Program-made: the position numbers and the translations under genes
Notes under the pieces: generated by a model
The model's input: the letters and a program-made list of their open reading frames with translations, nothing else
What the model was told of the DNA's origin: nothing
Databases searched by the model: none
In this document: positions 1 through 64,000 of the stretch, in pieces
Position numbering within the stretch: the first letter of the stretch is position 1
How the letters are laid out: every line of letters begins with the position of its first letter
Assembly: GCA_963827275.1 (NCBI GenBank)
Contig: CAWHAA010000007.1
Coordinates: 160,001 to 224,000, forward strand
Length of the DNA: 64,000 bases
Direction of reading: 5' to 3'
Source: an uncultured Spirochaetota bacterium
GTDB taxonomy: Bacteria; Spirochaetota; UBA4802; UBA5550

Positions 1-48
1 TACGAAAGCCGCGGAATGACTGTAAAACTTTGAAACCAGGGTGGGGAC

Positions 49-426
49 ATGGCCAAGGACTACCACGAAAAAGACTATGATGATGAAGTATATGAAGACG
101 GGTATTACGAAGAGCATTACGAGGAAGAGGAACTGGAAGACGAAGCCGAACTCATAGAGGAAGAGGAAGAGCTGGATGCCGGGGAAGAGGTCGCGGTAGG
201 CGACCGCATCGACGATGAGGAAGCGGAAGAGGAGGCCGTCGTCGAGGGCGAGGAGGAGGTCAGCTGGGACGAAGAGGACCAGAAGAAGATGACCGTCAGT
301 TACGCGTGCGAGGAATGCGACTACCGCTGGGACGATATCGTCATCAAGAAAAAAGGGGTGATCGAGGATGAGGAGCCCGATGTTATCTGCCCCATGTGCG
401 GATCAATGAACGTTACCCTGATATGA
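49..426 (+). CDS. Highly acidic small protein with C-terminal zinc ribbon
   Basis: Over half of the first ~78 residues are D/E. CEEC and CPMCG motifs. Stop overlaps the uvrA start (ATGA at 423-426). Confidence 0.8.
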
Positions 427-3264
427 GCGGTCGGTCCATTGTAATAAAGGGAGCACGAGAGCACAATCTAAAGAACATATCAGTAGAAATCCCGCGGGAC
501 AGGCTCGTTGTCCTGACCGGGCTGTCCGGTTCCGGAAAATCATCACTTGCATTTGACACCATTTACGCCGAGGGGCAGCGCCGCTACGTGGAATCGCTTT
601 CATCGTACGCCCGGCAGTTCCTCGGCCTCATGGAGAAGCCGGACGTCGATTACATCGACGGGCTTTCCCCCGCAATATCCATAGAACAGAAGACGACCCA
701 CCGGAACCCCCGGTCCACGGTCGGCACCGTTACCGAGATCTACGATTACTTCAGGCTCCTCTACGCGCGTATCGGCGTGCCCCACTGCCACAAGTGCGGA
801 AAAAAAATATCATCGCAGTCGCTCGACCAGATCGTCGAGAACCTGATGACCTACCCGCAGGGGACGCGGCTGCAGGTCCTGGCGCCGCTGGTGCGCGGCA
901 GGAAGGGCGAGCATGCCGACAGGTTCGAGCAGGCGCGCAAGAAGGGCTTCGTGCGGGTGCGGGTCGACGGCGAGGTGAAGCGAGCTCGAGGAGGAGATCA
1001 AACTCGACAAGAACCACAAGCACACCGTGGAGATCATCGTCGACCGGATCGTCCTGAAGGACGGGGTGCGGCCGCGCTTGCCGAGTCGGTCGAGACCTCG
1101 ATGGAGCTCGCCGAGGGCCTGGTGACCGTGCTCATCGACGGCGCGGACGGGGGCGCGGCGGAGGAGCGGCTCTTTTCAACGAAGCTCTCCTGCACCGAGT
1201 GCGGCATCTCCATCCCGGAGCTGTCGCCGCGGATGTTTTCCTTCAACAGCCCCTACGGCGCCTGCCCTGCCTGCACGGGCCTGGGGTTCATCATGCAGTT
1301 CGACCCGAACCTCATCGTGTCGGACCCGGACCGGTCGCTCTATGACGGGGTGCTGGAGGTGTGGGGCAAGACCACGAGCTACTGGTACCTCGAGCAGATA
1401 AAGACCCTGGAAAAGAACCTCGGCTTTGACGCGCATACGCCCTGGAAGAAGCTCCCGAAAAAGATAAAGGACATCATCCTCTACGGATCGGAAGGGAAAG
1501 AAGATCGACTACAAGGTCAAGCGCGAGAACGCGGAGTACCGCTTCACCCGCGCCTTCGAGGGCGTGATCCCGAACCTGCACCGCCGCTACATGGAGACGA
1601 AGTCCGAGGACATGCGCATCTGGATGGAGGGCTACATGTCCAACAAGGTGTGCGAGGAGTGCGGGGGCAAGCGGCTGCGGCCGGAGAGCCTGGCCGTGAA
1701 GGTGGCGGGATACGGCATCGACGAGATCACGGCGCGGTCGATCGGCGCGGCGAACGAGCTCTTCCGGGACCTGGCGCTCACGGACACCGAGAAAAAGATC
1801 TCCGAGCAGATCATGAAGGAGATACGGGCCCGGCTCAAGTTCCTCAGCGACGTCGGCATCGATTACATCACGCTGGACCGGGCCGCCGGCACCCTCTCGG
1901 GCGGGGAGTCGCAGCGGATCCGGCTCGCCACCCAGATCGGGTCGAGCCTGACGGGGGTGCTCTATGTCCTGGACGAACCGAGCATCGGCCTCCACCAGCG
2001 CGACAACCGGAAGCTCCTGGCCACGCTGAAGCGCCTGCGCGACCTGGGAAACACGGTCATCGTGGTGGAGCACGACGAGGACACCATCCGCGAGGCCGAG
2101 TACGTCGTGGACCTGGGCCCGGGCGCGGGCCTTCACGGCGGCTACGTCGTGGCCGCGGGCACTCCCGCCGAGATCGAGGCGAACAGGGACTCCCTCACCG
2201 GCCGCTACCTGGCGGGCGAGTCCTTCATCCCGGTCCCGGGAAAGCGGCGGGAGCCGTCCGACTTCATCGAAATAAAAGGGGCGCGGGAGAATAACCTAAA
2301 GAAGATAGACGCGAAATTCCCGCTCGGCCTGTTCACCGCGGTGACCGGCGTGTCCGGCTCCGGGAAATCGACCCTCGTCATCGACATACTCTACAAGGCG
2401 CTGTCGTCCCTGGTGATGAAATCGAAGGAGTATCCGGGCGCGTTCGAAAAGTTCCTCGGCGTGGAGAAGATCGACAAGGTGATCGATATCGACCAGTCGC
2501 CCATCGGGCGGACGCCCCGTTCGAACCCCGCCACCTATACCGGCCTCTTCACGCCGATACGCGACCTCTTCACCAGGCTCCCCGAGTCGAAGCTCCGGGG
2601 CTACCAGCCGGGGCGCTTTTCCTTCAACGTGCCCGGCGGGCGCTGCGAATCGTGCTACGGGGACGGCGTCATCAAGATCGAGATGCACTTCCTGCCCGAC
2701 GTGTACATCACCTGCGAGGTGTGCAAGGGGAGGCGCTATAACCATGAGACGCTCGAGGTGCGCTACAAGGGAAAGAACATCTATGAGATACTGGAGATGA
2801 CCGTGGAGGAGGCGCTCGAATTCTTCAGCGCGGTCCCCGCGGTCAGGAGCAAGCTCGACACCCTGAACCGGGTGGGGCTCGGGTACATCAAGCTCGGGCA
2901 GCCCGCCACGACCCTGTCGGGGGGCGAGGCGCAGCGGGTGAAGCTGTCGGCCGAGCTGTCGAAGCGGGCGACCGGCAGGACCGTCTACCTGCTCGACGAG
3001 CCGACCACGGGCCTCCATTTCGCCGACATCCAGAAGCTGATCGACGTGCTCCAGTCGCTGGTGGACAAGGGGAACACCGTGATCGTCATCGAGCACAACC
3101 TGGACGTGATCAAGACCGCGGACTGGATCATCGACCTCGGGCCGGAGGGCGGCGACGCGGGAGGCCGCATCGTCGCGCAGGGCACGCCCGAGGAGGTCGC
3201 GCTCGTGAAGGAGTCGTACACGGGGCAGTTCCTCAAGAAGGCGCTTAAGAAAAAATCACGATAG
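423..3264 (+). CDS. uvrA: Excinuclease ABC subunit A, with apparent indels near 980, 1077 and 1500
   Basis: GAREHNLKN, Walker [10 protein letters not shown] and [18 protein letters not shown] and LSGGEAQRV signatures, Zn fingers. Split across ORFs 396..2294 and 1564..3264. Confidence 0.97.
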
Positions 3265-3442
3265 TAGCCGTTCCCTCACGGCGGACGCCTGAAAAAATAG
3301 TTGTGTTAATTATCCTTCTCTGTATTATTTAGCGAAATTGTCATCCACGAGAGCTCTTTCATTCCCATGTATGCTGGCGGAAGGGGAGGGCCGCCGGTCG
3401 TGAGAATCGGTCACCGGTATAAACACGTAGAGGTATGGATTT

Positions 3443-4087
3443 ATGAAAAACAACAGGCATGCTGCATATGCGTCCATGTGCGTTATTATCACGCTTTTTT
3501 TCCTTGCCGGGTGCGGGTCCCTGACGCGCTCCGCGACACGCGGCGACCTTAACGGAGTGAAAAAGCACCTCTCGGAAGGCGCCGATATCAACCAGTCCGA
3601 CAGGTGGGGATGGACCCCGGTGATGTGGTCTGTCTATTATAATTATTACGATGTTGTCAAATACATGCTTGAGAACGGGGCCAATGCGAACGCGCGCACC
3701 CAGAAAGCGTACGGCTCCATTGCGAAGGGAAGCACGCCGCTCATCATCGCCGCCTATTATGATTACCCGGGCATCGTGCTCAGGCTTATGAAGCACGGCG
3801 CCAACCCGAAGCTGGAAAACGAGCGGGGCGAGACCGCCTATACCGTGGCCGAAAAATTTAATTTTTCCGATATACTGGAGATCCTCGAAGGGAAGGGGAA
3901 AAAGGGGTACGCCCCGGTGAAGGACGAAGGGGAACCGGAGGAGGCCAACCAGATCATACTCATGAAGGACGGGAGCAAGATCGTGGGGAAGATAATTACC
4001 CAGACGCGCACCCATGTCACGGTCAAAACAAAGTACAGCACCATGACCATCGAAAAAGACAGGATCAGCGAGATGAAATTCAAGTAG
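3443..4087 (+). CDS. Ankyrin-repeat lipoprotein with small C-terminal beta domain
   Basis: Lipobox LAGC. Ankyrin motifs GWTPVMWS, GSTPLIIAA, GETAYTVA. Confidence 0.85.
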   Translation: MKNNRHAAYASMCVIITLFFLAGCGSLTRSATRGDLNGVKKHLSEGADINQSDRWGWTPVMWSVYYNYYDVVKYMLENGANANARTQKAYGSIAKGSTPLIIAAYYDYPGIVLRLMKHGANPKLENERGETAYTVAEKFNFSDILEILEGKGKKGYAPVKDEGEPEEANQIILMKDGSKIVGKIITQTRTHVTVKTKYSTMTIEKDRISEMKFK

Positions 4088-4154
4088 GCGGACGCACCAG
4101 ATCGCCGGCAGGTTTTATGGAGTGCAAACAGGACGGGGCCCCGTCCTGTTGTGC

Positions 4155-5075
4155 TTATCGCATCCGGATTGTCTTTATGCTCCGCGTGGGCACCTGGATG
4201 ATCCCGTGGGGCGTGTGGATGCGCGCCACGGAGGTGTCCTGGTAGATGACCGCGCCCACGAGTACCGTGCCGTCATCCAGGCTCACCTCTTCAAGCTTGT
4301 TGTAATATTCCTTGATGGCCTTTTCTGTTTTAAGCACGGGCGCAGCTTGTTCCGCTGCACGCTTTTCTGCCGCTGCCGGGCCTTGCCCGGCTCCTGCCAC
4401 GGCACCGCCGGTGGCGCCGATGGTCTTTTCCAGGGCCGCTTCCTCTTGTTTGAGCTCTTCCATCGCCTGTTCCGGTATTGTCTTTATCGCCGCTTCATAG
4501 GTGCCGCGTGATACTTCAAGCGTCTCTCCTTCTCTGACCAGGCCGCCGGCCTGCGGCCTGCTGCCCGCCGTGACCTGCACCGTCCCGCGCAGCACCGTCA
4601 CGCCGGTCGCGGCGCCCGCCGATGTTTTTCCGGACCTGTCGACCGACACCACGAAGGTCGTTCCCCGGACGGACGCGACCGCGGTCGGCGTCCTGACCCT
4701 GAGGGAGTCGGGCTTCGCGAGCTTTGATATGAGCAGCATGGCCCTGCCTTTTTCCACTGCGAACTCGGTATCATCCGCGCCGGCGGTTCCGGCCGGCCCT
4801 ATTTTCGATATGATGAATTCTGAATTTTCGTAGACCTTGACGGCTGATTGTTCGGGGAACAGCAGGGTGACCATCGAATTCTCACCGGTCAGCACCCTGT
4901 CGCCGGGGCCAAGGAGAGCGTTCAGCGGCAGGTCGTTTCCCGGGACGTTAAGGCTTACCGCGCCGACCCTGTTTACCGCGGTGACCGGTCCCCCGCTCTT
5001 TTTTTCCTTCACGCATCCGTATGACAGGACGGCTGCAAGAAGAAGGAGTGCCGCGCCGCGTGTTGCACTGTTCAT
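4155..5075 (-). CDS. FecR-domain lipoprotein, LipL45-like
   Basis: Lipobox-like SYGC. FecR motifs GDRVLTG and VRTPTAVASVRGT. C-terminal LEEVSLDDGTVLVGAV domain. Confidence 0.85.
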   Translation of the reverse strand: MNSATRGAALLLLAAVLSYGCVKEKKSGGPVTAVNRVGAVSLNVPGNDLPLNALLGPGDRVLTGENSMVTLLFPEQSAVKVYENSEFIISKIGPAGTAGADDTEFAVEKGRAMLLISKLAKPDSLRVRTPTAVASVRGTTFVVSVDRSGKTSAGAATGVTVLRGTVQVTAGSRPQAGGLVREGETLEVSRGTYEAAIKTIPEQAMEELKQEEAALEKTIGATGGAVAGAGQGPAAAEKRAAEQAAPVLKTEKAIKEYYNKLEEVSLDDGTVLVGAVIYQDTSVARIHTPHGIIQVPTRSIKTIRMR

Positions 5076-5342
5076 AATCAGCTCCGGAGTAAGTGGTTTC
5101 TTTCTTAACGTTAGTAAGAAAATCAGGTCCAGTCAAGGATATTTTGCCCGCCCGGCTGCGGCGGCTTGCATTGCCCGCAGTGGGCCGCCGCGGTCTTTTT
5201 TCTGTCACCGGGCGGCTAAATCCAAAAAAACTCTTGCATTATGTCTCATTTGTTTATATAAATGCAATAATTTATTATGTCGCTAAAAACGGGCCAAATT
5301 TTACACAATTCGCTGCCCGGTTGGGACGATAATATAACAGCC

Positions 5343-7376
5343 ATGGGTTCTACAAACACATCTTTTATGAAGCGATTCTGGGCGCCGGTACTTCTTGTGT
5401 CCGTTATCTGTTTCTATCCCCCGCTTGCCTTCTCCGAGATGAAGGACATGGTCAGGTTCGAGGTGGCGAAGAAACATTACCGCCAGGGGTGCGTGCATTT
5501 CAACGCCATGCGCTATCTCGCCTCTGTCGAGTTCTTCCGCAAGGCGGTGAACGCGTATCCCGACTACTATACCGCCCGCGACCACCTTGCCCGCGCCTAC
5601 AAGCTCGCGGGGTTCACCGACGCCGCGCTGAAGGAATGGGAAAGCCTGGCGGAAGCCTCCCCGGACAATGTCGCCGTGGTGTCGAAGATCGACGGGCTCC
5701 GCTTCCAGGACGCGGCGCGCGAGAGGCCGGCGGACGGCTCGGAGTACGTTGAGTACGAGGCGTATAAATCCTCGGCGTATAACCGGTTCCGCTTCAAAAA
5801 CCCCGTCGATATAGCCGTTGACACGGACAAGAACATCTATATCACTTCCTTTTCCGAGGGATCGCTGGTCAAACTTGACACCAACGGCCGCGGCATTTTT
5901 TCCATAAAGACGTCGATCTCCGGCACCCTCTACGGTGTTGACTGCCATGCGGGCAGGGTCGCCGTTTCGGATTTCAGGGGGGACCGGGTCTATATACTGG
6001 ACTCCGGCGGGAAGACCCTGCAGAGGTTCGGCTCGAGCGGCGCCGGGGAAGGGGAGTTCCACGGGCCCGAAGGCCTCTGCTTCAATGACAGGGGCGAGCT
6101 CTATGTCGTCGATTCGGGAAACAGCCGGGTGCAGAAGTTCGATGACACGGGAAAATTCATCCTCCAGTTCGGGAAGAAGGGCGAGTACGAGGGCGAGCTT
6201 TCGAAGCCCACTGACGTCGCCGCCCTCGGCGACAGGGTATACGTCACCGATACCGGCAACCGCCGGATAGCCTGTTTTGACGATTCGGGCAATTTCATAG
6301 AGAACATTACTGGCGATGCCCTCTACTCGCCGCGCGGGATTGCGCGCCACAAGGACCTGCTCCTCGTGTCTGACGAGAAGAAGGGGCCGCTCTTCTACCG
6401 TCCCGCGGACCGGTCGCTCTCCCCCTTCGAGCCGGGGTCGGGCCTGTCGCGCGCTGTGGCGTCCGCCGTGGACAGGGACGGATATATCTACTGCCTCGAC
6501 TATAACCGGGAATCGGTGGTGCTCTTCTCGCCGGTGCAGAAGCGCTATTCCAACATGAGCCTTGAAATCACCTCGGTTGACACGGCGAGCTTCCCGGTCG
6601 TGGCGTTTTACGTCAATGTCAGGAACAGGGACGGCAGCGCGGTCTACGGGCTCGATAAAACGAATTTTACGGTCACCGAGGACGGCGCCCTCATTACGAA
6701 TATCTACAGCGATTATTTAAAGCGCCTCATGCCGTCGGTGTCGATCTCTCTCTGCGTGGACCGCTCGGACAGGGCGGAGCAGTTCCACGGCGACCTGCCC
6801 TGGACCGCGGAATTCATTCTGCAGAAGATGCGGAAGAACGACTCGATCGAGGTGATAAATTTCAACCGTGAGCCGTGGGCCGGCACGAGGTTCGACTGGA
6901 GCCGCCGGAGGACCCTCCGGGCGCTCAGGGAGCGCGAGTACGGCGGGGGAAAAAATTTCGGCAAGGCGCTCTACGGCGCGATCGGCGACCTGGTCCCGCG
7001 CCTGAACCGCCGGGGCGTCGTCATGGTCACGGACGGGAGCGTCGATGAAAATTCCTTCCGGAGCTACACCCCGGAGAACATCATCCGCTACGCGAAATCG
7101 CACTATATCCCCATCTATATTGTCTCGTTCAGGGAGCCCGATCAGCAGCTCCGGGACATAGCCGAGGAGACGGGCGGCGCAGTGTTCAGGCCGAGGGACG
7201 TGGACAGCCTCAGGTCGATCTATTCGCGCATCAAGAATTCGGAGGAATACCGGTACGTGCTGGTATACTCGACCTTCAAGCTCAAGTCGTTCCGGGGTTG
7301 GTGGTCCGACGTAAAGATAGAGGCCGACCACAAGGGACAGAAGGGCGTTGAATGGGGCGGCTATTTCGTGCCGTAG
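5343..7376 (+). CDS. Secreted TPR + NHL beta-propeller + VWA-like protein
   Basis: Signal peptide (start 5343 or 5367), TPR-like helices, NHL repeats (FHGPEGL...YVVDSGNSRVQKFD; YVTDTGNRRI), C-terminal VWA-like region (VDRS, VTDG). Confidence 0.85.
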   Translation: MGSTNTSFMKRFWAPVLLVSVICFYPPLAFSEMKDMVRFEVAKKHYRQGCVHFNAMRYLASVEFFRKAVNAYPDYYTARDHLARAYKLAGFTDAALKEWESLAEASPDNVAVVSKIDGLRFQDAARERPADGSEYVEYEAYKSSAYNRFRFKNPVDIAVDTDKNIYITSFSEGSLVKLDTNGRGIFSIKTSISGTLYGVDCHAGRVAVSDFRGDRVYILDSGGKTLQRFGSSGAGEGEFHGPEGLCFNDRGELYVVDSGNSRVQKFDDTGKFILQFGKKGEYEGELSKPTDVAALGDRVYVTDTGNRRIACFDDSGNFIENITGDALYSPRGIARHKDLLLVSDEKKGPLFYRPADRSLSPFEPGSGLSRAVASAVDRDGYIYCLDYNRESVVLFSPVQKRYSNMSLEITSVDTASFPVVAFYVNVRNRDGSAVYGLDKTNFTVTEDGALITNIYSDYLKRLMPSVSISLCVDRSDRAEQFHGDLPWTAEFILQKMRKNDSIEVINFNREPWAGTRFDWSRRRTLRALREREYGGGKNFGKALYGAIGDLVPRLNRRGVVMVTDGSVDENSFRSYTPENIIRYAKSHYIPIYIVSFREPDQQLRDIAEETGGAVFRPRDVDSLRSIYSRIKNSEEYRYVLVYSTFKLKSFRGWWSDVKIEADHKGQKGVEWGGYFVP

Positions 7377-7391
7377 GAGGCGTGGAAAGGT

Positions 7392-8015
7392 ATGCAGTTC
7401 GTACAGGAAAGCTTGATCAGCGCCCTTAAAAAGAAGGGCATATCCTCCGGCTCCGTCCTCCAGGCGATGGCGGGCGTGCCGCGCCACCTCTTCGTTTCCG
7501 AGGCCCTCCGCTTCCATGCCTACAATGACATATCGCTTCCGATCGGCCACGGCCAGACCATATCCAAGCCGTCGGTGATCGCGAAGATGGTGCAGTCCCT
7601 CGATCTGACCGGCGACGAGCGGGTCCTTGAGATCGGGACCGGCTCGGGATACCAGTCGGCGATACTCTCACGGCTCGCCGGCTCGCTGGTCACCATGGAG
7701 CGCATCGAGGAGCTGGCCAACCGCGCCAGGGGGCTCCTGTTCGGCCTGGGCTACCGCAACATCCAGTTCATCCATTCGGGCGATTTCAACGAGGTGAAGG
7801 GCGTCTTCGACGCGGTCATCGTGGCGGCGGGCGCGGACATCCTCCCGGTATCGCTGTTCGGCAAGATCGTCCCGGGCGGCAGGCTCATCATTCCGGTGGG
7901 GAGCCGGCGGGGCCACCGCATAAAGAAATTCATCGTCAAACAGAACGGCGTTGTCGTCGAGGAGGATATCGGCGAGGCCACGTTCGTGCCCTACATCATA
8001 GGCGAGACCGCGTAA
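7392..8015 (+). CDS. pcm: Protein-L-isoaspartate O-methyltransferase
   Basis: VPRHLFV, LPIGHGQTISKP, VLEIGTGSGY motifs. Confidence 0.92.
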   Translation: MQFVQESLISALKKKGISSGSVLQAMAGVPRHLFVSEALRFHAYNDISLPIGHGQTISKPSVIAKMVQSLDLTGDERVLEIGTGSGYQSAILSRLAGSLVTMERIEELANRARGLLFGLGYRNIQFIHSGDFNEVKGVFDAVIVAAGADILPVSLFGKIVPGGRLIIPVGSRRGHRIKKFIVKQNGVVVEEDIGEATFVPYIIGETA

Positions 8016-8051
8016 TACCTCTGCCGGAGCGGGGGCCGGTCCCCACGCCGG

Positions 8052-9103
8052 TTAAAATCCTATGTAAAATCCCCTGTTCTGCACCGCCAGCTCTTTCAGG
8101 AAGTCAACCGCCTCCGAGTCCTCCTGCTTCCTGAACTCGGTGCCGACCCCGACGGTAAATATCTTTTTATCCGACCTGTTCATGGTGCGTATCTTTTTGA
8201 GAAGGGCGTCCCTGGTAAGCTTCTTTTTCCTGAGTGGAATCCGGCTGGCCGTCGCTGAAGAGAATGATCCCCGCCGCGTCCCTGTAGGCGTCCTTCGTAA
8301 GAACGAATTCCATCGCGGTTTCCGTCGGCGTGTCGTGGTACGGCTGCAGGCAGGCGATCTTCTGGTAAAAGCCGTGCTTGTCGTTCTCTGAGAGGATATT
8401 CACCAGTTTCCCCTCGAAGTATCCGTACTTGTAGCACGTCAGCGCGGGGTTGTCGTACGCTTCGTCGCGCAGCTCGTAGCCGGCGCAGCGCTTATCGGGG
8501 CCGGGGCGTATGACGAACCCCGGGTATATCTCCCTGTTGATGTTTTCGGTGAATGCCGGGAAATAGACGATATCGATCCAGTACCGCTCGTCCATGGCGG
8601 CGATGAACATCTTCAGCGCGGCCTTCACCTGCGAGAGCCGGTCCTCCCTGTACTTGTTGTTCTCCGCGGCCATGCTCCCGGACAGGTCGATCACCATCAC
8701 GATTTTATGGGGTATCCTGAACGCGATCAGCTCGCTGGTGTCGTCGGTGGCCTTGAATAATCTCATTCTTTATCTCGTTGATTTTTTTTACGACGTTCGC
8801 GAATTGTAGCGTCGTCGAGTCGATTATCTTCGTGATGGACGAAATTTTCTCAATTGTCTGTGGATGTTCCGTTTTGTATTTTTGCAGTTCCTTCCGGGTC
8901 TCCGTCAGCTCGTTGGTCGTTTTCGCGAGCTCGTCAGATGCCGTCATCAGCTCCGATTTCACGTCCTGGCAGGCCGAAGATTCCACGCCGATCTTTTGCG
9001 TCAGCAGTATGAGCATCAATATCACGACCGCGCCGAGGGCGCCTGATATGGTGTCCAGCATGGAGATGTTAAAAGAATTTATTTCCCGGCCCGGACGTTT
9101 CAT
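8052..9103 (-). CDS. Membrane-anchored coiled-coil + VWA protein (indels near 8765 and 8235)
   Basis: N-terminal FNISMLDTISGALGAVVILM TM segment with an Asp. MIDAS DLSGS, T, FSDG. Frame-shifted tail IFTVGVG...FLKELAVQNRGFYIGF ends at TAA 8052-8054. Confidence 0.75.
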
Positions 9104-9898
9104 AGACTTTTCCGCCTGTCAAAAACATGGAGCCTGTTTATCAGATTTGTCAGCACGTACTTCCCCGCCCTGTTCAGTACGTCCTCTTCGCCTCTCTGTA
9201 CGATGTTCCATATAAACACCAGTATTGCGCTCAGGACGAGGGCGACGATCGTCGTTCCGAACGCGAAGCCGAGGTCTGCCGTGATTTTTTTAAATATCAG
9301 GACTTTTTCGGCGCCGGCCCCCATGAATTTGTTGATGTCCATCCGTCCCAGGGCGTACGCAATACCGATAACGGTCCCCATGAAGCCGAAGGTCGGTATG
9401 GCCCATACGAGATACCTGATGATCGAATAATTAAGGTCCAGGCGGTGTATGCTCAGGTCGAGATTGCTGTTCAGCACGGAGATGGTATCGCTGATCGAGT
9501 GTGATTTTGAATACTGGATGATGCTGGTGTTTATCAGGTCGGGAAGAAACGCCTCGGCCCGCACGGCGGCATTGGACACGTTGATCCTGATCGCCTCGAT
9601 GTCCTCGTCGTTTTCCAGGAGCTTCCCCGTCTTCCTCGGGAAGGAACCCCGATTTTGTAAGGAAAACATTCTCTTCGTAGGTGCAGAGCCATCGTATCCA
9701 TAATTGCCCGAGGCCAATGAAGAATAAAAGGTGCATCAGGTTTTGCAGGGAAAACGGGTACACCGGCGATGATGTTTCGCCGATCATCATGTCTCCCCAG
9801 AACGTGCCTCCGATGAAAACGGTCAGAAGGGCTATGATGACGATGGCGACAACGACTGATATGCCGAGCGCGATCCAGTTTCTGTTGGAATAACTCAT
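9100..9898 (-). CDS. MotA/TolQ/ExbB proton-channel family protein (indel near 9635)
   Basis: AIPTFGFMGTVIGI and AFGTTIVAL motifs. Start MSYSNRNW with AGAGGAG RBS. Confidence 0.85.
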
Positions 9899-9930
9899 GT
9901 GATAATCTCCTCTGCCGGGCTGATTGCCGG

Positions 9931-11463
9931 TTATTTTCTCGGAACACAATCCCCTTTTTCGTCCCTGGAATAGCCGTCCCTGCACAGACAGGTATTTTTG
10001 CGGTCCGACCAGACCTCGTTGCTCTTCGAGCATTTCTTGACGCACAGGTACTTGTTCGGCCCTTTCCAGTGCGGCACCTTCCGCTCGTCGGCCCTGCACG
10101 CGTCAGTACACGCGCCGAAGGAGTTGACGAGCTCGCAGGGTTCGCACCGGTTTGTCGCCCGGTTCAGCGAATACCCTTTTACGCACACGCAGGCGCTCCG
10201 GTCGGAGTTCCATTGCTCGTGCTCACGGCAGTCGCAGTAGCCGTATTCGTTTATTATACCGCGCCGCGCGGCGCATTCGGCCGTAAGCTTCTCCCGTTTC
10301 TTCTGCTGCACCGCGTGTTCCCGTTCCCAGGTCTCTTTCTGTTTTTTAAATTCCTCGAACTCCCTGTTGAGCTCCGCCTGCTTTTTCGCGACTATTTTTT
10401 CCTCGGTCTTCCTGGCTTCGCCCGCAAGCTTTTCCCGGATGACGGTTTTGGCGTCGTCGAGCTCCTTCTGCTTCTTGTTCAGCTCGGTCTCCCTGTCGTC
10501 GAGCTTCTTCTTCGCGATATTCAGCTGGTCCTTTGTCACGGTGAGCTCTGATCTCGTGCTTTCCAGCTCTTTTTTCACCCCGCCCAGCTGGTCCCTGGCG
10601 CTCAAGAGCTTCCCCCTCGTGTCGGAGAGCTCGTTCACGGCGGTGTCGAGGTTTTCCCTGGTGCCGGCAAGCTCTGACCTGGTCCCTTCCAGCTCGTTCC
10701 GCGCCTTCGCGAGGTTGTTCGATGCCGCGTTGAGCTCGTCCCGCGCCGCGCTCAGCCTCCCCTTCGTCGCGTCAAGCTCGCCCCTTGTTTTGTCGAGCTG
10801 CCCGGCGGTTTTATCGAGCTCGCCTTTCGTCGCGGCAAGACGGTCGCTCAACTCGCCGTACTTTTCGCGCGAGTCGTCAAGATCGTCCTGGAGGGACCTC
10901 TGCCGCGCGAGCATTTTTGAAACGCCGCCGAAGCTGTAGCGCGCCGCGATGCCCCAGTTGATGTCGAATTTCATCTTCGGCGTGATGACAAGGGCGGGGG
11001 CCGCGAAGAGCGACAGGGTCAGCGGGTATTTGGTAAAGGGCATGGACAACCCGATTGGGAGCCTGACATTGCTGTGAAAGTCCCTGTCCTGGTAGTCGTA
11101 TCCTACAAGCCCGCCGACGCCGTAGAAAAACCGGAGCTGCAGGTCCCGTGACCGGTAGAGGGTGAGGTGCTCGAAGAGCAGGTCGAGGGTAAAGACAAAG
11201 TCCCGCCTGATCGACGAACCGATGGTAAAATCTATCCCGAAAAAATCGACGATCCACCACCGCGCGTTTATGCCTGAGGGCATCCCCGCCGCGCCGCCGA
11301 TCTCGAAATTGCCTTTCTGTGAAAAGGGGTAGAGCGCCGCCATGCTGGCGGGCGCCCCCTGTCCGGGTGTTGCCTTTTTTTCATCCCCGTATGACGGCGT
11401 GACGTTCAGGCCGACAAGCATGACGGAAAGGATGATAATGCCGAGAGGTGGTTTCATGTGCAT
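9931..11463 (-). CDS. Secreted protein: putative small beta-barrel + long heptad coiled coil + Cys-rich C-terminus
   Basis: Signal peptide (start 11463 or 11457). Amphipathic strands ending WGIAARYSF. Heptads ELDKTAG/QLDKTRG/ELDATKG. 14 Cys in the last ~115 aa. Confidence 0.8.
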   Translation of the reverse strand: MHMKPPLGIIILSVMLVGLNVTPSYGDEKKATPGQGAPASMAALYPFSQKGNFEIGGAAGMPSGINARWWIVDFFGIDFTIGSSIRRDFVFTLDLLFEHLTLYRSRDLQLRFFYGVGGLVGYDYQDRDFHSNVRLPIGLSMPFTKYPLTLSLFAAPALVITPKMKFDINWGIAARYSFGGVSKMLARQRSLQDDLDDSREKYGELSDRLAATKGELDKTAGQLDKTRGELDATKGRLSAARDELNAASNNLAKARNELEGTRSELAGTRENLDTAVNELSDTRGKLLSARDQLGGVKKELESTRSELTVTKDQLNIAKKKLDDRETELNKKQKELDDAKTVIREKLAGEARKTEEKIVAKKQAELNREFEEFKKQKETWEREHAVQQKKREKLTAECAARRGIINEYGYCDCREHEQWNSDRSACVCVKGYSLNRATNRCEPCELVNSFGACTDACRADERKVPHWKGPNKYLCVKKCSKSNEVWSDRKNTCLCRDGYSRDEKGDCVPRK

Positions 11464-11533
11464 GCCCCCGTATGGTAACCAGTTTTAGAATAATTTTCGA
11501 CACACGGGTTACAAATAAATTCACGAAATGCGG

Positions 11534-12490
11534 TTACATCCCCAGTATCGAACCGAGTTCCGGCAGGGAAAAGAAATTGCTGTACAGGAACAGTCCGTAC
11601 AGGAGTAAAAGCCCGAAGGCTTCCCACCGGTTGATAATTTTTCCGGATGTAATGAATATCTGTATTATTACCGCTGAAAGCACCAGGAAGGGCATGGCAA
11701 ACCCGATTATCCCGCTGGAAATCGCAATGGGACTGATAAGGGTGCAGATGCCGAGGACCATCAGCTGCGTGAAGATGTTTGATGCGTACACCTCCCCGAT
11801 CGTCACGTCCGCCTTTTTTTTTAAGGTTGCTGCAAGGCTGATGGCGAGCTCCGGCAGGCTGGTGCCGAAGGCGAAGAGAATTACCCCCAGCGTCAGGGAG
11901 GGGATTCCCACCGCGAGTCCGAGCTTTTCACCGTTGTCCAGGGCCAGCTTCGCGCTGAAGATGATGCCGAAAATCGCGGCGACGGCCCAGAGCGCGTGGA
12001 CCAGGATTGTTCCTTTCGGGGCCTCGTCGTGCCGGTGCTTCTCCTTCCTCGCGGCGCGGATCACTGAAATGATATACGGGACATAGACAAGTATGAGCAG
12101 GGCGCCGTCAAGGCGGGAGAGCGTCCCGTCCATTGACAGGACCATGACCAGGGCGGCGGAGAGTATCATCCAGCTCGATTCCCTGTCCTTGATCTGGTCG
12201 TGGATGTCGATGGGGCGGATGAAGGCGCACACGGCGGTCACGAAGGTCAAGGTCACGAAATTGGACCCGATGACGTTGCCGACCGAGATATCCGGGTTTC
12301 CCCCGGCTATGGCGAACGCGGAGATGGTCAGCTCCGGCAGGGAGGAGAGCACGCTCACGCCGAGGACGGTGACGACCAGCTCGTTCACGCGGAAGAACTG
12401 CGCGATGGGCGTGATCTTCCTGAGAACGATCTCGGAGGACACCCAGAGGAGGGCGATCCCGGCGAGAAATAGTACGAGGTACAGAAGCAT
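11534..12490 (-). CDS. Na+/Ca2+ antiporter (CaCA, YrbG-like)
   Basis: Duplicated alpha-repeats SSLPEL..GNVIGSN and GTSLPEL..GEVYASN; about 10 TM helices. Confidence 0.9.
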   Translation of the reverse strand: MLLYLVLFLAGIALLWVSSEIVLRKITPIAQFFRVNELVVTVLGVSVLSSLPELTISAFAIAGGNPDISVGNVIGSNFVTLTFVTAVCAFIRPIDIHDQIKDRESSWMILSAALVMVLSMDGTLSRLDGALLILVYVPYIISVIRAARKEKHRHDEAPKGTILVHALWAVAAIFGIIFSAKLALDNGEKLGLAVGIPSLTLGVILFAFGTSLPELAISLAATLKKKADVTIGEVYASNIFTQLMVLGICTLISPIAISSGIIGFAMPFLVLSAVIIQIFITSGKIINRWEAFGLLLLYGLFLYSNFFSLPELGSILGM

Positions 12491-12527
12491 GCGACATCCC
12501 CCCTGTGCCGGACCGGGCCGCCGCGCG

Positions 12528-13469
12528 TCAGGTATTGATCCGCGCCGCCACCCACTCCTGTGATTTCCTGAACTGCGCGTTGCCGCCGGCGCTGTTCCCC
12601 TCCTCGGGGTAGACCTCCATCACCTTTTCACTCCTGATGTGGTTGAAGAGGCTGAAGACGCACTCGGGCGGCGATATCGTGTCCTTGAAGCCGACCGTGG
12701 CCAGCACCGGGCAGAAGATCATGTCGGCGAAGTTGAGGGCGTCGAAATAGGTGAGGTTGTCCTTGACGAGCTTTTTCTTGTTCCGTGCGGTCGCGACAAA
12801 CTCGTTGATCTCCCTGCTGGCGTCGCTCCTGGCGAGGTTCTGGCCCAGGGCCAGGTGGCAGAACGCCGGCGTGTCGAGCACCAGGGCCGCGATGCGGCCG
12901 GTGAAGGCGGTGATGAAGACGGCCGCGGCGGCCCCGAAGCCCTTGCCCATGGCGCCGATGGCGCTGCAGTTCAGGTCGGGGATGAGCCGCAGCAGGTCAA
13001 TGGCGCGGTAGAGGTCCAGGTACACGGCCTTCACGTAGTAGGCGTCGCGGTCCAGTATGTTCTCGATCAGGTATCCCGGGGAGGACGGCTCCTCTTCGTC
13101 GACTGACGGCGCGATGATGTTCGCGTGCCCCCTGAGGGTGATGAAGAAGTGGGCAAGCGAGTCCTCCAGCTCCTGCTGGGGGCGGGGAACAAGGTTGTTG
13201 TAGTCGTGCACATGGACCAGCGCCCTCGGCTTGCGGACCTTGCGCGGCACCAGGAGTTCCGCGGTGATCGTCGTCCTGGCAAAGCCCTTGTACGAAACGT
13301 CATAGGAAGTAAAGCGGTGCGATGATTTCCGGTTGTTTTTCGCCAGCTCGGTCTCAAGGGGCGCCTTTTTCGCCTCGGTGATTGAGCGCTCCCAGAACTG
13401 GTCGAAGTCGGCCTTTTTATCCTGTGGAGGAAGGTTCAGAAAATATTTGTCGAAATTGCTGAGTGGCAT
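12528..13469 (-). CDS. Acetylxylan esterase (CE7/AXE1)-like protein with degenerate active site
   Basis: DFDQFW, YYVKAVYLD, LTYFDALNFA, GFKDTISPP, FNHI family landmarks. Nucleophile elbow reads GKGFG. Confidence 0.8.
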   Translation of the reverse strand: MPLSNFDKYFLNLPPQDKKADFDQFWERSITEAKKAPLETELAKNNRKSSHRFTSYDVSYKGFARTTITAELLVPRKVRKPRALVHVHDYNNLVPRPQQELEDSLAHFFITLRGHANIIAPSVDEEEPSSPGYLIENILDRDAYYVKAVYLDLYRAIDLLRLIPDLNCSAIGAMGKGFGAAAAVFITAFTGRIAALVLDTPAFCHLALGQNLARSDASREINEFVATARNKKKLVKDNLTYFDALNFADMIFCPVLATVGFKDTISPPECVFSLFNHIRSEKVMEVYPEEGNSAGGNAQFRKSQEWVAARINT

Positions 13470-13476
13470 GGTTCCT

Positions 13477-13893
13477 TCAGCTGTTCGTTATTTTATAGAG
13501 TAAATAGTAATTGTTGCTGAACAACAGGTAAAGGAGGAGCAGCAGCACGGACGAGACAAAGAGAAAAAAGAAGAATATGGAAACGTAGTAGAACGGCTTC
13601 CGGACCATGTACCGGGCGATCTCTTCTTCCGGCAGGCCCTCCTTTTTAAGGCGGCGGACCTTCAGCCCGATTGACAGCAGGGCAATGGCCAGCAGCCCGA
13701 ACAGGGAAAGGTCCCTGACGATAAAATTGAAGGTCTCCTTGTTGCGCACCGCGAAGACGGTGACCGGGTAAATGAGGAGGTTCATAATTATCACCGACAG
13801 GACGGCGACCCCCATTGTGAAAGCGGCAAGGGTCAGGAGGTCCCTGAACCGGTCGCGCAGTCTCCTTTTCTCATACAGATATCCATTATACAT
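13477..13893 (-). CDS. Hypothetical membrane protein (about 3 TM)
   Basis: Hydrophobic ORF from ATG 13893, co-oriented between the HEAT-repeat and esterase-like genes. Confidence 0.7.
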   Translation of the reverse strand: MYNGYLYEKRRLRDRFRDLLTLAAFTMGVAVLSVIIMNLLIYPVTVFAVRNKETFNFIVRDLSLFGLLAIALLSIGLKVRRLKKEGLPEEEIARYMVRKPFYYVSIFFFFLFVSSVLLLLLYLLFSNNYYLLYKITNS

Positions 13894-13933
13894 GCCGGGC
13901 CTTTTACTTGTTACGGGGTTACGGGTTTGTGCG

Positions 13934-15064
13934 TTATTTCTTTGTCTCTTTTTTTGCTTCAGGCTTGTCTTCTGTTTCGATGCCCATCGCTTCCAGCGCC
14001 TTTCCGGCGGCCTTCTGCACGCGCGGGTTTTGATCATATTTCATCTTGTATTTTAAAATGTCAATTGTTCTTTTGTCCTTGAAATCTTTTATCAGGCTGA
14101 TGGCCTTCAGCCGCACCTGGGCGCTGTTGCTCCTGAGCGCGTTGATCAGCTTCGGCACCGCGTCCGGGTCGCCGAGCCTCGCCAGCGCGGCGACCGAATA
14201 GAGGTAGAGGTTGTAGTATTTCTTCCGCTTCTTGGCGTCAAGGGAATCGATGGCGGTGATGACCTGCTTGATGTCGGGGGACGCCTCCTTCGCGCCGAGC
14301 TTTGCGAGAGAGCTGGCCGAATACGCCCTGAGCATTTCGTCCTCCGCCTCGTCCCTGTATATCTTCAGGAGGGCCTCCTTCGATTCCCCGGAGGGCACCT
14401 TCCCGAGGAAAAGCACCAGCTCCTCTTTCACGGCCTTGTGCGTTTTCGGGCTCTGCAGCGCTTCCTTCGCGAAGGGGACCATCTCCGCCGCCTTGAATTC
14501 GCCCAGCGTGTCTATGAGGGCCGTGGTCAGGTTGTTGTTCTCGTCCAGCTTGCGGGCCTTGAGCCGCTCCGCGAGCCGGTCTTTCGCGGCGGTCGCGTTG
14601 ATTTTCTTGAGGGCGTACACCGCCGAGGTGCGGACGTCTTCTGACCGGTGGTCGATTTTTTCCATCAGGAGGGGGAGCGCGGCGGTCTCCTTCATCTCGC
14701 CGAGCACGGTGATGGCTTTTATCAGCAGGTCGGGATCGTCCTCGTCTTTCATCAGGCTGATCACTTTTGCCGCGAGCCTGCCCCGTATGGCGGGGTCTTT
14801 CATCTTCTGGATGCTGCCGGTCGCCCGCGCCCGTTCCTCCTGCGTCCCGTACTCGAGGGTCTGCTCGATCATCCCGGCCTTTTGCTCCTCGGACATCGGG
14901 GGCTCCTTGACGGGCTCCTTTTTTTCCGCTTTCGCGGCATTGCCCGTCGCGGCAGGCGCGCCTGGTCCCGCGCTCTTTGTGGCGGTCTCCGCCGCGCGCG
15001 CGGCGCAGGCCGCCGCCATGAATATCGCCGCCGCGATTACCACGTACCGGTGTGTTCTCTTCAT
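13934..15064 (-). CDS. Exported HEAT-repeat protein
   Basis: Signal peptide MKRTHRYVVIAAAIF. HEAT repeats (EDVRTSAVYALKKI, AQVRLKAISLI, PRVQKAAGKAL). GGAGGGAG RBS. Confidence 0.85.
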   Translation of the reverse strand: MKRTHRYVVIAAAIFMAAACAARAAETATKSAGPGAPAATGNAAKAEKKEPVKEPPMSEEQKAGMIEQTLEYGTQEERARATGSIQKMKDPAIRGRLAAKVISLMKDEDDPDLLIKAITVLGEMKETAALPLLMEKIDHRSEDVRTSAVYALKKINATAAKDRLAERLKARKLDENNNLTTALIDTLGEFKAAEMVPFAKEALQSPKTHKAVKEELVLFLGKVPSGESKEALLKIYRDEAEDEMLRAYSASSLAKLGAKEASPDIKQVITAIDSLDAKKRKKYYNLYLYSVAALARLGDPDAVPKLINALRSNSAQVRLKAISLIKDFKDKRTIDILKYKMKYDQNPRVQKAAGKALEAMGIETEDKPEAKKETKK

Positions 15065-15204
15065 GGCTCTCCCTCCGTATCCGGACCGTGACGGCCCGCG
15101 ATTATGAATTGACAAATGATAAACCGGCCGGCATCAATTATGCGGCCAGTAAAAAAAGGGGCGGAAGGCGGTGCCTGCCTCCCCATACCGGGGGAATATA
15201 CAGC

Positions 15205-17268
15205 GTGGCGCGCGACTTGTCCATAAAAAAAAGGTTCCACGATATAATCGGCTTTATTGTGGGCCCGGCGGAAGGCGGCGCCCCTGTCCCCGGGGTGGAT
15301 ATCAGCGGCCAGTTCAGGCCCGGGGAGCGGGATGACGTCTCCCTGGCCCGCAACCTGAACGCGGCGTTTTGTATCGCCCTTTCGGGCCATGACGCTCCCT
15401 GCTACGGTACGGCCCGCGGGTACCTTGAGGGGGCGGGTGGTGCGGCGGCGGAGTTTTTCATCCGCGGGATCGGGCTCATTGAACGGGAGGTTGAAGAGCG
15501 GTACGGGGCGGACGACGGCTTCCGCCATGATGTTGACACGCTGCACAGCGCCATCACCGCCGCAGGGCCGCGCCCGGCCGGGGAGGACGCGATCGCGCGC
15601 CTGTGGCGGCTCTTTTTCCCGGAAGGAGTGTCCCGCGCCGACTTCAGCTCACGCGTGGCGGAGCTCAGGGAAAAGAGGCGCGTCACGATCACCGCGATGA
15701 ACCCGCGGCCGGTCCGGGCCCCGGAGCGGGAGGTGCTCTTCACCGCGAACGCGCTCCTGACCGTGCCGCCGCGGCCCGCCGGCGCCGCGGGCCTGTCCCC
15801 CGGGGTGCGGGAGGCGGTAGCTGCGGCCGCGGCGGAAGAACAGCGCCACTGGTATGACCACCCGGTGCCGGTTACGGACGATTGCGACAACGAGATCATA
15901 TACGGGCTGCGCAACCTGTCGGAGGCGGTCCTCTTCGAGGAGGGGGCCGGGTGCAGGGAGCCCGGCGCGGACATCGACTGCGTGCTGTCGGTGTCGGTCA
16001 CTCATCCGTCCCTCCGCGGCGCGGCCGGGCCCTGGCTCGCGTCACTGCTCGCGCGCACCGGCCAGCTGCGCGGCGTCAGCCTCTACCCATTCACTGAAGA
16101 CGACACCGTCAGGCTGCTGGACGAAGTCCTGGTGCCGGCCGCCCGTCGCTGGCTTCCCGGCCGCGACGACGCACCGCTCAGGGAGGTCTTCGGCGTTGAC
16201 GGCGAATACGGGAGGCATTACAGCTTCTTGAAAGCGATCGCGTCGTTCTGGCGCGTGTTCATCGCGCCGGAGATCCGGGCCGTCTTCAAGATCGACCTCG
16301 ACCAGGTGTTCCCCCAGGAGGAGCTCGTCCGCGTAACCGGCGCCTCGGCCTTCGGTCACCTGAAAACGCCGCTCTGGGGCGCCCGCGGCGTGGACAGCGC
16401 CGGCGAAGAAGTGTACCTGGGGATGCTGGCCGGCGCCCTTGTAAACAGGCGGGACATCGGCGCGTCCCTCTTCACCCCGGACGTGCCCTACCCGGAGAAC
16501 GTCCCGGCCGGGGACGAAGCGGTGTTCAGGAGCGCGGCGCCCCAGGCGGTGTCCACCGCCGCAGAGATGGCGAACGGCCCGCCGGGTGCCGGCGGCGGCA
16601 CGGCGGTCCAGCGCGTGCACGTTACCGGGGGCACGACCGGCATACTGACCGAGGCCCTGGAGCGGTACCGGCCCTTCACGCCCTCGTGCATCGGCAGGGC
16701 CGAGGACCAGGCCTACCTGCTTTCGGTGCTGTTCAGGCATGATGAGCGCGGCTTTCTTCGCTACGCCCACTGCCCGGGGCTCGTGATGCGTCATGACGCC
16801 GACCTCTTCGCAGAGGCGGCGGCGTCGGCGCGGAACGGCAAGGCGATCGGCGATCTCGTGCGCATCCTGCTCTTTTCCGATTACGCCCGGGCGCTCCCCT
16901 GGCCGGAGGAACGCATCAAGGAGGCGGTGGACCCCTTCACCGGCGCCTTTATCTCCCGCATACCGATAACTATCGTGTACCTGCGCTTCGCCCTCAGGGC
17001 GGCGCGGCGCTTCGCCGAAGACCCTGGCGAGGGGCTTCGCTTTTTTAATGAGGGGGTGCGGCGCCTCTCCGGCATGATGGGACCGCTGCGGCCGGGAGAA
17101 AACGCGTTTACAAACCTGTATGAAAGGGAACAACGGGGATGGGACCTTTACTACGACGTCCTGGCCGCGGCAGAGAAGAACGCCGCCGGCGGTGATGGCT
17201 TTGCCCTGGAGCTGATCGGGCGGGCCAGGGCCATCGTACGCTCGCTGAAGGCCTGTACCGGCGCCTAG
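15205..17268 (+). CDS. Large hypothetical protein, possible GT-A-fold domain
   Basis: Long ORF with probable GTG start after GGGGGA. FKIDLDQ and GRAEDQAYL motifs. Confidence 0.7.
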   Translation: MARDLSIKKRFHDIIGFIVGPAEGGAPVPGVDISGQFRPGERDDVSLARNLNAAFCIALSGHDAPCYGTARGYLEGAGGAAAEFFIRGIGLIEREVEERYGADDGFRHDVDTLHSAITAAGPRPAGEDAIARLWRLFFPEGVSRADFSSRVAELREKRRVTITAMNPRPVRAPEREVLFTANALLTVPPRPAGAAGLSPGVREAVAAAAAEEQRHWYDHPVPVTDDCDNEIIYGLRNLSEAVLFEEGAGCREPGADIDCVLSVSVTHPSLRGAAGPWLASLLARTGQLRGVSLYPFTEDDTVRLLDEVLVPAARRWLPGRDDAPLREVFGVDGEYGRHYSFLKAIASFWRVFIAPEIRAVFKIDLDQVFPQEELVRVTGASAFGHLKTPLWGARGVDSAGEEVYLGMLAGALVNRRDIGASLFTPDVPYPENVPAGDEAVFRSAAPQAVSTAAEMANGPPGAGGGTAVQRVHVTGGTTGILTEALERYRPFTPSCIGRAEDQAYLLSVLFRHDERGFLRYAHCPGLVMRHDADLFAEAAASARNGKAIGDLVRILLFSDYARALPWPEERIKEAVDPFTGAFISRIPITIVYLRFALRAARRFAEDPGEGLRFFNEGVRRLSGMMGPLRPGENAFTNLYEREQRGWDLYYDVLAAAEKNAAGGDGFALELIGRARAIVRSLKACTGA

Positions 17269-17510
17269 GGAATTACGCCGTCACGGCCCTTGCAGCTGAT
17301 GATGCTCAATGCGACGGCCCGTGATTCAACATCGAAGCAGTCGTTGTAATCGGCATAGCCGTTATCGGTAAGATAGCCGGCGTCCGAACAGTGGAGGTTC
17401 ACCACGGCCAGCTCGATCAGGGCGTACCTGTCGCAGACTTTGCCGAGATTGTCATCGCAGGAGCAGAGGAGCAGCAGCGACGCGGACAGCACTGCAAGCA
17501 GTGTTCTCAT
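17265..17510 (-). CDS. Small Cys-containing lipoprotein
   Basis: MRTLLAVLSASLLLLCSC lipoprotein signal; four further Cys. Confidence 0.6.
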   Translation of the reverse strand: MRTLLAVLSASLLLLCSCDDNLGKVCDRYALIELAVVNLHCSDAGYLTDNGYADYNDCFDVESRAVALSIISCKGRDGVIP

Positions 17511-17524
17511 GGCGTTTATTCCCC

Positions 17525-17827
17525 TCATTCCTTGCCCAGTATCCTGTTCAGGGATTCAACCTTGCCTTTCATCCGGTCGTCCATCCCGGCGCGGTAATCG
17601 ACCTTGAGCACCATGTATACCCTGCTGCAGTCGTTCTTCATCGCGTCCATGCACTCCTTGGCCACGCGGATGACGATGTCCCATTCACCCTCGAAGCAGG
17701 TCCCCATGGGGTTGATCTGGTACTCCAGCCCGCTTGATTGCACGATCTTCACCGCTTCCGCGACGTATGAACTGACGCTTTCGCCTTTATCCAGCGGGAA
17801 TATCGTAAGCTCTGCGAGTGCGCTCAT
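17525..17827 (-). CDS. MTH1187/UPF0045 thiamine-binding family protein
   Basis: ELTIFPLDKGESVSSYVA..SGLEYQINPMGTCFEGEWD..LKVDYR. Confidence 0.9.
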   Translation of the reverse strand: MSALAELTIFPLDKGESVSSYVAEAVKIVQSSGLEYQINPMGTCFEGEWDIVIRVAKECMDAMKNDCSRVYMVLKVDYRAGMDDRMKGKVESLNRILGKE

Positions 17828-17891
17828 CAGCTCCTCCTTGTGATATTAATGGCCCGGCCGCGGATATACCATAGCACCGGACGGTTAAATT

Positions 17892-18275
17892 TCAATTAGT
17901 TTCCGGTTTTACCTCGACCCGTTTTAAAAATTTCCCTGTTTTGCGCTCTATATACTCGGTCGAAAAGGCGGTACGCTCCACCACCAGGAAATACCCGTCC
18001 GGGTCGATCGCGTAGCCATTGTGGTACTCAGACACCATGACCGCCTGGTGGGGCATGAGCTCAACGGCCCTCTCTTCGCTGCCGTCGTAAAGCAGCAGGC
18101 CCATTGTTCCCCCCAGGCACACGAAAAGCTCGGGGCAGGAGTGCTTCTCCAGTATTTTGATACCCTCCGGCCCGGGCGTTTCCGGTCGATAGATGCCGGC
18201 GCGCCAGCTGTTTTCATCTTTAAAGATGACCGACCAGAGCGCGTCCGGGTGCAGGGTGGTGATGTCACTGTTCAT
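17892..18275 (-). CDS. Hypothetical cupin-like protein
   Basis: LEKHSCPELFV and EYHN pattern resembles cupin metal ligands. Confidence 0.6.
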   Translation of the reverse strand: MNSDITTLHPDALWSVIFKDENSWRAGIYRPETPGPEGIKILEKHSCPELFVCLGGTMGLLLYDGSEERAVELMPHQAVMVSEYHNGYAIDPDGYFLVVERTAFSTEYIERKTGKFLKRVEVKPETN

Positions 18276-18405
18276 GGGTAGTGTCCATTCATCGGGAAGG
18301 CGGGGTCGTGCTGCCGCGCCTCCATTGTGATAGATAGCATTATTGTATGGTTATTTATTTATGTCAATTTGTAATTTGAATGACCGGGCATGCGGTTCAG
18401 TGGGC

Positions 18406-18451
18406 ACAAAACATGAAGGCGGGGTCACGTGACCACGCCTTCATGTTTTGT
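18406..18451. terminator. Long hairpin downstream of tRNA-Gly (copy of a dispersed palindrome)
   Basis: ACAAAACATGAAGGCG...CGCCTTCATGTTTTGT inverted repeat. Confidence 0.7.
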
Positions 18452-18456
18452 ATCTT

Positions 18457-18527
18457 AGCGGGTGATGGGAATCGAACCCACGTGACCAGCTTGGAAGGCT
18501 GGAGTTCTACCACTGAACTACACCCGC
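18457..18527 (-). tRNA. tRNA-Gly(TCC), CCA not encoded
   Basis: Reverse complement GCGGGTGTAGTTCAGTGGTAGAAC-TCCAGC-CTTCCAA-GCTGG-TCAC-GTGGGTTCGATTCCCATCACCCGCT folds as a cloverleaf. Confidence 0.97.
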
Positions 18528-18719
18528 GTTCGGCTTATATTGTGTATGGGGTCTTTCGCGTTACCTCCGGCGCCCCATGTTCCGCATAGTTAATTTGATC
18601 TAAATAATTAACAAAAATTATTTTAACAGCATAGTGTCAAGGTCAAAAATTGTCGCATCTTCTTATTATCCACATCTTCGAACATAAACGCTGAAAGTGT
18701 AAAGATTTTTGTTTTATTC

Positions 18720-18773
18720 TTGACAAATTATGTCACATATGGTATATAGTGGGGAAAAGTGGGGATTAATGTT
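18720..18773 (+). promoter_or_regulatory. dcw promoter with MraZ-type direct repeats
   Basis: TTGACA (18720), 17-bp spacer, TATATA (18743). GTGGG at 18749 and 18759, degenerate copies at 18739 and 18769 (10-bp period), directly upstream of mraZ. Confidence 0.75.
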
Positions 18774-18803
18774 GAATATCTCCTGTTGGTGGTGACTAGA
18801 CTG

Positions 18804-19241
18804 ATGTTCATGGGTGAATACAATCCCACCCTGGATGAAAAAGGCAGGGTGGCGATCCCGGTGAAGCTCCGGAAGGCCTTCGGAGAGGACTCGGTCATCA
18901 ACACGCTGGTGCTTACCTACGGGTTCGACCAATGCATCATGGCCTTCCGCGAAGAGGACTGGGCGCGCTTTGTGAGCGAGAAGCTGGTGCCGCTGCCGCA
19001 GTCGAACCCCACCAACAGGAACTGGGTGCGCCACCTGATGGGCGGCGCCCGCAACCAGGAGCTTGACCGGCAGGGACGGATCGTCCTCCCCGCCAGTCAC
19101 CTTGAATACGCGCAGATAAAAAGCGACGTTACCATCCTGGGTCTGAATGACCGTATCGAGATCTGGGCGACTGATATATATAACCAGTTCCGGCCGGACC
19201 AGGATTCATTGAACGCCCTTGCGGGCGATCTCGGGATATAG
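18804..19241 (+). CDS. mraZ: Division/cell wall cluster repressor MraZ
   Basis: MFMGEY..LDEKGRVAIP, LDRQGRIVLP, DRIEIW. Confidence 0.95.
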   Translation: MFMGEYNPTLDEKGRVAIPVKLRKAFGEDSVINTLVLTYGFDQCIMAFREEDWARFVSEKLVPLPQSNPTNRNWVRHLMGGARNQELDRQGRIVLPASHLEYAQIKSDVTILGLNDRIEIWATDIYNQFRPDQDSLNALAGDLGI

Positions 19242-19345
19242 GGCGGCGGCAAGGGTGTGCCGCACACCCTTTGCGAGGCGTGTGGGACGCAGCGTGAAGG
19301 GAAAAGAAATCGGTTCTAATGCGACATAATACATGAGAGGGTGCT

Positions 19346-20312
19346 GTGGGGTACATGCACATGCCGGTAATGCCCGGTGAACTGCTCCGGTTTGTGGAGG
19401 ATTCTGAATATCGGGGAGCGGGGATGCTGGTCGACTGCACTGTCGGGGAAGGGGGGCATTCCGAACTTTTTCTCGAAACGTTTGCGAACATCCGGATCAC
19501 GCTTTTGACAGGGACAGCGAGGTCCTGGAAATAGCACGGGAGAGGCTCAGGCGCTATGCAGGCAGAATTGATTTCATTAACGATAATTTTTCTCATATTT
19601 CTCAGCATCTGGGACAGGTGAAGGGCGCGGTGAACTATTTTCTTTATGACTTCGGCATCTCCTCGTATCATTTCGATGCGAGCGGCCGCGGCTTCAGCTT
19701 CGCGCGGGACGAGCGGCTTGACATGCGGCTCGACCACGAGGGAGACAGCGCGGAGGACATCGTGAACGCGGCGGACGAGAAGCTGCTGGCAGATATCATT
19801 TTCCGCTACGGTGAAGAGCGGTGGTCGCGTAAAATCGCTTCCGCCATCGTGCGCGCCCGGAACGCGAAGCCGGTGGCAGACCACCGGCGAGCTCGCGGAC
19901 ATCGTGCTCGGGGCCATCCCGAAGCGCTTCCATGTCAGGAACATACATCCGGCGACCAGGGTGTTCCAGGCGCTGCGGATCGCCGTGAACGACGAGCTCG
20001 GCGCGATTGAAAAAAGCCTCGACGACGCGCACGCGCTCCTGGCGCCGGGCGGCAGGATCATGGCAATCTCCTTTCATTCGCTGGAGGACAGGATCGTTAA
20101 GGAAAAATTCAGGCGCCTCGGCAGGGGCTGCCTCTGCAGGGAAGAACCCCGGAATTGCCGGTGCGCGGAACAGGCCGTTTGTAAATCTATTGACGAAAAA
20201 GCCGCTGCGACCTGATGTGGAAGAGACCGGGCGCAACAGCAGGGCGCGGAGCGCGCGGCTGCGTGTCTGTGAAAAAGTGATGGAGGGACGGCCATCAGAT
20301 ACATTGTCGTGA
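19346..20312 (+). CDS. rsmH: 16S rRNA m4C1402 methyltransferase (several indels; 3' end uncertain)
   Basis: [63 protein letters not shown] across frames. Confidence 0.92.
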
Positions 20313-20563
20313 TATTGACCATGAACCTGTTCGTCCTGCTCTTCGTGTGGCAGAACATACAGATGGTCCAGATAGAAATGGAGTACCGGTCGCTCTCCGC
20401 CGTCGAGGAACGCCTTGTCGGGGAGAATGACCGCCTCCTGTACGAGATAGAGCGGTACCGGCGGATGGACGCCGTGGCCGAGTACGCCCGGAAGAACGGC
20501 TTGCGCCGGATGCTCCCGGGCGATTTTGCGATCATGGCGGTGAAGGGGCGCGATGTTCAATAA
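20309..20563 (+). CDS. ftsL: FtsL-like cell division protein (start uncertain)
   Basis: TM segment, coiled coil and VAEYARKNGL motif; located between rsmH and murE. Confidence 0.6.
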   Translation: MILTMNLFVLLFVWQNIQMVQIEMEYRSLSAVEERLVGENDRLLYEIERYRRMDAVAEYARKNGLRRMLPGDFAIMAVKGRDVQ

Positions 20564-22079
20564 TTCCTCGCAGATCAGGGCCTCGCTGAAGGACCTTGCC
20601 GCGGGCTCGGGCGGAGCGGTCGAGCTCGCCGGCGCGGGCGACGTGGCGGTGACCTCCGTGGAATACGATTCGCGGATGGTGAAAAAGGGCAGTCTGTTCG
20701 TCGCGGTTGAGGGTTTCAAGAGCGACGGCCACCGCTACGTGCGGGCGGCGGTCGACAGCGGCGCCGCCGCGGTCTGCGTTTCCCGGGAACGGGCCGGGGA
20801 GCTGGCCGACCTGGCCGGGCGCGGTATCGGCATACTGGCCGCCGCGGACACCAGGACCGCGCTCTCCAGCCTGTCGGCCGCTTTTTTCGGGTTTCCCTCG
20901 CGGTCCATGCTCGCCATCGGCATCACCGGCACCAACGGCAAGACCTCGATCACCTACATGCTCGAAGCGATCATGAAGCGGCACGGCCGCAACCCCGGGG
21001 TCATCGGCACCATCAACTACCGCTGGGGCGGCAGGGAGTATCCCGCTCCCAACACTACTCCCGAATCGAAAGATCTACAGGAGATCCTCTACCGGATGCG
21101 GCATGACGGCGTGGACGCCGTCATCATGGAGGTGTCTTCCCACGCCCTGGAGCTCCGGCGGGCCGACGATATCGATTTCGACGCCGTCGTGTTCACCAAC
21201 CTGACCAGGGACCACCTTGATTTTCATCATGATTTCGAAAGTTATTTCAACGCCAAGAAGCGGATATTCGGCCTTCTCGAGAAGAGCTTCAAGAAAGGGC
21301 GGTGCGGCGTCGTCAACGTTGACGACCCGTACGGCCGCGAGCTCTTCATGATGCGGAACAACTACTCGTACCCGATAGCGAGCTTCGGCATCGAAACCGA
21401 AGCGGACTACATGCCGGAACCGGGCGCGATCAGCAACACCATGCGCGGCCTGAGCTACCGGCTCGCGCGGCCCGACGCCGGCATCGCGGTGGACCTGAAC
21501 CTGCTGGGCATGTTCCAGCTCTACAATTCGCTGGCGGCGCTCGCGGTGTCGCACCGCATGGGCGTTCCGTACGGAGAGATAACGGCCGGGCTGGCCGATC
21601 TGGCGACCGTCCCCGGCAGGTTCGACGTGCTCAAGGACGAGCGGGACTTCGTGGTGATCGTGGATTATGCCCACACGGTGGACGCGCTCGAGAAGCTCCT
21701 CAAGTCGGTCAACGAGCTTGAGCACAGGCGGGTGATCACCGTGTTCGGGTGCGGCGGCGACCGCGACAGGACCAAGCGCCCCCTGATGGGGAGCGTCGCG
21801 GAGGAGAACTCCGACATGATCATCGTCACGAGCGACAATCCCCGCACCGAGGACCCGTCACGCATCATACGCGAGATCGCGGCCGGGCTGACCAGGGGCA
21901 ACCATGAAATCGTACCCGACCGGGAAGAGGCGATCGCACGCGCGATGGGGATGGCCCGTGAGGGCGATATCGTCGTCATAGCGGGCAAGGGGCACGAGGA
22001 TTACCAGATCATCGGCACGGAAAAGATACATTTTGACGACAAGGAAGTGGCGGCGCGCAGCATGCAGGTGAGGATGTGA
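20553..22079 (+). CDS. murE: UDP-MurNAc-tripeptide synthetase
   Basis: GITGTNGKTS, MEVSSH, TNLTRDHLD, DYAHT, SDNPR, AGKGHE. Confidence 0.96.
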   Translation: MFNNSSQIRASLKDLAAGSGGAVELAGAGDVAVTSVEYDSRMVKKGSLFVAVEGFKSDGHRYVRAAVDSGAAAVCVSRERAGELADLAGRGIGILAAADTRTALSSLSAAFFGFPSRSMLAIGITGTNGKTSITYMLEAIMKRHGRNPGVIGTINYRWGGREYPAPNTTPESKDLQEILYRMRHDGVDAVIMEVSSHALELRRADDIDFDAVVFTNLTRDHLDFHHDFESYFNAKKRIFGLLEKSFKKGRCGVVNVDDPYGRELFMMRNNYSYPIASFGIETEADYMPEPGAISNTMRGLSYRLARPDAGIAVDLNLLGMFQLYNSLAALAVSHRMGVPYGEITAGLADLATVPGRFDVLKDERDFVVIVDYAHTVDALEKLLKSVNELEHRRVITVFGCGGDRDRTKRPLMGSVAEENSDMIIVTSDNPRTEDPSRIIREIAAGLTRGNHEIVPDREEAIARAMGMAREGDIVVIAGKGHEDYQIIGTEKIHFDDKEVAARSMQVRM

Positions 22080-23473
22080 TAGTGGCATACGCGACATCGG
22101 TGGGCAGGGTGGCGGCCGCGTGCGGCGGCAGGATCACCGCCGGCGACCCGGACGCGGTCATCGGGACCGTTACCACGGACTCGCGCGAGCCGGGCGTGAA
22201 CGGCCTCTTCATCCCCCTGGTCGGCGAGCGGTACGACGGCCATGACTTTATCGCGGGCCTTGCGGAACGCAGCAGCATCCGCTCGTTCCTCTCCATGCGG
22301 GACGGGTATACCGACATCGCCGTGCGGCACGGCGTTTCGGAGATACGGTGCGACGACACGCTGAAGGCCCTGGGCGCGATTGCCGCGCGCCACCGCGACG
22401 CGGTCGACCCGATAGTTATCGGTATCACCGGGACCAACGGAAAGACCACGACCAAGGAGCTGGCCTACGCCGCCCTGTCGTCCCGCTGGAGCTGCCTGAG
22501 GAACATAAAGAACTATAACAACGAGATCGGCGTCCCCTTCACCCTGCTGGGCCTGGCGCCGTCCCACAAGTACGCGGTCATCGAAATGGGCATGAACCAT
22601 GCGGGCGAGCTGGACCGCCTGTCCCGCATCGCGCGGCCGGACCTGGCCCTGATCACCAACGCGGGCGAGGGGCACCTCGAGTTCCTGGGCTCGGTCGAAA
22701 ACGTGGCCCGGGCCAAATCGGAGATCATGAACGGCATGAAGCCGGGCGCAAAGCTCCTGGTGAACCGCGACATGCAGTGCCTCGACATCATCATGGAAAA
22801 GGCGCGCGAGCGCGACCTCGTTGTCGCGACCTTCGGCCTGTCCGACGGCGCCGACCTGCACCCGGATGCCTACCGGCTCTACCGCGAGAGCGTCGCGGTG
22901 ACCTTCCGCGGCACCGAAATCACCGTGCCCCTCTACGGCATTCACAACGTCTATAACGTCATGGCGGCGATCGCGGTCGCCGCTGAATTCGGGATGGGGC
23001 CCGAGGCGATACGGGACGCGCTCGCGGGGTTCGTCAACGTGGACGGCCGCAGCCAGGTCATCGACCGCGGGTTCATCGTGATAAACGACAGCTATAATTC
23101 CAACCCGCTCTCGCTGGCGTACGCGCTCCGCTCGACCGGCGAGGTGTACCCCGACCGGCGGAAGATCGCCGTGCTTTCCGACATGAAGGAGCTCGGTGAG
23201 GCCGCCCCGCGGTGCCATGCCGCCGGCGGCAAGGCCGTGGCGGAAAATAAATTTGACATGCTCCTCCTCTGGGGGGATATGTCCGGATATTACGCCGACG
23301 GCGCGGCGCGCGCCGGCCTTGACCGGGACCGCATCAGGAAATTCGACGCCAAGGACGAGCTCTCGCGCTACCTGAATACGATCGTTGACGACAATGACGT
23401 GATTTTAATAAAGGGATCGCGGTCGATGAAGATGGAAGACATCGTGACCGCACTGATCGGAAGAGAGGGATAA
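22076..23473 (+). CDS. murF: D-Ala-D-Ala adding enzyme
   Basis: GTNGKTTTKE, NNEIGVP, EMGMNHAGE, NDSYNSNP, KGSR. Confidence 0.96.
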   Translation: MIVAYATSVGRVAAACGGRITAGDPDAVIGTVTTDSREPGVNGLFIPLVGERYDGHDFIAGLAERSSIRSFLSMRDGYTDIAVRHGVSEIRCDDTLKALGAIAARHRDAVDPIVIGITGTNGKTTTKELAYAALSSRWSCLRNIKNYNNEIGVPFTLLGLAPSHKYAVIEMGMNHAGELDRLSRIARPDLALITNAGEGHLEFLGSVENVARAKSEIMNGMKPGAKLLVNRDMQCLDIIMEKARERDLVVATFGLSDGADLHPDAYRLYRESVAVTFRGTEITVPLYGIHNVYNVMAAIAVAAEFGMGPEAIRDALAGFVNVDGRSQVIDRGFIVINDSYNSNPLSLAYALRSTGEVYPDRRKIAVLSDMKELGEAAPRCHAAGGKAVAENKFDMLLLWGDMSGYYADGAARAGLDRDRIRKFDAKDELSRYLNTIVDDNDVILIKGSRSMKMEDIVTALIGREG

Positions 23474-23474
23474 G

Positions 23475-24560
23475 ATGTTTTATCATTTCATACTGCCGTT
23501 GAGCGAGCACCTCGGGTTCCTGAGGCTCTTCCAGTACATCACGTTCCGGTCCGCGTACGCCGCCCTCACGTCGCTCCTCCTGGTCCTCGTCTTCGGCAAC
23601 CTGGTGATACGCTGGCTGCGCGCCCTCAAGTTCGGCGAGGAGATCCGGGCGCTCGGGCCCGAGAGCCACCGGCAGAAGGCGGGCACCCCCACCATGGGCG
23701 GCATCATCATCATCGGGGCCGTGCTCGTGTCGATCGCGCTCTGGGGCAATTTCTCAAACCCCTACCTGGGCATCCTCATCGGCGCCACCGTCCTGCTGGC
23801 GGGGCTCGGGTTCGCCGATGATTACATCAAATCAATTTTAAAGAACAAAAACGGCGTGCCGGCGCGGGTGAAGCTCCTTGTCCAGGTTATCGTCGCCCTC
23901 GCCGTCGCCCTGCTGATCTATTACCTCCCGTCAAACAGCCGGGAGGTTACGAACCTGTACGTGCCCTTCATCAACAGGAGCGTGGCCGACATGGGGCTCC
24001 TCTGGATCGTGTTCGCCGTGGTGGTGATCGTGGCCACCACCAACGCCGTGAACCTGACCGACGGCCTGGACGGCCTTGCGATCGGATCGGTACTGATCGT
24101 TGGCGTGACACTGGGGATCATGGCCTACCTGGCGGGACACAGCAAGATCGCACTGTACCTCAGGATACCGTATATTCCCCAGGCGGGCGAGCTCACGGTG
24201 TTCCTCGCGGCCCTCATCGGGGCCGGTATGGGGTTCCTCTGGTTCAACAGCAACCCGGCAACGGTGTTCATGGGCGATACGGGGTCGCTCGCCCTCGGCG
24301 GCATCATCGGCATCATCGCGGTCATGATCAAGAAGGAGATATTTCTCTTCATCGTCGGCGGCGTGTTCGTGGCGGAGGCGCTGTCGGTGATCATACAGGT
24401 CGCGTCGTTCAGGCTCAGGGGCAAGCGCGTGTTCAAGATGGCGCCGATCCACCACCACTTCGAGCTTTCCGGGTGGCCGGAGCAGAAGGTGGTGGCGCGG
24501 ATGTGGATCCTCGGGATCATACTGGCGCTGCTGGGATTGAGTTCGCTGAAGATACTGTAG
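23475..24560 (+). CDS. mraY: Phospho-MurNAc-pentapeptide transferase
   Basis: KAGTPTMGG, NAVNLTDGLDGLA, FMGDTGS, APIHHHFE. Confidence 0.97.
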   Translation: MFYHFILPLSEHLGFLRLFQYITFRSAYAALTSLLLVLVFGNLVIRWLRALKFGEEIRALGPESHRQKAGTPTMGGIIIIGAVLVSIALWGNFSNPYLGILIGATVLLAGLGFADDYIKSILKNKNGVPARVKLLVQVIVALAVALLIYYLPSNSREVTNLYVPFINRSVADMGLLWIVFAVVVIVATTNAVNLTDGLDGLAIGSVLIVGVTLGIMAYLAGHSKIALYLRIPYIPQAGELTVFLAALIGAGMGFLWFNSNPATVFMGDTGSLALGGIIGIIAVMIKKEIFLFIVGGVFVAEALSVIIQVASFRLRGKRVFKMAPIHHHFELSGWPEQKVVARMWILGIILALLGLSSLKIL

Positions 24561-24621
24561 GCCCCCTCGGGGGGCTTCCCGGCAAGAGCGAGAGTTATAA
24601 AGAAGATATAATAAGATAAGA

Positions 24622-26004
24622 ATGAAAGGAAACATAACCATACAAAAAGCCCTCGTGGTCGGAATGGGATACCGGACCGGGCTGGCGGTCGCCAACTTCC
24701 TGGCAGGAAAGGGCGTGTCCGTGGTGGCCTCCGACAGCAAGGGCGCCGCTGAGCTTGCCGAGGTGCTGCGGCAGCTTGATCCGTCCGTACGCATGGTTGC
24801 GGGGGAGCAGAAGCCCGCACTCCTCGACGAGGGGTTTGACGCCGTTGTCCTCTCCCCGGGCGTTCCGAAGACAATTCCGCTGATCGCGGAAGCCTATAAA
24901 AGAACTATACCGGTCATTGCCGAGGTGGAGCTTGCCTACCGCAGCCTCCCGGGCCGCATCGTGGCCATTACCGGCACCGACGGCAAGTCCACCACCACGG
25001 CCCTCACCGGCCATGTATTCAATTTGCTGGGCATGGACACGTACGTCGGCGGCAACATCGGCATACCGCTTATCTCCTTCGCCGGCGCGACCACGGAGCG
25101 GTCGGTGATCGTGGCGGAGCTCTCGTCGTTCCAGCTCGAGACGATCGTCGATTTCAGGCCGGACGTGGCGTCCCTCCTGAACGTGAGCCCCGACCACCTG
25201 GACCGCTACGACGGGATGGAAGATTATTTCAGGGCGAAGATGCGGATCGCCATGAACCAGGGCGCCGATGATTGCTTCATCTATAACCGGGACGATGTCA
25301 TGGCCGAACGGGGCGCCGGCATGGTGAAGTCCAGGGCCCGCTCCTTTTCCGTGGAGCGCGAGGACGCGGACATCTACCTGCGCGACGGCGTTGTGTATCT
25401 CCGTGAGGGCGGACGGCCGGTGTTCCGGGCGGCGGACATGACCATGCCCGGCCTGCACAATGTCCAGAACGCGATGGTGGCGTTCCTCTCCGTGCTCGGC
25501 ATACTCGAAAAGGCGGGGAGCGCGCCCGCGTACGACCGGATCGCCGCGGCGGTATGCTCCTTCCCGGGCCTCGAGCACCGGCTCGAGCGGGTGGGCGAGT
25601 TCAGGGGCCGCTCGTTCATCAATGATTCGAAGGCGACCACGGTCAATGCGGTGCTCACGGCGCTGCGGAGCCTCCCCGGGCAGGGCGTCCTGATCCTCGG
25701 CGGGAGGACAAAAGGCGACGACTACGCCCGTCTCAGGACGGGCCTTGAGGGCAGGGTCCGGTCGCTGGTGCTGATCGGCGAGTCGAAGGAATATTTCGCC
25801 CGGGTGCTCACCGGGTTCCGCCACGTGTATGCGGAGACGATGGATGACGCTGTCGCGCAGGCGATGCGGGAAAGCAGGGAGGGCGATACGGTCCTCCTCT
25901 CGCCGGCGTGCGCGTCCTTTGATATGTACAGAAATTACGAGGAGCGGGGGAACGAGTTCAAGCGCTCGTTCAACCGGCTCCGTGACGGGGGGGCGGCGCA
26001 ATGA
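24622..26004 (+). CDS. murD: UDP-MurNAc-L-Ala-D-Glu ligase
   Basis: TGTDGKSTT, ELSSFQLE, DHLDRY, NDSKATT, SPACASFD. Confidence 0.96.
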   Translation: MKGNITIQKALVVGMGYRTGLAVANFLAGKGVSVVASDSKGAAELAEVLRQLDPSVRMVAGEQKPALLDEGFDAVVLSPGVPKTIPLIAEAYKRTIPVIAEVELAYRSLPGRIVAITGTDGKSTTTALTGHVFNLLGMDTYVGGNIGIPLISFAGATTERSVIVAELSSFQLETIVDFRPDVASLLNVSPDHLDRYDGMEDYFRAKMRIAMNQGADDCFIYNRDDVMAERGAGMVKSRARSFSVEREDADIYLRDGVVYLREGGRPVFRAADMTMPGLHNVQNAMVAFLSVLGILEKAGSAPAYDRIAAAVCSFPGLEHRLERVGEFRGRSFINDSKATTVNAVLTALRSLPGQGVLILGGRTKGDDYARLRTGLEGRVRSLVLIGESKEYFARVLTGFRHVYAETMDDAVAQAMRESREGDTVLLSPACASFDMYRNYEERGNEFKRSFNRLRDGGAAQ

Positions 26005-27167
26005 GGGACGGCTCGGTGGACCTCAAGTCCTTCGTGGACACGCGGCGGCCGGGGGACCCTGACATGGTCCTCTTCGCGGTGATACTCGTCCTCACCGGCG
26101 CAGGCATCGTCATGAGCTACAGCGCCAGCGCGGTGTACGCGCTCAAGAATTTCGGCGACTCCTACTTTTTCCTGAAAAAGCAGCTCCTCTGGTTCGCAGT
26201 GGGCTTCGCGTTCATGTTCGTATTCAAGGAGATTGATTACCGCATCTATCAAAGGTACACCAAGCTGATGCTCCTCGTTTCCCTGGTGCTGCTGGTCATG
26301 GTGTTCCTGCCGGGGATGGGACACAGCGCGAAGGGCTCGGCGCGGTGGCTGGGCGTGGGCCCGGTCTCCTTCCAGCCCTCGGAGTTCGTGAAGCTTTTCG
26401 TGGTCATCTACCTGGCGAAGGTGTTTTCCGCTGATGCGAAGGAGCATTTCATCCGCTTCCTCGTGCCGGTGGGGGTCGTGGCGGTGATCTTCCTGATGGT
26501 CATGCTCCAGCCGGATTTCGGCACCGCGATCGATATCCTGGTGGTGTCGGTGCTCATGCTGTTCGTGTCCGGGTTTCCCTTTACCTACATCGTTATGCTC
26601 TTTATACTCAGCATCCCCATGTTTTACATGATGATATACCTGGTGGACTACCGGAAGGACAGGATGATCGCGTACCTGAACCCCTGGGCCTACCGCTACG
26701 GCATCGGCTACCATATCATCCAGTCATTCATAGCGTTCAAGAAGGGGGGCTTTCTCGGCGTGGGTCTCGGCAACGGGACCCAGAAGCTTTCCCGGCTCCC
26801 GGAGCCCCACACCGACTTCATATTCGCCGTCATAGCGGAAGAGGCGGGTCTCCTGGGGACGATGGGCATCGTGCTCCTCTACGCGGCGGTGCTCTGGCGG
26901 GGGATCGCCATAGCGGCGGGGTCGCAGGATGATTTCGGCAGGCTGCTCGCGGTGGGGCTTTCGCTCATGATCGTGGCGCAGGCGTTCTTCAACCTGGGGG
27001 TGGTCACAGGGGCGCTGCCGACCAAGGGTATCCCGCTCCCGTTCATCAGCTACGGCGGGTCGTCGCTCCTGGCGAACATGATAGCGGCCGGTATACTATT
27101 GAACATATCGCGGCACCGGGACGCGGCGCGGCAGGAAACGCAATTATTTAAAGAGGTATGGCAGTGA
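26001..27167 (+). CDS. ftsW: SEDS peptidoglycan polymerase FtsW
   Basis: YSAS, QPSEFVK, QPDFGT, LPEPHTDFIF, PFISYGGSS. Confidence 0.95.
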   Translation: MRDGSVDLKSFVDTRRPGDPDMVLFAVILVLTGAGIVMSYSASAVYALKNFGDSYFFLKKQLLWFAVGFAFMFVFKEIDYRIYQRYTKLMLLVSLVLLVMVFLPGMGHSAKGSARWLGVGPVSFQPSEFVKLFVVIYLAKVFSADAKEHFIRFLVPVGVVAVIFLMVMLQPDFGTAIDILVVSVLMLFVSGFPFTYIVMLFILSIPMFYMMIYLVDYRKDRMIAYLNPWAYRYGIGYHIIQSFIAFKKGGFLGVGLGNGTQKLSRLPEPHTDFIFAVIAEEAGLLGTMGIVLLYAAVLWRGIAIAAGSQDDFGRLLAVGLSLMIVAQAFFNLGVVTGALPTKGIPLPFISYGGSSLLANMIAAGILLNISRHRDAARQETQLFKEVWQ

Positions 27168-28300
27168 AGACAGTGAATGATATATCAGTGCTCATCGTCG
27201 CCGGCGGGACCGGCGGCCACATCAGCCCGGGCCTTGCCCTGTACGATGCGTTCCGCGGGGCAGGCGTTCGGACGCTCTTCCTCTCCGGGAAGCGGGACGC
27301 GCGCTTCTCATCGCTCGACGACGTGGCGCCGGAAGACCTTCACCTGTACCGGGCGCCCTCGTTTTCGAAGAGCCCGGTGCGGCTCGCCCTGTTCCCCGCC
27401 TCGTTCGGATCGGCGATGATGTCGGTGCGGAAATTGATCGGTAAAAACAACGTCCGCGCCGTCATCGGGATGGGCGGATACGTGTCGGCCCCGGCGCTGA
27501 TGGCGGCCAGGCTCATGAAGGTCCCCCTGTTCCTGTGCGAGCAGAACTCGGTCCCCGGCAAGGTGACAAAGTTTTTCGAGAAGGACGCGCGGAAGATCTA
27601 CGGTACGTTCCGCGGGGCAACGCACTACCTTAAATCAGGGGAGAAGTACCTCCTGGCGGGCAATCCGATCCGGAAGAAGGTCATGGTGGAATCATTCAAA
27701 GAAGACGCCCGGAAGGTCTTTCATCTCGGTCACAGCAAGCAGGTGATACTGGTGATCGGCGGGAGCCAGGGCGCGGTCAGGATCAACGATCTGATCTTCG
27801 GCATGAAGAAAGACTACCCGGATGACCTGAAGGGCGTCGGGATTATCTGGAGCACGGGCGATTTTTCATACCAGAAATACAAGGACAAGGTGAATAATGA
27901 GATTGACGCGGGGTCGATATACCTGTCGCCCTTTATCGATAAGGTGGGGCTGGCCTACCGGGCGGCCGATATCGCCGTGTCGCGGTCGGGCGCCGGCGTG
28001 ATGATGGAGCTGGCGGCGATGGGAGTGCCGTCGATCCAGATCCCGTATCCCCACGCGGCGGACGATCACCAGGACAAGAACGCGGACGAATTCGTCCAGG
28101 CGGGGGCCGCGGTCAAGATCAGCAATGACGACGCGGTTCCGGCGAAGGTCATGCCGGTGCTGCTTGACCTGCTGAACAATCCCCGGGCCCTCAAGAGGAT
28201 GTCGGACAAGGCGCTGGGTATCGCCATGGTGGACGCCGCGGAAACGATCGTGAATGATATTATGAAGGAGATCGGCGCGGGGAGCCCGCCCCTCCCTTGA
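27158..28300 (+). CDS. murG: Lipid II GlcNAc transferase
   Basis: GGTGGH, GGYVS, EQN, GNPIR, GGSQGA, RSGA. Confidence 0.95.
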   Translation: MAVKTVNDISVLIVAGGTGGHISPGLALYDAFRGAGVRTLFLSGKRDARFSSLDDVAPEDLHLYRAPSFSKSPVRLALFPASFGSAMMSVRKLIGKNNVRAVIGMGGYVSAPALMAARLMKVPLFLCEQNSVPGKVTKFFEKDARKIYGTFRGATHYLKSGEKYLLAGNPIRKKVMVESFKEDARKVFHLGHSKQVILVIGGSQGAVRINDLIFGMKKDYPDDLKGVGIIWSTGDFSYQKYKDKVNNEIDAGSIYLSPFIDKVGLAYRAADIAVSRSGAGVMMELAAMGVPSIQIPYPHAADDHQDKNADEFVQAGAAVKISNDDAVPAKVMPVLLDLLNNPRALKRMSDKALGIAMVDAAETIVNDIMKEIGAGSPPLP

Positions 28301-28373
28301 TGGGAGGGGAAGGGGGAGGGTGATACTATATAAACCACCCCCACCCCGGCCCTCCCCCGTCAAGGGGGAGGGG
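28289..28373. repeat. REP-like pair of inverted palindromes between murG and murC
   Basis: CCCCTCCCTTGATGGGAGGGG and CCCTCCCCCGTCAAGGGGGAGGGG in inverted orientation around a short AT-rich core. Confidence 0.7.
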
Positions 28374-28393
28374 AAACTTGTACAGGAAAGTAT

Positions 28394-29774
28394 ATGTTCA
28401 GAAAGTCAAAGAAAATGCATTTTATCGGGATCGGCGGGATCGGGATGAGCGGCATCGCCGAGATCCTTATCAACCTCGGGTACGAGGTCTCCGGCTCGGA
28501 CCTGATGGAGTCGGAACAGACCAGGAGGCTCGCGTCAATGGGCGCGAAGGTCTTCATCGGGCATTCCCCGTCCAATATCGGCGACTACCACGTGGTGGTC
28601 ACCTCGAGCGCAATCAATCCCGTGTAACCCCGAGCTGATTGAGGCGCGCACGCGCCGCATCCCGGTGATCCACCGTTCGGAGATGCTGGCGGAGCTCGTG
28701 CGCATGAAGCACGGCATCGGCGTCGCCGGCACCCACGGCAAGACCACGATCACCTCCATGCTCTCCTACGTCCTCTTCCACGGCGGCATTAACCCGACCG
28801 CGGTGGTGGGCGGCAAGGTGCTCAATTTCAACACCAATGCGCGGGTCGGCGAGGGAGAATATATCGTGTTCGAGGCGGACGAATCGGACGGCTCCTTCCT
28901 GAAGCTCCTGCCCTGCATCGGCATTGTCTCCAACATCGACGCGGACCACCTCGATTACTACAAGTATTTCCAGGGGCTCAAGGACGCGTTCCTGACCTAT
29001 ATCAACAACATTCCCTTCTACGGCTATTCGGTGCTCTGCATCGACGACGTCACCCTGCGGGAGATACTCCCCGCCGTGGAGCGCCCCTATTACACCTACG
29101 GCACCTCGGAAGACGCGGATTTCAGGGCCGTCGATATCCGGATGGACTCGAGCGGCATGACCAGGTTCGGCTGCCTGTACCGGGGCGAGCGCCAGGGCGA
29201 CTTCGCGATACGGCAGATGGGGGCCCACAACGCGGTCAATGCGCTGTCGGTCATCGCGGTGGCCCAGGAGCTTGGCATTCCGCTCGATGGCATCAGGGAG
29301 GGGCTTGCCGAGTTCAAGGGCGTGGGCCGGCGGCTCGAGTTTATCGGTGAAACGGCGGGCGTGCGGGTGTACGACGATTACGGCCACCATCCCACCGAGG
29401 TCCGCGCCACGCTGGATGCGGTCAGGAGCCTGGGACGGCGGACCGTGGTCGTGTTCCAGCCGCACCGCTACACCAGGACGCAGCTCCTCTGGGACGATTT
29501 CGGCCAGTCCTTCGCGAACGCCGACGTCCTGTACCTGACCGAGATATATCCCGCGGGCGAAGCGCCCATCGAAGGGGTCTCGTCGCGCCTGATCCAGGAA
29601 GCGGTGGTAAAGCATGAAGGCCGGAGCGCCGAAATTATAACAAAGTTCGAGGAAATCCCCGGGGTCATCGCGTCGAAGGTCCGGGAAAATGACGTTGTGA
29701 TCACGCTGGGCGCGGGCGACATCCACAAGGCGGGCCCGCGCATCATAGATGAGATCATGAAGAGGACGCATTAA
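28394..29774 (+). CDS. murC: UDP-MurNAc-L-Ala ligase (indel near 28622)
   Basis: [46 protein letters not shown]. Confidence 0.95.
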
Positions 29775-29778
29775 CAGA

Positions 29779-30474
29779 ATGAAGGCGGTCATGACACATG
29801 CGGCGGTAATCGCAACCTGCCTGGCGGCGGCGGGCGGCATCGCGCTGGCCGGCGACGTGCGGAAGGTGAAGGCCGTCGATTTCAGGGGCCTGAAGCTCCT
29901 GTCGAAGTACGACCTGGTCCGCAACGTGCGTCTGAAGGCCGCGGATGACGGGATCGTGATCGACCTGGAATCGCTCGGCCGCGCCCTGGCGGGGAACCGC
30001 TTTATCAAGTCGTACCGGGTGGAGGAATCCGGCGGTCGGCTGATCGTGTCGGTTGCCGAAAAGAAGCCGGAGCTGGTCATGGCGGTGGAGCGGAAGGACG
30101 GGACCGCGCTGTACGAGCTTGACGCCGCGCATGCGGTCATATCAAAGAACTCCGTGCATACGGACCGCGTGCCGGTCCTGTGCCTCACCGGGGATGACAT
30201 GGCGGCCGATGCCGCGGACGGGCGCGTCAGGGACCTCTTCACGCTGCTCGGCAGGATCAAAAAAAGCCAGCCGTCGGTCTATGGCGAGCTTTCAGAGCTG
30301 CGCCTCGACGGGAAAGAGATACGGGTCACGCTGAAGGGGAGAAAAACCGATTTTATCATGAGGCCCCTTGAGCGGGATTTTATCAAGCTGCGGTATATCG
30401 CCGGCTATTGCGATCGCGCGGGCCGGTATCCGGATGAAATAAACCTGACCGGCGATGCGGTCATTGTCAGGTGA
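29779..30474 (+). CDS. ftsQ: FtsQ/DivIB-like protein (divergent)
   Basis: Located between murC and ftsA. POTRA-like pattern (VDFRGLKLLSKYDL..FIKSYRV..LIVSVAEKKP). Confidence 0.6.
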   Translation: MKAVMTHAAVIATCLAAAGGIALAGDVRKVKAVDFRGLKLLSKYDLVRNVRLKAADDGIVIDLESLGRALAGNRFIKSYRVEESGGRLIVSVAEKKPELVMAVERKDGTALYELDAAHAVISKNSVHTDRVPVLCLTGDDMAADAADGRVRDLFTLLGRIKKSQPSVYGELSELRLDGKEIRVTLKGRKTDFIMRPLERDFIKLRYIAGYCDRAGRYPDEINLTGDAVIVR

Positions 30475-30490
30475 CAACGAGGAGTTAAGT

Positions 30491-31721
30491 ATGGAAGAAC
30501 ATACTGGTCGGTCTGGACATCGGCACCACGAAGACCTGCGCGGTCATCGGGACCATGAATGACAACGGCATGGTCGAGGTGATCGGGGTGGGTGTGACGC
30601 CCTCCAGGGGCCTGAAGAACGGCGTCATCGTCAATATCGACAACACCACCTCGTCGATCGTAAAGGCCATCGACGAGGCGAGCTGATGGCCGGGTACGAG
30701 GTCGACTGACGTCATCGTCGGGTGTCAGCGGCCAGCACGTCAAGGGGCAGAATTCCCGCGGGCGTGGTCGCGGTGTCGAGCCGCAACAGGACCATACGCC
30801 ACGCAGGACGTGAAACGGGTCATCGAGGCGGCGCAGGCCGTCGTGATCCCGGTGGACCGCGAGATCCTCCATGTCCTGTCGAAGGAATTCTCGGTGGACG
30901 ACCAGATCGGCATCAAGGACCCCATCGGCATGAGCGGGGTGCGCCTCGAGGCCGAGGTCCATATCGTCACCGGGGCCACGTCGAGCATCCAGAACATGAT
31001 CAAGGCGGTGGAGAAGGCCGGGTTCCAGTACCGGGACATCGTCTTCAACCCGCTGGCGGCGGCCGACGCGGTGCTCTCCCGCGACGAGATGGAGCTGGGC
31101 GTGGCGCTCCTCGACATCGGCGGCGGCACCATCGACATCATCGTGTACCTCGAGGGCGGCGTCGCCTATTCGTCGGTGCTCTCGATCGGCGGGATACACG
31201 TCACCAACGACATATCGATCGGCCTGCGGACGCCCATCGAATCGGCGGAGCTCATCAAGAAGAAATACGGCTGCGCCGTGCTCGACCTGGTGGACCCGTC
31301 CGAGGTGGTCGAGGTCCCCTCCGTGGGCGGGCGCCCGCCCCGGAAGCTGCTCCGGCAGGAGCTCACCCAGATCATCGAGCCGCGGGTGGCGGAGATGATG
31401 GAGATGGTGGAGCACGAGCTCGTCGCTGTCCGGCAAGAAGGACATGCTTGCGGCCGGGATCGTGCTGACCGGCGGCGGCAGCATGCTTGACGGATCGATC
31501 GAGGCGGCCGAGCGCGTGTTCAACATGCCGGTCAGGATCGGCGTCGCCGCGCGAGATCGCCGGGCTCGCCGACCGTGTCGCCACGCCGCAGTTCGCAAAC
31601 GGGGTGGGGCTCTTGAAGTACGGGCTCAAGATGAGCCAGCTGCAGGGCCGGGAAGCTCACGCCGGAAAAGGGCGGAAATGTTTTCGGCAGATTAAAAAAA
31701 TGGATTGAAGAATATTTATAA
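30491..31721 (+). CDS. ftsA: Cell division protein FtsA (multiple indels)
   Basis: GLDIGTTK start, PIGMSGVRLE, LDIGGGT, GGIHVTNDI, GIVLTGGGS. Confidence 0.93.
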
Positions 31722-31835
31722 GTATGCTGGAGTCTGTTCCGGTGAAAGGACGCCGGCACAAGACATTGTATTCATATTAACGCGGTCGACGAAACCATAT
31801 AGCGCAATGAGACATAATACCGAAGGGGGACCCAC

Positions 31836-33009
31836 ATGTTTAAACTAGAAGAAGAGAAGCCTTTAACCACGGTCATCAAGGTGGTCGGTGTCGGCGGCGC
31901 CGGGTGCAACGCGGTTAACAGGATGATCGCCACCGGCATGGAAGGCGTCGAGTTCATCGTGGCGAATACCGACGCCCAGCAGCTCAGGGACAGCCTTGCG
32001 CCGAACAAGATCCAGATCGGGACGAAGCTCACCCGCGGTCTCGGGGCGGGAGCGGACCCGGGAGTCGGCCGCGAGGCCGCGCAGGAGGACCGGGACAAGA
32101 TCCACAAGGCGCTGAAGGGAGCCGACATGGTGTTCATCACCGCAGGCATGGGCGGCGGCACCGGCACCGGCGCGGCCCCGATCGTTGCTGAAGTGGCCAA
32201 GGAGCTTTCGGCCCTGGTGGTCGGCGTGGTGACCAAGCCCTTCAAGGTGGAAGGGAAGAAACGGCTCAGCCAGGCCGAGGCAGGCATCGCCAACCTGAAA
32301 GAGAAGGTGGACACCCTCATTACGATACACAATGACTTATTACTGAAAATTATCGACCGCCGCACCCCGATCGAGGACGCTTTCAAGCTCGCTGACGATA
32401 TTTTACGGCAGGGCGTGCAGGGTATCGCTGACCTGATCATGGTGACCGGGCTCGTGAACGTCGATTTCGCCGATGTCCGGACCGTGATGAGGGAGACCGG
32501 CGACGCGCTCATGGGCGTCGGGCATCGGCACCGGCGAGAACAAGGCGCTCGAAGCGACCCAGCAGGCGATCAACAGCCCGCTCCTTGAGGAGACCAGCAT
32601 CGAGGGCGCCAAGGCGGTCCTCATCAATATCGCCGGCGGCAACGACCTCTCCCTTCACGAGGTGAACGAGGTCACGGACGTCATTACCCGCCAGGTCGAT
32701 CCCGAGGCGAACATCATTTTCGGGACCACCATCGATCCGGCCCTTTCCGACCGGGTGCGGGTCACCGTGATCGCGACCGGCTTCGACCGGCGCAGGAACA
32801 TGATCAACCGCGGCGGGAGCCAGCAGGCGCAGGCCGAGCCGCGGAACGGCACCTCGCTCACGCTGATCGAGGGGAGCCAGAGCAGGCCCGAGAAGCGGAT
32901 GCCGGCCGGCATGCAGACCTTCTCCCTTGATTATGAGCGCAAGCGCACCCGCGACTATCAGAACGAAGACCTGGACATACCGGCATTTTTACGCAGGGGA
33001 GTCGAGTAG
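31836..33009 (+). CDS. ftsZ: Cell division protein FtsZ (indel near 32522)
   Basis: [27 protein letters not shown]-terminal LDIPAFLRR. Confidence 0.97.
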
Positions 33010-33014
33010 GGGCC

Positions 33015-34025
33015 ATGCCAGCCGCGATGGACATTCTGGTCGATGAAGATGTCCGCTCCTTCCTGGACGCGAACGCCGCCGGGTATACGGCGGCCGAGCC
33101 CCTCGCGGGGGACGCATCCACACGCCGCTACTGGCGTGTCCGTGCGCCGGGCGGGACCCGGGTGCTGTGCGAGGACCCGGGCTTCGTCAATGCGCCCATC
33201 GCGGAATATCCATTCACTGTCGTGTACGCGCTGCTGAGAGAATACGTGCCTGTGCCTGAAATTTACGCCATGGACAACCGCCGGGGCCTTTTCCTCCTTC
33301 AGGACCTCGGCGATTCGCTTATGGAAGATGTCTGCCCCCTTCATGACAGCGGCGGGACGGCGCGGCTCTACCGGCGATGTATCGACAACCTCCTCCGGAT
33401 ACAGACAATACGGGGGAAGGGCCAGGCGCCCTTCTCCCTTTCTTTTGATGTCGACAAGCTCATGTTCGAGTTCGATTTTTTCATCGAGCACGCCCTGCGC
33501 GGCTACTTCGCCGCACGGACCGGCGATGAAGAGGAGCGGGCCCTCCGCGCGGAGTTCCTTAAAATTTCCGAAATTCTCTACCGTCCGGGGCTCTTTGTCC
33601 TGGCACACCGTGACTACCATTCCCGGAACATTATCCTCTTCGAGGACACGCCGTACATCATCGATTTCCAGGACGCGCGCATGGGCCTCCCGCAGTACGA
33701 CGCCGTCTCCCTGCTCAGGGACTCCTACCTGCGCCTCGATGATGGGGTCTTCGAGGAATGTAAAAAATATTTTTACGAGGGAGGGAGGGGCATGGAGATA
33801 CACTCGATGGGCAGCGACGAGTTCAATTACTACTTTGACGTCATGGCCTTTCAGCGCAATGTGAAGGCGCTCGGCACGTTCGGGTACCAGGTGTCGGTCA
33901 GGGGGAACAGGCGCTATGAGCGGTATATCGTCCCGACGCTGGCATACCTGGACGCGTACGCGGAGCGACAGGAGGTCCTTGAAAAGGCCTGGCGCATCCT
34001 GAGAAAATATACGGTTACACAATAA
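33015..34025 (+). CDS. amgK: AmgK-like anomeric MurNAc/GlcNAc kinase (APH family)
   Basis: LAGDASTRRYWR, QDLG, HRDYHSRN, IDFQDARMG..YDAVSLLRD, QRNVKALGTF. Confidence 0.8.
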   Translation: MPAAMDILVDEDVRSFLDANAAGYTAAEPLAGDASTRRYWRVRAPGGTRVLCEDPGFVNAPIAEYPFTVVYALLREYVPVPEIYAMDNRRGLFLLQDLGDSLMEDVCPLHDSGGTARLYRRCIDNLLRIQTIRGKGQAPFSLSFDVDKLMFEFDFFIEHALRGYFAARTGDEEERALRAEFLKISEILYRPGLFVLAHRDYHSRNIILFEDTPYIIDFQDARMGLPQYDAVSLLRDSYLRLDDGVFEECKKYFYEGGRGMEIHSMGSDEFNYYFDVMAFQRNVKALGTFGYQVSVRGNRRYERYIVPTLAYLDAYAERQEVLEKAWRILRKYTVTQ

Positions 34026-34037
34026 TCATCGCCGAAG

Positions 34038-35037
34038 TCAGACACGTTTCTTTAAAAAATCCCCTATGACCTCTATCGCGTCGCGCGCTTCAGGAATGAT
34101 GACCCCGAAGGTTTGAAAGACGTGCCACAGCCCTTCGTATACCTGGATCGTCGCGTCCACCCCGGCCTTTTTCGCGCGTTCGGCCAGGCGGGTTGAATCG
34201 CTGAGTAAAATCTCGTCCGTGCCGACCTGGATGAGCAGGGGCGGCAGGCCGGCCAGGTTTTGGCGCACGGGTGAAAGCAATGGCGATTTGATCCTGAAAT
34301 TGTCGCTGAACAGGGCCAGGTGCCGCGGCATATCGTTTGGATCGAACCAGGGATCGATTCCCGCCTTTGTCTTTTGAGACTCGCCGTCAAAATGTACCGC
34401 GTCGGTGAGGGGGGACAGCATTACCGCAGCTGCGGGAAGGGGGATGCCGGTATCGCGCAGCTTGAGGAGGGTCATCACCGTGAGGCAGCCGCCCGCGGAG
34501 TCCCCGGCGATTGCCAGATCGTCCGGAGCGTAGCCCTGCCGGATGAGCCACCGGTAGGCGACAACGCAGTCGTCGAGCGCCGCGGGAAAGACATGCTCCG
34601 GCGCAAGCCGGTATTCAGGCACCAGCACGGGAAGGCCGGATGCGTTCGATATGCGGGCAACCAGCTCCCGGTGCGTGGCGCGCGACCCGGCGAGGAACCC
34701 GCCGCCGTGGGTGTAGAGGAGCGCCTTCTTCGGGGCCGGATCAACGTTCGCGGCACGGACCCATTCGGCTTTCATGTCGCCGATGGCTACCTCTTCCACC
34801 GCGGTGCCCTGCGGGAGGAGCGCCAGTTTGCTTATGTTCTCGAGGGTATTCCGTACCGCTGATACAAAATCCTTCTCTGACGCAAAGGCGGGCGCGATGT
34901 ATACCTCCACCGTCAAGCGGGCCATCCGGGCCCCGAGGGACGGCGTGAATATGCGCGTCTGTGATATGGCGATGATAATGGCAACTGCCGCTGCGGCGGC
35001 GATGACGATGATGAGATGCTTTTTTCTTCCTGTTCAT
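34038..35037 (-). CDS. HSL-family alpha/beta hydrolase with N-terminal TM anchor (indel in A-run near 35020)
   Basis: HGGG, YRLAPEH, GDSAGG, E..D, HVF. Removing one A joins MNRKKKHLIIVIAAAAAVAIIIAI in frame to MARLTV. Confidence 0.88.
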
Positions 35038-35152
35038 AGTGTACCCCTACACGTTCCTGATAATGTTTCCAGTATTATGCTGCATACCGGCAGATTGTCA
35101 ATGGAATTATTCCGGAGACAACGGTTTCAGGCTGTTGAGTATAATCAGCAAT

Positions 35153-35306
35153 TACCGATACTATCGGTGGGGAGGTTGCTCTGACCCCGGAAGTACCGAT
35201 AACTATCGGCGGGTTGTTCTGACCCCGGGAGCACCGATAACTATCGGTAGGTTGCTCTGGCCCCGGGAGTACCGATAACTATCGGCGGAGGGGTTGCTCT
35301 GACCCC
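35153..35306. repeat. Four tandem 37-41 bp units, each with a palindromic core
   Basis: Units start at 35153, 35194, 35232 and 35270. Consensus YACCGATA(A)CTATCGG..GGTTGYTCTGRCCCCGGRAG. Confidence 0.9.
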
Positions 35307-35356
35307 AATGAATACTCTTCTTGACATATTTGCCCTGACCGCTATTCACTATCACA

Positions 35357-36262
35357 ATGAAAGCATTCCTTCTCGCTGCCGGGTACGGCGAGCGCCTCAG
35401 GCCGCTCACCGACCGTATCCCGAAGCCCCTTGCACCGGTGATGAACGTCCCATCGATATGCTACGCGCTTACTCTCCTCAAAGAGGCCGGCATATCAGAG
35501 GTGGTCTGCAACCTCCATCATCTCGGAAGCGCGATAGAGGATTTTTTCCGTGTGCATGATTATTTCGGGCTCACGGTGACATTCTCCCGAGAGGAAGAGA
35601 TCCTCGGTACCGGGGGCGGCCTGGCCAACTGCAGGGAGCATCTCACGGACGGGCCCTTTATCTATCTCAACAGCGATATGATCGCCGATATCGACCTCGG
35701 CGCCGTGCTGCGCGCCCATGCCGCGTCCGGGTCTGCCGGGACGCTGGTGCTTGCCCCGGCAGCGCGGGGAAGAGGGCGCGTCACCGCCCGGGACGGCAGG
35801 GTCATTAATTTGCGCGGCATCCTTCCGGTCGATGCGCGGCCTGAACACGATTTCCTGGGGGCGGCGGTGCTTTCGCCCGCTATCTTCCCTTATCTGAAAA
35901 ACGGCTTCTCGGACATCGTCGAGAACGGGTTCCTTGACCTTGCATCAAGCGGCGATCTCGGATATTATCTATATTCGGACCCCTGGCATGATATCGGCAG
36001 TATCGAATCCTACCGCACCGCCAACATGGCGCTCCTTGGCATGCCGGATTCATACAGGAGGCGAATTCAAAGAGCGACCTCGCTGGAGCCAGCGGCGCTG
36101 GCCGCCGGCGTCCGCATCGGGGCGGGCGCAATGGTTGAGCGTTCTGTCATAGGCGAGGGATGCGTAATCGGCGACGGCGCGCGCGTTGAGGAATCGGTTT
36201 TACTGCACGGGGTGTTGCTTCAGGCAGGATCAGCGGCGGTCCGCGCTGTCAGATGGGTATGA
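35357..36262 (+). CDS. Sugar-phosphate nucleotidyltransferase, MurU-like, with hexapeptide tail
   Basis: MKAFLLAAGYGERLRPLT..PKPL, ILGTGGG, NSD, WHDIGS. Close to amgK. Confidence 0.8.
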   Translation: MKAFLLAAGYGERLRPLTDRIPKPLAPVMNVPSICYALTLLKEAGISEVVCNLHHLGSAIEDFFRVHDYFGLTVTFSREEEILGTGGGLANCREHLTDGPFIYLNSDMIADIDLGAVLRAHAASGSAGTLVLAPAARGRGRVTARDGRVINLRGILPVDARPEHDFLGAAVLSPAIFPYLKNGFSDIVENGFLDLASSGDLGYYLYSDPWHDIGSIESYRTANMALLGMPDSYRRRIQRATSLEPAALAAGVRIGAGAMVERSVIGEGCVIGDGARVEESVLLHGVLLQAGSAAVRAVRWV

Positions 36263-36275
36263 ATATAATAAAAGT

Positions 36276-36438
36276 ACCCGCGCTGCCGTGTAGGTAGCTT
36301 TTTGAACCTGATACCAGGTGGGTTCCCGCACGGATGGTCAGGTCTTCCCCGAAGGGCGTGACCATTGCAGCCAAATATTGGGATCCCTAAAAAGCTTTAG
36401 GTTCAAAAAAATACATTCCTATCACCAACAGCGCAGGC
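36276..36438 (-). ncRNA. ssrS: 6S RNA
   Basis: Minus strand folds as a long rod: CCTGCGCTG/CAGCGCGGG closing stem, TTTTTGAACCT/AGGTTCAAAAA inner stem, central bubble, ATGGTCA/TGACCAT apical stem. About 165 nt, intergenic. Confidence 0.75.
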
Positions 36439-36657
36439 GCCCCTTATCGGATACGCACCGGCATATTTGGCAACAATTTTTTTTCAACCCGAACAGACGT
36501 TTTGGCGATACTCGATGCGATCGTGTCGCGTGCTTATTGTTATTTTCGCAATTTAATATTTGACACCTGCGGGAGGATGTATCATACTCTGCACCCTGTT
36601 GTCAGCGAGGGCGCATCCCGACCGTCTTCTATCCAGTATGAATGCGAGGTGTTGTCA

Positions 36658-37380
36658 ATGATTGGAAAATATTTCAAGGATTTCGACAAGAAAATTCTCA
36701 AGATAAAAAAGCCCGTTGCCGGCGCCCAGGAGGGGAAGGGAAAAACCGTCACGCGCGCTTCGGTGGACCTGCGCATGATGAAGGAGAGCCTCTCGAAAAT
36801 CGTTCCCTCCCGCCTGAAAGTTGATTCCGTCAAACCGATTGACTCTTCTGGCTTTTCGCCCGAAGGGGTGGACCTTGTGGTCTATGAAGAGTATTGCCAG
36901 GATATGCTGGAGCTGATGGGAGGACATGTGCCGTCCGAGCTCCTGTACGGGATGTTCCACATCGTGCCGAACCTTACCAAAGAATCATTGACCGAGGTAT
37001 TGAACAAGGTCGCGACAGCGAAAAAACTGAACATGTACGCCGCATTACCCGAGGAAGAAGGGACGATGTCGCATATCCCGTCCTTTATTATCGCTGCTTC
37101 CTCCAAGTACCAGTTCAGCGAGCTCAAAAACGATATAATCAATTACTACCTTTCGAAAAATACCGGGTACCGTCATGAACTAGACATCCTCATGATCATG
37201 CACAAGGGGATCGTGGTGAAGAACTGGCGCGAGAAGCGGAGTTTTATCGCTCTTGAGACGAAAGAAGACACCTTTATGTGGTTTTTCATCCTCATGAACG
37301 AGTATCTTGACCAGAAAAAGGAGACGGCGATCGATTTCCGGAATTATGTCAAGAAAGATGTCATTTATAATGAATATTAG
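36658..37380 (+). CDS. Hypothetical protein, possibly degenerate PD-(D/E)XK / DUF6602-like fold
   Basis: ATG after GAGGTG. VDLVVYE..VPSELLYGMFHIV..L pattern. Confidence 0.65.
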   Translation: MIGKYFKDFDKKILKIKKPVAGAQEGKGKTVTRASVDLRMMKESLSKIVPSRLKVDSVKPIDSSGFSPEGVDLVVYEEYCQDMLELMGGHVPSELLYGMFHIVPNLTKESLTEVLNKVATAKKLNMYAALPEEEGTMSHIPSFIIAASSKYQFSELKNDIINYYLSKNTGYRHELDILMIMHKGIVVKNWREKRSFIALETKEDTFMWFFILMNEYLDQKKETAIDFRNYVKKDVIYNEY

Positions 37381-37455
37381 GCCTGTTGTCTGGCGAATCA
37401 TTGTAAATTTTCATTGTTTCTTTGAATTAAATTTTGTATAATTAGATTAATATTC

Positions 37456-37483
37456 TTGACATATTATAAATTATTGCTATTAT
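37456..37483 (+). promoter_or_regulatory. Sigma70-type promoter
   Basis: TTGACA, 16-bp spacer, TGcTATTAT, in AT-rich DNA upstream of the VWA gene. Confidence 0.5.
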
Positions 37484-37639
37484 TATTTAGCGACTCCGCA
37501 ATTATATTGTTGTTTGTTTCAATGACATATCTTTATTATAGATAAAAATGATAATCCCCTAACAAGAGATCCATTGTGGGGCGGGGATAGTGGAGTTATG
37601 GAAGTACCCGGAAATACAAAGAGGAGAACTATTTTGGGA

Positions 37640-38728
37640 ATGAAATCTTTAAAGGCGCTACTACCATTGCTAACGGTTTTGATGGCTGTCCAGTTAACAC
37701 TGGTGCCGAACGGTCTCATGGCAAAACAGAGCAAGGATATCATTCTGGTCCTTGACACTTCCATGAGCATGATCGGGCAGGACGGCGGACAGGACATCCT
37801 TGACAGGGTTAAAAAAAGCATCAGCGATTACATCGACCGTGTAGAGGACGGAGACCGCGTGACCTTCGTTACCTTTGATACCAGCGTAAGGATGTATCCC
37901 GGCGTGTTTGTCGATGACGACAATGACCGGGACATCCTGAAAAAATATATCTCCATGACCGAGGCCACCGGACTGTGGACCTATACCTACAAGATGGTAA
38001 CCACCGTGCTGGATTCGGCCGAAAAGCTTGACAATAAAGATAATCGGCAGACCGAGATCGTCATCATGACCGATGCGATCGATGACCCGCCTCCGGGTGA
38101 CAAGAAATTCAACTTTGCTGATTTTGCCGCCAAATACGGAAAAAAATCGAACATGTGGATTTATATCCTCAGCTTCAGCGATCTCGCCAAGAGCGAGGCA
38201 GCGAAGAAGATGGAGCGGGACCTCGGGCTGATCTCTGACAACGTGAAGATCATCCAGACCGGCGAACCGGAAAAGGCGAAGGAAGAGCTGCTCGCGGAGG
38301 AAAAGATACAGGAGGCGAAGGGGAGGAGCATTCTCTGCCCGATAATTATCGCTGCCGCCATAATACTGCTCCTTCTCGCGCTCCTTTTCTTCGTCAAGCG
38401 GTTGCAGGACCTGAAAGTCTCGGGAAAATTCGAGTACTGGAACAATGAGATCATTGAGCCGTATATGCAGCATTTTGACCTGGCCCGCAGGCCCGCCCGT
38501 GAGATCAATGTGGGCAAGGGGCTCGGGTGCCTGCTGAACATACGGGACATAGACATAAAGAGGCCCATCACCATTAAGGCGGTACGGCATGAAGGCGCGG
38601 TACGGATGGCGATTATCGACAATGACAGCGCCAGGGCCGAGATCGTGAATCGCGAGCCGGACGGCCTCCTCCAGGATGGCGATGTGTTTAAACTGGGGAA
38701 TTATACCTTTAAATACTTTGCGTCCTGA
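37640..38728 (+). CDS. Signal peptide + VWA + TM + degenerate FHA-like domain protein
   Basis: LVLDTSMSM MIDAS, WT, MTD. TM IIIAAAIILLLLALLFFV. C-terminal LQDGDVFKLGNYTFKY resembles an FHA domain end. Confidence 0.8.
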   Translation: MKSLKALLPLLTVLMAVQLTLVPNGLMAKQSKDIILVLDTSMSMIGQDGGQDILDRVKKSISDYIDRVEDGDRVTFVTFDTSVRMYPGVFVDDDNDRDILKKYISMTEATGLWTYTYKMVTTVLDSAEKLDNKDNRQTEIVIMTDAIDDPPPGDKKFNFADFAAKYGKKSNMWIYILSFSDLAKSEAAKKMERDLGLISDNVKIIQTGEPEKAKEELLAEEKIQEAKGRSILCPIIIAAAIILLLLALLFFVKRLQDLKVSGKFEYWNNEIIEPYMQHFDLARRPAREINVGKGLGCLLNIRDIDIKRPITIKAVRHEGAVRMAIIDNDSARAEIVNREPDGLLQDGDVFKLGNYTFKYFAS

Positions 38729-38829
38729 TACGGGCCGCGTGGAGAAAAGAAAATAAGGCTAATTCGCCCGATACGGTTTGACGATAGGTGCTAAGGACGT
38801 CTCCTGACGGGATTTTTTAGAAATAAATC

Positions 38830-38860
38830 TTGACAGAAAAGGTTGAATTACTATTATCAT
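38830..38860 (+). promoter_or_regulatory. Sigma70-type promoter for cfpA
   Basis: TTGACA at 38830; TATTAT/TATCAT at 38852-38860. Confidence 0.45.
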
Positions 38861-39029
38861 ACTTTTTGAATATCAGACTTGCATGAAATTTGGTTATTAA
38901 TGATTCTCATCCGGCCGCGGGAGGGTGCGGAAAAAGAAAAAAATGAAGGAATTTCAGCGGGTCTTAAAAGAAATAGACGCACGGAATGCATGAATATTTC
39001 AGCGCAGCGAATTAAAGGAGGAAGGATAA

Positions 39030-40988
39030 ATGGCTTTCACACAATTTCCTAAGAGTCCAAACAAGTTTCACCCGACCATTCCCAATGCCGTCGGTTCACA
39101 TGAATCATACGCGCAGGAAGGGCGTGACAAGATCGCCGAGCAGCGGCTCATCGTCAATGAAACCACGGATCGGGTCATAAACCAGGTCATATCCAAGATG
39201 CCAGAGGACGTTCTGGTCAAAATGGAAATCATGGGCGGTTTGAAGGAAAAGCTGTATAACTATATCAACCAGACCTACGTTAACATGTTCAACCGCTACA
39301 CGGTTACCATGGAAGACGAGTTCATGAAAAAGGTCAGGGACTTCGTTGACAAGGAAGAGCTCAGGGGCCTCGCCCGCTATACCCCGAGGGAGATAATCGA
39401 GCTCATGGACAAGATCGCCGGCCCGGACAAGTTCCACACTGGTGAAATCGAGAAATCGATCATCAACATGTATGGACACCTTCAGGGCCACATACAGCGG
39501 GGCGTCAACGACCTCGAAACAGAGACGAACTCGATCCTCCGCCAGAAGACTGACATCGGCGCTTTCGTCCGGGGCCAGAACGCATACGCCATATTAAAGT
39601 GCGTCTTCAAGGACAATGAATATCGTCCTAAATATGTATACGACGTCAAGCTTTCAATAAATATACTCGAGAGCGAGCTCATCAGCCCGATGTACCACTA
39701 CCAGGTGACCGTTGAGAATTTACTCAAAGACGCGATCCAGAAGCACGTACAGGACCTGATTGACCGCCAGGTGCAGGCCTTCAACGACGAGCTCGTCGAC
39801 CAGGGCAAGCGCGAGCTTACCGGAAGCGAAAAGCTGTTCGAGAAGATCAAGCGGATCGAAAACTTCACCGACGACGAGAAAGAGGACGAAAAATCGAAAC
39901 GCTACACCATCCTCGCCAAGAAGTTCCTGGACAAGATCGAGGGCCTCAGGGCCGAGATCGATGTCGAGGATTTCGATCCCCTCAATATCAGGGAAAATAT
40001 CAAGTACGTCATCGACGAAGAGAACGTGCGGAACCGGGGCTACAATACCGCGATCAACAACATCACCTCGATTCTCGACACCAGCAAGCTCGGCTACCAG
40101 GTGTGCAACAACATGAAAAACGCCAGGATATGCCATATCAGGGAATATGAAGAGACCGATACCTCCATCCTTCCGGATGAGCGGTATTCGATGAGGCTGG
40201 CGTTCTATGACCAGAACCAGCTCAAGGTCGAGAAAAAGGAATTCGACAAGCAAATGGACACCTTCTCCACCGAAATCAAGATGCTCTGGGATGTGTGCCA
40301 TGGCTACTACGAATCAAAGAAGCGTTTCCGCGCACTGAAGGACTTCGATGACCTGGCCAACAGGATCATGGCGAAAGACTGGAAACGCGCCAAGAAGGAG
40401 CGTGAAGAAGATCCTGAAACCATCCTCTGGAATGAAGTTGGCGAGATGTATCCGGAAGATTCGTTCGTAGAAAAGAACAACAGGACCTATGAACACCGGA
40501 TCGTAAATCTCAAGAACAAGCTGATCTATCTGAAAGATATGCTCCACAAGATGCATGGATTCCAGAACCCGGTGGAACGGGTCATCCTGGACGAGCGCAT
40601 CAGCTTTATGACCAAGCGGTTCAACGAGTTCACCTACAGGGTAAACCCGCACCATATTCAGCCGGGCCTGATCCTCGACATCGACATCGCAACGATCAAG
40701 AGGAAACAGTACATGCTGAAGGGCATGGCCAACGTTCTGAACGAATTCCTCTATGGCGTATCCAAGGGGTTCTCGGACGCAGCGTTCGCCCAGTACACGA
40801 GGCGCCGGTCGACCCAGAGGGAGGATATCGATCAGTCGTTTGCGGCCGAGGAAGTGGGCGCGAGCGTTATCGAAGAAGCCTACAGGGTTTCACAGCAAAG
40901 CCCCGGCAGCGAGATCAGCGGCGCTGTCAGCCTTTCGCCAAGGAGCGCGGCCAAGCCGGTGAAGAAATCCGGCCTGAAGGAACTGTAG
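39030..40988 (+). CDS. cfpA: Cytoplasmic filament protein A
   Basis: PKSPNKFHP..AVGS, MGGLKEKLYNY.NQ.Y.NMFNRY, TGEIEKS.INMYGHLQGHIQRGVN.LET match treponemal CfpA as recalled. AAGGAGG RBS. Confidence 0.9.
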   Translation: MAFTQFPKSPNKFHPTIPNAVGSHESYAQEGRDKIAEQRLIVNETTDRVINQVISKMPEDVLVKMEIMGGLKEKLYNYINQTYVNMFNRYTVTMEDEFMKKVRDFVDKEELRGLARYTPREIIELMDKIAGPDKFHTGEIEKSIINMYGHLQGHIQRGVNDLETETNSILRQKTDIGAFVRGQNAYAILKCVFKDNEYRPKYVYDVKLSINILESELISPMYHYQVTVENLLKDAIQKHVQDLIDRQVQAFNDELVDQGKRELTGSEKLFEKIKRIENFTDDEKEDEKSKRYTILAKKFLDKIEGLRAEIDVEDFDPLNIRENIKYVIDEENVRNRGYNTAINNITSILDTSKLGYQVCNNMKNARICHIREYEETDTSILPDERYSMRLAFYDQNQLKVEKKEFDKQMDTFSTEIKMLWDVCHGYYESKKRFRALKDFDDLANRIMAKDWKRAKKEREEDPETILWNEVGEMYPEDSFVEKNNRTYEHRIVNLKNKLIYLKDMLHKMHGFQNPVERVILDERISFMTKRFNEFTYRVNPHHIQPGLILDIDIATIKRKQYMLKGMANVLNEFLYGVSKGFSDAAFAQYTRRRSTQREDIDQSFAAEEVGASVIEEAYRVSQQSPGSEISGAVSLSPRSAAKPVKKSGLKEL

Positions 40989-41031
40989 GAGAATACGGCG
41001 CAGCAGGCCGATTCAACAACAATGAAATGAG

Positions 41032-41065
41032 GAGGCTGGCCCCGAGGGACCAGCCTCTTTTTTTT
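41032..41065 (+). terminator. Rho-independent terminator after cfpA
   Basis: GAGGCTGG..CCAGCCTC followed by T8. Confidence 0.85.
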
Positions 41066-41326
41066 CGGAGATGCCTCGTGCTTTCTCGCGATAGCTCTTT
41101 TCCCGGCTCGACGCTTGTTCGCGGCGGTTTTATTGATTTTTATCGTTACAAAATGCTTGCAATTATTGTAGCGGCTTTTATAGTATCAACCATGATCGGG
41201 GATGCTACAACCTTAAACGTGCAGTTTCATGGCCAGGTAAGAACACGGTCCCGGCTATAATTATAAATCATGCGCAACCCGGTTCGCGCATTTCCCCCCA
41301 ATAAACTCTGTCAAGGGAGCACTATA

Positions 41327-42235
41327 ATGGAAAGCACTTATCTGACTCTGGCTTCCAAATCAAATTTCAACAAGGCGCTCAGGCACTTTTACATGGTGAG
41401 CGGCGTCGTTGAGGAAGTCGAGATGAACAAGAACCTGGCCGATGTCATCAACGACGGGCTGGACGAAAATGAAATTCACGAAGACCAGATACTGCCGATC
41501 GTGGGGGCTGTTATCCGCGACAAGTACGCGTTCAGCTATGATTCCTACAATATCGTCGAGCCGGTCACGGAATTCCAGAGGATCGTTGACGAAACCGGCA
41601 AGTGGTCGGCCATCGACATCGTGTGCGTCTACTACAACCCCGGCGGCAAGGTGTGCCTCGTCAACCCGAAAAATATCGACCACTGGGAGCGCGTGCACGA
41701 ACTTCACCCCGACCAGCTCATGGTGATATACGCCAAGTACCTGAAGGAAGACAATAAAAAGATCGAGAATGCCGCGATCAGCACCCTCGAGGAGATGATT
41801 GCCGGAAAGGACGTGTTCATCAACAAGGCGTTCATCGACCAGACCGTGATCCAGCGCAAGGTCGTGAAAAAAGAGAAAAAGGTAGAAGACCAGGGAAAGG
41901 GGGCGGCAAACATCACCCCGAAATACGCCGTGGAAGTGTCAAACGAGCTTTTCCACAACGGCAACGTAGAGGCATGGAAGAAGATAATGGAAAGCTTCAT
42001 GACCACGTATCCCGACCTGAAGGTGTACATCTACCACGGCGGCGAACTGGTCAATGATATAAACTCCCTGTTCAAATGGGGGAAGGTAAAGCACGGCGAT
42101 TCCATATTTTTCCAGGTGGCCGGCGATAATATCAGGGGCGTTTCGAAGCTCCAGAAGTATTTCTACGAAGGTGCCAGCCCGCGCTTCGAGCAATTCCTCA
42201 AGATCGAGGTCGGCCAGGTGCTCAGGCTGTTCTAA
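41327..42235 (+). CDS. Hypothetical protein with C-terminal HPr-like domain
   Basis: ATG after AAGGGAG. C-terminal ~90 aa aligns by eye to HPr (VEVSNELFH..., NSLFK..., HGDSIFFQVAGDN). Confidence 0.75.
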   Translation: MESTYLTLASKSNFNKALRHFYMVSGVVEEVEMNKNLADVINDGLDENEIHEDQILPIVGAVIRDKYAFSYDSYNIVEPVTEFQRIVDETGKWSAIDIVCVYYNPGGKVCLVNPKNIDHWERVHELHPDQLMVIYAKYLKEDNKKIENAAISTLEEMIAGKDVFINKAFIDQTVIQRKVVKKEKKVEDQGKGAANITPKYAVEVSNELFHNGNVEAWKKIMESFMTTYPDLKVYIYHGGELVNDINSLFKWGKVKHGDSIFFQVAGDNIRGVSKLQKYFYEGASPRFEQFLKIEVGQVLRLF

Positions 42236-42272
42236 ATCGTGACGGCGTCAAACCATAACCAGGAGACATGCA

Positions 42273-44882
42273 ATGGAAAATATAGTGTATTTTAATAAAA
42301 ACCTCAAGGAAGTGGACCCGAAGGTGCGGCAGCGGCTCGGCATTCGCGGGGGGAGGGCGGTCGACCTTGCCATGATGGGCCTGCCCATCGCGCCAGGCTT
42401 TATCATCGATTCACTTCTCACGCAGAAGCTGCCCCAGGTAAATTTAAAAGAGATACTGAGCACGCATATCGGCCAGCTCGAGAAAGACACAAAGAAGAAA
42501 TACGGGGACACGGAAAAGCCGCTCATGCTGAAAGTGGTGCTCAGCTCGGATCTGAACGTTCCCCACTTCCCGTCGATACACAACATCGGGATGAATGCCC
42601 AGACCGTGGAGGCGTTCGGTAAGTACACGGGGCGGGAATTCGCGTACGGCGAATACCTGTTCCTGATGAGGAACCTCGCGAAGAATATCTTCGAGGTGGA
42701 TACCACCGAGGTCAAAAAGATCGAGGCGAAGCTTGCCAGAAAAAGTGACGTCGAAGAGGTCAAGGCCGCCATCGAGGCATACCAGAAGCTGTTCGGTGAA
42801 AAATTCAGCGAAGACGTGTACGACCAGCTCAGCCTGATCATGAAGGCCGCATCGTCGCGGTACTGTGATTCGCCCATCGACGTGGACAATTCCCTGTCGA
42901 TCATGGTGCAGGTGATGGTGTACGGGACCTGGGGCAAGAATTCCTACGCGGGAAATTATTATACGAGGAACATCGTAACCGGCGACCCGGAAATACAGGG
43001 CGAATTCGGGCAGGGCGAGTTTGACATCCAGGCGGGAAAAGCCAGGGACATCTCCAAAATCGAGAAGAAGCACTATGACCATTTCACCGAGATCGCACGG
43101 AAGGTGGAGGACAACTTCAAGGAGATACGCGAGATAAAATTCACCATTGAAGAGAGCGATTTCTGGCTCGTCGAGCAGAAGGAGGTTGACGAGAAGTCGA
43201 CCCAGTCGCAGATAAAGGCACTGCTCGACCTGACGAGGAGAAAGATCGTCACCGATACCTATACAATAGCGAAGATAAAGCCGAACCAGCTCAATGAGCT
43301 CCTCCACCCGGTCATCGATCCCCGGACGATCAAGGGAATAAAGAGCATAAAGGGAGGGATTGCCGGCTCCACCGGCGCCGCCATCGGACGGGTGTTCTTT
43401 TCGACGCCGAAGCTCCTCGAGGAGCACAAGCGCGCGATCATGAAGGGCGGTGACCCGAAGCTCATACTGGTCATGCCCGCGTCGTTCGCCGAGGACGTGA
43501 AGGCCATCGAGGTGGCGCAGGGCGTTATCACGTGCGAGGGGGGGTTCTCGTCCCACGCGCCGGTCGTCGCCCGGAGCCTCGGCAAGGTCGCCATGGTGCA
43601 GCCGGAGATGAAGATCAAGGGCGACAGCTTCACGCTCGCCGGAAAGACCGTCCGAGAGGGCGACTACGTGTCGATCAATGTCCCCTACTACGAGGCCCCC
43701 ACCATCTTCATGGGAGAGGTCGGCCTTATCGAACCGGATTGGAAGAAGAACGGGCTCTTCGAGTTCCTTGACTTGGTGGAAAAGCATATCGGCGATTTCA
43801 ACGTGCGCGCCAACGCCGACCAGGGCAGGGACGCACTCGTCGCGAAGGACTTCAAGGCGAAGGGGATCGGACTCTGCCGGACCGAGCACATGTTCTTCAA
43901 CGAAAAGCGGATCATGAAATTCCGCGAAATGATTATCGCCGGCACTGAAGAGGAGCGGCGCAAGGTGCTGAAGGCGCTCCTCCCGATGCAGCGGTCCGAT
44001 TTTTACGACCTGTTCAAGATCATGGAGGGAAACCCGGTGACCATTCGCCTGCTCGACGCGCCGCTCCATGAATTCCTGCCCAGGACAGACGAGAGCATGA
44101 ATATATTCGTCCGGTACATGCAGGCAAAGGAACCCAAACTCAAAGCGCAGGATATCATCGCGCGTTGCGAGGAGCTGGGCGAGATGAATCCCATGCTGGG
44201 CCACCGGGGCTGCCGCGTGGCGGTGACCTACCCGGAGATTTACGAGATGCAGTGCAGGGCCATATTCGAGGCCGCCTGCATGTTGCGGAAAGAAGGCCAC
44301 AAGATAAAGCCGGAGATAATGATCCCGATCGTCATGAGCAAGGAGGAGATCAAGTTCATAAAGAACGGGAAGAAGATAGAGGGCAAGGAGGTAAAGGGTA
44401 TCCGGGACATCAAGAACGAGGTGGTCGAGGATTACGGCATCGAGGATCTCGACTACGAGGTGGGGACCATGATAGAGCTCCCGGCCGCTGCCCTCGGGGC
44501 CGGCGAGATCGCCCAGTATGCCGAATTCTTCAGCTTCGGCACCAATGACCTGACGCAGACGACCTACGGGCTGTCGCGGGACGACTCGAACTCGTTTTTC
44601 CCGAGCTATTCGCTCTTTGACCTCATGAAGTCGAACCTGTTCAAGTACCTTGGCGACGAGGTGAAGGAGCTGATCGGAATCGCGTCTTTGCGGGGAAGGC
44701 TGTCGCGGCCCGATATAAAGATGGGGCTGTGCGGGGAGCACGGCGCCAGTCCGGAAAATATTCAGTTCTGCATGGAGGCGGGGCTCAATTACGTGTCCTG
44801 CTCGCCGTACGCGATACCGCTGGCCAAGCTGGGGATCGCGCAGATCAATATAAAGAACACCCAGAAGCAGGGAGCGGCATAG
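42273..44882 (+). CDS. Pyruvate phosphate dikinase homologue with degenerate ATP-grasp domain
   Basis: GGFSSHAPVVAR, GIGLCRTEHMFF, IRLLD.PLHEFLP, NPMLGHRGCR, FSFGTNDLTQ and GLCGEHG are intact. N-terminal nucleotide-site motifs are substituted. Confidence 0.88.
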   Translation: MENIVYFNKNLKEVDPKVRQRLGIRGGRAVDLAMMGLPIAPGFIIDSLLTQKLPQVNLKEILSTHIGQLEKDTKKKYGDTEKPLMLKVVLSSDLNVPHFPSIHNIGMNAQTVEAFGKYTGREFAYGEYLFLMRNLAKNIFEVDTTEVKKIEAKLARKSDVEEVKAAIEAYQKLFGEKFSEDVYDQLSLIMKAASSRYCDSPIDVDNSLSIMVQVMVYGTWGKNSYAGNYYTRNIVTGDPEIQGEFGQGEFDIQAGKARDISKIEKKHYDHFTEIARKVEDNFKEIREIKFTIEESDFWLVEQKEVDEKSTQSQIKALLDLTRRKIVTDTYTIAKIKPNQLNELLHPVIDPRTIKGIKSIKGGIAGSTGAAIGRVFFSTPKLLEEHKRAIMKGGDPKLILVMPASFAEDVKAIEVAQGVITCEGGFSSHAPVVARSLGKVAMVQPEMKIKGDSFTLAGKTVREGDYVSINVPYYEAPTIFMGEVGLIEPDWKKNGLFEFLDLVEKHIGDFNVRANADQGRDALVAKDFKAKGIGLCRTEHMFFNEKRIMKFREMIIAGTEEERRKVLKALLPMQRSDFYDLFKIMEGNPVTIRLLDAPLHEFLPRTDESMNIFVRYMQAKEPKLKAQDIIARCEELGEMNPMLGHRGCRVAVTYPEIYEMQCRAIFEAACMLRKEGHKIKPEIMIPIVMSKEEIKFIKNGKKIEGKEVKGIRDIKNEVVEDYGIEDLDYEVGTMIELPAAALGAGEIAQYAEFFSFGTNDLTQTTYGLSRDDSNSFFPSYSLFDLMKSNLFKYLGDEVKELIGIASLRGRLSRPDIKMGLCGEHGASPENIQFCMEAGLNYVSCSPYAIPLAKLGIAQINIKNTQKQGAA

Positions 44883-44929
44883 CGTTCGGAATGACAATGA
44901 CTTCATCGCCGCAATGCGGCCGTATGAAG

Positions 44930-44971
44930 AAAAAACAAAACACCCGCTCTGACGCAGGTGTTTTGTTTTTT
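44930..44971. terminator. Bidirectional intrinsic terminator
   Basis: AAAAAACAAAACACC..GGTGTTTTGTTTTTT. Confidence 0.8.
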
Positions 44972-45283
44972 AAAAATGCGACACGTCGCGCATGGTAGTA
45001 TGTAGGCCAGGGCTACAACACCTGGTTATAATGAAGATTTTTAAATTTTCAAATGTTCACAACACTATAATAATGAGCGTGGATGCCTGCCTCGAGGGCC
45101 AACAGAGATGGCGGGAATAATTACTGGCGCTGGTGCGGCTGAATGGGTCCCAAACGGGGGCCGATTTTTTTAATGCCGTCCAGCATTCTGAATTCGGCTC
45201 ATAATAATCTTGACTCTCCCGCTCCATCAGGCAGAATGTGGCTGCATGGCATCATCATTCCACCCTACAAGGAGTATAACAAT

Positions 45284-46042
45284 ATGGCATACGAGACAAT
45301 ACTATTTGAAAAGCCTGAACCGGGAATCGGCGTCCTGACCCTCAACCGCCCGAATGCCTATAACGCTCTCAATCAGGCAATGATCCTCGAACTGGAGACA
45401 TTCTGGCGCGAGCGGCTCTATGACGCTGAAACGCGGGTCATCATACTCAAGGGGAATGGCGAGAAGGGCTTCTGCGCGGGTCTCGACATCAAGGACGCGG
45501 CGGCCAACGTGACGAAGATGAATGTCGAGGAATTCTACATGTTCCAGGCACGGTTTGCGCGGCTCAACCTGGGGATGCGCCGCTGTCCGCAGCCTATCAT
45601 CTGCTGCGTCCACGGGGCGGCGGCGGGCCAGGGGTTCAGCTTCACGCTCGCGTCAGACATCAGGGTCGTGAGCCCGGACGCGAAGTTCTGCGCCGCCTAT
45701 ATTAACATCGGCCTCGGCGGCGCCGACATGTCGTGCAGCTATTTCCTCCCGCGCATGATCGGCGCCGGACGCGCCTATGAGATCATGTACACGGGAGACT
45801 ATTACCCGGCCGAGGAAATGTACCGCCTGGGATTGATAAGCAGGATTGTGGAAAAGGACAAGCTCCTTGAGACGGGAATGGAGTATGCGAGGAAGCTCAT
45901 GACCAAGAAGCACCTGGCCCTCCGCCTTACCAAGGAAGCGGTAAATATGAATATCGATGCCTCAGGCCTGGAGCACGCGCTGAACATGGAAGACAGGAAC
46001 CAGACCCTCTGCGGTATCGGTACGTTTGTGAAGAATATTTAA
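45284..46042 (+). CDS. Enoyl-CoA hydratase/isomerase family protein
   Basis: LTLNRP..YNAL, FCAGLDI, PQPIICCVHG.AAG, LPRMIG..RA.EI. AAGGAG RBS. Confidence 0.92.
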   Translation: MAYETILFEKPEPGIGVLTLNRPNAYNALNQAMILELETFWRERLYDAETRVIILKGNGEKGFCAGLDIKDAAANVTKMNVEEFYMFQARFARLNLGMRRCPQPIICCVHGAAAGQGFSFTLASDIRVVSPDAKFCAAYINIGLGGADMSCSYFLPRMIGAGRAYEIMYTGDYYPAEEMYRLGLISRIVEKDKLLETGMEYARKLMTKKHLALRLTKEAVNMNIDASGLEHALNMEDRNQTLCGIGTFVKNI

Positions 46043-46072
46043 CGCTGAAGATTGTAGATCTGCTTTGAATGA

Positions 46073-46106
46073 CATGAAGGCGTGGCCACGTGGCCACGCC
46101 TTCATG
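46073..46106. repeat. Perfect 34-bp palindrome between convergent genes
   Basis: CATGAAGGCGTGGCCACGTGGCCACGCCTTCATG equals its own reverse complement. Confidence 0.9.
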
Positions 46107-46119
46107 GTTTCGGTCCGGA

Positions 46120-47304
46120 TTATCTGTCGAGGGCCGCGATGCCGGGCAGGGTCTTGCCTTCCAGGAGCTCAAGCCATGCGCCGCCGCCGGTGGAAATGTA
46201 GGATATCCTGTCGGCCACGCCCGACTGGTTGACCGCTGAAACGCTGTCGCCGCCGCCCACGATGCTCAGGCACCCGGAATCGGCGAGCGCCCTGGCTACC
46301 GCGTTGGTGCCTGCCGCGAAATTGGGCATCTCGAAGGCGCCCATCGGGCCGTTCCAGATGACTGTTTTCGACGCCTTGATCTTATCGCTGAACAGCTGTA
46401 TCGATTCGGGACCGATGTCAAGACCGATCATCCCGTCAGACATCTTGTCGGCCGGGACCACGGTCCGCGGCGAATTATTGTCGAACTCGGGCGCTGCCAC
46501 GATATCGACCGGCAGGATGATTTCAACGCCCTTTTTGACCGCTTCGTCCATGATCTCTTTCGCTGCTGCGACAAGGTCCGCCTCGAGGAGCGACTTCCCG
46601 ACATTCAGGCCCTTCGCCTTCATGAAGGTGAAGGCCATGCCGCCGCCGATGATGATGTAGTTCACTTTCGAGAGAATGTTTTTCATCGCGTCGAGTTTTG
46701 TCGATACCTTGGCGCCGCCGATGATGGCGCCAAGCGGGCGCTCGGGCTTGTCCATGGCCTTCTTGAAATACTCGATCTCGTTTTCGAGGAGGAACCCGGC
46801 CGCCGCCTCCTTCACGAATTTCGTGATGGCGTCGTTGGAAGAGTGGCCGCGGTGCGCCGCGGCAAAGGCGTCGTCGATATACACGTCGCACAGCGCGGCG
46901 AGCTGCTTCCCGAGTTCAGGGTCGTTTTTTTCCTCGCCGGGATAAAACCTGATATTTTCCAGGAGGACAATGTCGCCGTCCTTCATGGCGTCGATCGCTT
47001 TCCTGACCTCGTCGCCGAGCGGGGCATCAAGGAACGTTACGACCCTGCCGAGGATTGTGCCGAGACGGTCGGCTACCGGTTTCAGGCTCATTTCCGGGAC
47101 CCGCTTGCCCTTCGGCCTGCCCATGTGCGATACAATGATTATCTTGCATCCTTCCTTGAGGCAATAGTTGATGGTCGGCAGGGTGGCGGTTATCCGCGTG
47201 TCGTCGGTAATGTTCATGCTCTTGTCGTACGGGACGTTGTAGTCCACGCGTAGCATAACCCGTTTGCCCTTGATGTTCACCTTGTCGATGTACTTGATTG
47301 TCAT
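46120..47304 (-). CDS. pgk: Phosphoglycerate kinase
   Basis: RVDYNVP, SHMGRP, LLENIRF, GGAKVSTK, WNGPMG, STGGGA. Confidence 0.97.
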   Translation of the reverse strand: MTIKYIDKVNIKGKRVMLRVDYNVPYDKSMNITDDTRITATLPTINYCLKEGCKIIIVSHMGRPKGKRVPEMSLKPVADRLGTILGRVVTFLDAPLGDEVRKAIDAMKDGDIVLLENIRFYPGEEKNDPELGKQLAALCDVYIDDAFAAAHRGHSSNDAITKFVKEAAAGFLLENEIEYFKKAMDKPERPLGAIIGGAKVSTKLDAMKNILSKVNYIIIGGGMAFTFMKAKGLNVGKSLLEADLVAAAKEIMDEAVKKGVEIILPVDIVAAPEFDNNSPRTVVPADKMSDGMIGLDIGPESIQLFSDKIKASKTVIWNGPMGAFEMPNFAAGTNAVARALADSGCLSIVGGGDSVSAVNQSGVADRISYISTGGGAWLELLEGKTLPGIAALDR

Positions 47305-47397
47305 GGCCGCACCTCGAAAAAATATTTTTTGGGGAAGGCGGGGCGGCGGACCGCCGCCGGTCAACCTTCCCGGTATTCTCTGCTTGTGAAATACGCA

Positions 47398-48501
47398 TCA
47401 GACGTTCTGCTTTTCCCTTTCCAGCTCCTTTTTCTTTTTTCTCACCAGCGTCATTTTTGAAATGACGATCGACGACTCGTACAGGAGCCACAGCGGGACC
47501 GTCACGAGCGATTGGGTCAGTATGTCCTGGGTCGGCGTAATGACCGCCGATATGATGAAAATGATGACGATCGCCCACTTCCTGTTGCTCGACAGGAAGT
47601 GCGGCGTCACGATGCCTATCCTGGTAAGGATCATGATTATGATGGGAAACTCGAACAGGACCCCCATGAGGAAACAGAACAGGAACACGAACGAGATGTA
47701 TTCGCTGGCGCCGATAACGCTCGTGATGTCTTTTGCCACGAAGCTGAGGAGCATCTTTACCGTGAAGGGCATCAGGAGAAAATAGACGAAGGCGACGCCG
47801 GTGTAAAAGAGCGCTATCGATGCGATCAGGGCGATCCTGCCGAACCAGCGGTCCCCCTTCGCAATGGCCGGGAGAATGAAGCGCCACACCTGGAAGACGA
47901 TGAAGGGGAGGCCCGCCACCAGCGCGGCAATGGCCGCAACCTTGAGCCTCATCATAAACCCCTCGGATAGCTTGAATACGTTCAGCTTTAGCCCGGTGTC
48001 CGTGTACGGCTTGTTGATGAAATAGAGGAGCTCGTCCGAAAAGACAAAGCCCGCAATGATCAGGATCATGAAAACGATGACGCAGATCAGGAGGCGCGAC
48101 CTGAATTCACCCAGGTGGTCCACGAAGCTCATCGGCGTATCGCCCCGGGCAAGGGCCTCCGGATCGGCGGCCTCCTCTTCTTTTTCTTCAACAGTGGAGA
48201 CTTCTTTGCTCGTATCATCGTGCCTGGCGAAGAAATGGATTACCCGCTCGAGTCCCGTCATACCGGCGGTCTCCGCTGCGATTTTCTTTACAGCGTTGGG
48301 TACTTCCTTCATGAGAGGATTTTCTACCTTGTAGGGGAGGGCGCCGGCGGTCGTTGCCGGGGCCTGTTCGGCCGGCGGCACGGGTGCCTGTATGACCGGA
48401 GACTTTTTTGATGGCGCTTTGGCGCGTGCCTTCTTCACTGCAGCCGGTTTTTTATTCCCGCCGGTCGGTTTCGCCGTCTGCGGCTTCTTTGTTTTGGCCA
48501 A
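47398..48501 (-). CDS. tatC: Twin-arginine translocase TatC with long N-terminal extension
   Basis: MSFVDHLGEFRSRL, QVWRFILPA, FEFP, SAVITP, LYE. Confidence 0.92.
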   Translation of the reverse strand: MAKTKKPQTAKPTGGNKKPAAVKKARAKAPSKKSPVIQAPVPPAEQAPATTAGALPYKVENPLMKEVPNAVKKIAAETAGMTGLERVIHFFARHDDTSKEVSTVEEKEEEAADPEALARGDTPMSFVDHLGEFRSRLLICVIVFMILIIAGFVFSDELLYFINKPYTDTGLKLNVFKLSEGFMMRLKVAAIAALVAGLPFIVFQVWRFILPAIAKGDRWFGRIALIASIALFYTGVAFVYFLLMPFTVKMLLSFVAKDITSVIGASEYISFVFLFCFLMGVLFEFPIIIMILTRIGIVTPHFLSSNRKWAIVIIFIISAVITPTQDILTQSLVTVPLWLLYESSIVISKMTLVRKKKKELEREKQNV

Positions 48502-48929
48502 AGGAACGCTCCTTGCGTATAACGGATATGCCGATTGTCACTGGTATGTTGGTTGGCAGCGGATATACTGTCAAGTATTTTCGGGCAAAATGCTGCAATT
48601 CCCCGGGAGGGAGGGGCGGCCGGCGCTGCCGCGACCGCCTGCCATCAGATAATTTCGTACACGATGTCAGTAATCAGAATTTTATCGGGCGTAGTAAATT
48701 AATAAGTTGACATTTTAAATATGGTAGGGTGAACTTTTATAAAGTTATTATAACTCCTGTCCATCCATCTGGTGTTGGGGATGCACGGGGTTGGAGTTTT
48801 CCGAATATATCAGTCTCAGGTCCTTCTGCAGAATCATACACGGGCGAGGGACACCATGCCGTCCAAGTCTCAAGCATTCTAGATGGGTTTAAATAAAAAA
48901 TCTAACGAACGTAATTAAAAGGGGGTCCC

Positions 48930-50744
48930 ATGGCTAAATTTAAAGAAACATGCATGCCGGCAATTTTTCAGAATCAGGCTGAGAAATTGGGCGACAGGGC
49001 GTGCGTCGCTTACAAAAAGGGAGGCAAGTACGTTGATATATCCTGGACTGAAATGAACAGGATGATACATGATCTTGCATACTACCTGCTTTCACTCGGC
49101 GTGAAGAAAAACGACAAGATCGCCCTTTTCTCGCCCAACCGGTGGGAATGGTGGGTGGCGAGCCAGGCGACGCTTTCGATCGGCGCTATCAGCGTTCCGA
49201 TCTACGCGACGAACTCATCGGAGGAGTGCCTGTACATCATTGCCAATTCGGATTCACGTCTCTGCTTTGCCGGGACCGAAGACCACCTGAACAGGGTGCT
49301 CAAGGTCAAGCCGAAGCTTAAAAAACTGAAGAACCTCGTTATTTTTGACGAGTACAACAAGAAGCAGAAGGGGATACTGACCCTCTCGGAAGCCTTCAAG
49401 ATAGGACAGGGATACAAGAGGAAAAACGATTTCGACAAGCGCCTCGCTTCCATCAAGCCGGCCGATGTCTCCACGCTCATATATACGTCCGGGACGACCG
49501 GTAACCCGAAGGGCGTCATGCTGACGCATTCGAACTTTGTCTCCAATGCGAAGAACGTATACAGCCAGGTAAAGGACTACATGTCTGAGAAGGACATACT
49601 CCTGTCGTTCCTGCCACTCTCCCATTCACTCGAGATGACCTGCGGCTATTATATCCCGATTATTATCGGGTCCAAGGTGGCCTTCGCCGAGGACATATCG
49701 AAGCTGATGGAAAACTTTCAGGACGTTCGTCCCACGATCATCATCAGCGTGCCGCGGATTTACGAAAAAGTCCACGCGGGCATCCTTGCAAAGGTTGCAG
49801 ACGGGTCCGGCGCGAAAAAGGCCATATTCAAGTGGGCCAACAAAATGGCGGCAAAGAACCTGCCCTACATATGCAAAAACAGGGAGCGCACCGGCTTGTT
49901 CGCCTTCCAGTACAATCTCGCGGACAAACTCGTCTTTTCAAAGCTCAAGCAGGCGATCGGCCTTGACCAGCTCCAGTTCGCCATCTCGGGCGGCGGCCCG
50001 CTGTCCGTATCGGACGCGGAATTTTTCATCGGTATGGGCATCAAGATCCTCGAGGGCTTCGGTCTGACCGAAACCACGCCGGTTACCCACTTCAACAGGA
50101 ACGGCAACATCAAGCCCGGGACCGTCGGCCACCCGATACCGGAGACCAAGGTCAAGATCAGCGATGATGGCGAGCTCCTGATAAAGGGCCCGCAGGTCAT
50201 GAAAGGCTACTACAAGAACCCGGCGGCGACCAAAGAGGTCTTTACCAGGGACGGCTATTTCAGGACGGGCGACATCGCCGCCATCGACGAGGAAGGCTTC
50301 CTGAAAATAACCGGAAGGATCAAGGACATCATCGTGACCGCCGGCGGAAAGAACATATCCCCGCAGAACATCGAGAACAGCCTGAAGACATCGCAATTCA
50401 TCGAGCAGGCTGCCATCATCGGCGACCGGAGGAAGTACCTTACCGCCCTCATCATCCCGGCCTTTGACGCGCTCAAGAAATGGGCGAAGAGGAACAGCAT
50501 AGAGTTCTCCGGCACCAAGGACCTGATTGAAAGGCCCGAAGTGCAGAAGCTCATTGCCGGCGAGATCGAGAAATACACCAAGCAGTACGCCCGGGTCGAG
50601 CAGATACGCAAATTCAAGATCCTCGATGCCGAGTGGACGCAGGAGACGGGCGAGCTGACTCCGACCCAGAAGGTCAAGCGCCGGATCATCGAATCGAAAT
50701 ACGCGAAGGAGATAGATAGCCTCTATCCGGCCGGAGCCGATTAA
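48930..50744 (+). CDS. Long-chain fatty acid-CoA ligase
   Basis: YTSGTTGNPKG, FLPLSH, GFGLTET, TGD, GRIKD, ELTPTQK. Confidence 0.93.
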   Translation: MAKFKETCMPAIFQNQAEKLGDRACVAYKKGGKYVDISWTEMNRMIHDLAYYLLSLGVKKNDKIALFSPNRWEWWVASQATLSIGAISVPIYATNSSEECLYIIANSDSRLCFAGTEDHLNRVLKVKPKLKKLKNLVIFDEYNKKQKGILTLSEAFKIGQGYKRKNDFDKRLASIKPADVSTLIYTSGTTGNPKGVMLTHSNFVSNAKNVYSQVKDYMSEKDILLSFLPLSHSLEMTCGYYIPIIIGSKVAFAEDISKLMENFQDVRPTIIISVPRIYEKVHAGILAKVADGSGAKKAIFKWANKMAAKNLPYICKNRERTGLFAFQYNLADKLVFSKLKQAIGLDQLQFAISGGGPLSVSDAEFFIGMGIKILEGFGLTETTPVTHFNRNGNIKPGTVGHPIPETKVKISDDGELLIKGPQVMKGYYKNPAATKEVFTRDGYFRTGDIAAIDEEGFLKITGRIKDIIVTAGGKNISPQNIENSLKTSQFIEQAAIIGDRRKYLTALIIPAFDALKKWAKRNSIEFSGTKDLIERPEVQKLIAGEIEKYTKQYARVEQIRKFKILDAEWTQETGELTPTQKVKRRIIESKYAKEIDSLYPAGAD

Positions 50745-50774
50745 TCGCAGGAAAAATATAAGCAGCGCTAAACA

Positions 50775-50829
50775 AAAGGAGCCCTTGAAGGCGGGGTCAT
50801 CTGACGTTGCCTTCAGGGGCTCCTTTTTT
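50775..50829. terminator. Intrinsic terminator containing a degenerate copy of the dispersed palindrome
   Basis: AAAAGGAGCCC-TTGAAGGC...GCCTTCAG-GGGCTCCTTTTTT. Confidence 0.8.
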
Positions 50830-50908
50830 ATTTTTCGGGGCCGGAAAAAGAAAAATTCTGGACAGCAGGGGTTGATTGCATTAGCTGTTCATCATCCGAG
50901 GTCTATGA

Positions 50909-53897
50909 ATGCTGCGCGCACGGTATCGAATTGAAGTATTTCACCGGGGGAGCGATCCCCGCTGTGAAGTCATGCGGAAAAAGCTTGCGGGCCTCGGGTA
51001 CCCCGTGCGCGGGGTGCACATCTCCGACAATTTCCTGATTAACGCCGATTTCGACGAGGGCCGCGCCCGCGATGTGGCCGGCCTCCTGGTGCAGCCGGTG
51101 ATACAGGATTGCCTGATCAACCGGCCCTATCGCCCCGATGATTTTGATGTGGCGCTCGAAATCGGCTTTCTCCCCGGCGTCACTGACAACGTGGCGCACA
51201 CCGTCCGGGAATCGATCGAGGACCTGCTGAAAGTCCGCCTTGACATTGAAAAATCCGTTTTTACCACGATAACCTATTTTTTTTCCGGCGACCTGACCGC
51301 CGGGGAGATCGAGAACATCGGCGCGGAGCTGCATAATCCCCTGATACAGCGGCGCAAGGCGCTCTCCGCGAAGGAGTATGACGGCGCGTCCGGCATGGGG
51401 CATGAAATACCGGTGGTGAGCATCCACGAACGACCGGAGGCCGACGAGGTGGACCTGGACGTACCGGAAGAAGAGCTGATGAAGATAGCGAAAGAAGGCC
51501 TGCCGGAGCGGGGGGGCGGCAGGCGGGGGCCGCTGGCCCTGGACATGCTCTCAATGGAAACGATCCGTGACTATTTCCTGAAAGCGGAAAAGAGAAATCC
51601 GACCGATATCGAGCTCGAGTCGATCGCCCAGACCTGGAGCGAGCACTGCAAGCATACCATCTTCGCCGCGGAGATGGATGATGATATCCCGGAGGGCGTG
51701 TTCAAGCGCTATATACGCGAGGCCACGGTGAAGATCAGGCGCGAAATGGGCGACCGCGACTTCTGCGTCTCCGTGTTCGAGGACAACTCGGGCGGCATCC
51801 GGTTCGACGACAATTACATAATTTCGGACAAGGTGGAGACCCACAACAGCCCCAGCGCCCTCGACCCGTTCGGCGGCGCGATAACCGGCATCGTGGGCGT
51901 AAACAGGGACGCGATCGGGTTCGGCATGGCCGCGAAGCCGGTCGCCAACCGGTACGGCTTCTGCTTCGCCGACCCGTCCGACCGGAAGCCCCTGTACAAG
52001 AGCAGAGACGCTTCCGGGAAAATGCTGTCGCCGCGCCGGATCATGGAGGGGGTCGTGCATGGGGTGAACGCGGGCGGCAACACCTCCGGCATCCCCACGC
52101 CGCAGGGCTTCCTCTATTTCGACGAGCGGTACAAGGGAAAGCCGCTGGTGTTCGTCGGCACGGTGGGACTCATGCCGATGTACGTGAACGGCAAGTCGTC
52201 GTGCTCGAAGCGCGCCATGCCGGGCGACGCCATCGTCATGATCGGCGGTCGCGTCGGCCGGGACGGCATACACGGCGCGACCTTCTCCTCGGAGGCGCTT
52301 TCGTCCGGGAGCCCGGCCACCGCGGTCCAGATCGGGGACCCGATCACGCAGAAAAAGCTCTCTGACGCCATCGTCAAGGAAGCGCGTGACCGCGGGCTGT
52401 ACAATTCCATAACCGATAACGGCGCCGGCGGGCTCTCCTGCTCGGTCGCCGAGATGGCGCGCGAATGCGGCGGCTTCGAGGTCGACCTTGACCGGGTGCC
52501 GCTGAAGTACCCCGGCCTCGGCCCGTGGCAGATCTGGGTCAGCGAGTCGCAGGAGCGGATGACCGCCTCCGTGCCGGATGACCGGCTGGAGGAATTCATC
52601 GCCCTGATGAACGCCCGGGGCGTTGAGGCCACCGTGATCGGCAGGTTTACCGACGGGAAGCGCGGCACCGTGCGGCACGCAGGGAAAAAGATCTTCGACC
52701 TGGACATGTCCTTCCTCCACGACGGACTCCCGCGGAAGAAGCTCCGGACGTCGTATGTGAAAAAGTCGAACCCCTACCCGGAATTTCCGGAGCCCGCCGA
52801 CCTGACCGCGGTCTTCAACGAGATGGCGGGCAGGCTGAACACGGCCAGCTTCGAGTTCGTCTCCACCCAGTATGACCACGAGGTGCAGGGAAATTCCGTC
52901 ATAAAGCCGCTGCAGGGCAGGGGCAGGGTGAACGGGAACGCCACGGTGATACGCCCCCTCCTCGACTCGTACCGGGGCGTGGTGCTCTCGCAGGGGCTCT
53001 ATCCTTCGTACGGCGATATCGACACCTACCGGATGGCCGCCTGCTCCATCGATACCGCGGTGCGCAACGCGGTCGCCGCGGGCGGACGGCTGGACTCGCT
53101 GGCGATACTGGACAATTTCTGCTGGTGCGACTCCGAACAATCCCGAGCGCCTGGGACAGCTCCGGGAGGCGGCGCGGGCCTGCTATGAGTACGCCGTGGC
53201 GTACCGGACGCCCTTCATTTCGGGCAAGGACAGCATGTTCAACGATTTCCGGGGGTATGACGAGAATTTCAACGAGGTCTTCATCTCAATCCCGCCCACG
53301 CTCCTCGTCTCCTCGATCGGGGTGGTTGACGATGTCCGCGCGTGCCAGACCATCGACTTCAAGTGTGCCGGCGACCTGGTCTACGTCGCCGGGATGACGG
53401 ATGACGAAACCGGGGGGAGCGAGTACCTGGCCTGCATGGGTGAAAAGCTTTCGGGCAGGCGCTACATCGGCGACGCGGCCCCGGGGGTATCGGCGGAAGA
53501 CAACATCAGGACCTACCGGGCGCTGGAAAACGCGCTCGCGAAGGGGCTCGTGGCGTCCAGCGCGAGCGTCGAGCGGGGCGGCCTCGGCCTCGCCCTGGCG
53601 AAGTCGGCGCTGGCGGGCATGCTCGGCGTCGCGGTCGATTGCTCGAAGGTGCCGTCACGCACGCAGAGAAATGACGCGATACTGTTCTCTGAATCGCAGG
53701 GCAGGGTCCTCCTGTCCGTGAACCCGGCGCGCCGGGCTGAATTCGAGCACGTTTTTTCCGGCGTCCCGCTCGGGCTGCTTGGCAGCGTCACCGCCGATGC
53801 GGCGGTGACGGTCACGGGAACAAAGGGAAACACGATCGTGCGCACGGATATAGATTCGCTGATGAAATCATACAGGGGCGTTTTCAAGGATTTTTAA
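50909..53897 (+). CDS. purL: FGAM synthase large subunit with PurS-like N-terminal extension (indel near 53137)
   Basis: QTWSEHCKH, KVETHNSPS, GIHGATFSS, DNGAGG, SESQERM, ISGKDS, LFSES. Confidence 0.93.
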
Positions 53898-53903
53898 CCG
53901 CAT

Positions 53904-54714
53904 ATGGCAACACCACGAGTATTGGTATTAACCGGGTACGGCATCAACTGCGACGAAGAGACCGCCTTCGCGTTCCGCGCGGCGGGCGCCGACGCGGATA
54001 TCGTGCATGTCAACGACCTGATCGCGGACCGCGCGATGATGGGCGGGTACCAGGTCTTCTCGTTCCCCGGCGGCTTCTCCTACGGCGACGATACGGGGAG
54101 CGGCAAGGCCCTGGCCAACAGGATAAAGAACAACCTGATCGACGAGGTGCGCCGCTTCGCCGAGCGCGATACCCTTATCCTGGGCATCTGCAACGGCTTC
54201 CAGGTAATGGTGAACCTGGGCCTCGTCCCGGCGCTCGCCGGCGTTGCCGAACGGGTGGAAGCGGCGCTGGAGCACAACCGGTCCTTCCGCTACCAGTGCC
54301 GGTGGGTGGACTGCGTCGTCGAAAAGAAATCGCCGTCGGTGTTCATGCGGGGGATCGACCGGCTCCATATCCCGGTGGCGCACGGCGAGGGGAACTTTTT
54401 CGCGCACGGGGACGTGCTGCGGCAGATCGAGGAGGGCGGCCTTGTCGTCATGCGCTACGCGCGGCCGGACGGCTCCCCGGCCGGAGGCGAGTTCCCCTAT
54501 CAATCCAAACGGCTCCATGAACGATATCGCCGCTGTCTGCGACAGGACGGGGCGCATCATGGGAATGATGCCCCACCCCGAGCGGGGGATGTTTTTCACC
54601 CAGCGCGATGACTGGACCCTTGCCAGGGAACGGCTCGCGCGCGAGGGCAGGGAAATGCCCGAGCAATCGGACGGGTTTACGGTGTTCCAAAATGCGGTGG
54701 AATATTTCAGGTAA
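53904..54714 (+). CDS. purQ: FGAM synthase glutaminase subunit (indel near 54500)
   Basis: [40 protein letters not shown]. Confidence 0.93.
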
Positions 54715-54849
54715 ATCCCCCGCACGGAAAAAACTCTTTGAAAAAAAACCGGGCCGGTTTACCCTTGACCGGCAACCAGCGCGGCGACGGGCCTGCAGGG
54801 TCCGCCAGCGCGCGTAACAATGACGGGACAGCAACGCTGAAGGAAGCAT

Positions 54850-55878
54850 ATGGGCCTTAATTACATACACAAATATCCCTCCCCCTCGGAGATCCTCGAG
54901 AGCCAGCCGCTCACGGTCGAACTGCAGGAGGTCAAGAAGAAGCGCGACGAGATCATCAGGAACATCTTTACCGGCGAAGACGGGCGGATGCTCGTGCTTA
55001 TCGGGCCCTGCTCGGCGCACCATGCCGAGGCGGTATACGAGTACGTATCAAGGCTCTCGAAGCTGCAGGAGCGGGTGCGGGACCGGCTGGTGCTTGTCCC
55101 GCGGATCTATACCAACAAGCCCCGGACCACCGGCAAGGGGTACAAGGGGATGCTGCACCAGCCCGACCACCGGGAAAAGCCTGACATGACCAAGGGGCTC
55201 AAGGCGATACGCGAGATGCACCTGAAGGCGCTTTCCCTGTCGCACCTGCCGGCAGCCGATGAAATGCTCTACCCGGGAAACTATCCGTACCTCGCGGACG
55301 TCCTCTCCTATGTCGCGGTCGGCGCGCGCTCCGTCGAAAACCAGGAACACCGCCTTACCGTGAGCGGCCTGGACGTCCCGGTCGGCCTTAAGAACCCGAC
55401 GTCCGGCGACCTCCGGGTCATGATAGACTCGATATACGCCGCGCAACAGCCGCACACCTTCGTCTATAACGGCTGGGAGGTGGCCACCAGCGGCAACCCG
55501 CTGGCGCACGGCGTGGTCCGGGGCGCGGTGGACCGCTACGGGAACCATTTCCCGAACTACCATTACGAGGACCTGGTGATACTGGCGGAGATGTATCTGG
55601 ACCGGTCCCTGGAGAACCCCTCGATCGTCATTGACGCTAACCATTCCAATTCCGGCAAGAAATTCCGGGAGCAACCGCGCATCGTCAACGAGGTGATGCG
55701 GAGCGTCAGGTATTCGCCTCTTCTGAAAAAAATGGTGAAAGGGTTCATGATAGAGAGCTTCCTGAAAGAAGGCTCGCAGGAGCCGTCGGGCGACGACTTC
55801 GGCAGGTCAATCACCGATCCCTGCCTCGGCTGGGAGGAGTCGGAGCGGTTCATCATGGACCTGGCGGAGTTCGAGTAG
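54850..55878 (+). CDS. DAHP synthase, class I-alpha
   Basis: IGPCS, KPRT, GARS, GLKN, DANHSNS, MIES, SITDPCLGW. Confidence 0.93.
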   Translation: MGLNYIHKYPSPSEILESQPLTVELQEVKKKRDEIIRNIFTGEDGRMLVLIGPCSAHHAEAVYEYVSRLSKLQERVRDRLVLVPRIYTNKPRTTGKGYKGMLHQPDHREKPDMTKGLKAIREMHLKALSLSHLPAADEMLYPGNYPYLADVLSYVAVGARSVENQEHRLTVSGLDVPVGLKNPTSGDLRVMIDSIYAAQQPHTFVYNGWEVATSGNPLAHGVVRGAVDRYGNHFPNYHYEDLVILAEMYLDRSLENPSIVIDANHSNSGKKFREQPRIVNEVMRSVRYSPLLKKMVKGFMIESFLKEGSQEPSGDDFGRSITDPCLGWEESERFIMDLAEFE

Positions 55879-56204
55879 AATCCCCCGGGTCCCGATCACC
55901 AGTTGCATAAGGCCCTCCAGGTCCCCCGGAGGGGGTGAATGTTATAGTCAAAAAATACTCGTATACGGGCAGGTCAATTTCAGCGTCCACGGGAGCCATT
56001 AAACGTTCAAGGCGCTCGACTTCGGCATCGTCACTGACAGAAGCATTTTTTCTGAATACATAGGTCGCCACTTCCCTGCAAGAAGGGAATTAAATTATAT
56101 TGACATAATTTTTGAAGTGTATTTACTTAGCGAAATTTTCTTCCTGACTCTGAATTTCATACAATCTTCGTTATAAATAATAGAATATAACACGCAAGGA
56201 GAGC

Positions 56205-57530
56205 ATGATGACAAAGGTCGCAATGGTGTACCCTTCGAGAGAAAATGTGCACATGGGAGAGATCATGCTGTACAACCCTCTCGCGCTCGGCTATCTCGCC
56301 CGGCATACGCCGGATAATTATACGCTGACCCTGTTCGACGAGTACGGGGGCGACGTGTTCGATCCCGACACCGTGGACGCGGACATCGTGGCCATGGCCG
56401 CCATAACCCCGGAGATCACCCGCGCCTATCACCTGGGTGACCGGCTCAAGAAGCGCGGGATTACCACCATTATCGGCGGCGCCCATGTGACCGCCCTGCC
56501 GAAAGAGGCGCTGGAGCATTACGATTGCGTGTGCGTGGGCGAGGGGGAACAGCCCTGGAAAAAATTTCTTAAAGACTTCGAGAAGGGCAAGGCCGGGGGC
56601 GAATATTTCGGGCCGATGGATGTGCCGCTGCACGACCTCGGCACGCCCCGTCGCGACATGTGCCATCCCAATTACCAGTTTCCCTCCGTGCTGACCTCCC
56701 GCGGCTGTCCGTACAGTTGTTCATTCTGCTACCTCACCGTGTTCCCGCAGCGTAAATACCGGACAATACCGCACGATACCATCCTTGAGGACTTTGATGC
56801 GGTGAAAGGCAGCTATGCGGTCATACTCGTGGACGAGAACTTTATAGGCTATTCGGAAGCGGAGCGGGAAGACCGGAAGATACTCCTTGAAAAAATGATC
56901 AAAAAAAACTACAAGTTCGTGTGGGGGTGCCAGACCACCACCACCATCGCCACGGACCCGGAATTGATGAAGCTCATGTACCGGGCGGGGTGCAGGGCCG
57001 TGTTCGTCGGGTTCGAGTCCATTGACGAGGAAAGTCTGAAGCTGGTGCGCAAGAACCACAACATCGGCCTGGATTACAGGGAGATCGTCGCGCGGCTCCA
57101 TGATAACAATATCGCCGTGATCGCCTCTACGATCCTCGGCCTGGATTCTCACGGCAAAGACTATCCCCGGAAGCTTATAGCCGCCCTCCGGAGGTCCCGG
57201 GCCGATTTCCCGCGCGTGTTTTTCGCCACCCCGTGGCCGGGCACGCCCTTTTTCAAGGAGATGGAAGCGGAGGGAAGGGTAAGCCGCAACTGGGACGAGG
57301 TGCGGAAAGACGTGCCATCCCTCAGGTTCAAGCATTTTACGAAGGAAGAGGCAATTGCCGCCCGGAAGCAGATACAGGACGCTTTTTTCAATATCGGAAA
57401 TATTATAAGGATGGTTCTCCGCTGGACCTTTAAAGACCGCTCCCTGATGAAGCTGTATCTCAACATGGTGGTGGGGTACCGCATCAGGGATTACAAAAAA
57501 AAGCGCCGCCAGAAGGCGGCGCAGGGATAA
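56205..57530 (+). CDS. B12-binding radical SAM protein
   Basis: PLALGYLA, GGAHVT, GEGE, TSRGCPYSCSFC, VDENF, GFES, TPWPGT. Confidence 0.9.
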   Translation: MMTKVAMVYPSRENVHMGEIMLYNPLALGYLARHTPDNYTLTLFDEYGGDVFDPDTVDADIVAMAAITPEITRAYHLGDRLKKRGITTIIGGAHVTALPKEALEHYDCVCVGEGEQPWKKFLKDFEKGKAGGEYFGPMDVPLHDLGTPRRDMCHPNYQFPSVLTSRGCPYSCSFCYLTVFPQRKYRTIPHDTILEDFDAVKGSYAVILVDENFIGYSEAEREDRKILLEKMIKKNYKFVWGCQTTTTIATDPELMKLMYRAGCRAVFVGFESIDEESLKLVRKNHNIGLDYREIVARLHDNNIAVIASTILGLDSHGKDYPRKLIAALRRSRADFPRVFFATPWPGTPFFKEMEAEGRVSRNWDEVRKDVPSLRFKHFTKEEAIAARKQIQDAFFNIGNIIRMVLRWTFKDRSLMKLYLNMVVGYRIRDYKKKRRQKAAQG

Positions 57531-57671
57531 AACGAGAAATTTTTAAAAAATGCAACGAAAGCCAACCCGCGGAATAGTAGATCAGCGGTTAGCGTTATTT
57601 GCATGAGAATTTTAAGAATTATTGGAAGAAATCAAGCATCATGCCCCCCTCGGGGGACAGGGACGGCTGGA

Positions 57672-58298
57672 TTAGAGCAGCGCGACGATATCCGCGAATA
57701 TGCTCTCCGCGTCCCGCGCGCCATTGATGGTATGCAGGAGCCCCGCCTTCCGGTAAAAATCGAGCACCGGCCTCGTTTCCCCGTTATAGACGCGTATGCG
57801 GTTCTGGATCGTCGTCTCGTTGTCGTCCTGCCGGTGGAAGAGCGGACCGCCGCACGCGTCGCAGGTGTTTTCGGTCCGCGGCGGCCTGTTCGTAACGTGG
57901 TAGATGCTGTTGCACTTCGTGCAGATGCGCCTGCCGGATATGCGCTCGATGATTTCCTTTTCCGGCACGTCGATCAGCAGCGCCGCGTCGATGGCGTGCC
58001 GTTCCGATAGCTTTTCCGCCTGGTAGAGCGTGCGGGGAAACCCGTCGAGGATGAACCCGTCCGGACAATTGCGGCCGAGGTGGTCGAGGATGACCTCGGT
58101 TATCAGCTCGGCCGGGCCTATCTCGCCCCGGTCCATGTACTGCTTGATTTTATTTCCGAACTCGGTCCCGGCAGCGACCTGTGCGCGCAGGACATCGCCC
58201 GACGAGAGGTGGGGTATGCCGAACCTGTCCCTGAGCCTGGACGCCTGTGTCCCCTTGCCGGACCCGGGCGGGCCGATGAGCACCAGCTTCACCGGCAT
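57672..58298 (-). CDS. adk: Adenylate kinase (Zn-binding LID)
   Basis: GPPGSGKGTQA, LDGFPRT, CTKC..CDAC, RQDD. Confidence 0.95.
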   Translation of the reverse strand: MPVKLVLIGPPGSGKGTQASRLRDRFGIPHLSSGDVLRAQVAAGTEFGNKIKQYMDRGEIGPAELITEVILDHLGRNCPDGFILDGFPRTLYQAEKLSERHAIDAALLIDVPEKEIIERISGRRICTKCNSIYHVTNRPPRTENTCDACGGPLFHRQDDNETTIQNRIRVYNGETRPVLDFYRKAGLLHTINGARDAESIFADIVALL

Positions 58299-59001
58299 CA
58301 GTCGAATTTCTTCTCTTCAATTTTGCCGGTCCTGTCGAAGTACGACCAGGTCCCGGTCTTTTCATCATCCCTGTACATGCCTTTGGATATCAGCATGCCG
58401 GTCTCATCGAAATGCTCCCAGATCCCGTTCTTCTTGCCGTTGACGTAACGCCCCATGGCCTGGCGCTTGCCGTTGGGTAGAAGTTCGATGATACGCCGTT
58501 CCTTACCCCGTTTTGAAAATAGGAATTTTCTTTCGTGTTCCCGTTGTCATAATATTCAAATGACTTCCCGTTTTTGACGCCGTCCTTGTAATATTCCTCA
58601 ATCTTTCCTATCCCCGATTCGTGGTAGGTCATGTACCTGCCGTTCCGTACGCCGTTTTTATAATCGGTCTCTGTCATCAGTCTGCCTGACGGGAAAAATT
58701 CCTTCAGCTTGCCGTCGATCAGGTCGTCCTTGAACGTCACTTCAGCCATGACCTTGCTGCCGCCTGTTCCCCTGAAATAGAGCTTCCAGGGGCCGTTCTT
58801 CCTGCCGGCTGCAACCGGCCCTTCGGCCATGAGGGACTTGTCCGGCCAGTAGGCTTTGTATATATTCCCCGAGAGAGGACCGGTTATTTTTATGTTCTGC
58901 GCCAGGTCCGGGGTGTTTCTTCTTATATTTTGCTCTGACCCCATGCAGCCGAGCGCCAGCATGATAGAGCAGGACATTGCTATGATTCCATTTTTACGCA
59001 T
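58298..59001 (-). CDS. MORN-variant / YwqK-like repeat lipoprotein (indel near 58475)
   Basis: LALGC lipobox. Repeated YKNGVRNG/YKDGVKNG/FQNGVRNG. Shifted tail ends TGA overlapping the adk ATG. Confidence 0.8.
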
Positions 59002-59242
59002 ATAATGACGTCTCCTGATAAAAATTGTGCAATATTGAGTAAATCCGGATAATTATGATATCCGATCATGCGAAAATAGTGATTTTTGAAACAAAAATCG
59101 TATTTTCCAGGGGATTTTTATCCGAAAATAAAAAGAGAGTTAGAATTGACTATCTTTGTAATGTTAAAGCGATTAGTCAAATATTTTTTTGGCGTATAAC
59201 GTAATCAGACGGCGTGTAATATCTGTACAGGGGTGAACGATT

Positions 59243-60037
59243 ATGATGAGATCATTGTGGACCGCGGCTTCGGGAATGGTGGGACAGCAATTCAATATTG
59301 ATACCATTTCGAATAACCTCGCGAACGTTAATACCACCGGCTTTAAAAAGATGCGGGCCGAATTCGAGGACCTGATCTACCAGACGCTGCTCATGGCCGG
59401 CACTCCGGCGACCGAAGTCAGCGAGGTCCCCACCGGCATCCAGGTCGGACACGGAGTTAAGGTCTCCGCGACCCAGAAGATGTTTTCACAGGGTTCGCTC
59501 CAGAGCACCGAAAACAAGCTCGATCTCGCGCTCGAGGGCGAGGGCTTTTTCAAGATCCAGCTTTATGACGGCACCTTCTCGTACACGCGCGACGGGTCAT
59601 TCAAGATCGATTCGAACCGCCAGGTGGTGACCGCGAACGGGTACCTGCTCGAGCCCCCGCTGGTGCTGCCGGAGAACTTCATAGCGGAGAGCCTGGCCAT
59701 CAGCCAGACCGGCAAGGTGACGGTCAAGGTGGTGGGCGAGGAAGACCCGGTCGAGGTGGGCCAGATTGAAATATACCGCTTCATCAACCCCGCCGGCCTG
59801 CAGAGCATCGGCGGCAACCTGTTCAAGACGACCCCCGCGTCGGGCGAGGAGATCCCGGGGATGCCCGGCATCGACGGGATGGCCAAGACGCACCAGGGCT
59901 TCCTCGAAATGTCCAACGTAAAGATCGTCGAGGAGATGGTGAACATGATCGTGGCGCAGCGCGCCTACGAGGTGAACTCCAAGGCGATTCAGACGTCGGA
60001 TTCAATGCTGGGGACCGCGATAGGATTGAAGCGGTGA
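59243..60037 (+). CDS. flgG: Flagellar distal rod protein
   Basis: MMRSLWTAASGM..ISNNLANVNT, YTRDGSF, LEMSNV..VEEMV.MI.AQRAYE. Confidence 0.97.
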   Translation: MMRSLWTAASGMVGQQFNIDTISNNLANVNTTGFKKMRAEFEDLIYQTLLMAGTPATEVSEVPTGIQVGHGVKVSATQKMFSQGSLQSTENKLDLALEGEGFFKIQLYDGTFSYTRDGSFKIDSNRQVVTANGYLLEPPLVLPENFIAESLAISQTGKVTVKVVGEEDPVEVGQIEIYRFINPAGLQSIGGNLFKTTPASGEEIPGMPGIDGMAKTHQGFLEMSNVKIVEEMVNMIVAQRAYEVNSKAIQTSDSMLGTAIGLKR

Positions 60038-60549
60038 TGAAGGCACGTTTCTGCGCTATCCTCGTAGCCGTTCTTTCCTGCGCGGCAAGCGCCGCTGAGG
60101 TGGGTCTGTACCTGTACCCGAAGGCTGAACGGGGAAACGCTCCCCTCACGATATCTGACATAGCACAGGTTGAAACCGACGGGGAGACCGCTTCCCGGGT
60201 AGGCGCGGTCGGCATCGATGACGCGCTCTATGCCGACGGATACCTGGATTCAAAGGAAATTTCTGATTGCATACGGGAACATGCCGGCGGGCGGATCACG
60301 GTATACGGGAGCGGCGTGCGCATCGTGCGGACTGCCGGCGTGACGCTTGCGGCTGAGGCCCCGCGCCGCATCGTCAGGGCGGGGAGCCCGGTGCGGTTCC
60401 AGGTCGTCAATGCCCGTATCACCGTGGAACGGGCGGGAACGGCCATGCAGGACGGCGCCGCGGGCGACATGATCCCGGTGAAACTGAAGGGCGCCACGGT
60501 AGTGCGGGGCGTTATTTTGAATGAACGGACGGTCGAACTGAAATTATGA
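60034..60549 (+). CDS. flgA: FlgA-like P-ring chaperone (short, divergent)
   Basis: Signal peptide; C-terminal G.AMQDGAAGDMIPV; located between flgG and flgH. Confidence 0.65.
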   Translation: MMKARFCAILVAVLSCAASAAEVGLYLYPKAERGNAPLTISDIAQVETDGETASRVGAVGIDDALYADGYLDSKEISDCIREHAGGRITVYGSGVRIVRTAGVTLAAEAPRRIVRAGSPVRFQVVNARITVERAGTAMQDGAAGDMIPVKLKGATVVRGVILNERTVELKL

Positions 60550-61172
60550 AAAAGGCATTTATCGCATACGCGCTCCTCATCGCCCTCGGGTGCATGCTGA
60601 ACGCGAAGACAATATGGCGCGACCGGAACCCCTACGCGGCTGACCAGGACCTGCGCGCGGGGACGGTCATTGTCGTGAATGTCAACGATATCTCCGAGAT
60701 GCGGTTCAACCTCACGATGAGCGACAAGAGCAATTCCGCGGTATCATCGAACCCGGACATGGCCATCACCGGCTTCCTCCCGCGGGTTGCGGCCGACCGG
60801 AGAATTGTCAGTGACGACGGCACGCAATTCGCAATGAAGGGCAGGGCGTCCTTTTCCATCGCCACGCGCGTGCTCAGGAGGGTGGGCCCCATGGTCAGCG
60901 TGGCCGGGAGCCGCACCTACACCTTCAACGGGGTGACCGACATCGTCACCGTTACCGGCCTCGTGGACCCCGCCATGATCAAGGGACGCTCCGTCGATTC
61001 GGGAAACGTGGCGGATTTTACCATGGAGATACGCGGCCTGAAGCAGGGGATCAACATACAGCGGCCGGCGCTCAAAAAGGACGAGGCGGCGAACGCCAGC
61101 CTGACGGAAGAGGAAAAACAGCGGATCATCATAGATTATCTGAAAAAGATGCTCGGGGAGCTTACGCGGTAA
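60546..61172 (+). CDS. flgH: Flagellar L-ring protein (divergent)
   Basis: GTVIVVNVND, VAGSR...NG, VTGLVDP..I..VDS..VAD pattern; gene order. Confidence 0.7.
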   Translation: MKKAFIAYALLIALGCMLNAKTIWRDRNPYAADQDLRAGTVIVVNVNDISEMRFNLTMSDKSNSAVSSNPDMAITGFLPRVAADRRIVSDDGTQFAMKGRASFSIATRVLRRVGPMVSVAGSRTYTFNGVTDIVTVTGLVDPAMIKGRSVDSGNVADFTMEIRGLKQGINIQRPALKKDEAANASLTEEEKQRIIIDYLKKMLGELTR

Positions 61173-61176
61173 CGTC

Positions 61177-62199
61177 ATGAAGAAATACGCAATAATAACG
61201 CTTCTGCTCCTGGCGCTTGCATGGAGCGCGCGGGGGGGCGCGGAAGTTTCGGTCAAGGTGAAGGACCTGTCATATATCGACGGCCTCAAGGAGAACCAGA
61301 TCTACGGCTACGGCCTGGTGGTGGGCCTTGCCGGGACCGGTGACACAAAGAAGTCCCCCATTACGAAATCATCGCTTAAAAATCTGTTAAAGAACCTCGG
61401 GATGGAAGGTGACGATATCACCTCGGCGAACACCGCCGCGGTGCTGGTCACGGCGAAGCTCCCGGCGTTCGTGCGCGTCGGCGACCGGGTCGACGTCACG
61501 GTATCCTCGATAGGGGACGCCAAGTCGCTCGAGGGGGGGATCCTCGCGCAGTCGCCGCTGCGCGGCGCCGACAATGCCGTCTATGCCGTCGCCCAGGGCA
61601 CCCTCGCGGTGCCGCGGATCAAAAACGACCGGAGGGCCGTCCGCACGGTAGGCCAGATCAGCTGCGGCGCCGTGGTGGAGCGCGAAATACACCCGGAGAT
61701 CGTGTTCCGCGACAGGGACGACGAGCAGAAGCGCTTCATCTTCATTGTGCTCAAGGAATGGGACTACACCGTGGGGAACAGCATCATCAAGGCGGTGGCG
61801 GGCAAGTATCCCGAGTCGAGCCCGGTGCTGGCCAGCGGCGGGAGGATCCAGGTGCGCCTCATTGACAGCGTGAGCATACCGGAATTCATATCAACAATTG
61901 AAAATATCGAGATAACCCCGGCATACCGGGCGAAGGTCGTGGTGAACGAGCGTGACGGCACCATCGTTACCGGCGGCGAGGTGAAGCTGTCCGCCGCGAT
62001 GGTGAGCAGGGAAGGGCTCACCGTGGAGATCAGGGACACCGGGAAGAAGGTGTCGGCCGCGGAGCTGCGCGATTCCGCCACGGTGAAGGACCTCGTGGAA
62101 TCGCTGAACGCGACCGGCGCGACCACGGCGGACATCATATCCATACTGAAGGCGCTGGAAACCTCCGGCGCGCTCCATGCCGAATTAATAGTGAGGTGA
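61177..62199 (+). CDS. flgI: Flagellar P-ring protein
   Basis: NQIYGYGLVVGLAGTGD, VSSIGDAKSLEGG, VVNERDGTIV, GALHAEL. Confidence 0.95.
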   Translation: MKKYAIITLLLLALAWSARGGAEVSVKVKDLSYIDGLKENQIYGYGLVVGLAGTGDTKKSPITKSSLKNLLKNLGMEGDDITSANTAAVLVTAKLPAFVRVGDRVDVTVSSIGDAKSLEGGILAQSPLRGADNAVYAVAQGTLAVPRIKNDRRAVRTVGQISCGAVVEREIHPEIVFRDRDDEQKRFIFIVLKEWDYTVGNSIIKAVAGKYPESSPVLASGGRIQVRLIDSVSIPEFISTIENIEITPAYRAKVVVNERDGTIVTGGEVKLSAAMVSREGLTVEIRDTGKKVSAAELRDSATVKDLVESLNATGATTADIISILKALETSGALHAELIVR

Positions 62200-62204
62200 C
62201 ATGC

Positions 62205-62618
62205 ATGACTGCACAGGGAACCACTCCGCTTTCAGGGACACCGCTCAACGACGTTGATTTCGCGTCACGGCTGGTCCGCGTACCGAAGGGGGCCGGGTCG
62301 CCGGGGGGACCGGCGGCGGGATCCTTCAAGAAAGTCCTTGCCGAGACCATTAATGGCGGCGGCGCTCCCCGGTCAACCGCCGGGGCGAAACAGGACAAGC
62401 GGCTCTGGGACGCCTGCATAGAGATGGAGTCGATCCTTGTCGGGAAGATGCTCAAGGAGATGCGGAAAACGGTGAACAAGAGCGGCTGGCTGAACGGCGG
62501 CTTCGCCGAGGAGATATTCGAGGACATGCTCTACGATGAATACGCCATGAACATGTCGCGCAACTCGAACCTGGGCATGGCGAAGATGCTGTACGAAGAA
62601 TTGAAGAGAAAGGTATAG
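62205..62618 (+). CDS. flgJ: Rod-binding FlgJ without muramidase domain
   Basis: MESILVGKMLKEMRKTV..EEIFEDMLYDEYA..LGMAKMLY. Confidence 0.85.
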   Translation: MTAQGTTPLSGTPLNDVDFASRLVRVPKGAGSPGGPAAGSFKKVLAETINGGGAPRSTAGAKQDKRLWDACIEMESILVGKMLKEMRKTVNKSGWLNGGFAEEIFEDMLYDEYAMNMSRNSNLGMAKMLYEELKRKV

Positions 62619-62627
62619 CGCGCCGCG

Positions 62628-63029
62628 TCAGCGGCACAGGTCGCCGTATTTTTTCAGGGTCCGGGGGCAGTACGCTGCGAGCGCCGGGCCGGAGAGGCGG
62701 TCCATGCGGACCGCTTTTTTGCCTTCCACGGAATATTCCCTTTCGACAATCACACTATATTCTTCGTCGCATTGAATCTTTTCGAGCATGATCTTCGTCC
62801 CCGCTGAATCCCGCGCCGCGTCGAGCGGCATCAGCGTCCCGTTTTTCGTCGCCTGGCGGTATTTTCCCGGGTCGGAATATTCCCACGAGGTGATCTCCTC
62901 GAGGTCATGCTCGGTCTGGCATATGTAGAGCTTCATGACCTGGTCGAGGCAGAACGCCGGCGCGGCGAGCAGGAGCGCAACTGCGGCACGCCGGGCGAAG
63001 CTGGATATGCATGAGATTGTCGAATTCAT
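62628..63029 (-). CDS. Hypothetical exported protein
   Basis: ORF with signal-like RRAAVALLLAAPAFC segment; start uncertain. Confidence 0.5.
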   Translation of the reverse strand: MNSTISCISSFARRAAVALLLAAPAFCLDQVMKLYICQTEHDLEEITSWEYSDPGKYRQATKNGTLMPLDAARDSAGTKIMLEKIQCDEEYSVIVEREYSVEGKKAVRMDRLSGPALAAYCPRTLKKYGDLCR

Positions 63030-63331
63030 CACCTGCACCATTGATGCTCTATATACATCACGGCAATTCTGCCGCGTCAAGGTATTTTAATGCACAGGGA
63101 AAACGCATACTCATAGGGTGGGGCCTGTGCGACTGAATCTGTTTTATCTGAGCCGGCAACCTCTCAGATAAGACCCTTCCCGGCACAAAAAGCGCCGGAC
63201 AGTGATTAAGATTTTATGCACCGTTCCACTGAACGCCGGAGGGTTTGCCCGCGGGTGTCCAGTTTATCGCGCCCTTCGGGGACGAGGCGTCTTTTTTCCG
63301 CCTGGCGGCCTGGCTCGAAGGGGCGGGGCTT

Positions 63332-64000
63332 CTATATTTTCTTTCCAATATAAAATACATATCCATAATAATCTTTATATTTATCATAAAGTAGGGCATG
63401 GTGTTTTTCGTATTTTATAAATTCTTCCGCTGATTTATTACCTTTGTATTTATCCAAAAATGCTTTTTGTGCCGTTATTCCTGGCTTAAAGAAATTTTCA
63501 GTCCAGCAAACCTCCGGCAATATAAATGATGCCACAACAATATAGCCTGCTTTTTGCATTTGAGCAATTTTATTTGGAATGGTGTCTATCTCAGGATATG
63601 CTTCATTCCAAAAATCAAATATTTCTTTTGGCCGTTCTTCTGTAAACCATGATGCTTCAGTTACGGCAATGTAGCCGCCTTTTTTTAAAAACTTTTTCCA
63701 ATAATTCATGCCTTTTTCAAAGCCAATATTATATATTGCTCCTTCACTCCAGATAAGGTCTAATTCATTTAATTGAAAATCAAGTTTATCCATTGAACCA
63801 ATGACGCCTTTAACTCTGCTTTGAAGATTCAATTTTTTTGCATTGTCATTTAATTTTTCTATAAAACCAGGAAACAAATCAATGCCTGTAATATTCCCCG
63901 GAATGTTTTGAGCCAAAACTATAGTTTGACCTCCTGTACCACAACCAAGATCAACAATGCTTGATTTTTCGTCGATATTGTCAATAAAGCTCAATGCTTT
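63332..64000 (-). CDS. Class I SAM-dependent methyltransferase (5' end outside window), AT-rich
   Basis: [24 protein letters not shown]. Confidence 0.9.

Follow-up and report, generated by a model that had tools for sequence, protein, structure and literature searches.

The balance of evidence leans slightly towards a reading in which three adjacent minus-strand genes, at 8052–11463 of the window (the whole 64,000-nt stretch of DNA that was analysed), encode an ion-driven inner-membrane motor (genes 2 and 3) whose VWA head binds the Cys-rich stalk tip of an outer-membrane protein (gene 1). The new part is the outer-membrane partner, together with the single-partner spirochaete form; the core, a TolQ-like subunit with an Asp-helix–VWA partner, has already been proposed on computational grounds.

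Organization and inheritance of the cassette

Gene 1 is an open frame of 510 codons (11463–9931, minus strand), separated by 32 bp from gene 2, which starts at 9898 and overlaps gene 3 in the ATGA at 9100–9103; gene 3 ends at 8052. These coordinates confirm the tight three-gene module, with a 32-bp gap and a 4-bp overlap on the minus strand, of the original prediction. Compared to three close relatives, there are single extra bases near 9629 in gene 2 and near 8759 and 8236 in gene 3. The base at 8236 is missing from the short-read contigs of all four runs (from four studies); that at ∼8759 is missing in three of the four, the contig of the fourth (X5) ending there, and that at 9629 is likewise missing in three of the four, the fourth (X3) having no cover at the site. 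With the extra bases removed, a repair that the original prediction had called for, genes 2 and 3 are intact at 265 and 349 codons, as in the relative L006. Assembly error is the most likely source of the three extra bases; they may instead reflect decay of genes 2 and 3 in the source strain alone, because the short-read runs may be other strains. The cassette has three indels in 1.9 kb, compared to one or two frame changes in ∼26 kb of other matched genes, and an ExbD gene (L004) and a kinase gene (contig C4) of the same assembly are also split between two frames.

The genes next to the cassette in the window are pcm, a Na/Ca exchanger gene and an esterase gene, and no tRNA gene was found near it. 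A scan for promoters and terminators gave one promoter-like site where 1.9 were expected; at the cassette ends it gave only a hairpin (11602–11580) that lacks a good T run.

The linkage of the three genes is far beyond chance: all 17 spirochaete loci hold the three in order, and their flanks fall into unrelated groups (12 among 16 upstream, 12 among 17 downstream). Full-length gene 1 is found in 23 of the 122 genomes of the order, and gene 2 adjoins it in all 23, so that the linkage of gene 1 in relatives, which had been posed as a test, holds within the order. Close copies of genes 2 and 3 occur in 24 of the 122 genomes, the additional one (G367) lying on a contig whose start falls within gene 2. 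The cassette is accessory, being present in 23 of the 122 genomes and, within the genus, in 3 of the 16 other genomes. Among 72,556 plasmid records, 1 matched gene 2. No other co-inherited partner was found in the cassette flanks; a nearby NHL-VWA gene (5277–7376) was rejected as a member, since it is linked in only 1 of 17 loci. In a second phylum, the motor is present in 3 of 39 genomes, and the same three each carry a complete barrel-stalk-tail orthologue on different contigs from the motor; because these genomes belong to one class and two are near copies, this co-occurrence counts as about one independent event. An EGF-repeat lipoprotein encoded upstream of the L023 motor was rejected as a stand-in for gene 1: it is absent from L024, and a true gene 1 orthologue is elsewhere. 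Our tree, from a quick search of 73 rows chosen by coverage, has very long outgroup branches, and we claim no order of events from it.

Domains of the three proteins

The 510-residue product of gene 1 (9931–11463) consists of a signal peptide, an outer-membrane barrel, a coiled-coil stalk and a Cys-rich tail, based on the open frame, an AF2 model of the L006 orthologue (mean pLDDT 75.5) and an 18-row alignment. The original prediction of a barrel/coiled-coil protein is borne out by this model and alignment, which show an OmpA-like barrel and a heptad stalk. The 8-stranded OmpA/OprF-like β-barrel (residues ∼50–178; 10930–11316) aligns with OprF 4rlc (VIA Z 15.0, rmsd 2.5, 121 aligned) and with residues 3–171 of OmpA 1qjp (Z 14.7, rmsd 2.0, 116 aligned). 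It has no Pfam match; of the barrel-only homologues found by its profile, all five tested pass DUF3996 (PF13161). The part of the protein after the barrel is predicted to map to the periplasmic side. The stalk of 218 residues (10279–10929) ranges from 176 to 232 residues in relatives, its length differing by multiples of 7 in 32 of 35 measurable homologues, and is helical in the L006 model with breaks near 246–256 and 344–346. The 14-Cys tail (9934–10278) ends 4 residues past the last Cys in 38 of 38 distinct homologues, and constraint is much stronger on its tip than on the stalk; the VWA domain is predicted to bind the last module and C-terminus of the tail.

Gene 1 resembles the OmpA/OprF and OmpM/SlpA tethers, as presented in the relevant parts of PMC10628300 and PMC9388160, in combining a barrel with a periplasmic extension and in its OmpA-like fold, but differs from them in that the extension ends in the 14-Cys module and the predicted partner is a motor rather than peptidoglycan. 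A Pfam scan of gene 1 gave no match to OmpA_C or SLH domains; compared to the SLH domain plus porin barrel of OmpM/SlpA proteins, it has only a small N-terminal 8-strand barrel. Matches of gene 1 to SMC, JetC, LmuB, ZorA-tail and effector models were discarded because they scored well under the cut-offs or were limited to the stalk. A structure-atlas search with the tail of homologue P0154 gave a best feature score of 0.80 with TM of at most 0.50, yielding EGF-like leads and no family, and Foldseek matches of the tail to Pfs25 and CrmE were too weak to retain (E 0.02 or worse).

Gene 2 (9100–9898, minus strand; 265 aa in relatives) encodes a TolQ/ExbB/MotA-family channel subunit with only a short cytoplasmic part. 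It matches PF01618 (MotA_ExbB) above the cut-off (E 4.3e-10), and its family profile matches TolQ 9avi (E 4.5e-5) and TolQ 8vlw (E 4.8e-5). The pore threonines, aligned to the TolQ helices, are nearly always retained in the family (T175 in 91/92, T215 in 90/92, T216 in 92/92). Each of the four remaining PF01618 genes in the genome adjoins an ExbD or MotB gene, while gene 2 adjoins gene 3 only.

Gene 3 (8052–9103, minus strand; 349 aa, within a range of 347–352 in relatives) has a trans-pore-type helix (8996–9064), a coiled coil and a VWA domain (8055–8720). The motif SMLDTIS occupies residues 14–20, hydropathy peaks at residues 16–34, and Asp17 (codon 9055–9053) is present in all 20 close partners, which answers the question of conservation that had been raised for this residue; the Asp is kept in 73 of 74 distant matches, the helix profile having been seeded on rows chosen for D or A at that position. 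The VWA domain has a complete MIDAS (DLSGS at 8688–8674, T258 and D284), intact and invariant in 20 of 20 rows. As originally described, the VWA domain stands in place of the usual periplasmic domain: gene 3 matches VWA_2 above the cut-off (E 1.9e-6), the model from residue 131 has pLDDT 86–97 per block, and Foldseek finds integrin I and ITIH1 VWA domains (best E 2.7e-8). The gene 3 pieces gave no match to the ExbD domain, and the SHLS motif is absent. Gene 3 is the sole match of the helix profile in its own genome, and each of 23 other cassette genomes has one full-length gene 3.

Predicted binding of the gene 1 tail by the VWA head

Structure prediction indicates that the VWA head would bind the gene 1 tail at the metal site. 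The L006 orthologues gave an ipSAE of 0.68 (0.70, 0.68 and 0.62), compared to 0.02 for the best of three controls (range 0.00–0.02); the mark that we used is attained by 116 of 157 solved complexes and by 2 of 215 mismatched pairs, counts that apply only approximately to our prediction, which used its own alignments. At least 96% of contacts are common to the runs, and partner pLDDT is at least 84. The prediction was made without Mg2+, with alignments of 20 and 18 rows, and uses orthologues in place of the window proteins and the tail half of gene 1 only. The predicted interface joins MIDAS loops 141–143 and 255–258, plus 210–213, to tail residues 482–508 (L006 numbering) and puts the tail C-terminus at the metal site. 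Across 17 spirochaete rows, ten of the 13 VWA residues at the interface do not vary, compared to 87 of 220 residues domain-wide, and four of these ten are the MIDAS motif and its Gly. The closest listed contacts place R507, rather than an acidic group, at S141/G142. Residue 494 is acidic in all 38 of the spirochaete-type set; since three second-phylum orthologues have K, S or T there, Asp494 is ruled out as a universal MIDAS ligand. The tails of the second-phylum orthologues end 5 residues past the last Cys. VWA loop 255–257, YHD in 17 of 17, becomes NWN or NFA exactly where the tail tip changes, a change that also follows phylogeny. A C-terminal carboxylate binds the MIDAS in C3b-factor B and C4b-C2, according to the part of PMC12847986 on these complexes; the likeness to our proposed mode, a VWA MIDAS with a partner's C-terminal carboxylate, is an analogy only, as these are unrelated eukaryotic proteins.

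The MIDAS is a general ligand site, and the pass may stem from likeness to solved VWA complexes. In another reading the contact is a false pass: gene 1 would be co-inherited through a shared pathway, and the VWA domain would bind another envelope molecule. Two of the 215 mismatched pairs do reach the mark, close cousins of true partners can pass, and most of the wider family functions with no gene 1 alongside (found in none of 18 long loci of distant relatives). We consider this reading improbable, given the near-zero scores of all three controls, the fixed length of the tail tip and the joint change of loop and tip, even though the latter tracks phylogeny.

VWA domains also serve as capture adaptors for MoxR-type remodellers, and the head might hold the tail for only a short time, as a step in the folding, assembly, release or turnover of the gene 1 protein, whose working partner would be a different one. 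The small interface, of 31–32 contacts, and the stronger constraint on the tail tip than on the stalk would suit such a chaperone or remodeller. However, no tail homologue was found outside gene 1, either in the 122 genomes of the order or in its own genome, so that a chaperone would have one client only, and the flanks hold no other co-inherited partner; we regard this role as rather unlikely.

Proposed action of the motor and relation to known systems

In the reading that we prefer, the motor with its VWA head on the gene 1 tail, five TolQ-like gene 2 subunits would ring two copies of the Asp helix (5:2), a gene 3 homodimer would form a periplasmic shaft bearing the VWA head, and ion flow through the ring would drive rotation. 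The head would grip the tip of the stalk hanging from the gene 1 barrel, the MIDAS Mg2+ capturing the free C-terminal carboxylate of the tail. We infer that the motor acts on the gene 1 stalk, and likewise its purpose: the stalk would be twisted or pulled, and the outer membrane tensioned or repositioned. A minimal direct drive by three proteins, in which the clamped stalk is wound or pulled by the 5:2 motor with neither a TonB/TolA-type transducer nor a wall anchor, is a tentative possibility. The estimated lengths are ∼33 nm for the stalk (at 0.15 nm per residue) and ∼11 nm for the shaft, and the periplasm is usually 15–30 nm wide; a taut geometry is not evident, because stalk and shaft together exceed this width and stalk length ranges over 8 heptads at a near-constant 347–352 aa for gene 3.

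A stalk apparently longer than needed, and variable in length, would also suit a sensor, in which the stalk is a leash that reports displacement of the outer membrane and the channel opens when the VWA head is pulled, giving a tension-gated conductance or envelope sensor. Stators such as MotAB are gated by a periplasmic anchor. The survey of neighbourhoods of channel–VWA pairs, which the original prediction had proposed, bears on this reading. Spirochaete loci hold gene 1, whereas distant loci hold signalling genes: of 64 assessable loci of distant relatives, 54 have an FHA gene no more than 800 bp upstream, and a kinase gene is present in 14 of 18 long loci. Most relatives are clustered with genes for FHA proteins, kinases, phosphatases and proteases. 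Pairs of helix-VWA partners do occur in distant relatives. A literature search, with subscription journals mostly outside it, found no work on MotA/ExbB with FHA/kinase/PP2C clusters. In the spirochaetes, however, none of 14 long loci has an FHA, kinase or phosphatase gene near the cassette, there is no evident output gene, and the cytoplasmic part of gene 2 is short, leaving the sensor unlikely, if still deserving of some weight.

The proposed motor resembles GldLM with GldKN of the Bacteroidota in its way of working, in that a dimeric shaft crosses the periplasm to an outer-membrane partner. The protein families differ, no GldL or GldM family appeared in Pfam and NCBIfam scans of the cassette, and its partner is one barrel-stalk protein rather than a lipoprotein ring. 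TolQR-TolA and ExbBD-TonB share a homologous channel subunit and an Asp helix with the cassette, but the cassette has no ExbD/TolR domain and no TonB or TolA, its head being on the shaft itself. Neither PF02472 (ExbD) nor PF03544 (TonB) was found in it, the true Ton set lying elsewhere (L001); TolR, TolA, TolB and Pal were not found in it either, and the genome (92% complete) gave no TolB_N match and no Pal above the cut-off. MotAB and ZorAB likewise have a PF01618 channel and an Asp partner helix; the cassette differs in that VWA replaces the OmpA-like wall-binding domain and there is no flagellar context, the true MotAB being at a separate locus (L002). A Zorya-like anti-phage envelope sensor would fit the patchy accessory distribution, the changing flanks and weak ZorA profile matches over the gene 2 channel region (E 2.8e-4), but gene 2, at only 265 aa, lacks a ZorA-length tail, gene 3 has no OmpA-type wall-binding domain, no ZorB match was found in the cassette, no effector gene was seen in the cassette or co-inherited with it, and the window neighbours are those named above; we consider it very improbable.

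Motors of a tolQ-like subunit with TPH-vWA proteins were proposed, on computational grounds only, by Williams-Jones et al. 2025 (PMC12204202, section 8, Fig. 4c-d), who report an AF3 5:2 model of one such pair. In our search of the literature on TPH-vWA or TolQ/MotA/ExbB with VWA, which mostly left out subscription journals, only this paper was relevant. As described in that section, these motors share with the cassette a tolQ-like gene beside a vWA gene, without exbD or tolR, an Asp trans-pore helix, a C-terminal vWA domain, conserved Thr residues and the lack of an SHLS motif. The cassette differs in having one partner gene, where a heterologous pair is usual in the paper, although not stated there as required; in being found in Spirochaetota and a second phylum, where the paper's motors are mainly from Proteobacteria and Verrucomicrobia; and in its co-inherited barrel-stalk protein, the predicted ligand, where section 8 names no target. 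Since the core was already proposed there, this is not a new kind of motor, and novelty is confined to the outer-membrane partner and to the spirochaete form with its single partner. The originally claimed distinctness from the Ton, Tol, Mot and Zorya systems stands, the cassette lacking their defining features, but its core is in print (PMC12204202).

The clusters of FHA, kinase, phosphatase and protease genes in which most relatives lie are hard to dissect. The cassette has three genes and a single partner type, and its predicted contact is specific, so that the VWA grip and ion-driven movement can be tested on a pair of small purified domains and a single membrane complex. The TPH-vWA motors were proposed in 2025 without a target or function in section 8 of PMC12204202, and gene 1 would, if the reading is true, be their first defined target. 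If the direct drive is true, a bacterial rotary motor would here carry an integrin-like clutch.

Organization and inheritance of the cassette

When the sequence was re-read, the cassette on the minus strand (8052..11463) matched its original description, with three genes, a 32-bp gap, an ATGA overlap and the segment SMLDTIS. Compared to the close-relative loci L006-L008, however, three single extra bases disrupt genes 2 and 3 in the window. These bases are absent from short-read contigs of four studies wherever covered (4/4, 3/4 and 3/4 runs); genes 2 and 3 are unbroken in 17/17 spirochaete loci, and gene 3 is unbroken in 23 other cassette genomes. The extra bases are likely an assembly error, and other genes split across two frames in the source assembly, G000 (the L004 ExbD gene, and contig C4 at about 113,700 and about 573,350), point to indel errors. 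Alternatively, there may be decay in the source strain itself, because the runs may come from other strains and the indel density at the cassette exceeds the 1–2 frame changes found in about 26 kb elsewhere. At 5277-8015 of the window (plus strand), a TPR-NHL-VWA gene followed by pcm converges with the cassette, a linkage seen only in L008.

The expectation that gene 1 would be linked to the other two genes in relatives was borne out: 17 of 17 spirochaete loci, among 21 loci, hold all three in order, with variable flanks. A phylum sample of 401 genomes yielded full-length gene 3 in 16 others, all from the order of the window. Among 122 genomes of this order, full-length gene 1 occurs in 23, beside gene 2 each time (it is split by a frameshift in one, G397), and close genes 2 and 3 occur in 24, the odd one lying on a contig whose start falls within gene 2. 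The gene 1 tail is confined to those 23 genomes of the 122, and was not found in G100 or G370, which carry other motor types. The cassette is accessory.

In three loci of a second phylum (L023-L025), genes 2 and 3 are present and gene 1 is not adjacent, but each genome carries a complete barrel-stalk-tail orthologue elsewhere, on a different contig (L137:397-1821, L138:1492-3012 and L139:228-1703). The next gene along in L137, which overlaps the gene 1 orthologue, presumably resembles a TonB-dependent receptor, judging by a motif. Of 39 genomes in this phylum, the motor is found in 3 and gene 1 in the same 3; since these belong to one class and include two near copies, they count as roughly one independent observation, from genomes that are perhaps incomplete. 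A quick tree places the 17 + 3 channel proteins on a single branch (SH-aLRT 100) amid FHA-type relatives. In L023, an EGF-repeat lipoprotein gene (4490-5539) precedes the channel gene by 140 bp; it is absent from L024.

The putative motor genes and their wider family

Gene 2 passes PF01618, and its 92-row family profile matches a solved TolQ structure (E 4.5e-5); within the family, the pore motif P-x-x-G-F-x-G-T and residues T215/T216 hardly vary. The other four PF01618 genes of G000 each adjoin an ExbD or MotB gene. Conservation of the transmembrane Asp in gene 3, set beforehand as a test, was confirmed, with Asp17 invariant in 20/20 rows, as are the MIDAS residues D139, S141, S143, T258 and D284. 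The VWA domain has a high-confidence fold that matches integrin I and ITIH1 domains, while the helix and stalk modelled alone were poor (pLDDT mostly under 55). Because the Asp helix is the only such helix in G000, we infer that the gene 3 shaft is homodimeric.

Gene 2 matches 2,462 cluster representatives at E 0.001 or better. A relative with 41% identity on a Rhizobium leguminosarum plasmid (NZ_CP125637.1:163441-164058) may offer the wider family a cultured source. Of 587 metagenome matches, the best 80 (L044-L123) were surveyed; in 54/64 assessable loci, the channel gene has an FHA gene ≤800 bp upstream. Neighbour profiles were seeded from these loci once 90 of the 194 listed neighbours had been scanned against Pfam; with them, we found among the 18 long loci an Asp-helix partner in 16, a Ser/Thr kinase in 14, a trypsin-like gene in 12, PP2C in 8 and an adjacent gene 1 in none. 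FHA, kinase, trypsin-like and PP2C genes were found in 0/14 long spirochaete loci. In the metagenome clusters, FHA and PP2C proteins occur together with trypsin-FHA and VWA-FHA proteins, Ser/Thr kinases whose tails are of the FGE-sulfatase or beta-helix type, and either one Asp-helix partner or two; heterologous pairs are common. Within the order of the window, L043 (G100:C57) combines FHA, channel, TPH-VWA and kinase genes, and L130 (G370:C64, 5188-7380) has a zinc-ribbon-fused channel, then a pair of short membrane-anchored genes that match nothing in Pfam.

Gene 1 and its predicted contact with the VWA domain

In an AF2 model of the L006 orthologue of gene 1, which is 75% identical, eight strands at about 50-175 precede long helices and a tail rich in strands. 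In structure comparison, the barrel matches OprF (Z 15.0, rmsd 2.5, 121 residues) and OmpA 3-171 (Z 14.7, rmsd 2.0, 116 residues), and because the match stops at the start of OmpA's periplasmic part, the stalk and tail are probably periplasmic. The window's barrel had no match in a Pfam scan. Related stand-alone barrels of 150–200 aa (L131-L135, L145-L146) are widespread in the order and also found in the second phylum; all five tested, retrieved with the gene 1 barrel profile, pass DUF3996, a family described as Borrelia outer-membrane proteins (PMC8409650). Among 38 distinct gene 1 homologues, stalks span 176–232 residues, stepping by 7 in 32 of 35 measurable cases; 37 tails carry 14 Cys, the remaining one being unparsed, and every one of the 38 has D/E at position 494 and ends four residues past the last Cys.

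Metal-free complex prediction with the L006 VWA domain (115-349) and gene 1 residues 345-508 gave an ipSAE of 0.68, compared to 0.02 for the best control; the mark, reached by 116/157 solved complexes and 2/215 mismatched pairs, applies only roughly because our alignments were our own. Runs had at least 96% of contacts in common, with partner pLDDT of at least 84. These predictions support binding of the gene 1 tail by the VWA head; that the link is indirect and the predicted contact a false pass is quite unlikely. The predicted interface comprises, on the VWA side, MIDAS loops 141-143 and 255-258 together with 148-149 and 210-213 and, on the tail side, residues 482-508, the last three included, with R507 nearest S141/G142. 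In the second phylum, VWA 255-257 reads NWN or NFA in place of YHD, and tails lack an acidic 494 and end in Asn, five residues past the last Cys. This loss of acidic 494 rules out D494 as a universal MIDAS ligand. The C-terminal carboxylate of gene 1 may be the better candidate, and C3b-factor B and C4b-C2, as described in PMC12847986, offer precedents for such a ligand at a VWA MIDAS.

Relation to known systems and a proposed mechanism

Motors of tolQ with TPH-vWA partners have already been proposed from synteny and AF3 (PMC12204202), for the most part heterologous pairs from Proteobacteria and Verrucomicrobia, whereas the cassette has a single Asp-helix gene in G000. The section of that paper on these motors names no outer-membrane target, and neither ‘spirochaet’ nor ‘leptospir’ occurs in its text supplement. 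The proposed distinctness of the cassette from Ton, Tol, Mot and Zorya holds, as it lacks the defining features of each; a Zorya-like sensor is very improbable. In G000, a 92% complete genome, TolB_N had no match and Pal none above cut-off; there were ten OmpA-like matches. The barrel-stalk partner came up in none of the papers found in literature searches, and the cassette is a variant of a motor kind already proposed computationally.

The stalk and shaft would together add up to about 44 nm, and the usual periplasm is narrower than this. For this reason, and because stalk length varies while that of gene 3 does not, a simple taut link is disfavoured. Of the rival readings, a tension-gated channel is fairly unlikely and a dedicated remodeller unlikely. 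We somewhat favour a mechanism in which genes 2 and 3 would assemble as an ion-driven 5:2 motor. Its VWA head would hold the outer-membrane stalk by the tail and twist or pull it.

Follow-up and report, generated by a model that had tools for sequence, protein, structure and literature searches.

TP0747-family proteins with two predicted HPr-like folds and a PPDK paralogue beside spirochaete cfpA: parts for a possible PEP-driven phosphorelay

In HPr, the acceptor His15 is located just before helix 1, and this loop and helix bind Enzyme I (EI), with residues 16, 17 and 20 making the most contact (excerpts of PMC8509676). Pyruvate, phosphate dikinase (PPDK) and EI resemble each other structurally in the step that moves phosphate from PEP to the His (excerpt of PMC5371819). 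The genes described here have orthologues, in the same gene order, in T. pallidum (TP0748 cfpA, TP0747 and TP0746 "ppdK") and in T. denticola (TDE0842-0844), where the three genes are reported to be repressed together (excerpt of PMC3914990). In the excerpts of the T. pallidum literature consulted, TP0747 either goes unmentioned or is called hypothetical, and TP0746 is taken as a working glycolytic PPDK, said most likely to produce pyruvate and ATP from PEP, AMP and PPi (PMC10013896); the main text of a paper on a T. pallidum metabolic model does not mention PPDK (PMC12097511). In the literature that we searched, mostly papers available without subscription, TP0747 occurred as a whole word in no paper, and there was no description of an HPr-like fold or a relay for the cfpA-TP0747-TP0746 genes.

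Here, we analysed a TP0747-family protein and the PPDK paralogue encoded after it in a 64,000-nt stretch of DNA from an uncultured Spirochaetota bacterium (contig CAWHAA010000007.1, positions 160,001 to 224,000), hereafter the window. The pair is real, conserved and undescribed in this literature, and a plausible mechanism can be proposed for it. In the reading that we favour, and that we hold about equally able to be right or wrong, phosphate would pass from PEP to His428 of the paralogue and on to His210 of a partner docked at the paralogue's remodelled N-terminal domain, in parallel to the PTS.

The cfpA-linked gene pair and its distribution

The 302-aa ORF starts with an ATG that follows a purine-rich ribosome-binding site at 41313-41319 (features of the locus are listed in Table 1). 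Translation of 41912-42190 on the forward strand agrees with the protein sequence quoted in the original prediction, and the CAC codon singled out there encodes His210. The protein has the N-terminal domain PF27497 (TP_0747_N), homology to TP0747 over its full length and a position after cfpA, and thus belongs to the TP0747 family. Among 3,812 candidates, 3,210 were relatives at E 0.001, nearly all of the named ones from spirochaetes, and PF27497 was detected in all 120 relatives among the matches listed. A freshwater-mussel assembly carries an annotated 841-aa "fusion" of CfpA with the TP0747 N-terminal part (P0239), which likely stems from a spirochaete contig given a eukaryotic gene model; this entry was set aside as evidence because neighbouring bacterial genes could have been merged during eukaryotic gene calling.

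Table 1. Positions of the features of the cfpA-linked locus in the window
Feature	Positions	Strand	Basis or remark
cfpA, cytoplasmic filament protein	39030..40988	+	NF040882, 877 bits vs cut-off 500
Terminator-like hairpin with U-run, 3' of cfpA	41029..41066	+	-26.2 kcal/mol, z -4.35
Weak match to a sigma-70-like promoter, 5' of the gene pair	41157..41184	+	consensus scan
TP0747-family gene, 302 aa	41327..42235	+	helical head, then a predicted HPr fold without the His, a linker and a predicted HPr fold with the His
N-terminal helical subdomain, residues 1-66	41327..41524	+	full-length model and conserved residues
First predicted HPr-fold domain, residues 69-161	41531..41809	+	structure match; NPK motif conserved; helix-1 start without His
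Linker, residues 172-195	41840..41911	+	low model confidence; length variable
Second predicted HPr-fold domain, residues 197-285, motif NELFHNGNVEAW	41915..42181	+	model, structure search, conservation
His210, codon CAC, candidate phospho-acceptor	41954..41956	+	directly before helix 1
PPDK paralogue, 869 aa, candidate donor	42273..44882	+	starts 37 bases downstream of the TP0747-family gene
His428 of the PPDK paralogue	43554..43556	+	equivalent to His455 of C. symbiosum PPDK

Since a strong U-run hairpin follows cfpA, the sequence suggests that the TP0747-family gene and the PPDK paralogue have their own transcript here, apart from cfpA. The hairpin is absent from the output of the consensus scan, and sigma-70-like promoter sites are found at chance level (6 found, 4.9 expected). 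On the 5' side of cfpA, at 36655-38728, are a DUF6602-like gene and a gene for a VWA membrane protein, which seem to be part of a wider cluster because look-alikes of both are present at another locus (L080), there after the TP0747-family gene instead; a single-query search of five distant genomes did not find the DUF6602-like gene. We also noted that several ORFs appear split or frame-shifted, both in the window (ftsZ-like, 31836-33009, and purL-like, 50909-53188) and elsewhere in the same genome (the canonical PPDK, L005, G000:C2:18844-21532, and PEP carboxykinase, G000:C8:310323-311409), probably reflecting assembly indels.

Across 121 genomes of the phylum that are at least 90% complete, the TP0747 family was present in 47, and the profile for the PPDK paralogue, at E 1e-250, detected the same 47. 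Judged by their coordinates, the two genes are adjacent in 44 of these and unlinked but retained in the others (G068, G075 and G089). cfpA was found in 46 of the 47 genomes, with the single miss at a contig end, and in none of the other genomes, and is directly upstream in 35, though such co-occurrence counts overstate independence because the 47 genomes are related. In a separate scan of 80 loci, the paralogue was directly downstream of the TP0747-family gene in 78 and cfpA upstream in 71. One genome (G005; C97, C69 and C102) has three full cfpA copies with one TP0747-family gene and one paralogue. As a canonical PPDK is also present in 46 of the 47 paralogue-bearing genomes, and EI and HPr in 121/121, the pair is an additional system beside PPDK and the PTS.

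Predicted HPr-like folds in the TP0747-family protein

A cryptic HPr-like domain had been predicted from the sequence of the C-terminal part of the protein, and this likeness is borne out by the predicted structure (below) and has no counterpart at the sequence level. The domain model (pLDDT 94.7, 111 sequences) has three helices on a four-stranded sheet in the order beta-alpha-beta-beta-alpha-beta-alpha, with His17 of the model, corresponding to His210, directly before the long helix 1 (18-34). In a structure search of 48,161 representative chains, the top four matches were all HPr (Z 7.5, 7.2, 6.8 and 6.5) and the next were unrelated folds with Z 6.0 and below, values that, by the tool's own caution for Z <8, may reflect a common arrangement. 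The best match covers the whole of HPr (rmsd 2.1 Å over 78 residues), and model residues 4-92 align, as ranges, to HPr 1-85, again with the His immediately before helix 1. With Foldseek, all matches of the domain model listed to rank 29 were HPr or Crh, at E values of at least 0.008 and thus none reaching 0.001. A fold unlike HPr had been named as the outcome that would speak against the prediction, while the predicted model matches HPr best.

By contrast with the structure, PF00381 did not match the 302-aa protein or the domain alone and was not one of the 25 families listed for the 76 orthologues, and a PF00381 search of the source genome detected only the true HPr, which is encoded elsewhere in that genome. 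Pfam, NCBIfam and PDB sequence searches gave no link to HPr, and an Atlas search with the domain alone returned one unnamed cluster at 0.83. Profile-profile comparison of the domain with 30 spirochaete HPrs gave a probability of 0.6% and a score of 13.6 (shuffled mean 10.4, maximum 18.2, n=100); despite a score within the shuffled range, the local register of this alignment is the expected one. The models thus support a C-terminal domain that is HPr-like by structure and not by sequence.

His210 is kept in all 121 close relatives, in 76/76 aligned orthologues (taken from genome loci and representing about two thirds of the available loci) and in 65 of 70 distant full-length representatives at 50% identity, with the five that lack it having drifted across the whole motif. 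The predicted conserved His at the His15 position, directly before helix 1, therefore stands for the orthologues from the loci, and the variation that would weaken it is seen only among the distant representatives. The invariant columns of the domain, N-E-x-F-H-N-G-N-V-E-x-W-K and N-x-L-F-x-W-G-K-V-K, are concentrated near His210, in the loop and in helix 1, and in a helix-2 segment. In place of the H-x-R-P of HPr, all 76 orthologues have H-N-G-N, such that Arg17 and Pro18, invariant in the 30 spirochaete HPrs, are Gly and Asn here. The assignment of SLFK to the Ser46 region did not survive: position 247 is Ala in 30, Ser in 27 and Thr in 19 of the 76 orthologues, and an alternative register places Asp244 (Asp in 72, Asn in 4) at the Ser46 position. 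Given that position 247 is not conserved and that, on the model, the helix-2 cap may be Asp244, we see no conserved Ser46. By analogy with HPr, His210 may accept phosphate.

The phosphate could conceivably come from the ordinary PTS, with EI or HPr phosphorylating His210 and the protein then regulating or donating to the paralogue, so that the relay would run inward. EI and HPr are available in every genome surveyed, and even the divergent EI of a genome discussed below (G088) keeps its catalytic residues. However, the positions that make the main contacts to EI (16, 17 and 20) are not HPr-like here, and the TP0747 family tracks the paralogue (47/47) and not EI, which makes this source of phosphate quite improbable.

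The N-terminal part of the protein, initially read as an unknown domain, is the Pfam domain TP_0747_N (PF27497), and its residues 69-161 are predicted to form another HPr fold. In the model of the full-length protein (pLDDT 91.6), a helical head (residues 1-66) is followed by this fold and a disordered linker. Residues 69-161 match E. coli HPr with Z 9.1 and an rmsd of 1.8 Å over 80 residues, and their best five structural matches are all HPr or NPr. This first fold has no His at the acceptor position, its NPK motif is conserved, and at the sequence level the two folds do not resemble one another (score 12.7; mean after shuffling 11.4). The linker, for which a Lys-rich composition had been claimed, has Lys at 6 of 24 positions here and pLDDT <50 at residues 185-191, but across the 76 orthologues it is better described as Ala/Lys/Pro-rich, with a length of 19-66 residues. 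Conserved residues of the head are Asn15, His20, Asn36 and Asp39. His20 (window 41384-41386), a second His that is mid-helix and present in 75/76 orthologues, could with the other three possibly form a ligand site or a second acceptor. A weak match between NusA and the N-terminal part (E 0.19) and Foldseek rows for berberine-bridge enzyme (rmsd ~19 Å) were dismissed as chance.

The presence of a His-less HPr fold that matches HPr better than the His-bearing one could also be understood if the protein were a non-phosphorylated adaptor, comparable to Crh or to HPr on glycogen phosphorylase, with both folds docking and either tethering the paralogue to the filament or tuning it, and His210 serving as a binding or capping residue. 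The absence of Arg17 and Pro18, the existence of His-less relatives and the occurrence of HPr from regulatory complexes among the best structural matches all fit such a role. We nevertheless find it doubtful, as it leaves unexplained both why the His at precisely the acceptor position of HPr is invariant and why 109/109 paralogues, without an evident second substrate, retain their His and the whole PEP site.

A PPDK paralogue with an altered ATP site

The candidate donor scored below the cut-offs of both the PPDK model TIGR01828 (680.8 bits, cut-off 843.45) and the EI model TIGR01417 (107.5 bits, cut-off 341.7). The N-terminus of the paralogue aligns to the nucleotide domain of PPDK and not to the helical HPr-binding N-terminal domain of EI. 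Using residue numbers from an alignment to C. symbiosum PPDK (1KBL), we compared 109 full-length copies, one from the window and the rest from 108 loci in which some genomes are represented twice (ORFs <840 aa dropped), with 20 canonical PPDKs encoded in these genomes. The swivel His and the PEP/pyruvate site are intact in all 109 paralogues, which keep the equivalents of His455, Arg561, Glu563, Arg617, Asp620, Arg666, Glu745, Asn768, Asp769 and Cys831.

The ATP-grasp domain is different. Among the residues that we take to be functional there, Arg92 is Val in 109/109 paralogues, Glu323 is replaced by Lys (91), Arg (15) or Met (3), and the six commonest residues at the Arg337 position (105 of 109 paralogues) do not include Arg. 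Lys22, for which a role in this domain is cited in an excerpt of PMC4844700, is Arg in 109/109. All four residues are kept in 20/20 canonical PPDKs. Gln335 is retained in the paralogue, the SGA-SMPG loop and the AQGED motif are replaced, and the former ATP site has invariant residues of its own (Arg25, Val89, Gln213 and Gln302). From the combined changes at the ATP site we infer a loss of dikinase activity, and go no further than this since the Mg-binding Glu is dispensable in rifampin phosphotransferase (RPH; excerpt of PMC4844700).

A quick unrooted tree without an outgroup, covering 38 of the paralogues and the 20 canonical enzymes, splits the two groups with full support. The Thr of the GGxTSH motif (window 43548-43556), which in PPDK is the regulatory phosphorylation site, is Ser in 94 and Ala in 15 of the 109 paralogues. 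At loci L134, L137 and L147-L150 the paralogue is ~965 aa, ~95 residues longer than here.

A complete genome of 1.1 Mb (G088), whose two proteins are identical to the entries Y747_TREPA and PPDK_TREPA and whose TP0747 protein carries the full His motif, has the paralogue only; a canonical PPDK was not found in it, nor was pyruvate kinase, which is present in four of the five genomes tested. It does have a GTP-type PEP carboxykinase, another exit from PEP. The EI-like frame of this genome (L176, G088:C1:624900-627600) scores barely above the cut-off, in three pieces. We rejected the idea that EI is a dead gene in T. pallidum, which would have left the paralogue as the sole donor, as this frame is open over 711 codons and all six catalytic positions checked are kept. 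Judged by its residues, the T. pallidum "PPDK" TP0746 is the paralogue, in the clade without the usual ATP-site residues, a pattern that argues against TP0746 as an ATP-yielding PEP-to-pyruvate enzyme.

The metabolism of this genome is relevant to another possibility, that the paralogue still acts on small molecules, its acceptor site having been rebuilt to transfer phosphate from PEP to ADP, AMP, Pi or another metabolite, with the TP0747-family protein as an accessory or substrate-binding subunit comparable to the HPr-like subdomains of RPH. The lack of pyruvate kinase and of a canonical PPDK in G088 speaks for a metabolic function of some kind in this genome, though its PEP carboxykinase offers an alternative route out of PEP. 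The substitutions in the N-terminal domain of the paralogue are also fixed and not random, ppdK is reported to be highly expressed in T. pallidum (excerpt of PMC8525777), and RPH has an HPr-like arm (excerpt of PMC4844700). On the other hand, canonical PPDK in 46/47 genomes and pyruvate kinase in all but one of those tested speak against such an enzyme, and its strict coupling to cfpA would be unexpected for a housekeeping function. We therefore consider this possibility unlikely.

A possible relay and its relation to known systems

The PEP-to-His428-to-His210 relay that we favour would proceed as follows. With its intact PEP site and His, the paralogue would serve as a private EI that binds PEP and phosphorylates its own His428. 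With its ATP-site residues replaced, as observed, it would not be able to complete the dikinase cycle. The remodelled N-terminal domain would dock the HPr-like domain, allowing His428 to hand its phosphate to His210. The phosphorylation state, read via the head and the His-less HPr fold, would then inform the CfpA filament, or proteins partnering with it, of the PEP/pyruvate status. Gene neighbourhood, co-occurrence and the joint repression of TDE0842-0844 suggest that the relay would probably serve the filament; the step to CfpA, drawn from only the first two of these, is the weakest. A fuller version, in which filament-bearing spirochaetes turned a PPDK duplicate into an EI-like protein kinase and so gained a second, private PEP-driven relay, its dead ATP-grasp domain being the dock for the tandem-HPr protein and phospho-His coupling the glycolytic PEP level to the CfpA cytoskeleton, with T. 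pallidum left without any working PPDK, is put forward tentatively.

Several observations count against the relay. The motif is H-N-G-N and not H-x-R-P, sequence similarity to HPr is lacking and 5/70 distant representatives have no His. The Lys-to-Arg change is conservative, and the former ATP site, having invariant residues of its own, could still bind nucleotide. In the window, cfpA is set off from the pair by a likely terminator, and no more than 35/47 genomes have cfpA immediately upstream.

The relay nonetheless provides a concrete, testable mechanism for uncharacterised neighbours of a spirochaete cytoskeleton gene. If it is true, the ppdK of the syphilis bacterium is misnamed, and a PTS-type relay would have been assembled from other parts, a PPDK scaffold and tandem HPr folds, with a cytoskeletal and not a transport output. 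Independent of the relay, how T. pallidum leaves PEP, with neither pyruvate kinase nor a canonical PPDK found in its genome, becomes a testable question.

Compared with HPr, Crh and NPr, the His-bearing domain has the same predicted open-faced beta-sandwich, order of elements, His before helix 1 and conserved face around the His, but differs in having no PF00381 match, H-N-G-N and no conserved Ser46. It is also part of a 302-aa protein with tandem folds, a helical head and a C-terminal tail, and the true HPr of the source genome is a different protein, encoded beside HprK. As in EI and EI-Ntr with HPr or NPr, a PEP-binding barrel and a swivel His are found beside an HPr-fold protein, the parts needed for PEP-His-His transfer; here, however, the donor is PPDK-built, with the remodelled ATP-grasp domain in place of the helical HPr-binding domain of EI, and the linked gene is cytoskeletal, with no adjacent EIIA or permease. 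The paralogue shares with PPDK (TIGR01828; 1KBL) the three-domain length, the His and the PEP-site residues, whereas it falls below the family cut-off, has replaced ATP-site residues and loops and Ser or Ala for the regulatory Thr, and forms a separate clade. The pair would function like EI with HPr, yet belongs to neither of these families; nor does the paralogue pass as a PPDK. PPDK/PEPS-type swivel-His enzymes have likewise been repurposed for new acceptors or regulation in VadK (M. tuberculosis Rv1127c; excerpt of PMC13400623) and RPH (excerpt of PMC4844700), but there the ATP domain is retained and the PEP domain lost or exchanged, an arrangement of which the paralogue described here would be the mirror image.
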